Assembly: GCA_002723345.1 (NCBI GenBank) | Contig: PBNV01000004.1 | Coordinates: forward strand, 1,543-65,542 | DNA length: 64,000 nt | Direction: 5' to 3' | Origin: Rhodospirillaceae bacterium | Lineage (GTDB): Bacteria > Pseudomonadota > Alphaproteobacteria > Rhodospirillales > UBA2165 | Part shown: piece by piece, positions 1 through 64,000 of the stretch | Numbering within the stretch: the stretch's first letter is position 1 | Layout of the letters: each line of letters begins with the position of its first letter | Translations under genes and position numbers: made by a program | Notes under the pieces: model-generated | The model's input: the letters and a program-made list of their open reading frames with translations, nothing else | Told to the model about the DNA's origin: nothing | The model's database searches: none

Positions 1-711
1 ATTTTCCGGACGGGCAGGAAGGCAAAAGAGAAACTCCAAAATACCCTGGCTCTCCAACCGGGGCAGACCTACAATATGGTTGGTGAAAGTTGGATTCACA
101 TTTAGAATTTTTTTTCCTGTCCGCGGGTGTGTCCTGATCACGGGTTGCGGGATTGGCGGATTTTTGGACTTGTGATTTAGGAAGGCCTCTCCACTGCGGG
201 CCAGAAATTTGGTCCGGCCATCGAGCAGTAAATCCCAACTATGAACCGCCTCAAGCCCCTCCAGATAGGATTTCATTCTATCAGATAATGCATCATAAGC
301 TGCCGACATGCTGGCCCAGATAGTATTGCCTGTGCCATCGCCAGGTAATTTACGGGCATAAAGGCTTGTACCTCCCGGCGGCTCTTTGGCCCAGGTCAAA
401 TCCGCATGCCAACGGGCTGTACCCGTTGGTGGTTTATCCTTATCGTTGATTACCAACTCAATCTCAGGATCATCGTCCAGATGATCGAAAAAGGTATAGG
501 ACGGCAGTAAAGGCCCGAAAATACGGGTGGCCTCTTTTTGCTGATTGGGATCCAGATTTTGATCTGGGAAGAATATCACCTCGTGGTCGTCTAAAGCCTG
601 ACGCAACGTTTCCTTCGCCTCATCGGACAAGTGGTCCTTCAAATTTATATTGTGGACCTCCGCACCTAATGCGGCACCCGAGGTGTGCACTTCAATTTTG
701 GAATTCTTCAT
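1..711 (-). CDS. TauD/TfdA family Fe(II)/2-oxoglutarate dioxygenase (runs off window start; not in ORF track)
   Basis: Manual translation from ATG at 711 (RBS GGAGG upstream): MKNSKIEVHTSGAALGAEVHNINL...EVIFFPDQNL...ARWHADLTW (HxD iron motif)...GNTIWASMSAAYDALS...PVIRTHPRTGKKILNVN; frame open to position 1. Confidence 0.9.
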   Translation of the reverse strand, partial: MKNSKIEVHTSGAALGAEVHNINLKDHLSDEAKETLRQALDDHEVIFFPDQNLDPNQQKEATRIFGPLLPSYTFFDHLDDDPEIELVINDKDKPPTGTARWHADLTWAKEPPGGTSLYARKLPGDGTGNTIWASMSAAYDALSDRMKSYLEGLEAVHSWDLLLDGRTKFLARSGEAFLNHKSKNPPIPQPVIRTHPRTGKKILNVNPTFTNHIVGLPRLESQGILEFLFCLPARPEN

Positions 712-915
712 TAATTACCTCCCGAAGTAGCCCACTTTAACGAGCTCCAAATTTGCACTTTCCGTTCCATAACAGTAGCGAACCTGAATGTTATTGTTAA
801 TATGCTTGGGTCAAGCTTTATTATCAGACTGGTAGGATTAATTCCTCATTTGATTGTGCGGCTGAGGGCGTTCAGAATGGGCTATGTCAAACGAAAAACG
901 GGGAGAAGCGGGGCC

Positions 916-1890
916 GTGAGTTACAGCAAATCTGAAGCCAAAGAATACGCACAAGAGCATTTTCGGGGTATCTTTGCGGCCTGTTTAACGCCGTTCAAAG
1001 AAGACGGCTCGCCCGACGAAGATGGACTTCGGCGCAACATTCGCCATTGGGTGGACGATTTAAAAATCGCAGGGCTATTCGTGAACGGTAAACAAGGCGA
1101 ATATTTCTCCATGTCGCTTGAAGAACGCAAGCGACAATTTGAGATATTTGCCGAGGAGACCGGAGACCGTTGCCGAACTGTGATGTCTTGTTCGGATGAA
1201 AACCTGGATACGGTCCTTACCCTTGGACAACACGCCCAGAACGTCGGCGCAGATTGGATTATAGTCCATGCACCGCCATTGTATTTCCATAGCAATGTCG
1301 ATCTAGTCTTGAAGGAGTACTATGACTACATCGCAGGCAAACTCGACATCGGAATCGCGCTGTGGCACCAGCCGGATTATAGCTATGTTCTTGAACCGGA
1401 GGCCTGCGCGCAATATGCAGATATCGAAAATGTTGTCGCTATAAAATATAGCGTGGATCGGGAACGTTACTCGAAACTAACGGAGATAACCCGGGGAAAG
1501 CTTATCGTCAGCACGTCCTCGGAAGACCTCTGGCTGGAGAATATACTGGAACTTGGCTGGCAGGTATATCTATGCTCATCCCCGCCCTACTTGATGCAAA
1601 CGAAGTTTGATCAACGCATGAACGAGTACACCGAGCTCGCTATGGCAGGTAGAGAGGCGGATGCACGCAAGGTACGCGACAGCCTAAACCCCGTCCGCGA
1701 AGCTCTCAAAGGTACCCGTCCCGCAGATAAGCCTCAAGCGCAGCAGAAATACTGGCAGGAGCTGATTGGTCAGGTAGGAGGTCACGTCCGCCGACCCCTG
1801 CTCAACCTTACGGTCGAAGAAAAGGCCACCGTTAAACAAGGGCTTGATACTTGTGGTTTGCAACTTAACGCTTCAAATACTGCCGCATAA
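916..1890 (+). CDS. DapA/NAL-family class I aldolase/lyase (DHDPS-like, not canonical DapA)
   Basis: LTPFKEDG.PDEDGL, GLFVNGKQGE, Schiff-base Lys in VVAIKYS, VRRPLL; probable GTG start at 916 after GGAG (ORF track starts 802). Confidence 0.85.
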   Translation: MSYSKSEAKEYAQEHFRGIFAACLTPFKEDGSPDEDGLRRNIRHWVDDLKIAGLFVNGKQGEYFSMSLEERKRQFEIFAEETGDRCRTVMSCSDENLDTVLTLGQHAQNVGADWIIVHAPPLYFHSNVDLVLKEYYDYIAGKLDIGIALWHQPDYSYVLEPEACAQYADIENVVAIKYSVDRERYSKLTEITRGKLIVSTSSEDLWLENILELGWQVYLCSSPPYLMQTKFDQRMNEYTELAMAGREADARKVRDSLNPVREALKGTRPADKPQAQQKYWQELIGQVGGHVRRPLLNLTVEEKATVKQGLDTCGLQLNASNTAA

Positions 1891-2125
1891 CACGCCAGGG
1901 TCGGAATATGATTTTGGCACTGCGCCGCGATGCCAGGCGCTTGGAAATCGGGCTCATTTTGAAATGTGACAGGTGCTATCCTACACGCACCAGCGAACCC
2001 ACCCTCGTTTCCGAGGTCCGTAAAGGCTTTTGCGAGCCCTTCAGTGGCTTTATGCTGATATTTGCTGCAGTCGCCCTGAATTCTACTCAGCGATATGATC
2101 GATAACTTCTTAACAGGGTAAATCC

Positions 2126-2761
2126 ATGCAAATCTTCCGTAACAGAGTCGGGGTCGGGGTCGGTGTCATGGCAGGTGCCGTCACCCTGATTGTATATTTC
2201 TGGATAATGACATCAAAGGATAACCTCAGCCCGGCGCACCTCGGCGCCGGACCGGAGCGGGTGGGGCAGATGCAATCATTTGCGATAACCCACAGCCTGC
2301 GGCCTCCGCTCACAGTCGCCTGGAGAGATGCTAACGGACAGGAGGTATCGCTGGCGGCTCTCAGAGGTAAGGTCGTGATGCTAAATTTCTGGGCGAGTTG
2401 GTGCTCGCCATGTCTCCAGGAATTACCATCGATTAATAGGTTGCAGGCCCGCTTAGGAGGCGATCATTTTACCGTAGTCGCCCTCAATGTAGATCGCGGG
2501 GGCAAATCCGTCGCCGACCGGTACACTCGCAGACTGAAACTGGACAAACTGGCTCTTTACACTGACCAAACTAACAACGCCGCAAAATCCATGAAAGTAA
2601 AAAATATGCCCACGACTATTATCTTTGATGCCGAGGGCCGGGAGGTTGGCAGATTAGTAGGAGCTGCCGAATGGGATACAGAAGAAGCCATCAATTTGCT
2701 TAAATGGTTTATAGACAATCCAGGTTACGCGGATGAACTGCCCTCGAAAGTTCCCTCATAA
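2126..2761 (+). CDS. tlpA: TlpA-family membrane-anchored thiol:disulfide oxidoreductase
   Basis: N-terminal TM segment; GKVVMLNFWASWCSPCLQELPS; MPTT; GAAEWD. Confidence 0.88.
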   Translation: MQIFRNRVGVGVGVMAGAVTLIVYFWIMTSKDNLSPAHLGAGPERVGQMQSFAITHSLRPPLTVAWRDANGQEVSLAALRGKVVMLNFWASWCSPCLQELPSINRLQARLGGDHFTVVALNVDRGGKSVADRYTRRLKLDKLALYTDQTNNAAKSMKVKNMPTTIIFDAEGREVGRLVGAAEWDTEEAINLLKWFIDNPGYADELPSKVPS

Positions 2762-3131
2762 CAGCGGCCTGTCCCTGGCTGATAGTTTCGCACCGTAAAA
2801 AATCACGTAACAAAATGCTTTTTGCTCTTGGCTAAAAATGCCGCTGTGCTAGCCGAACCATAGTGCGAGGGGGAGGGTTCCGTGCCTCCTCGACCTCCAT
2901 CTTGTAATCTTAAATAATCTATGTCAGTCGAGAGTTTGACTGAAGCCTTGGTTTTAACTCGCACACCGATGTGGTGAGGAAAATCAAGTATTCCTGTCGC
3001 TCTGAACGGCCGGTATTCATAAGCAACGAGGTCCGGACGCACGCCTTTACATGCGAATAAATTCGCAAATTCCGAGTAATCGAATACCGAATATTGGCCC
3101 CGGTTGCTCCAGCAACTCACCATGGGTCCAG

Positions 3132-3586
3132 TTATTCGCCGGTCTCTTCAGTTCTCGCCAGCAGTCGATTTAAATTCCTAGCAAGTTCGGACAGTTCTGT
3201 ACGTTCCAAGACGGATATAATTTGGTGATATCGAGCATTCGCCGCCGGCAAGATTGCCCCGCATATCTTTTGCCCCGCTTAGCCAGGTTGAGTTCATGGC
3301 TCCGTTTGTCGTGCCTTTTTCTGGTCCGGCTCATAGCATCCGCAGCTTCAAGTTTCCGGATGACCCGATTAACGGTCATTTTCTCCATTGACCAGCTTTG
3401 GGTGACTTCATTAGCTGTCTCCCCCGGGCGCTGGCTTAGCATTACAATGACCGGCCACTCAGCAAGGGTGATATCAAATTTAGGCTCAACCTCCGTTGAA
3501 AAAGCGCGTGTTATCCGATTTGATAATACATGGATCATAGACAGGACGTTCTCGGATGCTGGCAAGTACCGCTTGCTCATGGGCAT
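3132..3586 (-). pseudogene. MarR-family transcriptional regulator, frameshifted near 3268-3271
   Basis: FDITLAEW.VI..L, MEKMTVNRVIRKLE, HDKRSHELNLAKRG wHTH; adding one A restores GKKICGAILPAANARYHQIISVLERTELSELARNLNRLLARTEETGE* ending at 3132. Confidence 0.75.
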
Positions 3587-3614
3587 ATCCTTCAAGAGTA
3601 AACAATGCCGGTCG

Positions 3615-4259
3615 TTACGATGCGTCCGGCTGATTAGCGGGCAATGCCTTTTCAAATGCCGGCAAAACATTGCACGCTTCCACCACTTTCAACACGGACG
3701 GGAATGCCGAGAGATCGACTTTATTCCGTTCAGCATTCGCAACCTGCGGCACCAGACATGCATCCGCGAGCCCTGGCTGAGCACCGTGACTAAATGGCCC
3801 ACCCGTTCCATCTTGTAGAACTTTCTCGTAGGCCCCCAATCCCAGGTGAATCCATCGTTCGATCCATTTTTTTTGGTTTTTTTCTGAGAGACCCATTTCG
3901 TTCCCTAAATAGAGCCGAACCCGGAGATTGTTAAGCGGATGTGTGTCACAAGCTACAATATTGGCGAGGGCACGCACCCGCGCTCGACCAACCTGATCCG
4001 GCGGTAGCAAAGCCGGCTCCGCATAGGCCTCTTCCAAATATTCCATAATTGCCATGGACTGAAAAAAGGTCCGTTCGTTATCAATCAAAGTCGGCACCAG
4101 ATTCTGCGGATTGATGCCATCATATTCCGCCTGGAATTGTTCACCGCCGTCTTTGGTCAGGTGCACGGCCTCTTGTTCATATTCTAGGCCTTTGAGATTG
4201 AGAGCAATGCGAGTACGGTATGCTGCTCCTGAAAAAAAATAGTCATAAAGTTTGATCAT
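3615..4259 (-). CDS. maiA: maleylacetoacetate isomerase (GST zeta class)
   Basis: KLYDYFFSGAAYRTRIALNLKGL, INPQNLVPTL, QSMAIMEYLEE, ACDTHPLNNLRV, LADACLVPQV, PANQPDA; start 4259 or 4274. Confidence 0.93.
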   Translation of the reverse strand: MIKLYDYFFSGAAYRTRIALNLKGLEYEQEAVHLTKDGGEQFQAEYDGINPQNLVPTLIDNERTFFQSMAIMEYLEEAYAEPALLPPDQVGRARVRALANIVACDTHPLNNLRVRLYLGNEMGLSEKNQKKWIERWIHLGLGAYEKVLQDGTGGPFSHGAQPGLADACLVPQVANAERNKVDLSAFPSVLKVVEACNVLPAFEKALPANQPDAS

Positions 4260-4842
4260 AGAATCCCGTCCCAAATAAAACCTGCCAGAAGAACCATAAA
4301 ACAGGTTTTCACTAGCGACAAGAAAGTCACTCTAATTGGTATCCCTTAGGGGTCCCAACACAACCCGAAGGGTTTTGTATTATAAGCTTTCTGGCCTGAA
4401 GGCGGGCTCTCCGCGCTAGCCTAAAAGCACATAAAATTGAACACCCTTGCAGGTGACCAAGTCATCGTTCATTTGACTGAATGCAGCACAGGTGTGGGTC
4501 AGGACATCGCCGGTTGGAAACCCCGCGGCCAATTTCAGCCAATGAGAGAATACCGGATGGCTTATTGGGACACCACTCTTATAGATAGAGATCTCCAGCA
4601 GGGCGTTGCTAAGGCACCAGTAGCCTGATCCTGAAACCAAATAATTAACATTTAGACCTAGCCCCACCGACCCAAGATTGGCGCTAAATCGCTGCCGATG
4701 CGCCGCGATACATCTCCGAGAGAGCAGCTTGTTTCAACAATGGTCACTCTACATTACCCATGAGGATCTGGTAATCACGACTAGAGCAATTTTTCTCGAC
4801 TCCCGACACCTAAAATCTAGCCAACCACGAGGTTTATTAAAG

Positions 4843-5367
4843 TCAGCAAGGCGGTTTACTATCTCCCTCGCCGATCCCGCGTTGCAGCAGCACAGTGTCG
4901 ACCCACCGGCCATGTTTATAGCCTGTCGATGGCAAAAGCCCGACCTGATTAAATCCGCATTTAGCATGTAGATTAATCGAAGCGTGATTGTCCGAGTCTC
5001 CGATAACCGCAATCAACTGACGGACGCCGAGTTGATTACAAACCTGAACCAGGTCAGAAAGAAGTCGCATGCCGATACCCTGTCTTACACAACCCGGTGA
5101 CACATATATAGAATTCTCGAGCGTATGACTATAGGCCTCGCGCTGACGGTAGGTAGACGCATAAGCGTATCCAGAAATCTCGTCATCCGTCTCAGCAGCC
5201 AAGAATGGATGCCCGCGCTCCTTGACGCGCTCAATCCGTCTCCTCATTTCGTCCTCATCAGGAGGCAAGAGTTCAAAAGAAGACAATCCGTTCAAAACGT
5301 AATGACTATAGATGTCCCGAATGCCTCCAGCGTCTTGAACGTTTGCATCTCGAATTATTGTCGGCAT
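4843..5367 (-). CDS. GNAT N-acetyltransferase, phosphinothricin/methionine-sulfoximine (Pat/MddA/YncA) type
   Basis: SSFELLPP, GYAYASTYRQREAYSHTLENSIYV, RQGIG, NHASINLH, GYKHGRWVDT. Confidence 0.9.
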   Translation of the reverse strand: MPTIIRDANVQDAGGIRDIYSHYVLNGLSSFELLPPDEDEMRRRIERVKERGHPFLAAETDDEISGYAYASTYRQREAYSHTLENSIYVSPGCVRQGIGMRLLSDLVQVCNQLGVRQLIAVIGDSDNHASINLHAKCGFNQVGLLPSTGYKHGRWVDTVLLQRGIGEGDSKPPC

Positions 5368-5575
5368 TGCAGTATTCTTCCCTGCGTTTGTCTGTTTGAA
5401 TCTCTACCCGCCAGCCAAGTTAAGCTCTCAAGTTTTTATAATCCCACAACCTGTCCCAGATAGTAAGAGTCTCCTCGTTTCCCCCTGCCGGTGGCAATTG
5501 CTTCGGCAGCTTTTGATTCATGGTTTCGTAACCACTCTCTCGCTAAGGGTTATTGTAAAACTCAGGAGGCTCAAA

Positions 5576-5761
5576 ATGAACTATGCAATTCAATATCATG
5601 AGATCAGTGGTGATTGGCTAATCTTTGACATTAGCGACGGGTTCGAACTCGTCGGCATACATAGCACGGAAAAAGACGCGAAGCGTCACGCGACCCAACT
5701 CGAGAAAGCATTCGCGAAACGCGCCCTATGGACCAGAGGTGCAATGAATCGGGCAGCATAG
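5576..5761 (+). CDS. small hypothetical protein (61 aa)
   Basis: Strong RBS CAGGAGG 6 nt before ATG 5576; MNYAIQYHEISGDWLIFDISDGFELVGIHSTEKDAKRHATQLEKAFAKRALWTRGAMNRAA*. Confidence 0.7.
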   Translation: MNYAIQYHEISGDWLIFDISDGFELVGIHSTEKDAKRHATQLEKAFAKRALWTRGAMNRAA

Positions 5762-5952
5762 CCTCTATATGTCGTGCCAAATGAAAACACGTGGCTATAC
5801 TGGGGCACGAGAGTATCGATGAGAAATATATAATACGGGCGAAACATAATCCTTGGCCGGGCTTTGTACTTGGCGTTTTAGATCCACATAGCTAGAACCC
5901 ATCGCGCCGTGTAGGTTTTTCATTTCACGACCACGTTATAGCTCAACGGCTC

Positions 5953-6081
5953 TTACCTTAACAGCCAACCGTTCAGAATTAAGATTGTATTTATACAGAG
6001 GACAATGGCCAAGGTAGCTTTATGCTCCCACTCGTTTAATATTTTTTGCCTAATAATAACGCTTTTTACCATGTAATCCAT
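5953..6081 (-). CDS. putative small single-TM protein (42 aa)
   Basis: GGGGGAG RBS before ATG (6081, or next ATG at 6072); MDYMVKSVIIRQKILNEWEHKATLAIVLCINTILILNGWLLR*; below ORF-track cutoff. Confidence 0.45.
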   Translation of the reverse strand: MDYMVKSVIIRQKILNEWEHKATLAIVLCINTILILNGWLLR

Positions 6082-6258
6082 TACTCCCCCTTTTCGCTGA
6101 GAGCAAAAGCCCAGTATAGCTACAATAAACCTGGACGCTCAGGTGAATTTACATTTGAAGATCTGATCGAGGCAGCTTTTTTTCTACGGGGGTTCACACA
6201 AACTTTGATAAGCACGCCACGAACTACTGGTCGAAAAAAATAAACATCCCAGTGACAA

Positions 6259-6948
6259 TTAAGCATTTGGCTCGATCAAAATGCCTCCAACACAGGCCAA
6301 TTGCTGACATGTGCGCTTATCCGCAAAGCTCGTGATGTTAGAGGGACAAAAATGCCGCTGAAATGCCGTCAAGGCGGCGCCGATATGCGACACGTTATAT
6401 CCGACACGGGCCAGTTCGGCGGTGGCGTCAAAGTCCTTTCCAGGATCGATCGCAGCCTTATTATCAGGCCAAATGCCAATTCCATCACCTGCTAGCCTGG
6501 GCCAGTCAAATAACTCGCCCGGGTCGGTCTTCCGTGTCGGCGCCACATCCGAATGTCCGACCACGTTGCGGGCTGGGATGGAATGGCGACTGAGAATATC
6601 GCTGCAGAGGCGGGTGACTGCATCCATTTGAATATCCGAAAAAGGCCGGTACCCGTTTTCATGGCCAGGATTTTCGATTTCCACACCGATAGACCGGGAG
6701 TTAATGTTTGTCGCCCCTCGCCAGTAAGAGACCCCTGCATGCCAGGCTCTTTCTCCTTCGTCTACCATGCAGATCAAGTCGCCCGAGACCGTTACCAAAT
6801 AATGGGCACTAACCTGTGCCTTAGGATCGGTCAGCCGCGCAATGGCCGCCTGAAGGGTTTGCATGCCTGTATAATGCAGAACAAGCATATCGATCATCTG
6901 CCCTTCTCGGCTGTCATGATTTGGGGACGGATGATTAATAAGATCCAT
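6259..6948 (-). CDS. N-acetylmuramoyl-L-alanine amidase (Amidase_2, AmpD/AmiD-like)
   Basis: PSPNHDSR, LVLHYTGM, VSAHYL, RAWHAGVSYW, NSRSIGVEIEN, VVGHSDVAPTRKTDPGELFDW, AFQRHF. Confidence 0.93.
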   Translation of the reverse strand: MDLINHPSPNHDSREGQMIDMLVLHYTGMQTLQAAIARLTDPKAQVSAHYLVTVSGDLICMVDEGERAWHAGVSYWRGATNINSRSIGVEIENPGHENGYRPFSDIQMDAVTRLCSDILSRHSIPARNVVGHSDVAPTRKTDPGELFDWPRLAGDGIGIWPDNKAAIDPGKDFDATAELARVGYNVSHIGAALTAFQRHFCPSNITSFADKRTCQQLACVGGILIEPNA

Positions 6949-7834
6949 GCTGAGAACCTGATGTTGGTTGCCCTGGTTTTAGAGGATGCGGCCGCCATTG
7001 GATGATTGCAACACCCGCCAGGGTGATAGCTGCGCCCGTCAACCGGACGGGCGATAAGTCCTCACCCAGAATGACGACAGAGGAAGCAATTGCAAAAAGA
7101 GGATTTAAGAATGCAAATGGCATGATAGCTGAGACAGCATACTTACCAATCAAGTAATACCACAACCCGTACCCCGCAATTGATGCGCCGAGAGCAGAAA
7201 ATACAACGGTGCCCCACGCGAGCGCGCCCGCGGTCTCAAGCGCATGTACCTGGCCCGTTTCGAGCGCGGCTGAGATGACAAAAAACTGAGGGGCCGAAAA
7301 GATTGCAATCCAGGCAGCGAGTGTCATTGGGGGAACGTCTCGCAGTTGTCTAATCTGCACAGCGGCAAAACCCCAAGCCACCATAGAGGTCATAACGATG
7401 AGCAAATGGATGATATTGCTGGAACCCTCGGGTATCCCGGCAATAAGGCTCACCCCACCAAAAGCAACAACCATGCCGATGGTCCGGCGCACCCCGAACA
7501 CTTCGCCCAAGAACAACCGGGCGAACAGCACACTAAATACAATCCCCAATTGAAAAACAATCGCCGCAACAGAGGCCTCCACGCCTGAAATGCCGATAAA
7601 AAAGAGGCCAAAGTGAAATGTGCCCATGGTGATGGATAAGAGAAATACTGCTCGCCAACGCCCGGTTGGTGGACGGACGAACCAGGCCAGTACGAGAGCA
7701 ACAATGGTAAATCTCACCGCCATCATGAGCAGGGGCGGAAAGTGAGCAACCCCGGTTTTCACCACAACAAAATTGAAACCGAGCAGGAATGTAGCGAGAA
7801 TCGCGAGGGCTAGATCTTGAGGGCGTAGAGACAG
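6935..7834 (-). CDS. EamA/DMT family transporter (O-acetylserine/cysteine exporter-like)
   Basis: About 10 hydrophobic segments; frame extends upstream of the ORF-track start (7765) to LSLRPQDLALAILATFLLGFNFVVVKTG, beginning at CTG 7834. Confidence 0.85.
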   Translation of the reverse strand: MSLRPQDLALAILATFLLGFNFVVVKTGVAHFPPLLMMAVRFTIVALVLAWFVRPPTGRWRAVFLLSITMGTFHFGLFFIGISGVEASVAAIVFQLGIVFSVLFARLFLGEVFGVRRTIGMVVAFGGVSLIAGIPEGSSNIIHLLIVMTSMVAWGFAAVQIRQLRDVPPMTLAAWIAIFSAPQFFVISAALETGQVHALETAGALAWGTVVFSALGASIAGYGLWYYLIGKYAVSAIMPFAFLNPLFAIASSVVILGEDLSPVRLTGAAITLAGVAIIQWRPHPLKPGQPTSGSQHGSY

Positions 7835-7851
7835 TAAAAGGGTTCGGGTCG

Positions 7852-8592
7852 CTAACTCAGCGCCCGCTCTCTCTCAATTTTCTCGTAGGCTCCATTGATC
7901 CGCGCCATCTTTTCAGTAGCCAGATCAATAAAATCTTGCGGCATCCCCTGAGCGATCAGCTTGTCTGGATGATTTTCACGAATGAGCGTGCGATAGGCTG
8001 ACTTCACATCTTTGTCGCTAGCGTTCCGGCTTACGCCTAGAATCTGATATGGTGTCTCCTTATCTTCTTCCATATGTACGGCTTTGATACGCTCAAAAGT
8101 GGCGCGCTCTAAACGGAATTCTTGTGCCACCTTTTCCAGAAATTGCATCTCGCTTGACTGCACAACGCCATCAGCAAGCGCAATTTCAAATAAACCGCTG
8201 AGCAGACTTTCCAGAACTGCCGGATTATGCGTAAACATCTCCCCCATCTGCGCGGCATACGGTTCAAATCCCTCCGCATCCTGGCGCGCCTCATCGAAAA
8301 GGCGTCCGACGTTCGGCATTTCCTCACTGGGAATGTTAAAGATCGTCTTAAACGTATTTATTTCATCCCGGGTGACAGTCCCATCGGCCTTTGCCATTTT
8401 CGCACTTAAAACGATGACGGCGATGGTAAAGGCGGTCTGACGGGTTTCAATGGAGGCGGCCCCGGGATTCGGACGCTGTTGCGCCCGCGACCGATCCAGT
8501 GCGTGCCCAGCGGCAGCGCCTAGGAGCGCTCCTAAAGGCCCGCCCACAGCAAATCCGGCTACGCTACCGATCACTTTTCCCCACATACTCAT
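7852..8592 (-). CDS. djlA: DjlA-like co-chaperone (TerB-like domain + C-terminal J domain)
   Basis: MSMWGKVIG..GFAVGGPLGA, AKMAKADG, PYQILGV, ENHPDKL, ARINGAYEKI. Confidence 0.92.
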   Translation of the reverse strand: MSMWGKVIGSVAGFAVGGPLGALLGAAAGHALDRSRAQQRPNPGAASIETRQTAFTIAVIVLSAKMAKADGTVTRDEINTFKTIFNIPSEEMPNVGRLFDEARQDAEGFEPYAAQMGEMFTHNPAVLESLLSGLFEIALADGVVQSSEMQFLEKVAQEFRLERATFERIKAVHMEEDKETPYQILGVSRNASDKDVKSAYRTLIRENHPDKLIAQGMPQDFIDLATEKMARINGAYEKIERERALS

Positions 8593-8743
8593 TTCAAATT
8601 CAACTTCCCTTTTTTAAAATCTTGCGCAAATAGGCTATGCTAAGACGTCCATCGTAGCGGCGTCGAGGATGATAGTACGGCATCAGACCACAACCGGTCA
8701 CGAACAAAGAAACTCCCTTGAAAGGCTGTCCAGAGGTGAAAAT

Positions 8744-10408
8744 ATGGACGATCTTCCAGCGATAATGAAAACCGCTAAAGAATATCAAAATCAGGGGCGG
8801 CTCGATGAAGCCGAGGCTATCTATCTGAAGATTCTTGAAATTGATGGTTCAAACGCGGAAGCATTTCATCTTCTAGGCCTCATCTGTCACGCGAGGGGAA
8901 AATTTGATGTCGCGGCAGAGGCCATTGGTTCTGCCATTATCATCGACCCTGGCGTTGCCGAATTTCATGCCAATTTATCAGCGACTGAATTATCGCGGGG
9001 TCAACCGGCTCTAGCGAATAGCCATGCCCGGCGTGCCATCGAACTGGATCCCTCCCTTGATACAGCCCACTATAATTATGGAAATTCGTTTTTTGCACTG
9101 GGAAGGACGGACGATGCGCTCCGCGCCTTTCAAGCTGCACTGGGGCAGGACCCCGCCAATGACCACTACTGGGCAAACTATCTATTCACTTTAAACTTTG
9201 CACCCTCCGCCACCAGGCAATTCATCTATGAGGCGAATTGCCGTTGGGGCGAGGCAATGAAAGGGCTCAGCGATGGAACTTCTCTTCATCGATCAGCTGG
9301 CGTCGAGACCATGGCCCCGGCGCGCAAACTCAAACTTGCCTACTATCTACCCGAGCTCGACAAGCACGTAACCGTCCGGTTTTTGAACGCCATGCTCCCC
9401 TATCACGACCGGGACCGGTTTGAGGTTTTTATTTATGGCTTCCGGTCTGACGGTGGGCCCGCACCAAAGTTTCTCTTTGAAAGTGCGGATCGATGGGTTG
9501 ATGTGAGAGATCAGACCGAAGAGAGTATTGCCGGTATCATGCGCGCCAACGAGATCAACGTTCTTCTTCATCCCTGCACTTTTAAGGCACGTTACCGAAC
9601 CCTTCTGGCATATTTGCCTGCCCCGATACAAATCGCTTGTGTTAATCTGGTTTCTACTACTGGAATAAGTGCTACCACCCACCTTATTACGGACTCTTAC
9701 CTTGATCCGCCGGGCAAGACGGAAAAGTACTACACGGAAGATCTAATCCGGTTGTCCTCTTTTAATGTCTATCAACCGCCGCCCCAGGCGCCTGAAACCG
9801 CCTCATTGCCGGCTAACGAGAATGGATTCGTCACATTTGGATCATTTAACAACCCTGCCAAAATGACCCCGCAGACGTTGTCACTCTGGGCGGAAATTCT
9901 GATCAGGCTCCCGAGTAGCCGTCTGTTACTTAAACATAGGTTTTTTGACCATGCCGATGTTCAGGAGGCGTTCATCCGGCCCTTCCGTGAGGCTAATATT
10001 GATACCCAGCGGATTGCCTTCGACGGTTTTTCCCGGGAAAATGCAGAATATCTCGCCACCTACCACAGGGTGGATATCGGTCTTGATCCAATGCCCTTTG
10101 GTGGTGGCACCACTACATACGAGTCCATCTGGATGGGCGTCCCTGTGGTCACTTGCGCGGGCGACACTCTCATGGGTCGGCTGTCAGCCAGTCTGATGCA
10201 TAGGCTCGGACTTCCCGACTATGTGTGCGATACCCCGGACAAATATGTCGAGACAGTTCTTGACCGGTCAAACGACGTGCAGCATCTCTCAGCCGTGCGT
10301 GGAGCGCTCAGAGGCATGGCGAAAGAGACCATCTTCAATGGCCGGCAGTACGTTGCAGAACTGGAGGAGGCAGTTCAATCCTTGTGGCGGTCAGCTTCGC
10401 AAACCTAA
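8744..10408 (+). CDS. TPR + GT41 (SPINDLY/O-GlcNAc transferase-like) glycosyltransferase, divergent
   Basis: N-terminal TPRs; GFVTFGSFNNPAK, LDPMPFGGGTTTYESIWMGVPVVT, GRLSASL; ATG 8744 after GAGGTG. Confidence 0.85.
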   Translation: MDDLPAIMKTAKEYQNQGRLDEAEAIYLKILEIDGSNAEAFHLLGLICHARGKFDVAAEAIGSAIIIDPGVAEFHANLSATELSRGQPALANSHARRAIELDPSLDTAHYNYGNSFFALGRTDDALRAFQAALGQDPANDHYWANYLFTLNFAPSATRQFIYEANCRWGEAMKGLSDGTSLHRSAGVETMAPARKLKLAYYLPELDKHVTVRFLNAMLPYHDRDRFEVFIYGFRSDGGPAPKFLFESADRWVDVRDQTEESIAGIMRANEINVLLHPCTFKARYRTLLAYLPAPIQIACVNLVSTTGISATTHLITDSYLDPPGKTEKYYTEDLIRLSSFNVYQPPPQAPETASLPANENGFVTFGSFNNPAKMTPQTLSLWAEILIRLPSSRLLLKHRFFDHADVQEAFIRPFREANIDTQRIAFDGFSRENAEYLATYHRVDIGLDPMPFGGGTTTYESIWMGVPVVTCAGDTLMGRLSASLMHRLGLPDYVCDTPDKYVETVLDRSNDVQHLSAVRGALRGMAKETIFNGRQYVAELEEAVQSLWRSASQT

Positions 10409-10500
10409 GATTTACATTTCTCTGGATGGGGTCGCACCATATATAGACATGCTGCAGCTTTGGGGTTTGCAATTGTGCAGAGAGGCGGCAAAGTGGCGGC

Positions 10501-13500
10501 GTGACTGATCAGTGGCATATATGGATCGACCGGGGGGGAACGTTTACCGATGTTGTTGCCCGCAAACCGGACGGTACTCTCTTAACGGAGAAGCTCCTGT
10601 CCAACAACCCGGAACAGTACCAGGATGCCGCCCTTGCCGGCATTCGCCGCCTGTTAGACCTGGGAGCCGAGGAGCCGATCCCACCTCAGTCCATTCAGAC
10701 GGTCAAAATGGGCACTACGGTTGCCACGAACGCGCTTCTAGAACGCACGGGGGAGAGAACCCTTTTGGCAACCACACGAGGCTTTCGCGATGCCCTTCGC
10801 ATCGGATATCAAAACCGACCAGATCTGTTTGCCCTTGAGATTATCCTGCCGGACCAACTCTATGACAGGGTAATGGAAGTAACAGAACGTATCAGCGCTA
10901 TGGGGACAATTGTTACCCCACTCGACGAGGACGCTGTCCGTGCGGGCCTCCAGGACCATTTCTGCGACGGCTATCGGAGTTTGGCCATTGTCCTGATGCA
11001 CGGCTATCGGTTCACCAGTCACGAGCAACGCGTGGCTGAAATTGCACGCGACATTGGGTTCACCCAAGTATCTGTCTCCCACGAGGTCAGCCCCCTGATT
11101 AAATTTATCTCGAGAGGTGACACGACGGTCGTTGATGCCTACCTATCACCGATCCTCAAACGCTACGTCGATCAGGTGCAGCACGATCTTAAAGGTGTAC
11201 CGCTGATGTTCATGCAATCCAATGGGGGGTTGACCAGCGCCACCCTATTTCGCGGCAAAGATAGCATTCTCTCCGGCCCCGCGGGTGGTGTCGTTGGCGC
11301 TGCCAGGACAACGGCAATGGCGGGTTTTGATAAGGTGATTGGCTTTGATATGGGGGGTACATCCACGGATGTATCCCACTATGCCGGAACGTTCGAACGC
11401 TCGTTCGAGACCCAAGTCGCTGGCGTCCGGTTACGCTCACCCATTATGCATGTTCACACGGTGGCTGCTGGAGGCGGCTCCTTGCTGCAGTTTGATGGCG
11501 CTCGATTCAGGGTTGGTCCAGAGTCGGCCGGTGCCGATCCCGGACCGGCATGTTATGGACGCGGCGGCCCACTTACGGTTACGGATGCGAATGTTTTTCT
11601 AGGCCGGGTCCAACCTGCCCATTTTCCCCATGTCTTTGGCGAGAACGGAGAGGCCTACCTAGATTCGCAGGCAGCGGCACACAGGTTTCGCGCCCTGGCC
11701 AAGGAAGTGAATTCGGTTCTGGGTATTGTTATCAGCGCAGAGGCGGTTGCCGAGGGGTTCCTCAAGGTCGCTGTCGAAAATATGGCCAATGCGATTAAAA
11801 AAATTTCGGTTCAACGAGGGTATGACGTGACCGAATATACGCTGGCTTGTTTTGGCGGGGCCGGGGGTCAGCACGCCTGCCAAGTCGCCGATGCCTTGGG
11901 CATGACTACGGTCCATATCCATCCCCTTGCAGGGGTCTTGTCCGCCTACGGCATGGGTCTTGCCGAGATCACCGCCCACCGGGAACAGACCATTGAGCAA
12001 GAGCTTACGGCCCGGCTGGAAACCCCGCTAAACGACTTTGCCGATGCTTTGGCCAATGAAATTAGGACTGAGCTCGCGGGCCAGGGTATGGCCGTGGACA
12101 GGGTCCGGCTCTGCCATAACGCCCACCTCCGCTACGCCGGCACAGACACAGCGCTCGAAGTACCTCTCGGACCAGTCCAGGAAATGGAACGTGCCTTCCA
12201 AACCGCGCACGGTGCGCGGTTTGGATTTACCGATCCTGGACGGGACCTCATCGTGGAGTCCCTCACCGTCGAGGGAACCGGCGAGACGGAAAAAACATCT
12301 GAAGCCAGCATCGCCCAGAGCACCCAGGCACCTAAACCGATCGATACTGTCCCGCTTCATTTGGACGGGACGACTTGCACGGCACCCGTTTTCAATCGGG
12401 ACACGCTACGACATGGTGACAACATTCGGGGACCAGCCATTCTTGCGGAGCGAACGGGAACCACCATTGTCGAACCCGGCTGGACGGCGAAAGTCAACGC
12501 ACAGGGACATTTGATCATGACCCGTGTCGCCCCCCGGTGTGACGCGCCAGCGATAGGAACCAACGCAGATCCAGTGATGCTGGAGGTCTTCAATAATTTA
12601 TTTATGTCAATTGCCGAGCAAATGGGCGCCGTGCTTGCCAACACGGCCAGTTCCGTGAACATTAAGGAGCGTCTCGATTTTTCCTGCGCGATTTTCGACG
12701 CAGAAGGCGGCTTGATCGCCAACGCACCTCACTTGCCCATTCATCTGGGTTCCATGGGCGAGAGCGTCCAAACCATTATCCGGCAACGGGCTTACACCAT
12801 CAGACCCGGACAGGTATTCGCCCTCAACGCACCTTATAACGGCGGTACTCATCTGCCCGATATCACAGTGATTACGCCCGTTTTCGATACGGCGGGGCAG
12901 TCGATCCTGTTTTATCTGGGTGCCCGCGGGCATCACGCAGACGTGGGGGGTATCACGCCGGGCTCGATTCCTGCCTTCAGTGGTACCGTCGATGAGGAGG
13001 GAGTCCTTATCGATGATTTTCTGCTCGTCGAGGCCGGCAGACTGCGGGAGACGGAACTGCGGGAGATGCTTGCATCCGGCCCGCATCCAGCGCGCGACAT
13101 TAATCAGAACGTGGCTGATTTCAAGGCGCAGATCGCCGCCAATGAAAAAGGCATCCAGGAACTGCTGAAGATGATCGATCACTTTGGGCTGGATGTCGTG
13201 CAGTCTTACATGAAACATGTCAAAGATAATGCCGCCGAGTCGGTCCGCCGAGTACTAGACGCTCTGCCAGACGGATCCTTCGAACTTACCTTGGATCATG
13301 GCGGTACCATCAAGGTCAGCATCACCGTGGATAAGGCCGCGCGCCGGGCCAAAGTCGATTTTTCCGGCACTAGCAGTCAGGTTCCGACTAATTTTAACGC
13401 CCCGCTGGCCGTGTGCCGGGCAGCTGTGCTCTATGTGTTCCGGTGCCTCGTACAGGACAATATCCCTCTCAACGACGGCTGTCTTGATCCCCTCGAACTG

Positions 13501-14094
13501 GTTGTACCGGTAGGTAGTTTTCTGAACCCCGCCTATCCAGCGGCAGTGGTTGCCGGTAATGTGGAAACGTCTCAGGCCGTCACGGCGGTGCTTTTTGGTG
13601 CGACTGGGGCACTGGCGGCCGGGCAAACTACCATGAACAACCTCACTTTCGGAAATGCCGAGCATCAATATTATGAACCCATCTGCGGCGGGGCTGGCGC
13701 AGGAGCTGGTTTTAACGGTGCTTCGGCTGTCCACACGCATATGACCAACACGCGGCTTACAGATCCTGAAATTCTCGAATGGCGGCATCCTGTTCTGCTC
13801 GAAGACTTTCGCATTAGAGAACAGTCTGGTGGCGACGGGGCCTACCAGGGAGGTGACGGTGCCATCCGCCGAATTCGGTTTTTAGATCATATGACGGCCT
13901 CCATAGTTTCTAGCACTCGAAAGACTGTTCCCTTCGGTCTTCAGGGTGGTAGCGCGGGACAGCGTGGCAGAAATTATGTGGAAAGGACGGACGGTTCCGT
14001 GACGGCCCTCAAGGGGTCAGATCAAACGGAGATGGCCCCGGGCGACGTCTTGGTCATTGAAACGCCAGGTGGTGGCGGGTTTGGCCGCAGCTGA
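10501..14094 (+). CDS. fused hydantoinase A/B, ATP-dependent 5-oxoprolinase
   Basis: IDRGGTFTD, MGTTVATNALLER, SGPAGG, FDMGGTSTDVSH, TVAAGGGS, NIKERLDFSCA, GGTHLPD, GNVETSQ, HTHMTNTRLTDPE, TPGGGGFG. Confidence 0.95.
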   Translation: MTDQWHIWIDRGGTFTDVVARKPDGTLLTEKLLSNNPEQYQDAALAGIRRLLDLGAEEPIPPQSIQTVKMGTTVATNALLERTGERTLLATTRGFRDALRIGYQNRPDLFALEIILPDQLYDRVMEVTERISAMGTIVTPLDEDAVRAGLQDHFCDGYRSLAIVLMHGYRFTSHEQRVAEIARDIGFTQVSVSHEVSPLIKFISRGDTTVVDAYLSPILKRYVDQVQHDLKGVPLMFMQSNGGLTSATLFRGKDSILSGPAGGVVGAARTTAMAGFDKVIGFDMGGTSTDVSHYAGTFERSFETQVAGVRLRSPIMHVHTVAAGGGSLLQFDGARFRVGPESAGADPGPACYGRGGPLTVTDANVFLGRVQPAHFPHVFGENGEAYLDSQAAAHRFRALAKEVNSVLGIVISAEAVAEGFLKVAVENMANAIKKISVQRGYDVTEYTLACFGGAGGQHACQVADALGMTTVHIHPLAGVLSAYGMGLAEITAHREQTIEQELTARLETPLNDFADALANEIRTELAGQGMAVDRVRLCHNAHLRYAGTDTALEVPLGPVQEMERAFQTAHGARFGFTDPGRDLIVESLTVEGTGETEKTSEASIAQSTQAPKPIDTVPLHLDGTTCTAPVFNRDTLRHGDNIRGPAILAERTGTTIVEPGWTAKVNAQGHLIMTRVAPRCDAPAIGTNADPVMLEVFNNLFMSIAEQMGAVLANTASSVNIKERLDFSCAIFDAEGGLIANAPHLPIHLGSMGESVQTIIRQRAYTIRPGQVFALNAPYNGGTHLPDITVITPVFDTAGQSILFYLGARGHHADVGGITPGSIPAFSGTVDEEGVLIDDFLLVEAGRLRETELREMLASGPHPARDINQNVADFKAQIAANEKGIQELLKMIDHFGLDVVQSYMKHVKDNAAESVRRVLDALPDGSFELTLDHGGTIKVSITVDKAARRAKVDFSGTSSQVPTNFNAPLAVCRAAVLYVFRCLVQDNIPLNDGCLDPLELVVPVGSFLNPAYPAAVVAGNVETSQAVTAVLFGATGALAAGQTTMNNLTFGNAEHQYYEPICGGAGAGAGFNGASAVHTHMTNTRLTDPEILEWRHPVLLEDFRIREQSGGDGAYQGGDGAIRRIRFLDHMTASIVSSTRKTVPFGLQGGSAGQRGRNYVERTDGSVTALKGSDQTEMAPGDVLVIETPGGGGFGRS

Positions 14095-14097
14095 TCC

Positions 14098-15399
14098 CTA
14101 GCTTTCAGGTCCGCCTGTCGGGACCGCTTCCAGGCGAGCTGCCAGTTGATTGGACCGCGGGATCACATAGGCCAGCACAACAACAAATGCCAAGGTCACA
14201 GTCACCATCCCCCAACGGAAGCCGAGCCAACTGTTAAGGGCACCCAGCAGGACGGCCCCGGTCGGCACTCCTCCCCGCATGATAATACCCCACAAGCCCA
14301 TGACCCGGCCCCGCATTTCATCGTGGATCGCACTTTGCACAAGGACTTGGCCGCCGATGCCGGCCGCTGTCACGGCGAATCCCATGCCTGCCACAGTCGT
14401 CACAGCAACAATGAAGGTCAGGCTGAAGGCAAACATGAGCTGAATGATAACATTGAAAACAAAAAATCCTAGGACCAGGCGCACCAGTCCCTCAACCTTA
14501 CTCAGGTTGGCTATGAGCAACGCCCCGAAAACCGCCCCGATCCCAGTTGCACCGGTGAGGATAGCCAGTCCCTCCGCACCACGCTGGAAAATTTCATCGG
14601 AAATGCCTGGAAACATCTCTCGGAATGGCCGCATGAAGAGCGATGTGCTCATCATCAACATTAGGACAAGCAGCAGCCCGTTAGTACGCCTTACGTATCG
14701 GAGTCCGGCCATAAAATCTTCAAAGAACGTGGCGGCTTGCTCTCCCCGGCGTTCTTCAGCCGCACCCTCCCGGAAGCGAATTTTAAACAGTACAAGAAGA
14801 TACGCAAGGAACGTGACAGAATTGAAAGCAAAAGCAAATCCGAACTGGGTTTCTGACGTATCGAATACGGCAATAAAGACGCCTGCTACCGCCGGACCCA
14901 CGAATTGGGCCAAGTTGAAGAGAGATGCGTTAATGCCGAGGGCGGAAGAGAGGTCCTTCCGGGGCACTAAATTCGGCGGAATGGAGAGCCTGACAGGCGT
15001 CCAAAATCCCTCGGCGATGCCGCTCAACACCATCAAGACAAGAAGGATCCAGATGTTGATGAGACCGAGAAAAGTTAGCGTGGCAAGAACGGCGGCGAGG
15101 AGTATCAGACCCATCTGCGTCAAACGCCCGAGGAACAATCGGTCAACCCGATCTACATAAGTTCCTGCGATGGGAATAATCACTGTGGTAGCAAGCCCCT
15201 CGGCGAAGACAACAACGCCGAGCCAGAGGAAACTCTCCGTAAACGTCCACGTGAGCCAGCCGACCGCAATTCGCTGAACCCAAAGCCCGATGTTAGAGAG
15301 CCAGCCGGCCGCCGCGTAAATGGCATAATCACGGTGACGCAATGCCCGGCCCATTCCCTTGTTGGCGAGAAAAAACATCATGGACGAGATCGTGTTCAT
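14098..15399 (-). CDS. MFS transporter (MFS_3/H+ antiporter-like)
   Basis: About 12 TM; GTYVDRVDRL, VPRKDLSSALGINASLFNLAQFVGPAVAG, MRGRVMGLW. Confidence 0.9.
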   Translation of the reverse strand: MNTISSMMFFLANKGMGRALRHRDYAIYAAAGWLSNIGLWVQRIAVGWLTWTFTESFLWLGVVVFAEGLATTVIIPIAGTYVDRVDRLFLGRLTQMGLILLAAVLATLTFLGLINIWILLVLMVLSGIAEGFWTPVRLSIPPNLVPRKDLSSALGINASLFNLAQFVGPAVAGVFIAVFDTSETQFGFAFAFNSVTFLAYLLVLFKIRFREGAAEERRGEQAATFFEDFMAGLRYVRRTNGLLLVLMLMMSTSLFMRPFREMFPGISDEIFQRGAEGLAILTGATGIGAVFGALLIANLSKVEGLVRLVLGFFVFNVIIQLMFAFSLTFIVAVTTVAGMGFAVTAAGIGGQVLVQSAIHDEMRGRVMGLWGIIMRGGVPTGAVLLGALNSWLGFRWGMVTVTLAFVVVLAYVIPRSNQLAARLEAVPTGGPES

Positions 15400-16655
15400 G
15401 CGGTTTTTTCCAACTCGCTGGACAGCCGCTTATATCCCGGGATCACCAGGGCGATGGAGAACAGACAGAAGGCGCCGCCCAGGATCACCGGCCACTGAAA
15501 TCCAACCAAGGTGGAGGCCGAACCCAGCAAGAGCGCCCCCACGGACGGCCCTGCCCGGTAAGTAAGTCCATAGAGGCTCAAAACCCTTCCCCGGAACGCC
15601 CCATCAACCGTATTCTGAATGAGGACCTGGGAGGCATTGGCCGTAATCGCCATAGTAAGCCCGGCAAATGCGGCACAAATGAGGGCAAACCAGAACACCG
15701 TTGTGGAGGCAAACAAGATCAACGCGATTGCTGTAATAAACAAGGTTACCAGGGACACCTTCATCAACCCCTCGGTCTTGCCGTAATTTGCAAGCCAAAA
15801 CGCACCCACAATTCCGCCACCGCCGACGGCGGAAAACAATATCCCCAAACCTTCCGCCCCCTGATCAAAGACCTCGTCCGCGAAACCCGGGAAAAGTTCC
15901 AGGAAGGAACGAGAGAAGATGGCGCTTACCATAATTAGAAGCAATAAGGGGCCGATACTGGTGTGGCGAAGCACATAGGTGACGCCTTCCAGTATATCGG
16001 AACCGAGTCCTTTGCGCTTACCCCCCGTTTGTTCATGGCGGTTAAGCTCGACAAATTGCAAGCCAATACTGAAGGCGAGCATGCCAAACACGGCGGTTAC
16101 GAACGCTGCCCCAGCGCCAAATTGTGCAATTACCACCCCGGCAATCATGGGACCAAAGAACCGAGAAATATTAAAGAGCGCGGAATTGAGACCAATGGCC
16201 GGGGTCAGATCGTCTTTTGGCACTAAGTTTGGCGCCATGGTCATGCGTGCTGGCAAGTGAAACGATTGAACGAGGCCGTAACAGAAGGAGAGCAACGTAA
16301 GCAGATAAATGTTGATCATGCCGGCGACGGTTAAAGCTGCCAGGAGAGCAGCGAGCGCGACCTGTGTTATTTGGAGAACCCGCAGCAACTTCAGCCGGTC
16401 CACGCGGTCAACCACCGCACCAGCGACGGCTACCAACAAAATCAACGGAACGGCCTCTGCGGTCACCAGCATGCCAAGCCAAAAGCCGGAATGGGTGAGA
16501 TCCCAGGCCAGCCAACCCATCGCAACCCGCTGCTGCCAAATTCCCATAATAGAGGCGAAATTAGTTAGCGAATAGAGCCGGTAGTGCGGGTGACGTAGCG
16601 ATCGGCCAATGCCGGTTTCAAAAAACTTGGTCGCCAGGCTGCCGGAAAGACTCAA
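15396..16655 (-). CDS. MFS transporter, paralog of the downstream gene
   Basis: GAVVDRVDRL, VPKDDLTPAIGLNSALFNISRFFGPMIAG, FRGRVLSLY; 4-nt ATGA overlap with next gene. Confidence 0.9.
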   Translation of the reverse strand: MSLSGSLATKFFETGIGRSLRHPHYRLYSLTNFASIMGIWQQRVAMGWLAWDLTHSGFWLGMLVTAEAVPLILLVAVAGAVVDRVDRLKLLRVLQITQVALAALLAALTVAGMINIYLLTLLSFCYGLVQSFHLPARMTMAPNLVPKDDLTPAIGLNSALFNISRFFGPMIAGVVIAQFGAGAAFVTAVFGMLAFSIGLQFVELNRHEQTGGKRKGLGSDILEGVTYVLRHTSIGPLLLLIMVSAIFSRSFLELFPGFADEVFDQGAEGLGILFSAVGGGGIVGAFWLANYGKTEGLMKVSLVTLFITAIALILFASTTVFWFALICAAFAGLTMAITANASQVLIQNTVDGAFRGRVLSLYGLTYRAGPSVGALLLGSASTLVGFQWPVILGGAFCLFSIALVIPGYKRLSSELEKTA

Positions 16656-16960
16656 CGGTCTAAGATTCCTTTTTGTTCGTCGACCACCACGGGCAAGTGC
16701 CCAGGGCGATTGCGTTTGCCCCAGACTGGCGGCGTATCGCGGTGATCATTTTTTTGAGGAGCGGCTATCAAACTCCAAACTAAGATAATCCGCGGCATTG
16801 AACAGAACAAACATATATTTTCGCCGATATATCAGAGAGTCCAATTGCGCCCCGAAGCAAGAATAACTACACTTAAATCGTCGGTTAATAGCGGACCCGT
16901 CTAATGACCAAAGACCCACAATCTCCGAAACACCGATGACAACCCGAAAGAGCCCAACAA

Positions 16961-19900
16961 TTGAAAAAACTTCTTATGAGCGTCGCAACCATAGCCATCA
17001 TTCTTGTGGCAACGGTTCTTATCCTGCCGACCTTCATCAATTGGAACCAATACCGGGAAGAGATCACTTCTCAGGTGCGCAACGCCCTTGGCCAAGAGTT
17101 GAATATTAAAGGCGATATTAAGCTCACCATTCTTCCCTCTCCGGCGCTGGCAATCAACGGCATCCACTTGGCCAATGTGGAGGGAACCTCAACAGCAGAT
17201 ATCGTGACCTTGAGATCACTCGAAGTAAACATCGCGCTCATCCCCCTCCTCGGCCAAAACATTCAGATCACGAGCGTCCGTCTTGTGGAGCCGGTGGTTA
17301 ACCTGGAAATTCTTGAGGATGGCACTAACAACCTAGCTTTTGGCACGGCAAAAAAGGAGCAACCGGAGGGGAGTATTTCATCCTCTGTAGCCGCCACCGA
17401 CACACCAACGGCGCGCAAGCAGGCGAATGGTAATGGGCTCGGCATACCCTCTTTCGGGGGCTTTGCCGTGCAGATTGACAGCTTTGTAATAGAAAATGGT
17501 CAGCTCACATTCCGCGACGTGCCGAGGGGCCGCGTAGAGAGGCTTGATACTGTCAACGGCAAATTCCGATTAGCCTCACTCAATGGCCCGATGGAAATAG
17601 ATGGCAACGCGCTTATTCGTAAAATTCCGATTAGCTTTTCGGCGTCAGTGGGCCAAATCGTGCAAGACCGCACGCTTCCCTTCCGCGCGGCGGCCAAGGT
17701 AATTCCGGGGGATGTGAACCTTTCCTACAGTGGGGCTATTTCAAACTTGAGGGAAATCCCCATGCTGAAGGGAAAATTCTCCCTTAAAGGGGAGAACCTC
17801 AATACCTTTGTATCTGGTGTTGCAAACGGCATGGCACTTCCGCCGGCCTTGGGCCGGGCCTTCAGCGCCCAAGCAACAATCGCCGCCAGCCAGTCCAAAA
17901 TAAGCATTCCTGATTTAGCCTTTTCGCTGGACGATACGAAGGGCACGGGAGAGATAACCGCCGTGCTCGGGCCGACCCCGGGTGCAAACGTGATGTTGGC
18001 AATCAACAAAATCGATTTGGACAAGCTTCTAGGGACACCATCTCACCCAATCCCGGCAACCCCCAAAGAGCCGACCACCTCGTCGGCTCCGTCGACCTCC
18101 TCGCCCCCTCGGGGCATTCAGCCCAGCGCCTCCCAAAGCGCCGATACGCCTCTAAGCTTGGCTACTCTGCCAGAAAACTTGGTTTCCAGCCTGAGCCTGT
18201 CTATTGAGGCGCTGAAATTTAAAGGCAAAGCCATCCGCCAAGCAAATCTGACCGCCGAACTGGCAGGCCGGGAGGTGACTTTAAGTCAATTGTCTGCTCT
18301 GCTTCCCGGCAATACTGATCTCGCGATGTTTGGATTTATCTCTCAAAATGGCCGCGCGCCCGCGTTCGACGGAACGGTGGATATGGCCACCAATGATCTT
18401 CGTGGCATGCTGGATTGGCTCGGCACCGACGTCAGCGGCATCGCCCGGGACCGGCTCCGCAAATTATCTTTCTCCGGTAAAGTTTTCGCCGGACCGCGGG
18501 CACTCAACCTTTCCGACTTTGATGTACAGGTCGATAAAACCAAGATCAAAGGGGCGGCGGTTATCTCACACGGAGAACGGGTGTCCCTAGGCCTCAATTT
18601 AGATGTGGATAGGATTAACCTGGACGCCTATTTTCCGGTACCGAAAAAATCTGCGGCGCCAAAAAAAGAATTAACCCCGAAATTACAGGGGACATCACAA
18701 GACCAAAGACCCGCTGGACCTAATTCGCCTCCTGCACCATCTCCCGGTGATAATCCTCTGGCGCACCTTGGATTGTTGGGCGCATTAGATATAAACCTCA
18801 AAGCAAAAGTCGGTTCACTGAACGTCAAAGGGGTCCCGGTGTCTAATCTCGCGGCCGACTCTGTGTTTTCAAACGGCCGGTTAACCTTCAACGATCTTAG
18901 TTTCCAGAACCTCGCCGGCATTCGCGGCAAATTAACCGGCAACCTCGCAGGGCTAGCACCCGTCGAAGGCGTTGCGGACCCAACCTTCCAGGACTTCACG
19001 TTCGACGTTCGGGGAGAGTCCCTCAGGCGGTTTTTCAAGTTCGCCGAGATCAAATCTCCAATCGACCCCGGGACATTCGGCGCAGTTGCCCTCACTGGCT
19101 CGCTAAACGGGCCTCCCCGGACTCTCAATGTGACAGCGGCCATAAGGGCGCTGAGAGGTCGCTTTGGAATCGATGGAACAGTCAAACCCCTAGGTCCGGT
19201 ACCTAGTCTGACCGGTCAATTGTCCTTCTCCCATCCAAGCGTTATCAGGCTCCTGCGGGCCTTTGATATCAAGTACCGTCCGGCTGACCGTAACCTCGGC
19301 GGCGTCAAGCTCAAAAGCAACATTATCGCATCATCGGCGGCCATTACACTCTCCCGCATGACCGGTGAGGCCACGGGCGTCTCATTCCGCGGCGACCTTG
19401 CGCTTAAACTCAACGGGCCAAAGCCAGCCGTGACGGCAAATCTGACTACCGGCGCGTTGGATTTGAACAAATATGGATCTAAGGCCCAAAAAGCGTCCTC
19501 GAAGGACGAACTACTCTGGCGTTACGCCTTTGAAGCTGAGCCGCCCCGTGCGCGCTTCCATAAAGCCTCCTGGTCGCGACTGTCGCGTGCACCTAAGTCC
19601 CAAATGCTTTTTAAAAATGTGATAAGCAGACTCTGGTCAAATGACCCGATGGATGTATCTGTGCTGAATAGCTTTGATGCAGACGTCACACTCAAGACCC
19701 CTCGGCTCACATTCGGTAAACTCCCTCTAGACAACGCCGATCTGGCCGTAGCACTGCATAACGGCGTCCTCGACGTGCGTCGAGCCACAGGGAACCTTTT
19801 TCTAGGCAAGGTCAAACTGGTTGGTAAGGCCGTAGCGACATCCGGCACGGCGCAGTATCAAAGCCGCTTCACCCTTCAAGGCGTCAGCATGCCATTGGCT

Positions 19901-20650
19901 CTCCGTGCCTTTGGCCGCCGGACCCTCAAATCAGGCACGATGGAGGTGATCGGCGAGTTTAAGTCATCCGGGCGTAGCGTTGCCGATATGATCTCACGGC
20001 TTACCGGTACGGGCTCGCTTTCACTAAACGCTCTGGATACCTCCAAAGGCGCCGGGGCGGGATCCGCCCTCTCTGGCGTCACCAACCTTTTAACGGCGCT
20101 CTACCAGTTTGCCGGCTCACAGGGCGGTCCTGTCAATACGGCCAAAGCTGATCTCCGCGGCACCTTCAAAATTGAAAAGGGTATCGCCAGTTACGATGAC
20201 ATGACCCTCACGTCACCTGTAGGCAATGTCTCTGCAAAGGGGGTGGTCGATCTCCCGAACTGGCGGATCAACACCTCCGGCACCATAGATCTATCTCGGA
20301 GTTTATTGCTCCAGGTATTGGCGGATCAAAAGGGGCCATCCCTCATACCATTCCAATTGAGCGGACCAATCGAAAAACCGAATGTCAAGCTAGACACAGG
20401 TAAAATCGGCGGCAGGCTTCGAATTCCCGGCGGAATTGGGAAAAAACTCGACAAGGTATTAAAAAACAAGGGATTTGGTGGCGTGCTACAGAATATTCTT
20501 CCCGGCACACGGAACTTACAGCTACCAGCGCAAAGGAGAGAACCCGGCGCACCCAGACCTCAGAGGCCACAGAGACAAAAAGAGCAACAAGCCCCCGCGT
20601 CGAAGCCAGAAGATTTTTTAAAAAATATTCTACGAGGTTTGGGTCGGTAA
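16961..20650 (+). CDS. large AsmA-family protein
   Basis: N-terminal anchor, then PTFINWNQYREEITSQVRNALGQELNIKGDIKLTILPSP AsmA start; beta-rich repeats; C-terminal AsmA_2-like GVVDLPNW...PFQLSGPIEKP. Confidence 0.85.
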   Translation: MKKLLMSVATIAIILVATVLILPTFINWNQYREEITSQVRNALGQELNIKGDIKLTILPSPALAINGIHLANVEGTSTADIVTLRSLEVNIALIPLLGQNIQITSVRLVEPVVNLEILEDGTNNLAFGTAKKEQPEGSISSSVAATDTPTARKQANGNGLGIPSFGGFAVQIDSFVIENGQLTFRDVPRGRVERLDTVNGKFRLASLNGPMEIDGNALIRKIPISFSASVGQIVQDRTLPFRAAAKVIPGDVNLSYSGAISNLREIPMLKGKFSLKGENLNTFVSGVANGMALPPALGRAFSAQATIAASQSKISIPDLAFSLDDTKGTGEITAVLGPTPGANVMLAINKIDLDKLLGTPSHPIPATPKEPTTSSAPSTSSPPRGIQPSASQSADTPLSLATLPENLVSSLSLSIEALKFKGKAIRQANLTAELAGREVTLSQLSALLPGNTDLAMFGFISQNGRAPAFDGTVDMATNDLRGMLDWLGTDVSGIARDRLRKLSFSGKVFAGPRALNLSDFDVQVDKTKIKGAAVISHGERVSLGLNLDVDRINLDAYFPVPKKSAAPKKELTPKLQGTSQDQRPAGPNSPPAPSPGDNPLAHLGLLGALDINLKAKVGSLNVKGVPVSNLAADSVFSNGRLTFNDLSFQNLAGIRGKLTGNLAGLAPVEGVADPTFQDFTFDVRGESLRRFFKFAEIKSPIDPGTFGAVALTGSLNGPPRTLNVTAAIRALRGRFGIDGTVKPLGPVPSLTGQLSFSHPSVIRLLRAFDIKYRPADRNLGGVKLKSNIIASSAAITLSRMTGEATGVSFRGDLALKLNGPKPAVTANLTTGALDLNKYGSKAQKASSKDELLWRYAFEAEPPRARFHKASWSRLSRAPKSQMLFKNVISRLWSNDPMDVSVLNSFDADVTLKTPRLTFGKLPLDNADLAVALHNGVLDVRRATGNLFLGKVKLVGKAVATSGTAQYQSRFTLQGVSMPLALRAFGRRTLKSGTMEVIGEFKSSGRSVADMISRLTGTGSLSLNALDTSKGAGAGSALSGVTNLLTALYQFAGSQGGPVNTAKADLRGTFKIEKGIASYDDMTLTSPVGNVSAKGVVDLPNWRINTSGTIDLSRSLLLQVLADQKGPSLIPFQLSGPIEKPNVKLDTGKIGGRLRIPGGIGKKLDKVLKNKGFGGVLQNILPGTRNLQLPAQRREPGAPRPQRPQRQKEQQAPASKPEDFLKNILRGLGR

Positions 20651-20659
20651 AACTGGCAA

Positions 20660-20875
20660 TCACCCTCCTATCTCTCTTAGGACATAGACCCGTAAAGCAC
20701 TGGAGAGATTACCTGACCGTCCCTCGTCCACTTCAGCCACAAGTTGATTGATGGACAAGCCGCGTCGGTCCGCGAGTTCTTTGAGCACCTCCCAAAAAGC
20801 GTCCTCCAGAGACACACTCGTTCTGTGGCCGGCGACCAAAACAGAGCGCTTTCGAAGGCGACTAGGATCTACCAC
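20660..20875 (-). CDS. ribbon-helix-helix domain protein (RHH_4)
   Basis: KRSVLVAGHRTSVSLEDAFWEVLKELA...NLSSALRVYVL. Confidence 0.9.
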   Translation of the reverse strand: MVDPSRLRKRSVLVAGHRTSVSLEDAFWEVLKELADRRGLSINQLVAEVDEGRSGNLSSALRVYVLREIGG

Positions 20876-21125
20876 GGGATGTCCCGCTTCTTATTGCCTT
20901 TTTGGCAGCGTTCCGCCTAGCTGCGTTGCGGGCCTTTTCCGCCCGGATCGCCCATCTTTCCGGATCATCCACCTTCAAATAAAAGCCGTCCATACGGCTA
21001 AGGATACCGGACATCACACTGTCCTTGAAAAGACCCAAACCGCCAAACATTCTGCGTGGCATGACATCTTCCACCTGTGAGAGCTGATCCAGAATACAAT
21101 TACTATAGTCCGTGCTTAAAGGCAT
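20862..21125 (-). pseudogene. TfoX/Sxy N-terminal domain protein with in-frame internal deletion
   Basis: RRMFGGLGLF and FYLKVDD run directly into PERWAIRAEKARNAARR; the central PF.Y...SY..P segment is absent. Confidence 0.65.
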
Positions 21126-21135
21126 CAGTTCGCGC

Positions 21136-22137
21136 TTACATCAATCGAACAAGACTAATCGCTGCCACCCACGCGGCATTGATTAGGCAGGCGATAGCCG
21201 CGAGGTAAAGTCCTCGGCTGATATCGACAGCCGTCGCCTTTGCCGTCCCATCTCCAATCCAGGCGTCGCGCGTCGTGTTCGTATTAAATTTCCTCGGCCC
21301 CGCCAACGCCAAGTTAAGTGCACCAGCGGTCGCCCCCAGTGGCCAGCCCAGATTACGAGAATGATGTTTCCCCGCATCCCGCAGCATAATCTTAGCCGCA
21401 AGGCTCGGTTTAGCGGTAGGTACCAGGACCGACCCGAGCACCGTGTAAAGCCCTGCCATGCGAGCCGGAACGTACAGCAGAATATCGTTCAGGCGTGCTG
21501 CGGTGAAGCCAAACGCCCGATGCCGGTCTGTCTGATGGCCCACGACCTCGGCCATCATATCTACGGCCCGAAATACCATCAGTCCGGGCAGACCAAACAC
21601 TACGTACCAAAAGACAGGCACCGCCACGCCGCGGGCGATCGCAGCAGCCGACGCCTCGAGGCCAGTCCGGGCAAGATGATGAAGGTCCATGCTTTTCACT
21701 GGCTGGTGTGAGATCGTCGCGATATGCTTGCGGGCTTGGGGCAAATCCTCGCCTCGGAGCGAGTGGCCGCATTTTTGTACTATGGTATATGTGCCTCGCT
21801 GATCCAGAAACAGTGCAATCATGAGGGTTTCAATCATCCAGAATAATTCAATATTTTGTGAAAGCCACGCCAATCCCCAGCCAACGGCACCAGATATCAA
21901 AATGATGATCAGGGCAACAATGGCTCCCCTTACGGCCCGGTCCTCTGGTGATCGGCCCTCCCGGTTGAGCTTACGGTCACACCAGGACACAAATCCGGCG
22001 ATCAACACAAGAGGCGCGCCTGGCCCGCGTGTCAGACTGTAGAACCGGCCGAAAAAGGCTTCCAGAATCAAGGCAAAGACAAGCAAAATGACAGGATCAA
22101 ACCCGCCGTCCGGACGAGATATGCCAAATAAAAACAT
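21136..22137 (-). CDS. cobD: adenosylcobinamide-phosphate synthase CobD/CbiB family
   Basis: DRKLNR, GVAVPVFWY, FGFTAARLNDILLYVPAR, RDAGKHHSRNLGWP, AGALNLALAGPR. Confidence 0.85.
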   Translation of the reverse strand: MFLFGISRPDGGFDPVILLVFALILEAFFGRFYSLTRGPGAPLVLIAGFVSWCDRKLNREGRSPEDRAVRGAIVALIIILISGAVGWGLAWLSQNIELFWMIETLMIALFLDQRGTYTIVQKCGHSLRGEDLPQARKHIATISHQPVKSMDLHHLARTGLEASAAAIARGVAVPVFWYVVFGLPGLMVFRAVDMMAEVVGHQTDRHRAFGFTAARLNDILLYVPARMAGLYTVLGSVLVPTAKPSLAAKIMLRDAGKHHSRNLGWPLGATAGALNLALAGPRKFNTNTTRDAWIGDGTAKATAVDISRGLYLAAIACLINAAWVAAISLVRLM

Positions 22138-22277
22138 TTTACGAGCATGCTCAGCTGCGGCGGATCCGTCAATTGTTCAAATCTATGCGGTTACGGCTTT
22201 TATTTTTCCGTCTTGATGAGCAAACCCCAGGGGCGCTATGAGAAGACGGATAAAAGTAATTTACCAGGTATTTCTTC

Positions 22278-22922
22278 ATGCCCCAGCGCCGCGTTTACCT
22301 TTATCTAGGTGTTGCCGTCCTAATTATCATTATTGGCGTCACTCTCCGTTTCTTTGCGTCGCCCCAGAGCATGGTGAGCCCGGCGGGCGTGACCGTGATG
22401 GACAAGGGTGGTAGGGAGATCAAAGGCAGCAAACCGCCATCGATTGGAGGGCGCTTCACCTTAATCAGCCAGGACGGCAGACCCGTAACGGACGCAGATT
22501 TTAGGGGAAAAAACACCCTCGTATTTTTTGGCTTCACCAACTGTCCCGACGTGTGTCCGCTGACCCTAAACAATATATCCCGGGCAATGGTGTTGCTAGG
22601 CGCGGACGCAAATAAAATTCAACCGCTGTTCATAAGCGTGGACCCTCTCCGCGACACGCCTAATGTGTTGAGGAAGTATCTAAAGCATTTTGATCATCGC
22701 ATCATCGGTCTAACGGGCACCCCGAAACAAGTTGTAGCCGTCCAGCGAGCATACCGCATCTTTGCGCAAAGAAGGAACGCGGTTGGCTCAGGTTCGGATG
22801 ATTATCTGATGGATCATACGTCCATATCCTACATGATGGGCCCAAGCGGGGAATTTAAAACCTTCTTTAGCAACGGCTCAACTCCAGAAGAGTTCGTCAC
22901 CAAGATACGGCAATATCTCTAA
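22278..22922 (+). CDS. SCO1/SenC copper chaperone
   Basis: IGGRFTL, FFGFTNCPDVCP, FISVDPLRD, YLMDHTS. Confidence 0.93.
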   Translation: MPQRRVYLYLGVAVLIIIIGVTLRFFASPQSMVSPAGVTVMDKGGREIKGSKPPSIGGRFTLISQDGRPVTDADFRGKNTLVFFGFTNCPDVCPLTLNNISRAMVLLGADANKIQPLFISVDPLRDTPNVLRKYLKHFDHRIIGLTGTPKQVVAVQRAYRIFAQRRNAVGSGSDDYLMDHTSISYMMGPSGEFKTFFSNGSTPEEFVTKIRQYL

Positions 22923-22980
22923 TCAGAACGGCTCGAAAATTTCGCTGCCGCCGGGATCGAGCTTATGGTAAGAAAACAAC

Positions 22981-23442
22981 ATGAATGTTATCCCTTTCTG
23001 GAAACAAAAATCTCTCTCTGAACTCTCTATGGACGAGTGGGAGTCTCTATGCGACGGGTGCGGGAAATGCTGCCTACATAAGCTTGAAGATGAAGATACC
23101 GATGAGATCTTTCATACCAACGTCGCGTGCGCTTTGCTAGATATTGGAACATGCCGCTGCACAAATTATGTCGAACGCACATTTCGTGTGCCTGATTGCG
23201 TAGAGTTGACAGCTAAAAACCTGACAAGCCTTAAATGGCTGCCACCAACCTGTGCCTACCGCGTAATACACGAAGGCAAGGATCTTGCCTGGTGGCACCC
23301 TTTAGTGTCCGGGGATCCGGACACCGTGCATCGAGCCAATGAATCTGTGAAAAACCGGGCTATACCAGAAAACCAGGCGGGCGGGCTGGAGGATCACATA
23401 GTGACCTGGCCCACGGAGATAAGCGGGGGCGATGCACCCTGA
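22981..23442 (+). CDS. ycgN: YcgN/UPF0260 cysteine-cluster protein
   Basis: [23 protein letters not shown]...[21 protein letters not shown]. Confidence 0.92.
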
Positions 23443-24140
23443 TGACGGACATTTTCGAAATTTACTACGACGGCGTCCGCATGCCGGTCCGGATAAAATG
23501 GAGCACACAAGCACGGCGGCTTATTTTACGCATGGATCAGACCTCGGAGGGGGGCGTACTCACAGTCCCATTAGGGGCAACAAAAAAAGAGGCGGTTTTG
23601 ATGGCGCAACAGAGTGCGGCTTGGCTTTACGCAAAAATTCGAGACAGGCCAACCCGACAAATGTTTTATGACGGGCATGTCCTCTCTCTCTTGGACAATC
23701 CTGTCACGATTCGCCACGCGCCAGAGGAACGATCCGGCGTTCAACTTGACGGGAGCGAGTTAATCGTCTCAGGACAGGCCGAGCATCTGCAGCGCCGAGT
23801 GTTTGATTGGCTTAAAGGCCATACAAAAGATGTCATCGCCCCCAGGGCTGAAATCATGGCCGATCAACTGGGCAAAAAAATTAGAAAAATCTCTGTGCGT
23901 AACACTCAGTCGCGCTGGGGATCATGCTCCCACACTGGGGATTTATCATTTTGTTGGCGCCTCATCCTTACACCGAACTGGGTTCTGAACTATGTCATCG
24001 CCCATGAAGTATCGCATCTAGCACATATGAATCATGGCCCTGCTTTCTGGAAAACCGTCGAGACTTTTGAGGTGGAAACGGATAGAGCACGAACATGGCT
24101 CAACAAAAACAGTGCCCGGCTGCAAAGAATAGGACCCTGA
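23442..24140 (+). CDS. YgjP/SprT-like (M48/DUF45) zinc metallohydrolase
   Basis: SRWGSCS, LSFCWRLI, YVIAHEVSHLAHMNHGPAFW. Confidence 0.9.
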   Translation: MTDIFEIYYDGVRMPVRIKWSTQARRLILRMDQTSEGGVLTVPLGATKKEAVLMAQQSAAWLYAKIRDRPTRQMFYDGHVLSLLDNPVTIRHAPEERSGVQLDGSELIVSGQAEHLQRRVFDWLKGHTKDVIAPRAEIMADQLGKKIRKISVRNTQSRWGSCSHTGDLSFCWRLILTPNWVLNYVIAHEVSHLAHMNHGPAFWKTVETFEVETDRARTWLNKNSARLQRIGP

Positions 24141-24480
24141 GACATTCTCTCACACCGCAAAGATCGTGTGGTCGCGTAACGGCGGGCTTCTATACTGGCG
24201 TCACAACACAATTAGAAAATACGGGAAAAGGTAATGCACGAGTATACTGACGGAACTACCTGATTGACACCTGTGACGACAGCCCTGATAGAGGCCAGAT
24301 GCAACGGCTGCAAGGATGCTTATCATCGGGCCAGAGAGTAACTTGCCATGTCGATAGCAACTTGGTCCATCGGACCCATGGAAACTCTCAAAGCATATGT
24401 GCAGGAAACGAATAGAAAAAAATGTTGTTGGATGTCGAAACTAGTGACATCACCGGTTACCCACACGGAAAAGTTCTTGC

Positions 24481-26121
24481 TTAAGGCCCTGCTTGTAGGG
24501 CCGCTGCCGACAATTGGTCCCGACCAAGAATGATGTCAGACGCCTTATCCGCAATCATCATGACGGGGGCATTCAAGTTACCGCCGACGATATCCGGCAT
24601 AACCGACGCGTCGACAACCCGAAGGTTTTGACAGCCCCTCACCCTCAAGTCCGGATCCACCACGGACGCCTCGTCAATACCCATGCGACAGGTCCCCACC
24701 GGATGATATACGGTAACGGCGCTTTGTCGAATAAATGCATCAATCTCATCATCACCTTTTACGTCGGGGCCCGGGAGGGTTTCTTCACCGATGTCTCTGT
24801 CAAATGACCCCGCGCCTGCGAGGGTACGCATCAGTTTAAAACTGAACCGCATCGCGCGACGGTCATAGTCTGTGGAGAGAAGATTATTCAAGATGCGCGG
24901 CGGACCATTAGGATTTTCCGGATCAAGCCGAACTATCCCCCGGCTTTCAGGTCGAAGGTGGCAGGCCAGAAACCCCAGGCCATCCATGCCAGCAGGTTTA
25001 ATCAGAGGGAACCATTCATGGGCTTGCACAGAGAATAACCGAAAGAACAACTGAATATCCGGTAGCGCAATCTCAGGCGCGCTTTTGACAAAACCAGTGC
25101 CAAAGCCCAATGGCATGGTGGCGGGGCCATCTTTCTTAAAAAGCGCCCGCAGCATATTGAAACTCAAACGATCAAGCCGAAGTTCCCTATGGAAATCAGA
25201 CCGGCGTTTACGTTTAAACTCGATCGCCACACTGGGATGATCCTGGAGGTTACCGCCTACACTTTCGCGGTCAGCCACTACACGGATTCCCGCTTCCCGA
25301 AGATGGGCGACCGGGCCCACGCCCGATCGCATGAGCAATTGTGGTGAATTAAACGCGCCAGACGCGAGGATGACCTCCCTGGCCGCGGTTGCCGTGAACG
25401 ACCGCCCGCTCTGTGAATAAGTGATACCCGTGGCCTTAGTGCCATCAAAGTCAATCCGGTTCACGTGGGCTTCGGTCACAAGTGTGAGATTGGGTCGATT
25501 GAGCACAGGATGCAAAAACGCGACCGCCGCACTTTGCCGCCGCCCGTCCCCGATATTAAATTGCATGCGCGCTAAGCCCTCTTGCTCAGCCCCGTTAAAG
25601 TCATCTGTCACGGACAGTCCGGCGGCCTTACCAGCTTCGAAATAAGCTTCCATCAGCGGATCTGTGGACGGGTTTGGCTGGGTCTTCAGCGGGCCATCCT
25701 CACCGTGAAAGTCATCAGCTCCCTTGATAAAGGCCTCTGCCTTGCGAAAATACGGTAGGACCCGCTCGTAGCTCCAGTCCGTCAACCCCATTTGAGCCCA
25801 GCGATCATAGTCTCCACTGTTGCCCCGCACATACGCCATCATATTGATGGCCGATGATCCACCCAAGACTTTGCCCCTCGGGTGGTAGAGTTTGCGGTTT
25901 TCCATGTGGGGCTCGGGCTCTGAGTGATAGGACCAGTTAAAGCGGTCCTGGTTCCAGATTTTAGCCACGCCCATAGGGATGTGGATAAGCCAATTGCTAT
26001 CTCTCTTGCCGGCCTCCAGGATCAGCACTCGGTGGGAGGGATTTTCACTCAGACGGTTGGCAAGGACACATCCCGCAGACCCAGCCCCCACAATGACAAA
26101 ATCAAATTTAAAATCGTACAT
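24481..26121 (-). CDS. GMC family FAD oxidoreductase (choline dehydrogenase-like)
   Basis: DFVIVGAGSAGCVLANRLS, PRGKVLGGSSAIN, NSPQLLMRSGVG, YHPVGTCRMG, RVVDASVMP...GNLNAP. Confidence 0.93.
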   Translation of the reverse strand: MYDFKFDFVIVGAGSAGCVLANRLSENPSHRVLILEAGKRDSNWLIHIPMGVAKIWNQDRFNWSYHSEPEPHMENRKLYHPRGKVLGGSSAINMMAYVRGNSGDYDRWAQMGLTDWSYERVLPYFRKAEAFIKGADDFHGEDGPLKTQPNPSTDPLMEAYFEAGKAAGLSVTDDFNGAEQEGLARMQFNIGDGRRQSAAVAFLHPVLNRPNLTLVTEAHVNRIDFDGTKATGITYSQSGRSFTATAAREVILASGAFNSPQLLMRSGVGPVAHLREAGIRVVADRESVGGNLQDHPSVAIEFKRKRRSDFHRELRLDRLSFNMLRALFKKDGPATMPLGFGTGFVKSAPEIALPDIQLFFRLFSVQAHEWFPLIKPAGMDGLGFLACHLRPESRGIVRLDPENPNGPPRILNNLLSTDYDRRAMRFSFKLMRTLAGAGSFDRDIGEETLPGPDVKGDDEIDAFIRQSAVTVYHPVGTCRMGIDEASVVDPDLRVRGCQNLRVVDASVMPDIVGGNLNAPVMMIADKASDIILGRDQLSAAALQAGP

Positions 26122-26124
26122 CGG

Positions 26125-27258
26125 TCAATTCCCCAGAACATCAATGACGATTTGACGGTATTCGTCTCGGGTCGGGCGCACCGGTGCAGCCAAATTGAAA
26201 TGGCTATTGAACGCCTCGTCTATGATCGCGTCCAAATCATTCTTTTCATACCCCATCTCACGCACCCCAGAGGGCAAACCAAGGCGATCATTAATTTCTT
26301 CAGTGCGTTTTGCGATTCGCTCCCCAACACCATCTCCTCCGTTTAGACCCATGGCATGAGCAATGGCGTCCAGTTTGCTGTTAATCCTTCCGTCGTAGAA
26401 TCTCATAATCGTGGGCATGGAGACCGTTACTAGCGTGCCATGGTGCAGGGGGCTGTCCCCGAAAGCCATAGAAAGAGAATGGATTGGTCCCAATCCCATA
26501 TAGATCGCCATCCCGCCCTCGAGCGCCGCCATGGCCATATTGTAGCGGGCTTCTTTATCCGATCCGTCCGATGCCGCCCGATCAATATAGCTCACCGCAC
26601 GGTAAATGCCGTCGAGCGCAATCGCTTCTGTGGGACCATTCTCATTAATGGACAAATATCCCTCAACACAGTGGGTAACTGCATCCATGCCTGTCGCAGC
26701 GGTTAGCCTTGGCGGCAGTGTATAGGTCAATGCAGGGTCGCAAATGGCCAAATCAGGTTTCACGAGGGGACTGCGAATGCCCATGGCCGGGCCATTCTTT
26801 TCGGGATGAATACCACCCCCAAAGGTAATTTCTGCACCCGTGCCCGCCGTGGTTGGTATCGTTATATAGGGGGCAACATTTACACCAATTTTTTCCGGAT
26901 GCTTGAGATAATTGATGACGTCGCCACCCTGCACAGCCACAACACGTAGTGCTTTCCCAGAGTCCAATACGGACCCGCCACCAACAGCCACGACCCCGTC
27001 ACATGCTTCCGACTTGTATGATAGAAGCGCCCGTTCAACGCCGTCAATGGTCGGGTTCTCGGGGATATCATCAAAAACAGCCCATGCCTGGCCTGAAGGC
27101 AAGACACTTGTGACCTGTTGAAATACGCCATGTTCCACAAGCCCCCGGTCAGTTAGAAAGAGAGGTTTAGTTATGCCTCTTTTTTCCAATTCGGGACCAA
27201 GTTCCTGAATGGCACCGAAGTCAAAATGAATGGGAGGGAAATTGGGTAGATAAGCCAC
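26125..27258 (-). CDS. iron-containing alcohol dehydrogenase
   Basis: GGGSVLDSGK, IPTTAGTGAE, TGMDAVTHCVEG, IHSLS, HHG. Confidence 0.92.
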   Translation of the reverse strand: MAYLPNFPPIHFDFGAIQELGPELEKRGITKPLFLTDRGLVEHGVFQQVTSVLPSGQAWAVFDDIPENPTIDGVERALLSYKSEACDGVVAVGGGSVLDSGKALRVVAVQGGDVINYLKHPEKIGVNVAPYITIPTTAGTGAEITFGGGIHPEKNGPAMGIRSPLVKPDLAICDPALTYTLPPRLTAATGMDAVTHCVEGYLSINENGPTEAIALDGIYRAVSYIDRAASDGSDKEARYNMAMAALEGGMAIYMGLGPIHSLSMAFGDSPLHHGTLVTVSMPTIMRFYDGRINSKLDAIAHAMGLNGGDGVGERIAKRTEEINDRLGLPSGVREMGYEKNDLDAIIDEAFNSHFNLAAPVRPTRDEYRQIVIDVLGN

Positions 27259-27335
27259 AGTTAATCCTTTTCAGCCCGGCTATTGGGGGTAATGCGAGTA
27301 ATCAATAACAATTGCCGTTTGGCCAGTCTTTTAGA

Positions 27336-29651
27336 CTAAGCGGCGTCTTGGAGTGCACGCCAGACGCGTTCCGGTGTGGCAGGCATTTCGATGTCCGTCA
27401 CACCAGCGGAGGATAAGGCGTCCACGATGGCATTTACGACGGCCGGCGGCGCACCAACGGTGCCGGTTTCCCCTGCCCCTTTAACACCCAGAGGATTAGT
27501 GCCTGTTGGCACTGGATGTGATGAGGCATTAAAAAGTGGTACGACGTCCGCTCGCGGCATGGTGTAATCTTGGAAAGATGCCGACAACAACTGGCCCGAC
27601 TCGTTTTCGTAGACAATATTCTCAAACAAAGCCTGTCCAACGCCTTGGGTAATGCCGCCGTGAATTTGTCCCTCCAGCAACAGGGGGTTAATGACATTTC
27701 CAACATCACCCACGATGGTCATGTCAACGAGGGAGACCTTTCCGGGGTCAGGATCCACTTCCACTTCAGCGATCTGGCATCCATTGGGAAAGTTGCCAGT
27801 GCCCGGGTCGAAGGTCCCGGTTCCATCCAAGCCCATTCCGAGATGAGACGGCCACATCATCGGCGTGTAGGACATCTTGGCAACTTCAACGATATCGATG
27901 CTTTTGTCGGTGCCCGCGACAGAAAACGCACCATCCTCAAATTCGATGTCCGACTCGCCGGCTTCCAGCAGGTGGCCTGCTATCTTTTTGCCTTTCTTAA
28001 TAATCTCATCTGCGGCAAAACGCAGAGCTGATCCGCCCACCGTCATCGACCGCGACCCGACCGTGCCCCGGCCCATGGCGACTTTGTCGGAGTCTCCTTG
28101 CAGGAGGGTTACGCTGTCGTAAGGTACACCGAGGAATTCAGACACCATCTGAGAGTAAACTGTCGCATGGCCCTGACCGTGGGAGTGCGTTCCAGCAATA
28201 ACGGTGACAGTTCCACCAGCGTCAAACCGGATATCCATGCGCTCGTTGAACGGTGCCGCTCCCTCCAAGTAGGATGAAAGGCCAATTCCGCGGAGCTTTC
28301 CAGCTGTTTCAGATCGCTGACGGCGGGCCGCAAATCCAGACCAATCTGCTTTGTCCAAGGCGTCATCCATTACATTCTCAAACTCACCGCTGTCATAGGC
28401 GTAAATTAGGGCCGTCTGGTACGGCATCTGATCCGATTTGATAAGATTTTTACGTCGGATTTCGATAGCATCCATGCCCATTTCTTTGGCACCGAGCTCA
28501 ATCAGTCGCTCCAGCACGTACGCGGCCTCGGGCCGCCCGGCCCCGCGATAAGGAGCCGTGCCGTTGGTATTGGTGTAGCGGCACCGGGTCGTGACGTCGA
28601 TGGCTGGGATGGCATAGACACCCGACATAAGAAAGGTAAAGAACATCGGAGGGACACCCGCCGAAGGCGCAACATAGGCGCCAACATTGTAATCACCGGA
28701 CACCCTCACAGCGGTGATCAAACCATTAGCATCGAAAGCCATTTCGCAATCCGCGACCACATCTCGGCCATGGGAGTCGGAAATAAACGACTCAAGCCGA
28801 TCCGACGTCCATTTCACGGGACGGTTAAGACGCCTTGCTGCCCAGAGAACTAAAACGTCCTCTCCATAAAAACCGCCCTTCATTCCAAAGCCGCCGCCTA
28901 CGTCTGGAGAGATCACCTGCAATTTGTTTTCCGGTATATGAAAGAGCTCATGGGCAATCTCCTGGCGCACCCGATTGGGCCCCTGGTTGCTGCCGTAGAG
29001 CGTGAGCTTGTCTTCCCCTTTACTATACACTCCGATCGAGGCCCGGGGCTCCATAGAATTAGTGGTGATGCGATTATTATAGATAGTCGACTTCGTGACA
29101 TGATGGGCCTTATTTATAGCATCCGTAACACCGTCCGCATTCCCCATGCCGAAGGTCCAGGCCAAGTTATCATCAATGCCTTCCCAGACACCGGGGGCGC
29201 CCTCCTTCCTTGCCTCCTGAACGCGCGTCACGGACGGTAAAATTTCATAATCCACCATGATTAGTTCAGACGCGTCCATTGCCTCTGTTAGGCTTTCTGC
29301 AATGACTAGGGCCAGAGGGGCACCGACGCATTTAACTTCCCCCCGCACCAGTGCGGGATGCGGGCGCAGACGAGCCTCCCCCTTAAGGAGCATTGGATTG
29401 ACAGTCTCACAGTTGATGGTCCCCATTCCGTCCGACGCGTAATCCTCACCGGTCAGAACAGCAATAACACCGGGCGCATCCTCTGCCTCGCTCGTATCTA
29501 TGGCATTGATCTTTGCGTTCGCATGTATCGACCTGTGCACCGCAGCGTATGTCATATTAGGAAAACCGATATCATCTACATACCGTCCCTGGCCGGTCAA
29601 AAATTTTGGGTCTTCTTTGCGGGTAACGGGTTGTCCAATTCCAAACTGCAT
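27336..29651 (-). CDS. xanthine dehydrogenase-family molybdopterin-binding subunit (CoxL-like)
   Basis: RKEDPKFLTGQGRYVDD, DVGGGFGMK, PYRGAGRPEA, HGQGHAT, GSRS, INPLLLEGQIHGG, GVKGAGE. Confidence 0.93.
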   Translation of the reverse strand: MQFGIGQPVTRKEDPKFLTGQGRYVDDIGFPNMTYAAVHRSIHANAKINAIDTSEAEDAPGVIAVLTGEDYASDGMGTINCETVNPMLLKGEARLRPHPALVRGEVKCVGAPLALVIAESLTEAMDASELIMVDYEILPSVTRVQEARKEGAPGVWEGIDDNLAWTFGMGNADGVTDAINKAHHVTKSTIYNNRITTNSMEPRASIGVYSKGEDKLTLYGSNQGPNRVRQEIAHELFHIPENKLQVISPDVGGGFGMKGGFYGEDVLVLWAARRLNRPVKWTSDRLESFISDSHGRDVVADCEMAFDANGLITAVRVSGDYNVGAYVAPSAGVPPMFFTFLMSGVYAIPAIDVTTRCRYTNTNGTAPYRGAGRPEAAYVLERLIELGAKEMGMDAIEIRRKNLIKSDQMPYQTALIYAYDSGEFENVMDDALDKADWSGFAARRQRSETAGKLRGIGLSSYLEGAAPFNERMDIRFDAGGTVTVIAGTHSHGQGHATVYSQMVSEFLGVPYDSVTLLQGDSDKVAMGRGTVGSRSMTVGGSALRFAADEIIKKGKKIAGHLLEAGESDIEFEDGAFSVAGTDKSIDIVEVAKMSYTPMMWPSHLGMGLDGTGTFDPGTGNFPNGCQIAEVEVDPDPGKVSLVDMTIVGDVGNVINPLLLEGQIHGGITQGVGQALFENIVYENESGQLLSASFQDYTMPRADVVPLFNASSHPVPTGTNPLGVKGAGETGTVGAPPAVVNAIVDALSSAGVTDIEMPATPERVWRALQDAA

Positions 29652-29781
29652 GATGCGTCGCCTTATATGATGTATTAGAGGGCGTGAATTTTACTGGAAT
29701 TGTTCTTAATTCCCAGACCTTTTTACTCCGCCGCAAGGACAGTAGAGCCCCGCAATCAGATGTTGACGCGAGGGAGAGACT

Positions 29782-30261
29782 TCAATACCGGGGATCGTCC
29801 ATCCGATAGAGCCGGCTCGCCGCTGTTTTCGCAAACTGAACATGTTGCGTCTTGCGACGGGCGGCATTTACTCTGACGATCTTCGCTTCCCGCAGAATGG
29901 CGGCATTGTAGGCATCTGCTATCATGAGACCGCACTCTTCGGGCAGAATTTCGATAGGAAATCCGTTGGCAACTGCAAAATACATTTGATCAGCGAACGG
30001 CAGATAATCTCGCCACTTATCATCGGAGCGGAAATCAGCGACGGAGGATTTGACCTCAATAACAATATAAAAACCCTTGCTGTTCAGACCCATCACATCC
30101 ACGCGACGGTTAGAGGTCAGTTTAAATTCCGTAAGCGGGCTATACCCGAGTGACCATAGATACCGACAAACACCCCGGGTGATGTCCTCTGCCCCGAACT
30201 GGCCGACAATCGGCAGCTCTTTCTCGAACAAAAATTTGTTCCTGTTATGTTTCATCGGCAC
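29782..30261 (-). CDS. mmcB: MmcB family DNA-repair putative endonuclease (true start probably downstream of 30261)
   Basis: ITRGVCR, RRVDVMGL, IEVKSSVADFRSDDKW, LPEECGLMIADAY, AARRK. Confidence 0.88.
   Translation of the reverse strand: MPMKHNRNKFLFEKELPIVGQFGAEDITRGVCRYLWSLGYSPLTEFKLTSNRRVDVMGLNSKGFYIVIEVKSSVADFRSDDKWRDYLPFADQMYFAVANGFPIEILPEECGLMIADAYNAAILREAKIVRVNAARRKTQHVQFAKTAASRLYRMDDPRY
30238..30252 (-). promoter_or_regulatory. candidate alphaproteobacterial LexA (SOS) box at mmcB
   Basis: GTTC-CTGTTAT-GTTT (minus strand AAAC-N7-GAAC), one mismatch to GTTC-N7-GTTC. Confidence 0.55.
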
Positions 30262-30365
30262 AGCTTACAGTCAAAACTCCGCCATCTGCAACAATTTCAG
30301 CAGAGTACTCGCGCAGGCGTTGCTGGTTCTAGTCAGTCCGGCCCAAATCCCGTAAACTTCCAATT

Positions 30366-30806
30366 ATGTCCAATATGCTCGAAATGTCGCGGCAGGCGCA
30401 ACAGTTGCTACCCTGTAACACTCAGGGGCAAGGCCTCTATGAGATCACGCGGGATGTCATCAGTTGGACCGAGTCCTGGCCAATAACGACCGGGCTTCTG
30501 ACTATCTATTGCCGGCATACATCAGCTTCGCTCATCATTCAAGAAAACGCGGATCCGGCAGTGCTAGAAGATCTACAACATTTCTTCAAACAACTCGTTC
30601 CTGAAGGCGGTTTGTCATACAAGCACGCCGCCGAGGGGCCCGATGATATGCCCGCTCACATCAAGGGCGCACTCACCGCGACGTGTCTGAGCATCCCAGT
30701 TGCCAGTGGCTCACTCACACTAGGTGTTTGGCAGGGGATTTTTCTATTTGAACATAGATTGCAGCCCCACACTCGCGAGGTTATCCTTCATCTGACCGGG
30801 ACTTAA
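30366..30806 (+). CDS. yjbQ: YjbQ/UPF0047 family protein
   Basis: RHTSASLIIQENADP, HAAEGPDDMPAHIK, LGVWQGIFLFEHR. Confidence 0.93.
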   Translation: MSNMLEMSRQAQQLLPCNTQGQGLYEITRDVISWTESWPITTGLLTIYCRHTSASLIIQENADPAVLEDLQHFFKQLVPEGGLSYKHAAEGPDDMPAHIKGALTATCLSIPVASGSLTLGVWQGIFLFEHRLQPHTREVILHLTGT

Positions 30807-30815
30807 AGGACATCT

Positions 30816-32807
30816 ATGGATATATCCCGAGCCATCCGCAAACGATTGGAGGAGGGCCTGCAGGAACATCAGCGCGGGGCACTCGAGGCTGCGCAGGTGA
30901 TCTACCAAGGGGTGCTAGATGACGACCCCGAGAATGCAGATGCCTATCATTTTTTGGGGCTGATTGCCCATCAGCAGCAAAATTTCGAAACAGCGGTCTC
31001 GCTTATCCAAAGAGCGACCGCTAAAGATAACGCACGGCCCACCTTTCATTTTAATCTGGGAGCCGCTCAATTGGCCCTAGGCGAAACCGAGGCGGCACGG
31101 GCCTCCTACGAGAGAGCGGCAATATTCAAACCGGATTGGCCGGAAGCTCATTTTAACGCTGGCAGTCTCGCGGGCCAGATGAACGATGCGGAACGAGCCT
31201 TGTCATCATTGACCCGGGCTATCGAACTGAGAGAAAATTATGCTGAAGCGCACTCCAGCTTGGCTGCTGTGCTAAACATACTCAATCGCCCTGCTGATGC
31301 GAAAGTTTCTGCCGATAGAGCTTTACAACTCGATCCCGAATTAGCAGAGGCATGGATCAACCTTGGCAACGCTGAGGACAAACTCGGGGACTTATCTGCT
31401 GCGGAGACAGCTCACCGCCGATCTATCCAGGCCAATCCTGCCAATGCGTCAAGCTATTATAATCTTGGAAACACCCTTGCAGATATGTGGCAACAGACTG
31501 AGGCAATACGGTATTTCAGAAAAGCCCTGGAGATATCGCCCGAGTTCGAGAATGCGCAAGATAACCTGCTTCTTAACCTGTTATATGATCCAAACGCAAC
31601 AGAGGCCTCGCTTTTCCACGAGAGCAGGACCTGCGAAAAACAGTTGTCTCGCCCCTCGGCCCAAGCCGATCATAATAATAGTAGACAGCCGGACCGACCC
31701 CTTAACATTGGCTATGTTTCGCCCGACTTTCGCACCCATTCCTGCGCTTATTTTCTGGAAGCCCTGTTCAGACATCACGACCGAGTACGATTTGTTATCT
31801 TTGCCTATGCCAATGTTGCGCAGCCAGATAAAACTAGTAGTCGGTTTCAGGAAATGGCCGACCACTGGCACAATATATCGGGAATGAGCGACGAAGCGGC
31901 GGTCCAATTAATTGGGGCGAACAAGATCGATGTTCTCGTCGACCTCGCGGGCCGAAGCAAAAATCACCGCTTGGGCATATTCCGTCGTAAACCAGCACCA
32001 ATCCAGATAAGCTGGCTCGGGTATCCCGGCACGACAGGTGTGCCAGCCATTGATTACCGTATCACCGACACCACCGCCGACCCGATCGGGCCGGCTGATG
32101 ACCACCATGCCGAAACACTCCTCCGGCTAGATGGTGGCTTCCATTGTTACACGCCGCCAGACCCCTCTCCCAAACCTGCGCCGAGTCCCGTCAATCGCAA
32201 TGGTTATGTCACTTTTGGATCGTTCAACAACTTGGCGAAAGTGTCTGAATACACCATCGCGGTCTGGAGCGATATTCTTCGCCAAACACCCCAATCCGTT
32301 CTCCTGCTCAAAAGTCTGTCACTGGGCAGCCGGGAAACCCGGGACAACATTTTGGCAGCATTCGAGGCGAGGGAGATTGATGCCAACCGTATCAAGCTTA
32401 TGGGCTGGATACCCAAATCGGAGACCCCGCTTGCCGCGTACCATCAGATAGACATCGCTCTTGATACCTTTCCATATAATGGCACAACCACGACGTTTGA
32501 AGCGCTCTGGATGGGCGTCCCGGTTGTCACGGTTTCGGGTAGTCGGCATGCCGGGCGCGTGGGCGCGTCTATACTTGGCGCTCTTGATTTGGGTGATCTC
32601 GTGGCATTAACGTCGGCCGATTATATTGCCGCGTGCACGTCCCTTGCCCGTGACACGAAGAAGCTAAACTCATTGCGCTATAGTCTCCGAACTAGGCTGC
32701 GGGACTCAACCTTAATGGACGGTCTTGGCTTTACCAGAAAAATGGAAGAGGCCCTCCGTCAAACTTGGCGAAGCTGGTGCGCCAAGCCTGCAGCTGGACA
32801 CTCGTAG
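30816..32807 (+). CDS. TPR + GT41 (SPINDLY/O-GlcNAc transferase-like) glycosyltransferase
   Basis: Several TPRs; IGYVSPDFRTHS, DVLVDLAG, APIQISWLGYPGTTG, FGSFNNLAK, LDTFPYNGTTTTFEALWMGVPVV. Confidence 0.92.
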   Translation: MDISRAIRKRLEEGLQEHQRGALEAAQVIYQGVLDDDPENADAYHFLGLIAHQQQNFETAVSLIQRATAKDNARPTFHFNLGAAQLALGETEAARASYERAAIFKPDWPEAHFNAGSLAGQMNDAERALSSLTRAIELRENYAEAHSSLAAVLNILNRPADAKVSADRALQLDPELAEAWINLGNAEDKLGDLSAAETAHRRSIQANPANASSYYNLGNTLADMWQQTEAIRYFRKALEISPEFENAQDNLLLNLLYDPNATEASLFHESRTCEKQLSRPSAQADHNNSRQPDRPLNIGYVSPDFRTHSCAYFLEALFRHHDRVRFVIFAYANVAQPDKTSSRFQEMADHWHNISGMSDEAAVQLIGANKIDVLVDLAGRSKNHRLGIFRRKPAPIQISWLGYPGTTGVPAIDYRITDTTADPIGPADDHHAETLLRLDGGFHCYTPPDPSPKPAPSPVNRNGYVTFGSFNNLAKVSEYTIAVWSDILRQTPQSVLLLKSLSLGSRETRDNILAAFEAREIDANRIKLMGWIPKSETPLAAYHQIDIALDTFPYNGTTTTFEALWMGVPVVTVSGSRHAGRVGASILGALDLGDLVALTSADYIAACTSLARDTKKLNSLRYSLRTRLRDSTLMDGLGFTRKMEEALRQTWRSWCAKPAAGHS

Positions 32808-32842
32808 AAGTCTTATCGAGGGGAGAGAGACCGCGGCTCGGG

Positions 32843-33379
32843 TTATTCCGCCGCGCCAGCCCCGTGAATCCATGCGGCCTGTTTCTGCACGGTTTTGGTC
32901 TTAGTCCATGCTTCAAGCATCTCTGCTGACGAGGAGCTCAACCGCTCCATCATCTCAGGTGTCTCTGTCCTTACAGTGAGTTCGAGCCGATGGCCATTGG
33001 GGTCGAAGAAGTAAATAGACTTGCAGAAGCCGTGATCCGTCGGACCAATCACGTCAACCCCCGCGGCTTCCAGCTTGGCCTTTTTCTCAAGCAGCTCTTC
33101 CTCATCTTCAACAACGAGTGCGAGATGTTGTACCCATTCTGGCGTGTTGGTGTCTTTAATCGCCGGCGGCGACTCCGGCACCTCAAAAAAGGCCACACAA
33201 CTGCCGTCCGCCATGGCAAAGAAAATGTGCATGTAAGGACATTTCTCACCCGTAGAGGGTACAGTGTCTTCCGACACGGCAGCGTAATATTTTAAACCTA
33301 ATATATCGATATAAAAATCTGCCGTTTGCTTGGCATCATTGCATCGATACGCCACATGATGGAGTTGCTGGACTGCCAT
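32843..33379 (-). CDS. VOC/glyoxalase family protein
   Basis: LHHVAYRC, VPSTGEKCPYMHIFF, QHLAL, DHGFCKSIYFFDPNGHRLEL; RBS AGGAGG. Confidence 0.9.
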   Translation of the reverse strand: MAVQQLHHVAYRCNDAKQTADFYIDILGLKYYAAVSEDTVPSTGEKCPYMHIFFAMADGSCVAFFEVPESPPAIKDTNTPEWVQHLALVVEDEEELLEKKAKLEAAGVDVIGPTDHGFCKSIYFFDPNGHRLELTVRTETPEMMERLSSSSAEMLEAWTKTKTVQKQAAWIHGAGAAE

Positions 33380-33417
33380 AATTACCTCCTGTGTAATTCG
33401 TATCCTGTTAATCGCCG

Positions 33418-33447
33418 ATCATACGCCCCCTGGCCCGCAACGTGCAA
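33418..33447 (-). promoter_or_regulatory. sigma70-like promoter of the VOC gene
   Basis: Minus strand TTGCAC-N18-TATGAT about 40 nt upstream of the ATG. Confidence 0.5.
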
Positions 33448-33520
33448 GTTTGACGCTCTCATTGAATTCTGAGGTATTGCTGCCTAAGAATGGGTCAGCT
33501 CAGACAACTAAATTCGACGA

Positions 33521-34198
33521 ATGGTAAAGAATATCAAAATTACACGGAGCAGTGTTCTGTCTGGTGCCCTCGAGGCCCATTTGGAAAAGTGCGAGCGGAA
33601 GGGGCTATTACAACGCTCAACCCAAGAAGAGCGCTCCCGTTCTCGGCAAGAAGCGATCGCGAAGTTTGCCCCCAGAGAAGACATCTGGCTCTTTGCCTAC
33701 GGGTCCTTGTTATGGAACCCGACCATCTACTTCAAGGAAATGAGGAACGGCCAATTGAGGGGATATCATCGACGGTTCTGCATGGAGACGGTCCTGGGCC
33801 GGGGCACACCTGAGAATCCTGGATTAATGCTCGCCCTTGATCATGGCGGCTCGTGCCACGGCATTGCCTACCGTATTGATCGGGCGGTCGCAGAGCAAGA
33901 GCTAAAAATAGTCTGGGACCGGGAAATGATCTCGACCGCCTATGTCGCCCGGGTTCTGCCATTGGTGACGGATCAAGGCCCTCTCAAGGCCATCACCTTT
34001 ACCATCAATCGCAATAGCAAACAGTATACCGGCAAAATGGCCGTGGAAAAAGTTGCCGCCGTGATTGCCCGGTCCGGCGGACCCATGGGAGACTGTTCGG
34101 AGTATTTATTTCAAACGATCGAAAAAATGACAGAATTAAATATAAAAGATAAGCATCTTTTACTTCTCGCGGACTTAGTAAAAGCGCAATTGGCGTAG
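33521..34198 (+). CDS. chaC: ChaC-like glutathione-specific gamma-glutamylcyclotransferase
   Basis: WLFAYGSLLWNP, RGTPENPGLMLALD, CHGIAYRI, WDREM, EYLFQT. Confidence 0.9.
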   Translation: MVKNIKITRSSVLSGALEAHLEKCERKGLLQRSTQEERSRSRQEAIAKFAPREDIWLFAYGSLLWNPTIYFKEMRNGQLRGYHRRFCMETVLGRGTPENPGLMLALDHGGSCHGIAYRIDRAVAEQELKIVWDREMISTAYVARVLPLVTDQGPLKAITFTINRNSKQYTGKMAVEKVAAVIARSGGPMGDCSEYLFQTIEKMTELNIKDKHLLLLADLVKAQLA

Positions 34199-34282
34199 AC
34201 TATTGGGCGCCCGGAACGCACTAGGGCTTCACAAGTTGGGTTCAAAAGGTTTCAATGTAGAAGTATCGATAGGGAGGAAATA

Positions 34283-35305
34283 ATGGCAAGTAATCCGATC
34301 GACGGTTTTCAAGTGGACCATGCAGATATTAAATTTATCGGCAAGGATCTTCAGAGACCAGAATGTATCCTTGCCAAAAGCACCGGCGACCTCTGGGCGG
34401 CGGACGCCCGCGGCGGTGTTGTAAAAATCACCCCGGATGGGCGTCAAGACATAATCACTCAGCATTTTGGAGAGACATTCTCCCAGGCGCAAAATGCGGC
34501 CACCCAGTTCACCGAAGGGACGCTTCCCAATGGCCTAGCCTTTGCCAAAAATGGCAATATATACATCTCTAACTTCGGCACCGATGTGCTTGAGGTTATG
34601 GAACCGAACGGAAAAACCACCGTATTGTATGATGAAATTGATGGCGAACCCATCGGCAAAGTCAATTTTGTCCTACGCGATACGAAAGAACGGCTATGGC
34701 TGACCGTGTCGACTCGAATCAAGAATTGGATGGAGGCAATTAGTCCAAATGTCTCCGATGGCTTTATCGCGATGGCGGATGATAGGGGCCTCCGGATTAT
34801 GACGGACGGCCTGTCCTTCACCAATGAAATCCGCTTCGATGCCAACGAGGAATATCTGTATATCGTAGAGACTTGTGGCCAACGCATTTCCCGAATGAAA
34901 GTGGCCGAAGACGGCACGCTCTCCCAACGGGAAGTATTTGGTCCCACTCAACTGGGCAGCGGTGGTTTTCCTGACGGCATCGCTTTCGACTCCCATGGAA
35001 ACCTCTGGGGCACATTGGTTATGTCGGATCAGATCTTCGCCATCACGCCAGAGGGGGATTACCGGGTAATCTTGGACGACAGGGTCGCAGAAACAGAGCA
35101 AGCACTGGAAAAGGCCTTCCGGGCCGACGCGGTCACGCCAGACCACATGCTGGCGGCTGGCGGCACGATCGCTAATTGGTTCGCCAGTGTGACATTCGGG
35201 GGTCTCGATCTCAAAACGGTTTATATCGGAAGCTTGCGCGGCACACGTATTCCCTATTTCAAATCGCCCGTCGCTGGACTGCCAATGGCGCATTGGGCCG
35301 AATAA
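34283..35305 (+). CDS. SMP-30/gluconolactonase/LRE family beta-propeller
   Basis: LQRPECI, LPNGLAF, FTNEIRFD, FPDGIAFDSHGNLW, SVTFGG.DLKTVYIGSL. Confidence 0.88.
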   Translation: MASNPIDGFQVDHADIKFIGKDLQRPECILAKSTGDLWAADARGGVVKITPDGRQDIITQHFGETFSQAQNAATQFTEGTLPNGLAFAKNGNIYISNFGTDVLEVMEPNGKTTVLYDEIDGEPIGKVNFVLRDTKERLWLTVSTRIKNWMEAISPNVSDGFIAMADDRGLRIMTDGLSFTNEIRFDANEEYLYIVETCGQRISRMKVAEDGTLSQREVFGPTQLGSGGFPDGIAFDSHGNLWGTLVMSDQIFAITPEGDYRVILDDRVAETEQALEKAFRADAVTPDHMLAAGGTIANWFASVTFGGLDLKTVYIGSLRGTRIPYFKSPVAGLPMAHWAE

Positions 35306-35310
35306 TAGGT

Positions 35311-35844
35311 ATGGCCGACCCACTCTATCAGATGACAGCAGAGTATGTTAAGGTGCAGGACCGCATTGTCTTCCGGGTCAGCACGCGAAAACGGATTGAA
35401 TATAGAGTCTGGCTGACACGACGCTTGGTTAAGGGCCTCTGGGGGGTGGCCATTAAAGCCTTCGAATTGGAGCCCGAGGTCGCGCAACAGAGCCATCAGC
35501 CCAGCGTCAAAAAAGCCGTCATGTCCATGAGGCACCGGGAGGCTGTCCAGTCGGGAGATTTTTCCCGCAAGCATGATACCAAAACCGTCAAACCACCGCA
35601 GATTGAACAGAACCATCCTCTTCTTGCCATTAGGGCAGAAATTGGCCGCACGGATAAGGATACGATCCGGCTCACGTTTCATACCGCCGAACAAAAAAAA
35701 GTCAGTCTGAACTTAACCAGTGAGATGCTTCACGCCGTCTGTCATCTTCTACAGAAGGCGACAGATAGGGCCGGATGGGATTTAATGCTAAATGTTGGCG
35801 ATGCTGGTTCGATTGTTACCAGCAGTACGGAACAACTTCACTAA
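35311..35844 (+). CDS. hypothetical protein
   Basis: ATG 5 nt after the SMP-30 stop; YVKVQDRIVFRVST..EYRVWLTRRLVKGLW; 177 aa open frame. Confidence 0.75.
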   Translation: MADPLYQMTAEYVKVQDRIVFRVSTRKRIEYRVWLTRRLVKGLWGVAIKAFELEPEVAQQSHQPSVKKAVMSMRHREAVQSGDFSRKHDTKTVKPPQIEQNHPLLAIRAEIGRTDKDTIRLTFHTAEQKKVSLNLTSEMLHAVCHLLQKATDRAGWDLMLNVGDAGSIVTSSTEQLH

Positions 35845-35869
35845 GTCCCAATTTTCAGCCAGTAGACGC

Positions 35870-35906
35870 AAAAAATAAAACCGCCGCCGGCAGATGCCAG
35901 CGGCGG
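35870..35906 (-). terminator. Rho-independent terminator after the selenoprotein gene
   Basis: Minus strand CCGCCGC-TGGCA-TC-TGCCG-GCGGCGG followed by TTTTATTTTTT, between convergent genes. Confidence 0.75.
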
Positions 35907-35931
35907 CTAACGCGATCTATCTCTTCGATCG

Positions 35932-36411
35932 CTACTTGTTTAGCGACTCGAGAAAGTTGATAACTTTAAGGACATCATCTGGGTTAACCCGTCCGAGCGG
36001 TCCCGAACTATAAGATGACATCATAACCGTGCCATCATCCTTCATCAGAAATTCGCTCGGCTGAATCATCTCTGGGTGCCTAGCATCTCCATACCAAGCT
36101 CCGATTTGCTCCGCCTGCTCCCGGGTCACCCCCTCGCCGACATCAAAAGAAACATCATTTGCCACCTCCCTTGCCTCGTCACCGGTATCCACACTGGCAG
36201 CAAAGACTTTTACACCCTTTTCTGCGAGCGCGTCCTTATGCTCTTCGAAAGCGACCAACTGCCGCCGACAATAAGGTCACCAATGCCCCCGATAGAACAA
36301 CACCACATTATATTTGCCATCCATATGATCGGGCAGATCGATAGAACCTCCCCCTGACACCTGAAGCGTCATGGACGGGAAAACACTGCCAGGACCCAGT
36401 TTTTCTGCCAT
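35932..36411 (-). CDS. peroxiredoxin-like (AhpC/TSA, thioredoxin fold) selenoprotein; Sec45 in UxxC
   Basis: RBS AAGGA, ATG 36411: MAEKLGPGSVFPSMTL...VVLFYRGHW[TGA 36279-36277]PYCRRQLVAFEEHK...KVFAASVD...; 159 aa; ORF track shows only the part after UGA. Confidence 0.88.
36234..36276 (-). promoter_or_regulatory. bacterial SECIS-like hairpin directly 3' of the UGA
   Basis: CCUUAU-UG-UCG-GCGGC-[AGUUG]-GUCGC-UUU-CGA-AGAG-CAUAAGG; apical loop 16 nt from UGA with GU at loop positions 2-3. Confidence 0.7.
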
Positions 36412-36628
36412 AATAGTTCCTTTTGATTTGAGGATTTAAGCGTTACCTGCAGCGCATTGCGGGTTTAACCTATTTAAACCAAATTCGAGCCCTTGGTTCA
36501 ATCGTCCCAAGACTTAAACTTACGGATATTTCAAGGCCAGGGCAAAACACCGAGGTATGATGCATATGTCAACGGCGATTTAAGTGCATTGTCCATTTGA
36601 GTGATTATTGCGCCGTCGAGGATCATAT

Positions 36629-36666
36629 AAAAAGGACGCGCTAGTCACCCAGCACGCCCTTTTTTG
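36629..36666 (-). terminator. Rho-independent terminator after ibpA
   Basis: Minus strand GGGCGTGCTGG-GTGA-CTAGCGCGTCC followed by TTTTT. Confidence 0.75.
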
Positions 36667-36692
36667 GTTTTTGAGTCCGTGCGGTTAAATGG

Positions 36693-37181
36693 TTAAGCGG
36701 CTTCCTTATCCTCAGCGCCCAAGAGTTTTTTTGCCGCACCGACAATGCCTGCCGCTGGCCCTTTGCTGATCTCAATCTGGCGGGGCTTCAGCGCCTCGGG
36801 CACTTCTCGCTTTAAATGAATGGTCAGCATGCCATTGTCCAAGCTGGCATTTGTCACTTTGACGTGATCGGCGAGATCAAAACGACGCTCAAAGGTACGG
36901 TTGGCAATCCCCTGGTGGAGATAGCTCACCGTTTCATCGTTAGTTGATCCCTTTCCTTTGACTAGAAGAAAGTTTTCCGACTGACTGATGTCTAAATCCG
37001 TCTCCGAAAAACCTGCTACTGCTATGCTGATTCGGTAAGCGTTATCATCGACGGACTCGATGTTATACGGCGGGTACGAGGGGCTTTGGCCCTGGCGTCG
37101 CGCCGTCGAGTCCAGCATTTTTTCAAGTCGTTCGAACCCAACGGAATATCTAAAAAGGGGTGAAAAATCGTAAGTACGCAT
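36693..37181 (-). CDS. ibpA: small heat-shock protein Hsp20 (IbpA-like)
   Basis: DFSPLFRYSVGFE, SYPPYNIE, YRISIAVAGF, YLHQGIANRTFERRFDLADH, NGMLTIHL.REVPEALKPRQIEI. Confidence 0.95.
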   Translation of the reverse strand: MRTYDFSPLFRYSVGFERLEKMLDSTARRQGQSPSYPPYNIESVDDNAYRISIAVAGFSETDLDISQSENFLLVKGKGSTNDETVSYLHQGIANRTFERRFDLADHVKVTNASLDNGMLTIHLKREVPEALKPRQIEISKGPAAGIVGAAKKLLGAEDKEAA

Positions 37182-37286
37182 GTCATATCCTCCTTCAAGC
37201 GATACGAGTTATGAAGAGATCCGCCAACATGGCCCGATCTCAAAATATGTTGGCCAGAACCCTATAAAGGCGTCCTCCAACACAAT
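37179..37286 (-). ncRNA. ROSE-like RNA thermometer in the ibpA 5'UTR
   Basis: Three predicted hairpins; the last, UCGUAUC-GCU-UGA-AGGAG-GAUAUGA, carries the U(U/C)GCU motif next to and pairing over the SD. Confidence 0.65.
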
Positions 37287-37288
37287 TA

Positions 37289-37316
37289 ATATGGTACACC
37301 AGACTTCAGCCGCAAG
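37289..37316 (-). promoter_or_regulatory. sigma32 (RpoH) promoter of ibpA
   Basis: Minus strand CTTG-N18-CCATAT. Confidence 0.7.
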
Positions 37317-37536
37317 AGGAAAAACCGCGAAATAAAGGGAGACAGTCAGATAGAGAGGAACGTTTTTTAAATAATCAGCGCCGACAAGACGCTAGCCACC
37401 GTGACCAACTCATATAGCGCTGTTGACTGAAGAGCAGTTTGCGTGATCGGTACTCTGTAGAAAACCGAAGACGCACTCGAAAAAGATGGATGTCGGTACT
37501 GCAACAAGTTAAAGCTTAAAAAAGGCTCGGAATTTT

Positions 37537-38418
37537 ATGCCCTTGAACTCCTCTTCCTCGCTTCCCGGCATTATTCTCATGACCCTCGCCGTCATCCTTT
37601 TCGCATGGAAGGATGCACTGGCAAAACTGACTGGCGGATATTACTCCCCGATCCTCATCATCTGGGCGCAAGTCGTATTCATGTTTGGGATTTGGTTTCC
37701 CGTCTTGGTCTACAAATATGGTTGGCGGTGGCTGATTCCCAGACCCCTGAGTTGGCAAGTGGCCCGAGGATTGTCTGCGGTTACCGCTATTGGGATCTTC
37801 TACTGGGCTATTTTGTTGATCCCACTTGCTGATGCAACGGCGATGGCTTTTACTGCGCCGCTGATTGTAACCGCGTTGTCACCATGGGTTCTAAAGGAAA
37901 AGGTAGGTGTGCGGCGTTGGAGCGCTGTCACTATCGGGTTTCTGGGTGCTCTGATACTACTGCGACCCGCATTCGTTGGTGATAGCATTGGCTTCCTACT
38001 GGCATTTATTTCAGGACTGTTGTTGGGGTTCTTCTACACCGCTAACCGTAAACTAGCTGATGCAGCCCCCCCACTAGTGAGCGTTGCCTATACAGCATAC
38101 ATGGGGGTAATTGTTCTTACTCCCCTGGTTCCTCTCAAATGGGTGACGCCAAGACCCGAAGACAGCTGGCTCATTCTGGGCTTTGTAGTTCTATCAGCTA
38201 TTGGGCAAAGCTGTCTTGTGACTGCCTTCCGCTTTGGACAGGCGAGCCGCGTAGCACCGTTTCACTTCATACACATTGTGGCCGCAACTTTTTTTGGTTT
38301 TCTGATATTCGACGACTTTCCCGATATGTTAACTTGGGTAGGTGTATCCGTTGTTGTATTAAGTGGGCTTTATATTGCAATCAGAGAGACAAAAAGGATT
38401 TCCAAACAATCGGAATAA
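37537..38418 (+). CDS. DMT/EamA family transporter
   Basis: About 10 TM; LIPLADATAMAFTAPLIVTALS..LKEKVGVRRW, ASRVAPF. Confidence 0.9.
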   Translation: MPLNSSSSLPGIILMTLAVILFAWKDALAKLTGGYYSPILIIWAQVVFMFGIWFPVLVYKYGWRWLIPRPLSWQVARGLSAVTAIGIFYWAILLIPLADATAMAFTAPLIVTALSPWVLKEKVGVRRWSAVTIGFLGALILLRPAFVGDSIGFLLAFISGLLLGFFYTANRKLADAAPPLVSVAYTAYMGVIVLTPLVPLKWVTPRPEDSWLILGFVVLSAIGQSCLVTAFRFGQASRVAPFHFIHIVAATFFGFLIFDDFPDMLTWVGVSVVVLSGLYIAIRETKRISKQSE

Positions 38419-38684
38419 CAGTATTTTAGTTAATACCCCTGGTAACAGTATAACCCTCAAAATTACCCCGGAATTACCGGATTGGACGTTGAACGAACGC
38501 TCACCCTAGCTTTGTTGAAATCCCCTGAAGCGCAGGGGCCTCATAAAATTTATGTAGTCATCGAGAGACCGGAAAAAAGTGGGTGTGTAAGCCATGTCTT
38601 TTTTACATAGCAGATCAATACGAATGTAATGAGCTCTCTAGACCAACCGTCCGTAAAAAAGTTCAAACTAAGGAGTAATGAGCT

Positions 38685-38858
38685 ATGATAATGGATATGC
38701 CGAAGATCGGTTGGGTCGAGAGATTGTTAGCGGATGTGGAAGTGATGACAATGGACGAAGTGTTGGAGGTAGAACGCCAACAACATCATCTTGAAAGAGA
38801 AATTGACCGAGGATACGAGAATTGGCTTAAGAACGCCACTATCCCGGAAATACACTAG
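38685..38858 (+). CDS. small acidic hypothetical protein (57 aa)
   Basis: AAGGAG 8 nt before ATG; MIMDMPKIGWVERLLADVEVMTMDEVLEVERQQHHLEREIDRGYENWLKNATIPEIH*; below ORF-track cutoff. Confidence 0.55.
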   Translation: MIMDMPKIGWVERLLADVEVMTMDEVLEVERQQHHLEREIDRGYENWLKNATIPEIH

Positions 38859-38895
38859 AGGGATTGGTTCACAAACTCTCACGTGCAGGTGTTGG

Positions 38896-39900
38896 TCACA
38901 CAAAAACCTTTGTCATTTGTACTTCAGCATAACGGTCGCCTGCCGCAGAACCAACTGGCACTAAGGCTGAAATATCTTCAATGTCTTGAGAAGTTAGGTG
39001 AAGGCTCACAGCGGCAACGTTTTCGTCATGACGCTCAGGCCGCTTAGTCCCAGGGATCACAATAATATCTTCGCCCCGACCGATTAACCAAGCGAGGGCA
39101 AGCTGTGCGGGTGTACACTTCTTCCCCTGCGCGAACCGAGCTATTCTAGCGGCAAGCTCTCTATTAATACTGAAGTTTTCTCCAACAAATCTTGGGTGTT
39201 TGTGGTGAGGATCATTCTCATCTACAGAGTCGGCCATCAAATATTGATCAGTTAACAACCCTCGCCCCAAGGGGGAATATGCGACGAATGAGATACCCAG
39301 CTCTGCAGTCGTCTCATAAATCTGCTCTGCCTCTACTCGATACATTATTGAAAATTCACTTTGAACCGCTGCGAGAGGATGGGTAGCGTGGGCTCGGCGT
39401 ATGGTTGCAGGCTTTGCCTCGCAAATGCCGATAGCCCGGACTTTTCCTTGCTCTACCAACTTGGCCATAGCGCCCACCGTATCCTCAATAGGCACATTTT
39501 TGTCGACCCGGTGTTGGAAATACAAATCAATTTCATTGACCCCCAATCGTTGAAGGCTTTTTTCGCAGGCCTCAATCACATACTCCGGACGACCATCAAC
39601 CCCCATCCCGCCACCTTCAAGCTGGGTTTGGCCAAACTTAGTTGCAAGCACAATCTTGTCGCGATAACCGTCTGATAACGCACGACCGAGGACCTCTTCA
39701 TTGTGACCCCAGCCATACATATCTGACGAGTCGAGAAAATCCGTGCCCATGTCGATAGCGTAACGAACAAAGTCTATGGTCTCCTCGTCATAAGCAGTTC
39801 CGTAAGCACCAGAAAAGGACATACAGCCAAGGCCAACAGGGGCGCATTTTAGTTCACTGTTGCCCAGTCGACGTTTTACCGCGGCTTTTAAATCACTCAT
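38896..39900 (-). CDS. aldo/keto reductase
   Basis: GLGCMS, LDSSDMYG, LATKFG, IDLYFQHRVD, VAYSPLGRG, IPGTKR. Confidence 0.93.
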   Translation of the reverse strand: MSDLKAAVKRRLGNSELKCAPVGLGCMSFSGAYGTAYDEETIDFVRYAIDMGTDFLDSSDMYGWGHNEEVLGRALSDGYRDKIVLATKFGQTQLEGGGMGVDGRPEYVIEACEKSLQRLGVNEIDLYFQHRVDKNVPIEDTVGAMAKLVEQGKVRAIGICEAKPATIRRAHATHPLAAVQSEFSIMYRVEAEQIYETTAELGISFVAYSPLGRGLLTDQYLMADSVDENDPHHKHPRFVGENFSINRELAARIARFAQGKKCTPAQLALAWLIGRGEDIIVIPGTKRPERHDENVAAVSLHLTSQDIEDISALVPVGSAAGDRYAEVQMTKVFV

Positions 39901-40188
39901 GACAAGACTTTCCTCATAACAAAATTGATTTCGCTAGGTAGAATAATCTGCCACTCGTTGGATTAGTAGGGTTAAATCGGATTTTTTGAATTTTAATCAA
40001 ATTTTCCGAACGTATTGTCCAAATGGAAGCACATCAAGTACCGCCACAGTGCATTAATACCTGCAAGCAATGATGCAAATTATTTTTTAAACTTGAATAA
40101 TACGAAACAAGGCACGTGTTGGCGCGGGTAAAAGCTGCTAGGTATCACTGTACAAAAAGCCGAAGGTAATTTTTACCACCCAAAAGTT

Positions 40189-41241
40189 TTAGTGAGTTCG
40201 CATTGCAGCATTTGCCAATTCTGGATGGCGATAAGCCTCGGGATAATGCATGGGATGAATGGGTCCAAGAGGTACAACATTATTCCAGGACCGCCCAAAA
40301 TACCCCTGCAGACAATGTATAAGTGAACAGCTCTCCGAAACACCAGGAATCCCATATACCCTGCAAATCCATCGCCAAAGATTTGGAAAATCGAGCATTC
40401 GTGCCCCGTTTAGCTTCATGCGTAAGAAATAGATAGGATCGTGACGAAACAATGTTGGAAATAATCTTACATCAGCCTCGGTTAAATTGACCCCCGTAAG
40501 GAATAGGCGGCCGTCGACAGCCATCTCTTCCTCCAGGTCTTGTAGCGTTGAGAAATATTCTTTGAAGGCAATCTCATAGACCCGCTGGTTGGCCGAAAAA
40601 CCAGCCTTATATGCGCCATTGTTTATGTTCGCGTAAATGATCTGATTTAATCTATCTATTTCAACCCTGAGTCCCGGGTTACGCTCCTCGGAGGGATACA
40701 GATCCACCCTTTCATCTGCTGCAATAGTACTTCCTAATGCTCCGGCCTGGTCATTAAGCATTCGTAAAATATCCGCACTCTCATTTGATACAATCTTTTG
40801 AGAGGATTTATCAAAGAGTATCGGAAGAGAGCTTCCGGTCGATCCTTCCGCCTCATATATTTGTCGCGCGATGCGAAGACTTCTGCCTGTAGCCGTCTCC
40901 ATCGTGCATTCGGGTAGCGTTGCACCCGTGCTACTTGCTACTCGTTCTGGGGCAAACTCCCAGTTATCTTGACCATACGGACTATCTGCATTTGTCCGAT
41001 TGGGAAAAGCCACGTCGACCGAAATACTTTTTTGCAAACCAAGAATATTTCGCGCTATTAGAACCCGATGGCACCATGGGCAATTCAATGCAACATAAAG
41101 ATGATATCTATTCAGTTCCGGCAGGAATACCGAACCCTTACTTATTTTGCCGCGGAATACGCTCGCTCGCCTGACAAACTCCCCATTTGCCCTTCGAGCT
41201 TCAATGTCGTCCTGCGACTCTTCTGTGGATTTATCGGCCAT
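40189..41241 (-). CDS. glutathionyl-hydroquinone reductase / omega-like GST (YqjG-like)
   Basis: RYHLYVALNCPWCHR, IVSNESADILRML, INNGAYKAGF, LTEADVRLFPTLFRHDPIY; start 41241 or 41265. Confidence 0.88.
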   Translation of the reverse strand: MADKSTEESQDDIEARRANGEFVRRASVFRGKISKGSVFLPELNRYHLYVALNCPWCHRVLIARNILGLQKSISVDVAFPNRTNADSPYGQDNWEFAPERVASSTGATLPECTMETATGRSLRIARQIYEAEGSTGSSLPILFDKSSQKIVSNESADILRMLNDQAGALGSTIAADERVDLYPSEERNPGLRVEIDRLNQIIYANINNGAYKAGFSANQRVYEIAFKEYFSTLQDLEEEMAVDGRLFLTGVNLTEADVRLFPTLFRHDPIYFLRMKLNGARMLDFPNLWRWICRVYGIPGVSESCSLIHCLQGYFGRSWNNVVPLGPIHPMHYPEAYRHPELANAAMRTH

Positions 41242-41446
41242 ATAATTCTTTTTTAGAGTATCCAATACTGACTGCGTTAGACTTAACTATATTCGGAACA
41301 TAGATATATCAAAATTACAAACAATGTAGGATGGCTCCACCTATTTGCATGCCACGATAGCTAATAACCTCTTCATCTGTTAAAAGATAAAAAAGGCTTT
41401 AATAAAAAATATAAATTACACGAAGGGCCGCACTATTTCCTCGCGA

Positions 41447-42355
41447 TTGCCACCCATCACAGATCAAAGAGCAGCCATTTTGGGTGTGTTTTATGCTGCA
41501 ATGTTTTCCGCATTTCTAGCCGTAGGGTGGGTCTTGGTTCGTCATGTTGCAGAAGAAATACATCCATTAGAGGTGACGTTCTGGGGTAACTTTTTTGGTT
41601 TTGTTACATTTGTAATTGCTACCTTGCTCTCCGGAAAAGGATATTTTCGAACTACTAGAGCCAAGGCACACTTTATTCGTGCAGCATTCAACTCTTGTGC
41701 GATCTTGGCATGGTTCTGGGGGCTAACGCTCATTCCTCTTGCCGATGCTGCCGCCCTAAACTTGATCGCTCCCTTATTAATAACAATCGGAGCAATCTTC
41801 TTTTTCAAGGAAACCGTCGGTCCACGTCGTTGGTTGGCCCTTGCGGTAGGAGCGACGGGTGCACTAGTAGTTGTCCGCCCCGGTTTTCAGGACCTGGAAT
41901 TAGGTATCGGGTTAGTCTCTCTAACCATTATATTCAGCGCTGGTCAGAGGCTCGTCTCAAAATCTCTCTCGCATACGGATCCCAGCGTAACGTCCGTACT
42001 GTACCTCATGTTGTTTATGTTGCCGTTTACGCTGGCAGCCTCTCTGCCTGTATGGTCTTGGCCTACACTGCCTCAATTAACATCGATGGCGATATTAGGA
42101 TTTTTGCTGAGCTTAGCTCACTTTGCCTGGATGAGGGCGCTCACATACTCTGATATCAGCGCTCTTGAACCCATCGGATTTACGCGCCTCTTGTGGGGCG
42201 CGCTTTTCGGATTTCTATTCTTTTCAGAGGTGCCAACAATTTGGACATGGATCGGAGGTCTCATGATTGTTGGTGCCACAACGTACATCGCGCGACGGGA
42301 GGCTGCCTTAAGGTCTGGTTACCTAGCGAAAACAAGCACACGTGCTCACGATTGA
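41447..42355 (+). CDS. DMT/EamA family transporter
   Basis: IHPLEVTF, LIPLADAAAL, KETVGPRRW, VVRPGF, FSEVPTIWTWIGG. Confidence 0.9.
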   Translation: MPPITDQRAAILGVFYAAMFSAFLAVGWVLVRHVAEEIHPLEVTFWGNFFGFVTFVIATLLSGKGYFRTTRAKAHFIRAAFNSCAILAWFWGLTLIPLADAAALNLIAPLLITIGAIFFFKETVGPRRWLALAVGATGALVVVRPGFQDLELGIGLVSLTIIFSAGQRLVSKSLSHTDPSVTSVLYLMLFMLPFTLAASLPVWSWPTLPQLTSMAILGFLLSLAHFAWMRALTYSDISALEPIGFTRLLWGALFGFLFFSEVPTIWTWIGGLMIVGATTYIARREAALRSGYLAKTSTRAHD

Positions 42356-42392
42356 TAAAATAGTTGGGATCAAAACTAGGAGGAACAAATCA

Positions 42393-42686
42393 ATGACTGC
42401 TTACGTAATTGCCAACTTAGATGTTACAGATCCCGCCGTTTTTTCAGACTACGGCGAGAGAGTGCTCCCAATTTTAAAAAAGTTTGGAGGTCGTTATTTA
42501 GTGAGGGGTGGCAGCGTTGAAAAACTCGAGGGAGAGCATGGATTCGAACGTTTAGTTATTTTGGAATTTCCAGATAAAACAGCCGCAAAAAATTTCTACG
42601 ATAGTCAAGAGTATGCCCCACTCTTTGTCATGCGCCGGGCAAGCGCAAAGTCAACCCTCGCTCTTGTAGAGGGATTAGATCGCTAA
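42393..42686 (+). CDS. DUF1330 domain protein
   Basis: RBS GGAGG; MTAYVIA, FGGRYLVRGG, VILEFPD, FYDSQEY. Confidence 0.88.
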   Translation: MTAYVIANLDVTDPAVFSDYGERVLPILKKFGGRYLVRGGSVEKLEGEHGFERLVILEFPDKTAAKNFYDSQEYAPLFVMRRASAKSTLALVEGLDR

Positions 42687-43012
42687 ATTTGATTGATTTT
42701 CGCTGCCAAAATAAAGTCATTTTCGTGCAATCCATCAATTTCGTGGCTAAAGATCGTAATCTCCACGTAACCCCATCCAAACGTAATATCAGGATGGTGA
42801 CCTTCCTGTTCCGCAAGTGCGCCAACCATATTTACGAACGCAAGCGAGAGGGCAAAATCGCCAAATTTGAAACGACGAAAAATATGGTGGGCATCGCCCT
42901 CAAGGGTCCAGCCCGCCGCTTGGTTCAGGAGCTTTTCAGCCTCTTCCCTCGGTAATGGCGGTATGCCGCCCCTGCAGGGGGCACAAATCTTGGCCGTTAA
43001 CTCCTCAGACAT
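42683..43012 (-). CDS. phhB: pterin-4-alpha-carbinolamine dehydratase
   Basis: CAPCRGG, AEQEGHHPDI, HEIDGLHENDFILAAKI. Confidence 0.92.
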   Translation of the reverse strand: MSEELTAKICAPCRGGIPPLPREEAEKLLNQAAGWTLEGDAHHIFRRFKFGDFALSLAFVNMVGALAEQEGHHPDITFGWGYVEITIFSHEIDGLHENDFILAAKINQI

Positions 43013-43117
43013 TATTCCTCCATCTGTCTCATATGGCGTCGATTGCTACAACTTGTCGCGTTGTCTATGGTTAATAACCTACAATCTCAGGGAACGGGCG
43101 CAAGCCCGCATGACTAA

Positions 43118-44323
43118 ATGACAGAAGCCTATATTTGTGATGCCATCAGAACACCCATTGGCCGGTATGGTGGCGCGCTCTCCTCCGTCCGAGCAGATGA
43201 CCTTGCAGCAATCCCGCTCACCAGTTTGATGGAACGGAACGATGCTGTCGATTGGGAGGCCCTCGATGACGTAATATATGGGTGCGTGAACCAGGCTGGA
43301 GAAGACAATCGCAATGTGGCCCGCATGGCTCTATTGCTGGCCGGCCTGCCTGACGCAGCTCCCGGCGTCACCGTAAATCGCCTTTGCGGATCCGGAATGC
43401 ACGCCGTCGGCAGCGCGGCGCAGGCCATCCGTACAGGTGATGCGGATCTGATCTTGGCCGGGGGCGTGGAGAGCATGTCCCGCTCACCTTTCGTGATGCC
43501 GAAAGCGTCAGCCGCGTTCTCCCGTAATGCAGAAATTCACGATACAACCATCGGTTGGCGTTTCGTAAACCCAAAGATGAAACAGCTTTACGGCACTGAA
43601 TCCATGGGTGAAACGGCCGAGAATGTGGCAGAGGATCATAAAATCAACCGCGCAGACCAAGACGCCTTCGCGGCGGCAAGCCAAGCAAAGACGGCAGCGG
43701 CGCAGGAAGACGGGCGGCTGGCTGAAGAAATTATTCCTGTGACCATTCCTCAGCGCAAAGGCGACAGCATTGTCGTGGATCGGGATGAACATCCTCGCTC
43801 CGGCACGAGCGTTGAAAAATTATCCGGGCTGAAAGCCGCCTTCAGAGAGGGGGGCACGGTTACTGCTGGTAATTCCTCCGGTGTCAATGACGGCGCCTGT
43901 GCTTTACTCATCGCATCGGAGCATGCCGTAAAGGCTTATAGCCTTACCCCCCGTGCCCGCATATTAGGAATGGCTAGTGCTGGCGTGCCACCCCGCGTAA
44001 TGGGTATTGGCCCGGTTCCAGCGAGTGAAAAACTATTATCGAAATTAGGCATCACCACTGATGATCTCGACGTCATCGAATTAAATGAAGCTTTTGCCGC
44101 TCAGGCCCTTGCTGTCTTGCGGGGGCTGAACATTAACGATCTGGATGATCGGGTTAATCCCCAGGGCGGCGCCATCGCCCTTGGCCACCCGCTCGGCGCG
44201 AGTGGCGCACGGCTTATCGCGACGGCAATGTATCAGTTACATCGGACAGGTGGAACACGGGCGCTGTGCACCATGTGCGTGGGCGTTGGCCAAGGCATCT
44301 CAACGGTCATCGAGAAAGTCTAA
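43118..44323 (+). CDS. pcaF: 3-oxoadipyl-CoA thiolase
   Basis: RTPIGRYGGALSSVRADDL, NQAGEDNRNVARM, NRLCGSG, DTTIGWRF, GHPLGASG, CVGVGQG. Confidence 0.93.
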   Translation: MTEAYICDAIRTPIGRYGGALSSVRADDLAAIPLTSLMERNDAVDWEALDDVIYGCVNQAGEDNRNVARMALLLAGLPDAAPGVTVNRLCGSGMHAVGSAAQAIRTGDADLILAGGVESMSRSPFVMPKASAAFSRNAEIHDTTIGWRFVNPKMKQLYGTESMGETAENVAEDHKINRADQDAFAAASQAKTAAAQEDGRLAEEIIPVTIPQRKGDSIVVDRDEHPRSGTSVEKLSGLKAAFREGGTVTAGNSSGVNDGACALLIASEHAVKAYSLTPRARILGMASAGVPPRVMGIGPVPASEKLLSKLGITTDDLDVIELNEAFAAQALAVLRGLNINDLDDRVNPQGGAIALGHPLGASGARLIATAMYQLHRTGGTRALCTMCVGVGQGISTVIEKV

Positions 44324-44332
44324 TCTCTGCAG

Positions 44333-45244
44333 ATGATCAAACCCCATATCTTGGTTAATTGTCCCGTCAGCAGCCTTAACAAGGACATCTGGCCGGAGAG
44401 GTTTATACCCCACTATGTCGACCCTGAAACGGACCGGTCGGCGCTTTTGTCTGACGTCGGGGAGCTTATTACGGCCATGATCACGGATGGTCCCCGCAGT
44501 ATCGATAAAGACTATCTGGATGCCCTTCCCTCGTTAAGGCTCATAATCTGTCTGGGCGTTGGCATTGATAAAATTGACATCGACGAGGCGGGCCGGCGGG
44601 GAATTGCAGTCACCAACGGCAGCGGAACCAACGCTCCCAGCGTTGCAGATCATGTTTTCGCGCTGATGCTGGCAGTCGCCCGCCAGATCCTTACCAATGA
44701 CCAGAGCATGCGACAACATGGGGCAGATGAGGAGTGTCCTAAAGTCTCATCAGGAACAATATACGCCAAGAAGCTGGGCATTCTTGGGCTTGGGGCGATC
44801 GGCATGGAAGTTGCTAAACGGGCCCAAGCCTTCGATATGAGGGTGTTCTATCACAACAGAAACCAGCGAGGAGATGTCGACCACATCTACTGTGGCTCTG
44901 CGATGGAGCTTGCCGATGAAGTCGATTTTCTTTGCGTTTCCTGTCCAGGCGGGGCGGAAACTCATCATCTTGTGAACACCGGCGTGTTATCAGCGCTTGG
45001 CCCAGATGGTGTCCTTATCAACGTCGCGCGCGGCTCCATCGTTGACACTAAAGCTCTAGTCGATGCCTTGCGAAATGGTGAAATCCGAGGCGCGGGTCTA
45101 GACGTGATCGGGGGTAATGACGCCACGCGTCACCCCCTATGCAAAATGGCAAATGTCGTCATGACACCGCACCTCGCAGGCAACACAACCGAGGCGTGGG
45201 ATCTCAAAAATGATTTGGCCGATCGCGTTTATTGGCATTCTTGA
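44333..45244 (+). CDS. D-isomer 2-hydroxyacid dehydrogenase family; C-terminal frameshift (restored end 45276)
   Basis: GILGLGAIG, LINVARGSIVD, GAGLDV, TPHLAG; alternative frame after 45230 reads LLAFLSGGELPNRVL*. Confidence 0.85.
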   Translation: MIKPHILVNCPVSSLNKDIWPERFIPHYVDPETDRSALLSDVGELITAMITDGPRSIDKDYLDALPSLRLIICLGVGIDKIDIDEAGRRGIAVTNGSGTNAPSVADHVFALMLAVARQILTNDQSMRQHGADEECPKVSSGTIYAKKLGILGLGAIGMEVAKRAQAFDMRVFYHNRNQRGDVDHIYCGSAMELADEVDFLCVSCPGGAETHHLVNTGVLSALGPDGVLINVARGSIVDTKALVDALRNGEIRGAGLDVIGGNDATRHPLCKMANVVMTPHLAGNTTEAWDLKNDLADRVYWHS

Positions 45245-45453
45245 GCGGCGGGGAACTCCCTAACCGCGTTCTCTGACAGGATGTTCAATCCAGACATCGC
45301 CCTTGACCGTCTCTCAGTTTTATCCCACTCTCAGATACGAACAGGGACGGCTATAGAAAAACAAATTGCCGTAGATAAGATGTTTTCAAGACTGAGCCAG
45401 CGGCGAACTAGCCCCCATCCTTATCAGCCATTTATAAAATGGGTTATAAAACC

Positions 45454-46749
45454 ATGAGCGCCAAATTTGCCATCGTCGGCTCTGGGCCCGCCGGCATGTA
45501 CGCCGCGGACGCCTTGCTTAAAAGTTTACCTGACTGCCACGTTGATGTGTTTGAAAAATATCCCGCGCCATACGGCCTCATTCGTTATGGCGTGGCGCCG
45601 GATCACTATAAAACCCGCAACACCTCGCGCCAATTCGCGCGCACATTCAACGAAGACGCCGTTGGATATTATGGTAATGTGGAAATTGGCAAAGACATTT
45701 CGCTGGATGAGTTGAAAGAACATTATGACGCTGTCGTCCTCGCTATGGGCGCTTACAACGACCGCAAACTTGGTATAGAGGGGGAAGACTTAGACGGTGT
45801 CTACGGCGCCTGCGCGTTTGTGGGCTGGTACAACGGACATCCGGACTACCGTGATCTTAATCCTCGGCTGGACCAAGATGGTGTGGCTGTTATCGGAATC
45901 GGTAACGTTGCGCTTGATGTATGCCGCGTCCTTGCCAAGACACGTGTTGAACACGAGGCTTCCGATATTTGTGCTCACGCCCTCGATGCCATTGAAGCGT
46001 CCCCGCTGACTAACCTACACATGTTTGGTCGGCGAGGCGCCGTCGAGGCAGGCTTTACACCGAAAGAACTGGGCGAGATCAAGGATCTCGAACGCTGTGC
46101 TGCTATCGTAGATGCGGCTCAGCTTCCAGATGACGTCACAGGTGATTTCGAGGGCCGGGAGAGAGGCATTAAGGAAAAAAATCTTAACCTTCTTAAGGAT
46201 TTGGCCGCCCAAGACAAACCGGAAAAACCTGTCAAAATGAACCTCAGTTTTTACGCCTCACCAAAGAAAATTCTGGGCACCGATCGGGTCGAGGGAATCA
46301 GGCTTGAGAAAACACAAGTGGTCGATGGCCGGGCTTTAGCAACCGGTGAAACCTTCGACATACCTTGCGGCGCAGTGGTGACAGCCATTGGGTATCAGAC
46401 ATCACCGCCTGAGGGCGTTCCTCTGGATGGCGGCACTGTAGCCAATGAAAACGGCCGGGTTGAACCGGGTGTTTACGTCGTAGGCTGGGCCAAAAGAGGC
46501 CCCTCTGGAACCATTCCCACAAATGGCCCGGATTCGCGCGATGTTGTTGAATTAATAATCCAAGACGTGGCTGCATCTGGAATGGCGGGGGGCGCTGCAA
46601 TTGACGCATTGCTTGCAGAACGAAGTGTCCGGCGCGTCACCTTTCCGGAATGGGAAAAAATCTCAGAACAGGAATTTGCCCGGGCGAAGGCGCCTCAACC
46701 CCGCGAACGCTTTACCCGCGTGGATGAGATGCTTGCCGTTCTCAGTTAG
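45454..46749 (+). CDS. ferredoxin/adrenodoxin-NADP+ reductase (FprA-like)
   Basis: AIVGSGPAG, PYGLIRYGVAPDH, FVGWYNGHP, IGIGNVALDVCR, GWAKRGPSGTI. Confidence 0.92.
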   Translation: MSAKFAIVGSGPAGMYAADALLKSLPDCHVDVFEKYPAPYGLIRYGVAPDHYKTRNTSRQFARTFNEDAVGYYGNVEIGKDISLDELKEHYDAVVLAMGAYNDRKLGIEGEDLDGVYGACAFVGWYNGHPDYRDLNPRLDQDGVAVIGIGNVALDVCRVLAKTRVEHEASDICAHALDAIEASPLTNLHMFGRRGAVEAGFTPKELGEIKDLERCAAIVDAAQLPDDVTGDFEGRERGIKEKNLNLLKDLAAQDKPEKPVKMNLSFYASPKKILGTDRVEGIRLEKTQVVDGRALATGETFDIPCGAVVTAIGYQTSPPEGVPLDGGTVANENGRVEPGVYVVGWAKRGPSGTIPTNGPDSRDVVELIIQDVAASGMAGGAAIDALLAERSVRRVTFPEWEKISEQEFARAKAPQPRERFTRVDEMLAVLS

Positions 46750-46810
46750 ATAGATGCTCCAAATAAGCCATCGGACAAGCATAATTTAATCCCACCACGT
46801 GGCGACGGGG

Positions 46811-47704
46811 TCAGCATCTGCGCTGAAGCACCAATGTGGACCACCCCTCAATTCTGATCCTGCGGGACAGATTGAGACCGTGTTGCCGATGTGCGGCAAT
46901 GACCTGTGCCTCCTGGGCAACCAAAAGCCCAGCCAAAATGACTGTCCCGCCGGGGCGTACCCGCAAGGACAAGGCCCTGGATAAACGCGCTAGCGGGCGT
47001 GCCAGAATATTACTCACGATCAAGTCATAGGATTGGTTTTTTAGGGGACGATTGCTGTACCCTGGTCCAACATAGATATCGAGATACCGGCGAAGACCAT
47101 TCACCAAAGCATTTGTCTGTGTCGTCTGCTTGGCGACGACGTCGATATCTGAGGCCGAGACACCGCATTTCCAGCGTTTTGCGATGGCGAGCGCTAGGAT
47201 GCCGGAACCACAACCCATATCGAGAGCGTTCCGAACCCGTTTTCCTTGCAACTGATCAAGAGCAAGCAAACAACCTTTTGTTGATCCATGATCCCCGGTC
47301 CCAAATGCAGCACCTGCAGGCACACATAGCGAGATTTGTGCGGGAGGTACTGGTTCCTGATATTCACTTCCATGAACAAAAAACCGGCCAGCGATGATCG
47401 GCGGAAATTGCTGGATATTCTCCGCCACCCAATTTTGCACGGGGATGCGGCTGAACTCGATATCGGGCGCTGAAGTATTTATACCGTCTGCTGTGGCAGC
47501 AATCGCATCAGAGATTGCTCTTTTATCGACGATATCCTCTGCAAATCCCGTGATTTGAGCTGTTGTTTCTCCTTCCCCCGCGGTCCAAGCCACAGAGTCC
47601 ATATGGGTCTCCAGCGCCGTTGCGAACGGATCCGCATATTCTGGGGAGACCCGAACAATCACACGATGTAAATGACTTGCGGGCATCACAAGTATACCAA
47701 ACAA
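46811..47704 (-). CDS. prmA: ribosomal protein L11 methyltransferase
   Basis: AGRFFVHG, AFGTGDH, LDMGCGSGILA, NILARPL; follows uvrD. Confidence 0.9.
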   Translation of the reverse strand: MFGILVMPASHLHRVIVRVSPEYADPFATALETHMDSVAWTAGEGETTAQITGFAEDIVDKRAISDAIAATADGINTSAPDIEFSRIPVQNWVAENIQQFPPIIAGRFFVHGSEYQEPVPPAQISLCVPAGAAFGTGDHGSTKGCLLALDQLQGKRVRNALDMGCGSGILALAIAKRWKCGVSASDIDVVAKQTTQTNALVNGLRRYLDIYVGPGYSNRPLKNQSYDLIVSNILARPLARLSRALSLRVRPGGTVILAGLLVAQEAQVIAAHRQHGLNLSRRIRIEGWSTLVLQRRC

Positions 47705-50041
47705 TCATGCTGGTTGCAGGAAACTGTCGATAACTTTCTTTGTGCCCGATTTTTCAAAATCTACCTCTAGCTTGTTACCGTCCGCCGAAACAACCTGGCC
47801 ATACCCGAATTTTTGGTGAAACACACGAACGCCTGTTTTAAAGGAGCTCTCAGCGGACGTTGCGGCGATGCTCCAAGCATCGGCGTCAATCACCATACCG
47901 TCACGTGTGTGACCCGACCGGCGGGGCGCATGAGATGTGCCAGCCACCTGGGAGGTATCTGGAAAAGCCCTGGCAGAACGGAGCCCCGCTTGGGCGCCAG
48001 TGCCAGAGTTCAACCCCCGATACAAACCGCCATGGGGACCGATATCACTGCCATGATTAATGTGCTCATCTGGTAATTCATCGATAATCCTCGAGGGTAA
48101 AGCATTTTGCCATTGGTTATAAATGCGCCGGTTTGCAGCGTAACTGATCCGGGCCTCTTTTTTGGCCCGGGTGATCCCAACATAAGCGAGCCGCCGTTCT
48201 TCCTCGAGCCCTTTGAGACCCTCTTCGTCCAAGCTCCGCTGATGAGGGAACAGACCTTCTTCCCATCCGGGCAGAAACACCGTATCAAACTCTAGCCCCT
48301 TCGCAGCATGGAGCGTCATAAGCGTTATCTTTTCGTCGAATCCGTTTTCATCGTTCTCCATAACCAAACTGATATGCTCGAGAAAACCTTGAACGTTTTC
48401 GAATTCCCCGAGGCCCGAAATTAGCTCTTTCAAGTTATCCAGTCGCCCTGGCGCCTCCGGCGTTTTATCCTGTTGCCACATTTCCGTATAGCCAGACTCG
48501 TCTAGGATAATGGAGGCTAATTCGCCCGGGGGCAGAACGGACAGATTGGACCTCCACCGGTCAAAATTCTGTACCAGGTTACGGAGCGAATTCCGCGCCT
48601 TTGGCTTCAGTTCATCCGTCTCGGCGATCTGCCGCGCGGCCTCGAAGAGCGGAATAGACAGTCCTCGCGCCAAGTGATGCACCGCCAGCACACTGGCCTG
48701 ACCGAGGCCACGTTTGGGTACATTAATAATTCGCTCGAACGCCAGGTCATCATCCGCAGATACCACTACCCGGAGATAAGCAATGGCGTCCCGTGTTTCC
48801 TGGCGTTCATAAAACCGAGGACCGCCGATTACCCGATAGGGGACGCCCAGTGTAATTAGGCGTTCCTCAAACTCCCGGGTCTGAAATCCGGCCCGGACGA
48901 GCACGGCCATCTCTTCCAGATTTTGTCCCTTTGACTGCCGACTCTCGATCTCATCTCCAATTGCACGGGCCTCTTCCTCGCCATCCCAAACACCCTGAAC
49001 GGCGACCTTTTCGCCGGCCTCTAAACCGGTCCACAGAGTTTTACCCAGGCGGCCCTCATTATTTGCTATCAGCCCCGACGCCGCGCCAAGGATATGCGGC
49101 GTGGATCGGTAATTCTGTTCAAGCCGGATTACCTGGGCACCTCCAAAATCCCTCTCGAATTTCAATATATTGCCGACCTCAGCCCCCCGCCAGGAATAGA
49201 TTGACTGATCATCATCTCCGACACAGCAGATATTCCGGTGTTCATTGGCAAGCAAACGCAACCACAAATACTGAGCTACATTAGTGTCCTGATATTCATC
49301 CACCAATAGATATCTAAATTTTCGCTGGTAAGTCGCTAGAACATCGGGATTGCCCGTAAACAATGTAATGCAATGCAGTAAAAGATCCCCAAAGTCAGCG
49401 GCATTCAAGGTAATCAAACGGGCCTGATAATCGGTATAGAGTTTGGTGAGCGTTCCCTCTGCAAAATCAGCACCCTCCTCTGCCGTCACTTTTTCCGGTG
49501 TCAGCCCCCTATCTTTCCACCGCTGTATTACGCCCATAAGCACGCGCGCCGGCCATTTTTTATCGTCAATCTGGTAGCTCTCCATCACCTGCTTCAAAAG
49601 CCGGATCTGATCATCCGTGTCCAGTATGGTGAAGTTAGGTTTCAGGCCAACGAGCTCAGCGTGGGACCGGAGAATACGGGCGCCCAGCGCATGAAAAGTT
49701 CCTAGCCACCATCCTTCAACGGGAGCGCCAATGAGAGAAGACACGCGATCCCGCATTTCTCGAGCAGCTTTATTGGTGAACGTGACGGCAACAATTTCCC
49801 ATGGCCGAGCCATCTGGTTCATCAGGATATGGGCCAGCCGGGTAGTTAAAACCCGGGTTTTACCGGTGCCAGCACCGGCCAGGACGAGAACGGGCCCGTC
49901 GATTGCCTGAACAGCTTCAACTTGCGGTTCATTCAGTCCCTGCAGGTAAGACACGGGCGCCACTGGAGCGTCTGCGCGAGGATTTGCCGTTTCTGGTGGC
50001 GCGATTTCAGGCTCATCGGTCAGTTCAAAGGGATCAGACAT
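47705..50041 (-). CDS. uvrD: ATP-dependent DNA helicase UvrD/PcrA
   Basis: LAGAGTGKT, TFTNKAA, VDEYQD, VGDDDQSIY, LEQNYRS, TLHAAKGLEF, EEERRLAYVGITRA, C-terminal Tudor-like RVFHQKFG. Confidence 0.96.
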   Translation of the reverse strand: MSDPFELTDEPEIAPPETANPRADAPVAPVSYLQGLNEPQVEAVQAIDGPVLVLAGAGTGKTRVLTTRLAHILMNQMARPWEIVAVTFTNKAAREMRDRVSSLIGAPVEGWWLGTFHALGARILRSHAELVGLKPNFTILDTDDQIRLLKQVMESYQIDDKKWPARVLMGVIQRWKDRGLTPEKVTAEEGADFAEGTLTKLYTDYQARLITLNAADFGDLLLHCITLFTGNPDVLATYQRKFRYLLVDEYQDTNVAQYLWLRLLANEHRNICCVGDDDQSIYSWRGAEVGNILKFERDFGGAQVIRLEQNYRSTPHILGAASGLIANNEGRLGKTLWTGLEAGEKVAVQGVWDGEEEARAIGDEIESRQSKGQNLEEMAVLVRAGFQTREFEERLITLGVPYRVIGGPRFYERQETRDAIAYLRVVVSADDDLAFERIINVPKRGLGQASVLAVHHLARGLSIPLFEAARQIAETDELKPKARNSLRNLVQNFDRWRSNLSVLPPGELASIILDESGYTEMWQQDKTPEAPGRLDNLKELISGLGEFENVQGFLEHISLVMENDENGFDEKITLMTLHAAKGLEFDTVFLPGWEEGLFPHQRSLDEEGLKGLEEERRLAYVGITRAKKEARISYAANRRIYNQWQNALPSRIIDELPDEHINHGSDIGPHGGLYRGLNSGTGAQAGLRSARAFPDTSQVAGTSHAPRRSGHTRDGMVIDADAWSIAATSAESSFKTGVRVFHQKFGYGQVVSADGNKLEVDFEKSGTKKVIDSFLQPA

Positions 50042-50215
50042 AATATCTATATATCATGCAAACCGTCGGCGCCTAAAGGTGTCTCGAGTGAAATCTTTTA
50101 CTTTCCTGGTTAATTTTCCGATTGTTATGGATGCGGGAATGAAAGCGTTAAAATTTGACACGCGTTCAGGGAATTAGCACCATTCCTCGGAAGCATTAGG
50201 TAAAGGCTCGGGCAT

Positions 50216-51232
50216 ATGATCAGCCGTACTCGGTCAATTAAACGTGCAATGTCAGCAGCGGCAGGCTTGGCCGCAACCCTTTTTATGCTAATAACAGGCG
50301 CCGCCGCATCCGACAAAAACCTCCTCCGCGCTGTGGTCGGAATTGAAACCACCATTTCCCCAGACGCCCGAACGGCCGGCATCCTGGGAACACAACGGCA
50401 GGGAAGCGGGGTTGTCATTGATGACGAAGGCCTCGTGCTGACCATAGGCTACCTTATGTTAGAAGCCGATGGCGCCGTGATCACGGGGCCGAGCGGCAAG
50501 GCGGTTCCCGCCACCGTGGTTGCTTATGATTTCGAAACGGGCCTAGGGCTGCTTCGCCTAATGCAAAAGCTCAATGTAGTCCCCCTCCGATTAGGCGACT
50601 CCTCTCAATTGAAAAAGCGAGACCAAGTCATCATCGCGTCAAGGGGCGGCCCTCAGCCTCTCAGCGCAGCGCAAGTCGTTTCCCGGCGGATTTTTTCCGG
50701 CTATTGGGAATATTTGCTCGAGCGCGCCATCTTCACCTCACCTCCCCATGGATTTCATAGCGGAGCCGCCCTTATTGGTCGGGACGGGCGCCTATTGGGT
50801 ATTGGATCGCTCCTGGTAAATAATGCTGTTGCGCCCAATGTTCCGTCACCAAGAAATATGTTTGTGCCCGTTAATGGCCTGAAACCAGTGCTCGCAGATC
50901 TCTTACAAAGCGGCCGCCGATCTGGCCGCAAACGACCCTGGATTGGCGCCAATACAGTTGAGGCCAATGGCAGGCTGTTTGTCACCCGAGTGACACCAAA
51001 CGGCCCGGCTGACGCGGCCGGGATTAAAACTGGTGATTTGATTTTGGGTCTGGGCGGATACCCCATAGAAAGCCAGCCGGACTTTTATCGGCGTCTCTGG
51101 CGCTCGGGCGAACCCGGCTCAGAGATTGACGTGAATATTCTCTCAAAATGGGCAAACGACTTAAAGATTAGGAAAGTGACGATCAAATCGGAGGATAGAT
51201 ATAAATGGTTGAAAATTAAACGGTCCTATTAG
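50216..51232 (+). CDS. secreted trypsin-like S1C family protein with PDZ domain (catalytic His replaced)
   Basis: Signal peptide; GSGVVID, LTIGYL, FHSGAALI, GPADAAGIKTGDLI. Confidence 0.82.
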   Translation: MISRTRSIKRAMSAAAGLAATLFMLITGAAASDKNLLRAVVGIETTISPDARTAGILGTQRQGSGVVIDDEGLVLTIGYLMLEADGAVITGPSGKAVPATVVAYDFETGLGLLRLMQKLNVVPLRLGDSSQLKKRDQVIIASRGGPQPLSAAQVVSRRIFSGYWEYLLERAIFTSPPHGFHSGAALIGRDGRLLGIGSLLVNNAVAPNVPSPRNMFVPVNGLKPVLADLLQSGRRSGRKRPWIGANTVEANGRLFVTRVTPNGPADAAGIKTGDLILGLGGYPIESQPDFYRRLWRSGEPGSEIDVNILSKWANDLKIRKVTIKSEDRYKWLKIKRSY

Positions 51233-51235
51233 GCG

Positions 51236-53017
51236 TCATAAATGGCCGTCATGCTCTTCCCGCCGGGCATCAACCAAAGCCCGGTTATAGGCAGACATGA
51301 CTTCAGTCTCATGAAGAGTACCAACAAATCGCATGTTGTCGTGATTTTCGACCACGGCAATATAATGTTCCCCCGAATCTCGGATCACCTTATTGGCTGT
51401 CTCGAGATTGTCGTCCGCATCAAGAAGCGGTGGATGAACACGTGCGATATCTCCAGCATTGATTAAGTTATCCACGTCATGGTCAAATGCGATTTCACTC
51501 AAATCTGCCAGAGTGATGGTGCCGAAAAGCTCTTTTCCGTCCTTTAAAACGAAAAGTTCTCCTATATCAGACTTTTGGAGCTTTAACCGAATATCCTGAA
51601 GCGAGGCCCCAACATCAACAGTTTCGCTCTCCATTGCCATTACCTTTCGAACCGTAATGCTACGGAGAAGCGCGGTTTCAAAACCACCTTTAAGATCATA
51701 ACCAGCTCTCTCCAGTTGCCAGTTAAAGTACGAACCATTGATTAATTGATTGGTAAAAAGGGACGACAAAACCACAGCGACCATGACCGCGATCGTCAGT
51801 GGATAGTCGTCAGTCAGCTCAAAGATAATAAGCGTAGTGGAAATCGGTGCGCCCATAACCGCAGCTGCGACTCCTCCCATGCCCACGATAGTGTATGCCG
51901 CCGGCCCCGAGGAGAGGTCGGGAAACACGCTGGTAGCCACAATACCGTAAGCCCCGCCGAGCATAGCGCCCAGCATAATTGCCGGCGTGAATACGCCGCC
52001 ACCAAAACCGCCGCCGACGCTCAGGGACGTTGCAACAATCTTCGCAACAATTAGAAGCACGAGCAAATAGAGCGGAAATTGTGATTGTAGGGCCAAGTCC
52101 GTAGCATAATAGCCGACACCCAGTACCTGGGGGAAAACGAGTGCGATCAATCCGACAAGAAACCCTGCAATTCCAGGTCGGATCCACTCGGGGCCCGGCA
52201 GCTTATTGAATTGATCCTGAGTGACCATAATGGATTTCATGAAAATTACCGCGGTCACGCCGCAGAGGAGGCCCAAACCTGCGATAGCCGGAAACTCTAG
52301 AAATGAGGCCAGTTCATGCTCATATACAGTGAAAGCCGGAAAATCGCCGAAAAATATTCTTGAAATCACCGTGCCAACAACACTCGCAATAACGATGGGT
52401 GCAAACGCACTTAGAGCGAAGTGACCAACCACCACCTCGTGGGCGAATAGGGCGCCCGCGATGGGGGCATTAAAAGAAGCGGCCACGGCCGCGGCCGCGC
52501 CGCATCCCAGAAGCGCGCGGGAGAGAGACCTGGTTAAATGGAGTTTCTCTGCAATCCAGGCACCGAAGGTCGCGCCCAAATGGACAGCCGGTCCCTCCCG
52601 ACCAACAGAGGCGCCGGCACCAATGGAGGCGGAACTAGCGATCGCTGCACCAATACCCGTCCGCAGGGACATGCGGCCGCCGCGCAAGGCACTCGCCTCA
52701 ATAACATTGGCAATGCCTTGGGGACGGCGGCTCGGAATGAAATAAAAAATAAACAAACCAACGATTAGCCCCCCCAACGTCGGGACCATTATGATTTGCC
52801 ACCAGGGCAAATCCGCTGCCCTTTCGACAATACTACCACCACCGGTATCCATAAACATGGTTTCGATATACGTTATACTGAGGCGAATGAGGATAGTGCC
52901 AAATGCGGCCGCCGCTCCGACCACAACGGCCAAAACAGAGAGGATCAGTTGGTCATTTCTGATCAATTTCCTTAGACGGCGCAGCCAGAGCCTATAAAGT
53001 ATTCGACGCTGAATCAT
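51236..53017 (-). CDS. ClC family chloride channel/antiporter with CBS domains
   Basis: SVGREGP, FNAPIAGALFAHE, GGVFTP, APISTTLIIFELT; C-terminal CBS pair. Confidence 0.92.
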   Translation of the reverse strand: MIQRRILYRLWLRRLRKLIRNDQLILSVLAVVVGAAAAFGTILIRLSITYIETMFMDTGGGSIVERAADLPWWQIIMVPTLGGLIVGLFIFYFIPSRRPQGIANVIEASALRGGRMSLRTGIGAAIASSASIGAGASVGREGPAVHLGATFGAWIAEKLHLTRSLSRALLGCGAAAAVAASFNAPIAGALFAHEVVVGHFALSAFAPIVIASVVGTVISRIFFGDFPAFTVYEHELASFLEFPAIAGLGLLCGVTAVIFMKSIMVTQDQFNKLPGPEWIRPGIAGFLVGLIALVFPQVLGVGYYATDLALQSQFPLYLLVLLIVAKIVATSLSVGGGFGGGVFTPAIMLGAMLGGAYGIVATSVFPDLSSGPAAYTIVGMGGVAAAVMGAPISTTLIIFELTDDYPLTIAVMVAVVLSSLFTNQLINGSYFNWQLERAGYDLKGGFETALLRSITVRKVMAMESETVDVGASLQDIRLKLQKSDIGELFVLKDGKELFGTITLADLSEIAFDHDVDNLINAGDIARVHPPLLDADDNLETANKVIRDSGEHYIAVVENHDNMRFVGTLHETEVMSAYNRALVDARREEHDGHL

Positions 53018-53120
53018 TAATAATTTTATGACGACTAGTCGTTTAGGGATAGGGGTGTTTAGTTCCCAATCGACCGAAAATCAAACAGCGTAAAGGCAAC
53101 TGACTGAGGGTCATAGATCT

Positions 53121-56100
53121 TTAAGAACGGTCATAGGCTAGGTTTGGTGCCAGCCAACGCTCCGCCGTTTGCACCTGCTCTCCGCGACGCCGGGCATAAT
53201 CTTCCACCTGATCTCGGCCGACACGGCCGATCCCAAAATAACGGGCTTCCGGATGGCTAAAATAATAGCCGGACACGGATGCGGTCGGCATCATTGCGAA
53301 ACTCTCTGTCAGATCAATGCCCGTTTCATTTGGCACATCTAGTAAGTCGAAAAGCTGACGTTTGGGACTATGATCGGGACAGGCGGGATAACCGGGCGCC
53401 GGGCGAATACCAACATAAGCTTCCTTAATGAGTTCTTCGTTGGTGAAGCATTCCGCCGAAGCGTATCCCCAATAATCGGTGCGCACCCGCTCGTGCAGCC
53501 GTTCTGCAAAAGCTTCTGCCAAACGGTCCGCCAGGGATTTCAGAAGGATGCTGTTATAGTCATCGTTGGCTCCCTCGAATTCCGAGAGTTTTTCATCGAT
53601 GCCTACACCAGCGGTCACGGCAAAAAGACCGATGTAGTCTGCCAAGCCTGATGACTTCGGGGCAATAAAATCAGCGAGACACAAATTTGCACGGGTTTGA
53701 TCTCGAACCATCTGCTGGCGAAGGAAGGGAAGCCTTGCAACGACAGTATCCCTGCTCTCGTCGGAATAAATCTCAATATCGTCTCCGAGGGAATAGGCCG
53801 GGAAAAATTTTAAAACGCCGTTCGCGATCAGCCACTTTTCGTCGATGAGCCTTTGGAGCATGATTTTGGCATCATTGAACAAGGGTCGTGCAGACCCCCC
53901 AACGATATCATCCTCCAAAATTTGGGGATAAATTCCAGCCAATTCCCAGGTTCGAAAGAAAGGCGTCCAATCGATCCGCGCTACGAGTTCCGCCACGTCA
54001 TACTGCGGCAACGCGATTGTCTCTAAACTACTGGGGCGAGGCGGGGTATAGCCCGTCCAGTCCAATTTGACGGCGTTTTTCCGCGCCTGGTCCAGCGTCG
54101 CCAGTGATTTCGCATGGCGCGCACTGTGTGCCTCCCGCAGCGCTCTATACTCGTGAGCAACTTTTTCAACAAAGTCATCTTTTTGTGATTCACTTAACAA
54201 TTGGCTGGCAACGCCGACGGCCCGCGAGGCGTCGACTACGTGCAGGGTCGGCCCCTGGTACGCCGGAGCAATTTTTACCGCCGTGTGCATCTTGGATGTG
54301 GTCGCACCGCCAACAAGTAAGGGGACTTGAAATCCGCTACGGGTCATTTCCGATGCCACCGTAATCATTTCCTCCAAAGAGGGCGTAATCAATCCGGAGA
54401 GCCCAATGATATCGACATTTTTTTCCTTGGCCTCTTTGAGTATTTTCTCGTAAGGCACCATAACCCCTAAGTCGATGACGTCGTAATTATTGCATTGCAG
54501 AACGACCCCAACGATATTTTTACCAATGTCATGAACATCACCTTTGACGGTCGCCATCAGGACCTTGCCCTTGCTTGAACTTCGTTTGGTCTCATTTCTC
54601 TCAGCTTCGATGAACGGAATTAAATGAGCAACAGCCTGTTTCATCACCCGAGCGCTTTTGACCACCTGGGGCAAGAACATCTGACCAGACCCAAAGAGAT
54701 CCCCAACAACGTTCATGCCATCCATCAGCGGGCCCTCGATGACGTCAATCGGCCGTTCAGCGTTCTGTCGGGCTTCCTCCGTATCGGCCACGATATAATC
54801 GGTAATTCCACGCACCAGGGCGTGGGTCAGACGCTCTGTGACAGATCTCTCGCGCCAAGTGAGATCCTCCGCATTATTTTTACTGACACCGCTGGCGTCG
54901 TCTGCAACGGCGAGCAAGCGCTCTGTCCCATCCGGACGCCTGTTCAAGACAACGTCCTCAACTCGTTCCCTCAAGTCAGGTGGGATGTCCGCATAAACCG
55001 CAAGCTGCCCGGCGTTTACAATACCCATGTCCATGCCGGCTTGGACCGCATGATATAAGAAAACGGCGTGCATGGTCTCCCGGACTGCAGTGTTTCCTCG
55101 GAACGAAAATGACATGTTGCTGACACCGCCACTGATCAAGGCATGGGGGAGCGTTTCTTTAATGTGCCGCGTGGCGTTGATGTAATCAGCAGAGAAATTA
55201 GCATGCTCGGCGATACCAGTGGCGATGGGGAAAATGTTGGGATCAAAAATAATGTCCTGCGGCGAAAACCCGATCTCCCCCGTTAGAATTTTATAGCTGC
55301 GCTCACAGATCTCGATCATCCTGTCGAAACTATCTGCCTGACCTTCTTCGTCGAACGCCATAACGACAACGGCGGCCCCATATTTCATAATTTCACGGGC
55401 CTGTGCGGCAAAAATCTCTTCGCCTTCCTTGAGGCTGATGGAGTTAACGACAGATTTGCCCTGCACACATTTCAAACCCGCTTCGATAACCGACCAACGC
55501 GAGGAGTCGATCATGATCGGAACGCGGCAAATGTCCGGCTCCGCCGCAATCAGTTTCAAAAAACGGTCCATTGCTGCGACGGAATCAAGCATGGCTTCGT
55601 CCATGTTCACATCAATAATCTGGGCACCGTTAAATACTTGCTGGCGAGCGACATCCAAGGCAGTTTCGTAATCGCCCTCAACGATCAGCCGATTAAATCG
55701 GGCGGAGCCCGCGACATTCGTGCGTTCTCCGATATTGATAAATCCCGTCACAGCATCAGCACATAGTGGCTCCAAACCGCTTAAACGGCATTGAATGGGC
55801 AGGACCGGCAACGGCCTTGGCGCGGCATCCGATACAAGATCAGAGAGCGCTTGCACATGTGCCGGTGTGGTTCCACAGCACCCACCGACAACATTTACAA
55901 ATCCACTATCCACAAATTCACCGATGGTCTCCACCATATCGGCCGGCGTCTCGTCATACTCCCCGAATTCATTGGGCAGGCCGGCATTTGGATGTAGGCT
56001 AACAAAGGTGTCTGCCACGCGCGAAAGCGCCTGGATGTGTGGACGCAGGTCGGCCGCCCCAAGCGCACAATTCAACCCGACAATTAGAGGTTTCGCATGC

Positions 56101-56840
56101 GCTATTGAATTCCAGAAAGCCTCTGGTGTTTGACCAGATAATGTTCGTCCTGATGCATCGGTAATGGTGCCGGAGAGCATCAGTGGAATGTCTTGACCCC
56201 GGTCTTCTTGTATAGTTAGAACGGCGTAAATAGCCGCTTTAGCGTTCAACGTGTCAAAAATGGTTTCGATTAAAATGAAATCAGCGCCGCCGTCCAAAAG
56301 TCCCTCTGCCGCCTCGCGGTAGGAAGCTGATAATTCATCAAAACCTGTATTCCTATGTCCGGGATCATTTACATCTGGGGAGATAGAAGCCGTGCGGTTG
56401 GTTGGACCAAGTACACCCGCGACGAACCTTGCTTTGCCCGGGTTCTCGGCGTCGGCCTCCTGGACCGCCTGGCGCGCGAGTTTGCTCCCAGCAACGTTCA
56501 GCTCCCTAACCAAATGCGCGGTTCCGTAATCAGATTGTGAGATCGAAGTTGCGTTAAATGTATTCGTTTCGATGATGTCGGCGCCGGCCGCCAGATAGGC
56601 GCGGTGGATATCCAGGATGGCCTCAGGCTTAGTCAGGGTAAGGATATCATTATTTCCCTTTATATCTTGAGTATGATCCTTGAGAATATCTCCACGATAG
56701 TCTTCTTCGCCGAGCCGCAATGACTGAATCATGGTGCCCGTTGCGCCGTCGAGCACAGCAATGTGCGAGGATAATAATGTCTTCAAGGCTGCCCTACAGG
56801 AGGCGCGCGGAATGCCGGAAAGTGACGTGACATAATTCAT
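53121..56840 (-). CDS. metH: B12-dependent methionine synthase
   Basis: [66 protein letters not shown]. Confidence 0.98.
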
Positions 56841-56851
56841 TTATCTGTTCT

Positions 56852-57769
56852 CTATTCGTTTTTAGGCTGGTTTGGGCGGAGACCAAGCACATGGCAAATC
56901 GCGTAAGATAGATCAGCCCTATTCAGGGTATAAAAATGAATGTCTTCCACACCCTCCGAGACTAGAAACCGGCTTAATTCGATGGCAACGCTCGCCGCAA
57001 CCAGTTGACGTGTCCCGGGATCTTCATCCAAGCCGTCAAACCAGTCGGCCATCCAGACCGGAACCGACGTGCCGCATAATTTGCTGAATGACATCACCTG
57101 GGAAAAATTTGTAACTGGCAAGATGCCAGGCACGATTGGAATGGTAATGCCTGACGCTGCTGCCCGGTCCCTAAATTTTAAATACACGTCTGGCTCGAAA
57201 AAAAACTGGGTAATGGCCCGCCTGGCGCCCTCATCGACCTTTCGTTTCAAATTGTCCAGATCAGCGCCTGGAGACCTGGCTTCTGGATGCGTCTCGGGAT
57301 AAGCTGCCACACTAATCTCAAAGTCCGCGATAGACCTAAGACCGCGGACCAAGTCTGCTGCATAGAGGTACCCATCTGGGTCGGGCTGATACACAGGATG
57401 ACCATCTGGTGGATCTCCTCGAAGCGCCACGATATGACGAATGCCAGCGTCCCAATAACGCCGCGCAATGTCATGTATTTCATCCGTTGAGGCGCCGACG
57501 CATGTCAAGTGAGCCGCTGTGGGTATGCCGGTTTCCGCTTGCAGACGCGACACAATTTCATGGGTTTTTTCGCGTGTGTTTCCTCCCGCGCCGTACGTTA
57601 CAGACATAAAGGAGGGCCCGAGGGGTGCCAATCGTTCCACTGAAAGCCAAAGGGCACGCTCCATTTTTTCTGATTTCGGCGGAAAAAACTCAAATGACAC
57701 GCGCACATCCGCCGTAAAGCCCATAGTTCTCTCAACTTCCTTTTGACGCGTATTCTGGAGGTTGTACAT
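56852..57769 (-). CDS. metF: 5,10-methylenetetrahydrofolate reductase
   Basis: SFEFFPPK, SVTYGAGG, AHLTC, ALRGD, AYPETHP, ITQFFF, HFYTLNR. Confidence 0.96.
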   Translation of the reverse strand: MYNLQNTRQKEVERTMGFTADVRVSFEFFPPKSEKMERALWLSVERLAPLGPSFMSVTYGAGGNTREKTHEIVSRLQAETGIPTAAHLTCVGASTDEIHDIARRYWDAGIRHIVALRGDPPDGHPVYQPDPDGYLYAADLVRGLRSIADFEISVAAYPETHPEARSPGADLDNLKRKVDEGARRAITQFFFEPDVYLKFRDRAAASGITIPIVPGILPVTNFSQVMSFSKLCGTSVPVWMADWFDGLDEDPGTRQLVAASVAIELSRFLVSEGVEDIHFYTLNRADLSYAICHVLGLRPNQPKNE

Positions 57770-57770
57770 T

Positions 57771-58703
57771 TTATGCTTTTCGTCCCGTCCAGAGTGTCAC
57801 CGTCAGTTCACGGCCCGGGAACTCGATAGGAGGAGAGGCTGTAAGATGAAACTGGCTGAGCAGACCTTGTATTTCTGAATCAGAGAACCCCAGTCTCCGA
57901 TGCTGAAATTCCTCTCTAAAGTCCTCGTGATTATGAGGGGCAAAGTCAATTATTACCGCTGTTCCCGAATGCCGCATGACTCTTGATATTTCCGCAAAAA
58001 CATCAGCTGGCTGACCAGCATAATGGAGCACCTGGTGAAGCGTTACGAAATCGAACGCGCTGTCTTCGTAAGGCAGGTGGTACATATTCCCCTGTCTGAC
58101 ACGGCAATGTTCTAGCCCTGGCTTGTCGAGGTTGGTCCGTGCCACCGAGAGCATCTCTGGAGATAAATCAACTCCCTCCCCCGACATTATAAAGGGAGCA
58201 AGTATTTCTAATATTCTGCCGGTCCCTGTTCCAATGTCGAGCAGGGTCTCCGGCATCTCTCTCTCGACCAGCTCGCACAGTGCTCGTTCAACGTCCAGGT
58301 CCTCTACGTGGAGAGATCTAAGTTTTTCCCATTTCGAAGCCACTTGCTGGAAATACTTTTCTGCCGCATCAAGCCGCGCATCTTTTATCTGGTTCAGACG
58401 CAATTGATCTGACCTTGCGCGAGCGTCCGAGGCTGGAATGAATGCGAGTATTTGCTGAGTTAGTGACCGGATCTCCGCCGAATTTACAAGTCGGTAAAAA
58501 ACAAAGTTCCCCTCCCGAACCCGCTCGAGCAAACCCGCGTCACATAGGATTTTGAGATGACGGGACACACGCGGCTGGCTCTGTCCCATTATTTGAACAA
58601 ATTCAGTAACTGTAAATTCTCCGCGCGCGCACATTGCCAAAAGTCGCAAGCGGCTCTCATCAGAAACAGATTTTAAAAGACGGACAACAAGATCCAATGT
58701 CAT
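57771..58703 (-). CDS. sahR: ArsR-HTH + SAM-methyltransferase-fold regulator (SahR type)
   Basis: RLRLLA..QSQPRVSRHLKIL..REG; LLDIGTGTG; HQVLHY; heads metF-metH; ATG 58703 with GGAG. Confidence 0.85.
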   Translation of the reverse strand: MTLDLVVRLLKSVSDESRLRLLAMCARGEFTVTEFVQIMGQSQPRVSRHLKILCDAGLLERVREGNFVFYRLVNSAEIRSLTQQILAFIPASDARARSDQLRLNQIKDARLDAAEKYFQQVASKWEKLRSLHVEDLDVERALCELVEREMPETLLDIGTGTGRILEILAPFIMSGEGVDLSPEMLSVARTNLDKPGLEHCRVRQGNMYHLPYEDSAFDFVTLHQVLHYAGQPADVFAEISRVMRHSGTAVIIDFAPHNHEDFREEFQHRRLGFSDSEIQGLLSQFHLTASPPIEFPGRELTVTLWTGRKA

Positions 58704-58724
58704 AACTCCACGTAATATTAAGCC

Positions 58725-58744
58725 ATATAACAATATGATTATAT
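58725..58744. promoter_or_regulatory. candidate SahR operator
   Basis: 20-bp ATATAA-CAATATGA-TTATAT palindrome 22 nt upstream of the sahR ATG. Confidence 0.65.
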
Positions 58745-59079
58745 AGACAATATTACATTTTCCCGCTAACTATAAGGACCAATGTAAAAACACCTCGTGA
58801 AATTCTGGAACAACTCATTAACAGGCGTTTTCCTATTCAGGATCAGCGCGAAGTGTTGCTAAAATAGCACAGAGAGAGCCATAGAGACGCCCTCGACGGG
58901 AGACCCCGCTGGTCTTTTCAGAAAGCCTCTGTTAATTTTTATTGTGTAAGAATATAGCATTGTCGTGGTACCCGAGGTCATCTTGGATTGGCGCTAGGCT
59001 CTCAAAATATTGAGGTCTCCAAGAAGAGAAGCACAATATAGAGCGATGGCTCTTAACAAGCGTTGAGGATGAGGTTGAA

Positions 59080-59907
59080 TTGGTGGGTCGAATTCTTCAA
59101 AAACCCTGTCTGAGGTCTTTCGTGGTCGTTATCAGCGTTTTCGTGCTGTCCAACTGTGCCTCAGCCCCTAAAGGTGATCCGGAGACGCTGGCTGAATTTC
59201 AGAAACTCAATGATCCGATCGAGCCAACCAATCGGGCTATTTTCAGCTTAAACCAAGGCATAGATAAGGCCATCATCAAACCAATTACGGGCTTTTATCG
59301 GACCATCACGCCGGCACCTGCGCGGGAAGCCGTCCATAGTTTTTTGGAGAACCTTCGAACCCCAGTCATCCTTGCCAATGATGTTCTACAAGGAGAAATT
59401 GGGCGCGCCGGCAATACTGTCATCCGGTTCGGCGTAAACTCCACCTGGGGTATCTTGGGGTTTAGAGATGCTGCGTCAGATCTTGGCTTTGAACATCATA
59501 CAGAGGATTTCGGGCAAACGCTCGCCATGTGGGGCATTGGCGAGGGACCCTTTTTAATGTTGCCCGTGCTCGGGCCATCCAACCCACGCGATGCGGTAGG
59601 CAAAGTGGTTGATTATCTCATAGACCCCATAAATTGGTGGGCAACGAATACAGATAGTGGTGTCGTCTCTATGACCAGAACGGGCATCACTGGCATCGAC
59701 ACACGGGATCAACTTTGGGACGTGTTGGAGGATATTGATAAAAACTCTTTGGATCCCTATGCATCGATTAGAAGCCTTTACCGCCAGCGCCGGATGGATG
59801 ATATCAGGAATGGTGCAGAGGTGGATGATCCTCCGGCCCCGACCCTCGGTGGAGATTTTGAGTTAGCCGATCCTGAGGGAATGGACAGGGCTCCGACCAA
59901 TAAATGA
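59080..59907 (+). CDS. mlaA: MlaA/VacJ lipoprotein
   Basis: Lipobox-like LSNC; DPIEPTNR, EDFGQTLAMWGIGEGPFLMLPVLGPSNPRD, SLDPYASIRSLYRQRR. Confidence 0.93.
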   Translation: MVGRILQKPCLRSFVVVISVFVLSNCASAPKGDPETLAEFQKLNDPIEPTNRAIFSLNQGIDKAIIKPITGFYRTITPAPAREAVHSFLENLRTPVILANDVLQGEIGRAGNTVIRFGVNSTWGILGFRDAASDLGFEHHTEDFGQTLAMWGIGEGPFLMLPVLGPSNPRDAVGKVVDYLIDPINWWATNTDSGVVSMTRTGITGIDTRDQLWDVLEDIDKNSLDPYASIRSLYRQRRMDDIRNGAEVDDPPAPTLGGDFELADPEGMDRAPTNK

Positions 59908-60530
59908 AATTCGCGTTCCGGACGACCTACCTAGCGATCATTGGGACAATTGTCTTATTCTCGCCAATAACGGCCAAAGCAGAGGCAAATGGGTTCCATA
60001 AGGGTGCCAGCACGTTTGTGATGGCACTGGCCAATGATGTGATTACCAACTTAACAGGCAATGCACTCACTGACTTACAGCGCCAAGAAAAACTGCGGGG
60101 CATCCTCAAATCTTATTTTGATGTGAACAGCATTGGAAAGTGGGTGCTGGGTCGGCATTGGCGAAAAGCGAGTGCCGCGGAAAGATCAGAGTATCTAGGA
60201 TTATTTGAAGATCTGATCGTCAATACGTACGCCATTCGCTTTAAAAGTTACGCGAATGAAAAAATCAAACTGACTGGGACCGCCAGTCGCGGCCAAACGG
60301 CGATTGTTAAATCTGTCATTGAACGAGGGAGCCAACAACCAGTTCGCGTCGATTGGCGGGTGACCTACCCCGATGGTCAATATAAAATCTTTGACATCGT
60401 GATCGAGGGCGTGAGCATGATCCAGACCCAGCGGTCAGAGTTTAGCTCAGTAATCCGGCGCAACGGCGGACGGGTCTCGGGCCTTATTGCAACCCTCAAA
60501 AATAGATCCCGAAGCGGTGCCCGAAACTAA
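59904..60530 (+). CDS. mlaC: MlaC/Ttg2D periplasmic phospholipid-binding protein
   Basis: Signal peptide; VLGRHWR, VDWRV, KIFDIVIEGVSMIQTQRSEF. Confidence 0.92.
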   Translation: MKFAFRTTYLAIIGTIVLFSPITAKAEANGFHKGASTFVMALANDVITNLTGNALTDLQRQEKLRGILKSYFDVNSIGKWVLGRHWRKASAAERSEYLGLFEDLIVNTYAIRFKSYANEKIKLTGTASRGQTAIVKSVIERGSQQPVRVDWRVTYPDGQYKIFDIVIEGVSMIQTQRSEFSSVIRRNGGRVSGLIATLKNRSRSGARN

Positions 60531-60551
60531 ACCTCAGATCGGCCTCGAACC

Positions 60552-62234
60552 TCAGTCTCGCGTAAGCGGCTTGTATTTAATCCGGTGTGGCTGGTCCGCC
60601 TTTAAGCCTAACCGTCGCTTTCGGTCCTCCTCGTAATCCGCATAATTTCCCTCAAACCACTCAACGTGGCTCTCGCCTTCAAACGCCAGAATGTGTGTGG
60701 CGAGCCGATCCAGGAACCAGCGATCATGGCTGACCACAACTGCACATCCGGGAAAGTCTAAAAGCGCAGCCTCCAGGGCCCGAAGCGTATCCACATCCAA
60801 GTCATTCGTGGGTTCGTCTAAAAGAACCACATTTGCGCCGGCTTTAAGAACCTTGGCCAAATGGACACGGTTTCTCTCACCGCCAGACAACTGGCCAACT
60901 TTTTTCTGCTGATCGGCGCCTCTAAAGTTAAACTGCGAGACATATGCCCGGCTTTGCATCGTCCGATGGCCCAAATCCACCTCATCCAGACCATCTGAAA
61001 TTTCCTCCCAAACGGTCTTATCTCCATCCAGTTCGGCGCGGGACTGATCAACATATCCAAGCGACACCGTATCACCCACGCGGATGTTTCCTCCGTCGGG
61101 GCCCTCCTGACCAGAAATCATGCGGAACAATGTAGTTTTGCCGCTCCCATTTGGGCCAATGACGCCAACAATTCCGCCGGGCGGCAGCTTAAAAGAGAGG
61201 TCTTCGATGAGAAGCTTATCCTCAAACCCCTTAGCTAGGCAGGAGGCCTCAATCACTAAGTCACCCAGCCGAGGACCAACGGGCACAATGATCTGCGCCG
61301 TATCTGGAGACTTCTCCTTGGCCTCAGCCAACAAACTTTCATATGCCGTGATCCGTGCCTTACTTTTCGCCTGTCGAGCGCGCGGCGACTGGCGGATCCA
61401 CTCCAGCTCGTTGGCGAGGGTACGCTGGCGCGCCTGTTCCTGTTTTTCTTCTTGTGCGAGCCGTTTGCCTTTCTGTTCAAGCCAGGCCGAGTAATTTCCC
61501 TCGTAAGGTATGCCGTTGCCACGATCCAGCTCAAGTATCCAGCCGGCCACGTTGTCGAGGAAATACCGATCGTGGGTAATGGCAACGACAGTGCCCTCAT
61601 ACTCGTGCAAAAACCTCTCAAGCCAGGCGACGGACTCCGCATCAAGGTGGTTGGTCGGCTCGTCTAATAGCAGAAGGTCTGGTTTCTGCAACAGCAACTG
61701 ACAGAGGGCAACACGTCGGCGCTCACCACCCGATAATTTATCTACATCCGCATCACCGGGAGGACACCTTAACGCGTCCATGGCCATTTCAATGGTCCTC
61801 TCGAGCTCCCACCCATTCGCGGCATCAATTTGTTCTTGTAACTCGCCTTGCTCCTCCAGGAGCCTATTCATTTCGTCATCTTCAAGGGGTTCTGCGAACT
61901 TAGCGCTCACCTCGTTGAAACGGTCTATCAGGTTTTTGATCGCGCCAACTCCCTCCATGACGTTGCCTGCTACGTCCTTGGAGGGATCGAGTTCAGGTTC
62001 CTGAGGCAAATACCCCACACTTGCCCCGTCTGCAGACCAAGCCTCCCCATTAAACTCAGTCTCAATACCAGCCATAATTTTGAGAAGTGTCGATTTACCA
62101 GCCCCGTTGACACCTAAAACACCAATTTTTGCGCCAGGGTAAAAAGACAAGGATATATTCTTAAGCAGCTCGCGTCCCCCAGGAAGGACCTTGTTTAGCT
62201 GTTTCATGACATAAATATACTGATGAGAGGCCAT
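60552..62234 (-). CDS. ettA: energy-dependent translational throttle ABC-F ATPase
   Basis: [62 protein letters not shown]. Confidence 0.96.
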
Positions 62235-62377
62235 TAGAAACTCCGGCTTTTAATGGGGGGGCAAAGTGGATGGTATGTATATCAGGTAAGCTTTTTTGTT
62301 CAATCGACCTGGTGTCGGGCGACCACAAAAATATTAAGTGAAGAGGTAGATTACTCCTTTGATAGAGTTCTAATTTC

Positions 62378-63886
62378 TCAGATCATCAACCTAATTAGCC
62401 ATAATATTAAGGCAGCTAGCATACCTGAAGCAGGGACGGTGATTACCCAAGCAGCGATAATCCCCAGAAGATGGCGTCTCCGCACCAATTTCCGCTTCTG
62501 GACCTTGTCCATTTGTATAACAGCATCTTCTCCTGACAAGTTCGATGCCGGAGCGCCTGCAACTTCAAGAGATTTTCTCGATTTGTAACCAGAATTTACA
62601 AGGAATTCTCTAAAAAATCCGACCCCGAAAACAGCGCCAACAGCAATGTGGGTTGAGCTTACGGGAAGACCTAAAGTTGACGCGATAATAACGGTAATCG
62701 ATGCCGATAAAGCTACACAAAATGCACGTGCCCTATCGAGCTTAGTGATTTTCTCGCCAACTATTTCAATAATTTTAGGCCCAAATAACAAAAGACCTAC
62801 CGAAATCCCTATTGCACCTATCGCCAATATCCAAATAGGAAGTGTAACTTTGGCTGAGACTTCACCACCGCCCAAGACACTTACTATCGCCGCTAAGGGG
62901 CCCACGGCATTTGCCACATCATTTGAACCATGGGCAAATGAGAGTAACGCCGCCGCACAAATCAGTGGAATAGTAAAGAGCTCGCCCACAGACTTTCGGC
63001 GGTTCTCCAAATGGATTGCAGCTTTAGAAACAGCCTGTTTTACGAAAACGTATGTGCCCGCAAAAAATAACAAGCCTATAAGGAAGATAATATTTACATC
63101 AGGTTTCCAAACTCGTTTGAGACCTTTCATAACTAAATAAACTGAGAATGCAGATGCCATAATGGCGACTAGTACCGGGACCCAACGCTTTGACGCTAAA
63201 ATCTTATCTTCTTTGTTCAAGATGAAGAATTGTATGAAAGCCAAAAAAGCAGCCGCGACAACACCACCTAAAACAGGTGATATAACCCAACTTGCAGCAA
63301 TTTTGGTCATTACCCCCCAATCCACGGTCGAGAGTCCTGCAGCAGCTATTCCGGCCCCCATCACTCCACCAACAATGGAATGGGTAGTAGAGACTGGCGC
63401 GCCGATAAACGTTGCTAGATTTACCCATACAGCTGCCGCTAAAAGGGCAGACAACATCGCCCATACGAAAAGTTTGGGATCGGTGAATGAGCTTGGATCA
63501 ATGATACCTTTTGAAATCGTGGTAACAACATCACCCCCCGCTATCAGTGCGCCAGCAGCTTCAAAAATTGCGGCAATCACGAGCGCGCCGACAATCGTAA
63601 GGGCCTTTGAGCCGACGGCGGGACCTACATTGTTAGCGACATCATTCGCCCCAATATTCATCGCCATATAACCGCCAACAATGGCAGCAATAGCAAGGAT
63701 GGTATATGTCTCCTCACTTCCAGCTTGAAGAAAAACAAACAACCAAACGCCAAGCAGGAAAAGAAGGCCGAAACCAAGGTTAAGATTTCTAGCACCAACT
63801 ATGCTCGTCGCCTTTTCAAGCTGAGTGATACGCTTAAGGTCTTTATCTATTGTCTGCTTCTTACCCGCGATCGCCATCAACCTCAC
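62378..63886 (-). CDS. PiT family inorganic phosphate transporter
   Basis: NIGANDVANNVGPAVGS, PVSTTHS, SFAHGSNDVANAVGP, PVSSTHI. Confidence 0.93.
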   Translation of the reverse strand: MRLMAIAGKKQTIDKDLKRITQLEKATSIVGARNLNLGFGLLFLLGVWLFVFLQAGSEETYTILAIAAIVGGYMAMNIGANDVANNVGPAVGSKALTIVGALVIAAIFEAAGALIAGGDVVTTISKGIIDPSSFTDPKLFVWAMLSALLAAAVWVNLATFIGAPVSTTHSIVGGVMGAGIAAAGLSTVDWGVMTKIAASWVISPVLGGVVAAAFLAFIQFFILNKEDKILASKRWVPVLVAIMASAFSVYLVMKGLKRVWKPDVNIIFLIGLLFFAGTYVFVKQAVSKAAIHLENRRKSVGELFTIPLICAAALLSFAHGSNDVANAVGPLAAIVSVLGGGEVSAKVTLPIWILAIGAIGISVGLLLFGPKIIEIVGEKITKLDRARAFCVALSASITVIIASTLGLPVSSTHIAVGAVFGVGFFREFLVNSGYKSRKSLEVAGAPASNLSGEDAVIQMDKVQKRKLVRRRHLLGIIAAWVITVPASGMLAALILWLIRLMI

Positions 63887-64000
63887 CTTTTTTACATTGC
63901 CACATCAGAAAATAATGGTCTTTTCCCAGATCCTCATAAATTGGCAAGAAAAAAAATAAACTCCTTTGTTAATTTCTCGAAACTGAATTTGAAAATGTTC

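Follow-up and report, generated by a model that had tools for sequence, protein, structure and literature searches.

An internal 'stop' codon in the gene of a small redox enzyme almost certainly encodes selenocysteine (Sec) in a marine alphaproteobacterium. The gene lies in a stretch of 64,000 nucleotides that was analysed as a whole and is referred to here as the window. We consider it highly probable that the gene is intact and that UGA at codon 45 is decoded as Sec by way of a downstream hairpin. The original prediction was that of a hidden UxxC selenoprotein with a SECIS element, in an organism that decodes Sec. In this study, this prediction was supported by the conservation of the TGA, by covariation in the hairpin, by selD, and by other Sec genes of the genome.

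The gene and its flanking signals were located at the following positions of the window.

35932..36411, minus strand: predicted selenoprotein gene of 159 codons plus a TAG stop, with an AhpC/TSA (peroxiredoxin) fold and a U45-P-Y-C48 redox motif

36418..36422, minus strand: Shine-Dalgarno-like AAGGA with a 6-nt spacer to the ATG, as read from the sequence

35879..35908, minus strand: intrinsic-terminator-like hairpin with a 13-bp stem, 10 G-C pairs and a T tail, 23 nt past the stop

Direct reading of the sequence placed the start codon ATG at 36411-36409 and the stop codon TAG at 35934-35932 on the minus strand. A ribosome-binding site and an ATG at 36411 had been predicted, and both were confirmed, the former as AAGGA at 36422-36418. 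The continuous thioredoxin-fold frame that had been described was also confirmed. Over 159 codons it is broken once only, by the TGA of codon 45 (36279-36277), and the surrounding motif reads FYRGHW-U-PYC. The Pfam family AhpC-TSA (PF00578) matched residues 8-130 across the TGA with an E value of 4e-19 and 69.2 bits against a cut-off of 26, and the Redoxin family also matched across it with an E value of 7e-12. No NCBIfam model claimed the protein, the best matches reaching 16-30 bits against cut-offs of 120-456. The gene had been said to have its own terminator, and a terminator-like site was indeed found at 35908-35879, between the gene and a convergent gene that ends at 35844. A weak promoter-like site is present upstream of the selenoprotein gene at 36631-36604.

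The convergent gene (35176-35844, plus strand) shares this terminator region. It encodes a conserved protein of no Pfam family, and its true start is probably near 35311. Homologues of this protein, at 56-57% identity, adjoin the orthologue of the selenoprotein gene in three other loci (L023, L025 and L030). A gene for an Hsp20/alpha-crystallin protein is located directly upstream (36693-37181, minus strand). An Hsp20 homologue was found near the orthologue in at least seven other loci in varying orientation, and in L019, L020, L044 and L045 it was convergent. This proximity may reflect loose synteny or a stress-related neighbourhood.

The internal TGA might be a nonsense mutation in a Cys-type peroxiredoxin-like gene, followed by a hairpin that arose by chance. 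Such a pseudogene would agree with gene calling under table 11, which stops at codon 45 and yields fragments of 44 aa and 108 aa, the latter from TTG 36258. It would also agree with a single-sequence fold that is not significant, and with the failure to find selA, selB and selC in the organism's own assembly. We examined the codon in relatives of the gene.

36277..36279, minus strand: UGA codon 45, read as Sec; TGA in all 44 distinct orthologous sequences

Orthologues at 46-99% identity were found in 14 of 41 related genomes, the gene's own included. Each of these 14 orthologues holds exactly one TGA, always at the same position in YRGHW-TGA-PYC. Some match occurred in 33 of the 41 genomes; the weaker matches, with identities of 34% or less, were other AhpC/TSA proteins, and several of these also hold one TGA. 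An even sample of the class, comprising 401 genomes, contained 17 genomes (own included) with an orthologue at E <= 1e-30, and three of the 17 are single-contig genomes. The orthologous GTDB loci, titled uncultured marine Rhodospirillaceae or Alphaproteobacteria MAGs, carried TGA in nine of nine cases. It had been stated beforehand that close relatives without TGA would speak against Sec. We found that the relatives do have TGA, in 14/14 of the related genomes, in 17/17 of the class sample, and in 11/11 of the metagenome loci covering the site.

The orthologous sequences with TGA reach down to 44-46% identity, and their identity range of 44-99% excludes one recent clonal sequence. Substitution rates were determined on both sides of the codon in nine pairwise comparisons. 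For the 44 codons before the TGA, pN was 0.16-0.35 and pS was 0.66-0.95, and for 55 codons after it pN was 0.14-0.33 and pS was 0.46-0.83. With pN so much lower than pS before and after the TGA, both parts are translated in frame. This purifying selection and the compensatory changes in the stem described below also argue against a pseudogene. In practice, the conservation of the TGA refutes this reading, to which we assign next to no probability.

A sequencing or assembly error at a codon that is truly TGC or TGT was also considered, as the source is a metagenome-assembled genome and the evidence is at contig level. However, one independent metagenome DNA contig (X5 record 12, 541 nt aligned) and two metatranscriptome contigs (X15 record 6 and X18 record 8) bridge codon 45 with no difference there, and TGA is found in every relative. 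The support from X5, X15 and X18 comes from assembled contigs, which indicate presence rather than expression level, and DNA carry-over is possible in the RNA libraries. The contigs of X2 and X18 left parts of the stretch uncovered. Reads with TGC or TGT had been named as evidence that would overturn the prediction; the independent DNA and RNA assemblies keep TGA. The chance of such an error is practically nil.

The marine DNA runs X2 and X5 also gave short contigs that match only 36257-36301 of the window and then diverge. This 45-nt core consists of HW-UGA-PYCRRQ and the first half of the SECIS. The short contigs are probably homologues of other organisms that have the most constrained stretch in common, and they give no evidence on this gene.

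A Cys codon (TGT or TGC) was aligned with the TGA in four plasmid genes of cultured bacteria, namely Lichenihabitans, Agrobacterium, Deinococcus and Mycobacterium kansasii (37-40% identity), and in a chromosomal homologue (L034). The Cys homologues have the motif YRG(H/D/S)WCP(F/Y)C and are single proteins of 161-174 aa. The search output prints U as C, and the nearer homologues of the 'C' form are therefore uncertain as true Cys proteins. The database protein P0023, an apparent Cys form, was tried as a source of control DNA and rejected, because all 11 full-length metagenome loci retrieved had TGA, one of them at 81% identity; the 'C' of P0023 may be a printed U. The plasmid genes of cultured bacteria were used as Cys controls in its place.

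The hairpin downstream of the UGA was analysed in the same set of orthologues.

36250..36266, minus strand: conserved SECIS core with a 6-bp stem (36266-36261 with 36255-36250) and the 5-nt loop AGUUG (36260-36256)

36234..36276, minus strand: full 43-nt hairpin as first drawn, with the lower stem CCUUAU/AUAAGG

The core starts 10 nt past the UGA, its loop starts 16 nt past the UGA, and G is the second base of the loop. When the 48 nt that follow the UGA are folded, the 43-nt hairpin comes out as the structure of minimum energy, at -13.9 kcal/mol, to which the lower stem contributes in this sequence. In the top stem, 114 of 114 cells were paired over 19 sequences, and 258 of 264 cells (97.7%) were paired over the 44 distinct sequences, with compensatory changes in 32 cells. 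Changes on both sides were seen in four of the six stem pairs, and the covariation score was reached by none of 500 shuffles. When the stem was slid to other registers, 10-58% of cells were paired. The lower stem, which was paired in 47% of cells over the 19 sequences, is not conserved and is either lineage-specific or due to chance. These results uphold the top stem, the AGUUG loop, the 16-nt spacing and the second-position G of the hairpin that was originally drawn after the UGA, but not its lower stem.

A single-sequence fold of 66 nt including the UGA gave a different structure, with z = -0.99 and 31 of 200 shuffles folding as well. The fold that includes the UGA, with the UGA itself paired, showed no covariation (156 of 500 shuffles were as good) and was rejected. 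The five Cys-codon homologues pair at only one to three of the six stem positions. The loop has the consensus A-G-U-U-(G/A), and the codons concerned are CAG for Gln in 44 of 44 sequences and TTG or TTA for Leu in 42 of 44. At the position of this Leu codon, the Cys forms have CTC, CTG, ATG or GTG.

The pair 21-35 (alignment positions) was C-G in 30 sequences, G-C in 6, U-A in 5 and U-G in 2. Its 5' partner occupies the third position of the Arg49 codon, where the change is silent, and its 3' partner is the second base of codon 54. Residue 54 is Ala, Asp or Gly and varies together with the silent base of Arg49. Since the covariation spans a silent base and residue 54, the RNA pairing shapes the protein. 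The hairpin is thus a clean small example of an RNA structure that constrains a protein.

The bSECIS model, as described in PMC13188914, specifies a loop of 3-9 nt, an upper stem of 4-16 bp and G in the first two loop positions. The description further sets a distance of 16-37 nt from the UGA and an MFE of -7.5 kcal/mol or lower (PMC13188914). The present hairpin lies within all of these limits, with a 5-nt loop, a 6-bp stem, G then U in the loop, 16-nt spacing, and a local hairpin of -13.9 kcal/mol. By itself, the 17-nt core reaches -7.1 kcal/mol here, just short of -7.5, and it has -7.5 kcal/mol or lower in 36 of 44 relatives. A search of the whole window against Rfam at gathering thresholds gave no match. 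To our knowledge, Rfam has no bacterial SECIS family, and this null result is thus uninformative on the SECIS.

A second family of AhpC/TSA paralogues, about 215-230 aa long, has IYRGHW-U-PYCNAE and one in-frame TGA in relatives. It is represented by L036 (G004:C18), with similar matches in G008, G012, G016, G019, G023 and G027. The downstream hairpin of this family is in another register, with two of six pairs at the register of the present gene.

We next considered how database entries present the codon. In an alignment of 40 full-length database homologues, the Sec column holds C in 19 and W in 21. The W forms, and the failure to find selA, selB and selC in the own assembly, would agree with a UGA that is decoded without selenium, either by readthrough or by reassignment, a suppressor or near-cognate tRNA inserting Trp, Cys or Gly. 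However, the frame of L027 is matched at 96.5% identity by the W form P0041, that of L028 at 94% by the W form P0050, and both loci have TGA. The W in the database entries (P0002, P0019, P0027, P0041 and others) is thus probably the work of a caller that reads TGA as Trp. TGA is also an ordinary stop in the own genome, where it ends 391 of 1293 frames of at least 300 codons (30%), and the own assembly yielded no suppressor tRNA. Moreover, the hairpin fits a SelB-type model, selD itself contains a UGA, and the Pfam-supported in-frame TGAs of the genome lie at redox Cys positions. Taken together, these observations make readthrough without Sec very unlikely.

Many database clusters hold a 108-aa form that starts at the TTG in the SECIS loop; one of them, P0003, comprises 93 member sequences and shows 99% identity. 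These entries would suit a gene with two products, namely a leader peptide of 44 residues and a protein of 108 residues from TTG 36258. This TTG (36256-36258, minus strand) is a Leu codon inside the apical loop of the SECIS, and no Shine-Dalgarno sequence was seen before it. As the UUG of the loop is conserved, it provides a false start in the relatives that are called as 108 aa. The redox motif is missing from the 108-aa form, and so are the first three strands of the fold. The Cys homologues are undivided proteins. We give virtually no weight to a pair of products. The expectation that standard callers would truncate the gene was borne out by the many entries of this form.

The Sec machinery was searched for in the own assembly, which is 85.5% complete and consists of 64 contigs. 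The gene selD was found at G000:C37:28272-29201 (minus strand) with 416 bits against a cut-off of 125. It contains one in-frame TGA, in HGGG-U-GCK, at the known Sec/Cys site, and a hairpin with GUC as its loop comes after the UGA. Searches of this 85.5%-complete assembly with TIGR00474 and PF03841 did not find selA. Likewise, selB was not found there, as TIGR00475 matched general GTPase factors only, below the cut-off, and PF09107 matched nothing. The tRNA-Sec was not found in the assembly either: the best Rfam matches were tRNA-Ser, and ARAGORN reported none among 33 tRNAs. The 33 tRNA genes also include none for Ile, Trp or Tyr, and because these are missing too from the 85.5%-complete assembly, the missing tRNA-Sec is uninformative. 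A complete genome without selA, selB and selC had been named as counter-evidence to the prediction; the present failure to find them concerns an assembly that is 85.5% complete. In the 64-kb window, ARAGORN found no tRNA.

We then examined the machinery in relatives. In a genome of the same genus (G001), selA and selB are adjacent on a contig of 4,158 nt (L062). This contig gave no DNA match to the own genome, and it is without flanking genes and therefore uninformative on a synteny break. Over the 41 genomes, selA was above the cut-off in 23, selB in 22 and tRNA-Sec in 21. Among 13 relatives with the orthologue, selA was present in 11, and at least one of selA, selB and tRNA-Sec was present in 12; the exception is a genome that is 66% complete. 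In further near-complete genomes with the orthologue, selA was present in five of five.

Other Sec genes had also been predicted in the genome. A scan for in-frame TGA flanked on either side by coding signal yielded 245 candidates, of which 20 were sent to Pfam. A Pfam match was kept by 9 of the 20, and 8 of the matched stretches span the TGA. Nine candidates besides selD were thus found. They include a Redoxin-type peroxiredoxin gene with FTPT-U-T, two deiodinase-like genes with GSYT-U-PPF, four AhpD-like (CMD) genes with CxxU, and a GRDB/PrdB-like gene with V-U-PQC, in which the Pfam stretch ends four residues before the U. The Pfam-supported in-frame TGAs fall on redox Cys positions of the types UxxC, CxxU and TxxU. 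Candidate Sec genes were placed as follows.

G000:C57:28824-29306, minus strand: candidate Sec gene

G000:C63:55996-56658, minus strand: candidate Sec gene

G000:C46:1617-2282, minus strand: candidate Sec gene

G000:C14:9413-10060, plus strand: candidate Sec gene

G000:C15:69645-70304, minus strand: candidate Sec gene

G000:C10:8028-9248, minus strand: candidate Sec gene

G000:C42:26685-27812, minus strand: candidate Sec gene

G000:C15:68339-69568, minus strand: candidate Sec gene

The GRDB-like gene and one AhpD-like gene are neighbours on C15. Five further candidates were dropped as adjacent genes or mis-extended starts (LolE/LolD-like, SurE/PCMT, DctQ/DctM, GAPDH and CoxL-like), and six were dropped with no Pfam match. 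Together with selD and the present gene, the genome appears from its sequence to have about eleven candidate selenoprotein genes. The families of all eleven appear in the table of the GOS survey (PMC2398784). A set of about eleven Sec genes is useful for estimating the selenium demand of pelagic bacteria. An organism without selA, selB and selC that keeps at least eleven conserved UGA redox genes, selD among them, and in which undescribed machinery inserts Sec or another residue at SECIS-marked UGAs, is in our judgement exceedingly unlikely.

The fold and the active site of the protein were analysed with the AF2 model and with alignments.

36268..36270, minus strand: Cys48, TGT codon, predicted partner (resolving) Cys of the UxxC motif, aligned with the peroxidatic Cys of peroxiredoxins

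The model has a pLDDT of 92.8 and a pTM of 0.89, and its helix 46-57 begins right after U45. In Foldseek, every listed match at ranks 1-50 was a peroxiredoxin, the best with TM scores of 0.81-0.83 and E values of about 1e-12. Cys48 is invariant in 41 of 41 aligned proteins, as is Arg41, and P118 (in Q-P-S-E-F) is found in 39 of 41 family members. In the alignments with 2cx3 and 6q5v, the Pro of the peroxiredoxins corresponds to R41, the T/S to U45 and the catalytic Arg to P118, and only C48 is kept. The canonical signature of Pxxx(T/S)xxC plus Arg is thus absent, with three of the four catalytic residues being different. Judged by these residues, the term 'peroxiredoxin-like' fits the fold and not the chemistry. 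The original use of this term therefore holds for the fold, which both Foldseek and Pfam support, but not for the catalytic residues. P118 sits where, we presume, the cis-Pro of the thioredoxin fold would be; the ResA alignment ends at residue 97. Peroxiredoxins evolved from CxxC ancestors. As predicted from the alignments and the model, the protein is a peroxiredoxin-fold protein with a thioredoxin-type UxxC centre. Only seven residues precede the Pfam domain, which starts at residue 8, and the sequence reads without an N-terminal extension. The start of the domain at residue 8 implies that there is no export signal.

From these data, we propose that one intact gene would give a cytoplasmic, 159-residue redox protein of the peroxiredoxin fold, with UGA codon 45 decoded as Sec. 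As the ribosome nears the UGA, the downstream mRNA would fold into a 17-nt stem-loop of 6 bp with the loop AGUUG. By analogy with the E. coli system, SelB carrying Sec-tRNA(Sec) would bind this hairpin and deliver Sec in place of termination. Sec45, placed where helix 46-57 begins and three residues ahead of Cys48, would belong to a U-x-x-C centre of the thioredoxin/ResA type. As the attacking nucleophile, it would become linked to Cys48 in a selenenylsulfide, and a cellular thiol reductant would then reduce this bond again. The enzyme would most likely carry out thiol-disulfide (or peroxide/sulfenate) reduction through a UxxC cycle rather than by the mechanism of canonical peroxiredoxins. Conceivably, the family consists of selenol-based reductases of disulfides or sulfenates that are built on a peroxiredoxin scaffold and are wholly without peroxidase chemistry. 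The reading as Sec is directly supported by the frame, the fold, the UGA conservation, the Cys codons, the hairpin covariation, the presence in RNA libraries, and selD with the Sec genes; SelB binding, selenium incorporation, the substrate and the reductant are the parts that we infer.

The value of this result is a correction of annotation. In the protein collection searched, the entries for this gene and for many relatives either are 108-aa fragments that lack the active site or show Trp in place of Sec. With these public fragment and Trp entries, the redox and selenium inventories of these marine alphaproteobacteria would be understated. The knowledge of selenoproteins is unchanged by the present gene.

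Canonical peroxiredoxins of the BCP/PrxQ and Prx6 types (3hjp, 2cx3, 6q5v and 5ovq) resemble the protein in fold, as the TM scores above indicate, and in Cys48, which is at the position of the peroxidatic Cys. They differ in that Arg41, Sec45 and Pro118 here replace Pro, Thr/Ser and the catalytic Arg, and the identity is only 15-22%. Proteins of the ResA/TlpA type (3c71 and 4nmu) are similar in another respect. The WCPHC of ResA aligns with WUPYC, with U45 in the place of the N-terminal nucleophilic Cys, and in both cases the CxxC-type motif is at the start of the first long helix, which here is helix 46-57 directly after U45. However, the similarity to this type is weaker (E 1e-4, compared with 6e-7 for BCP), and peroxiredoxins rank first in the fold search. 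ResA/TlpA proteins carry an export signal or a membrane anchor, whereas the seven residues before the domain leave no room for either here.

The hairpin resembles the SECIS of the E. coli fdhF type and the bSECIS model as outlined in PMC13188914, in that a stem-loop within the coding sequence follows the UGA and has a small loop with G then U. Its spacing of 16 nt is at the lower limit of the 16-37 nt given there (PMC13188914). Unlike in the fdhF-type SECIS, no conserved bulge or lower helix was seen here, and SelB is the putative binding partner.

The original prediction held that the class is not new, and this agrees with the listings of Prx-like selenoproteins in PMC2398784, PMC9312934 and PMC13188914. 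Table 2 of the GOS survey has an entry 'Prx-like 1' with pfam00578 and UxxC, comprising 225 selenoproteins in 37 samples and 2,740 Cys homologues (PMC2398784). The reviews place a 'Prx-like thiol:disulfide oxidoreductase' with PF00578 and UxxC/UxxU among the 'predicted' selenoproteins in their lists (PMC9312934, PMC13188914), and the Sargasso Sea paper sets out the same approach, together with a conserved guanosine in the loop (PMC1088965). We found no family-defining difference from Prx-like 1 in a match that rests on family descriptions rather than published sequence sets, the example in the reviews being from another lineage. The present gene shares with this family PF00578, Sec in UxxC, marine bacterial origin, a SECIS right after the UGA, and Cys homologues. 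These results indicate that the gene is a member of the known Prx-like 1 / Prx-like thiol:disulfide oxidoreductase family of selenoproteins (PF00578, UxxC).
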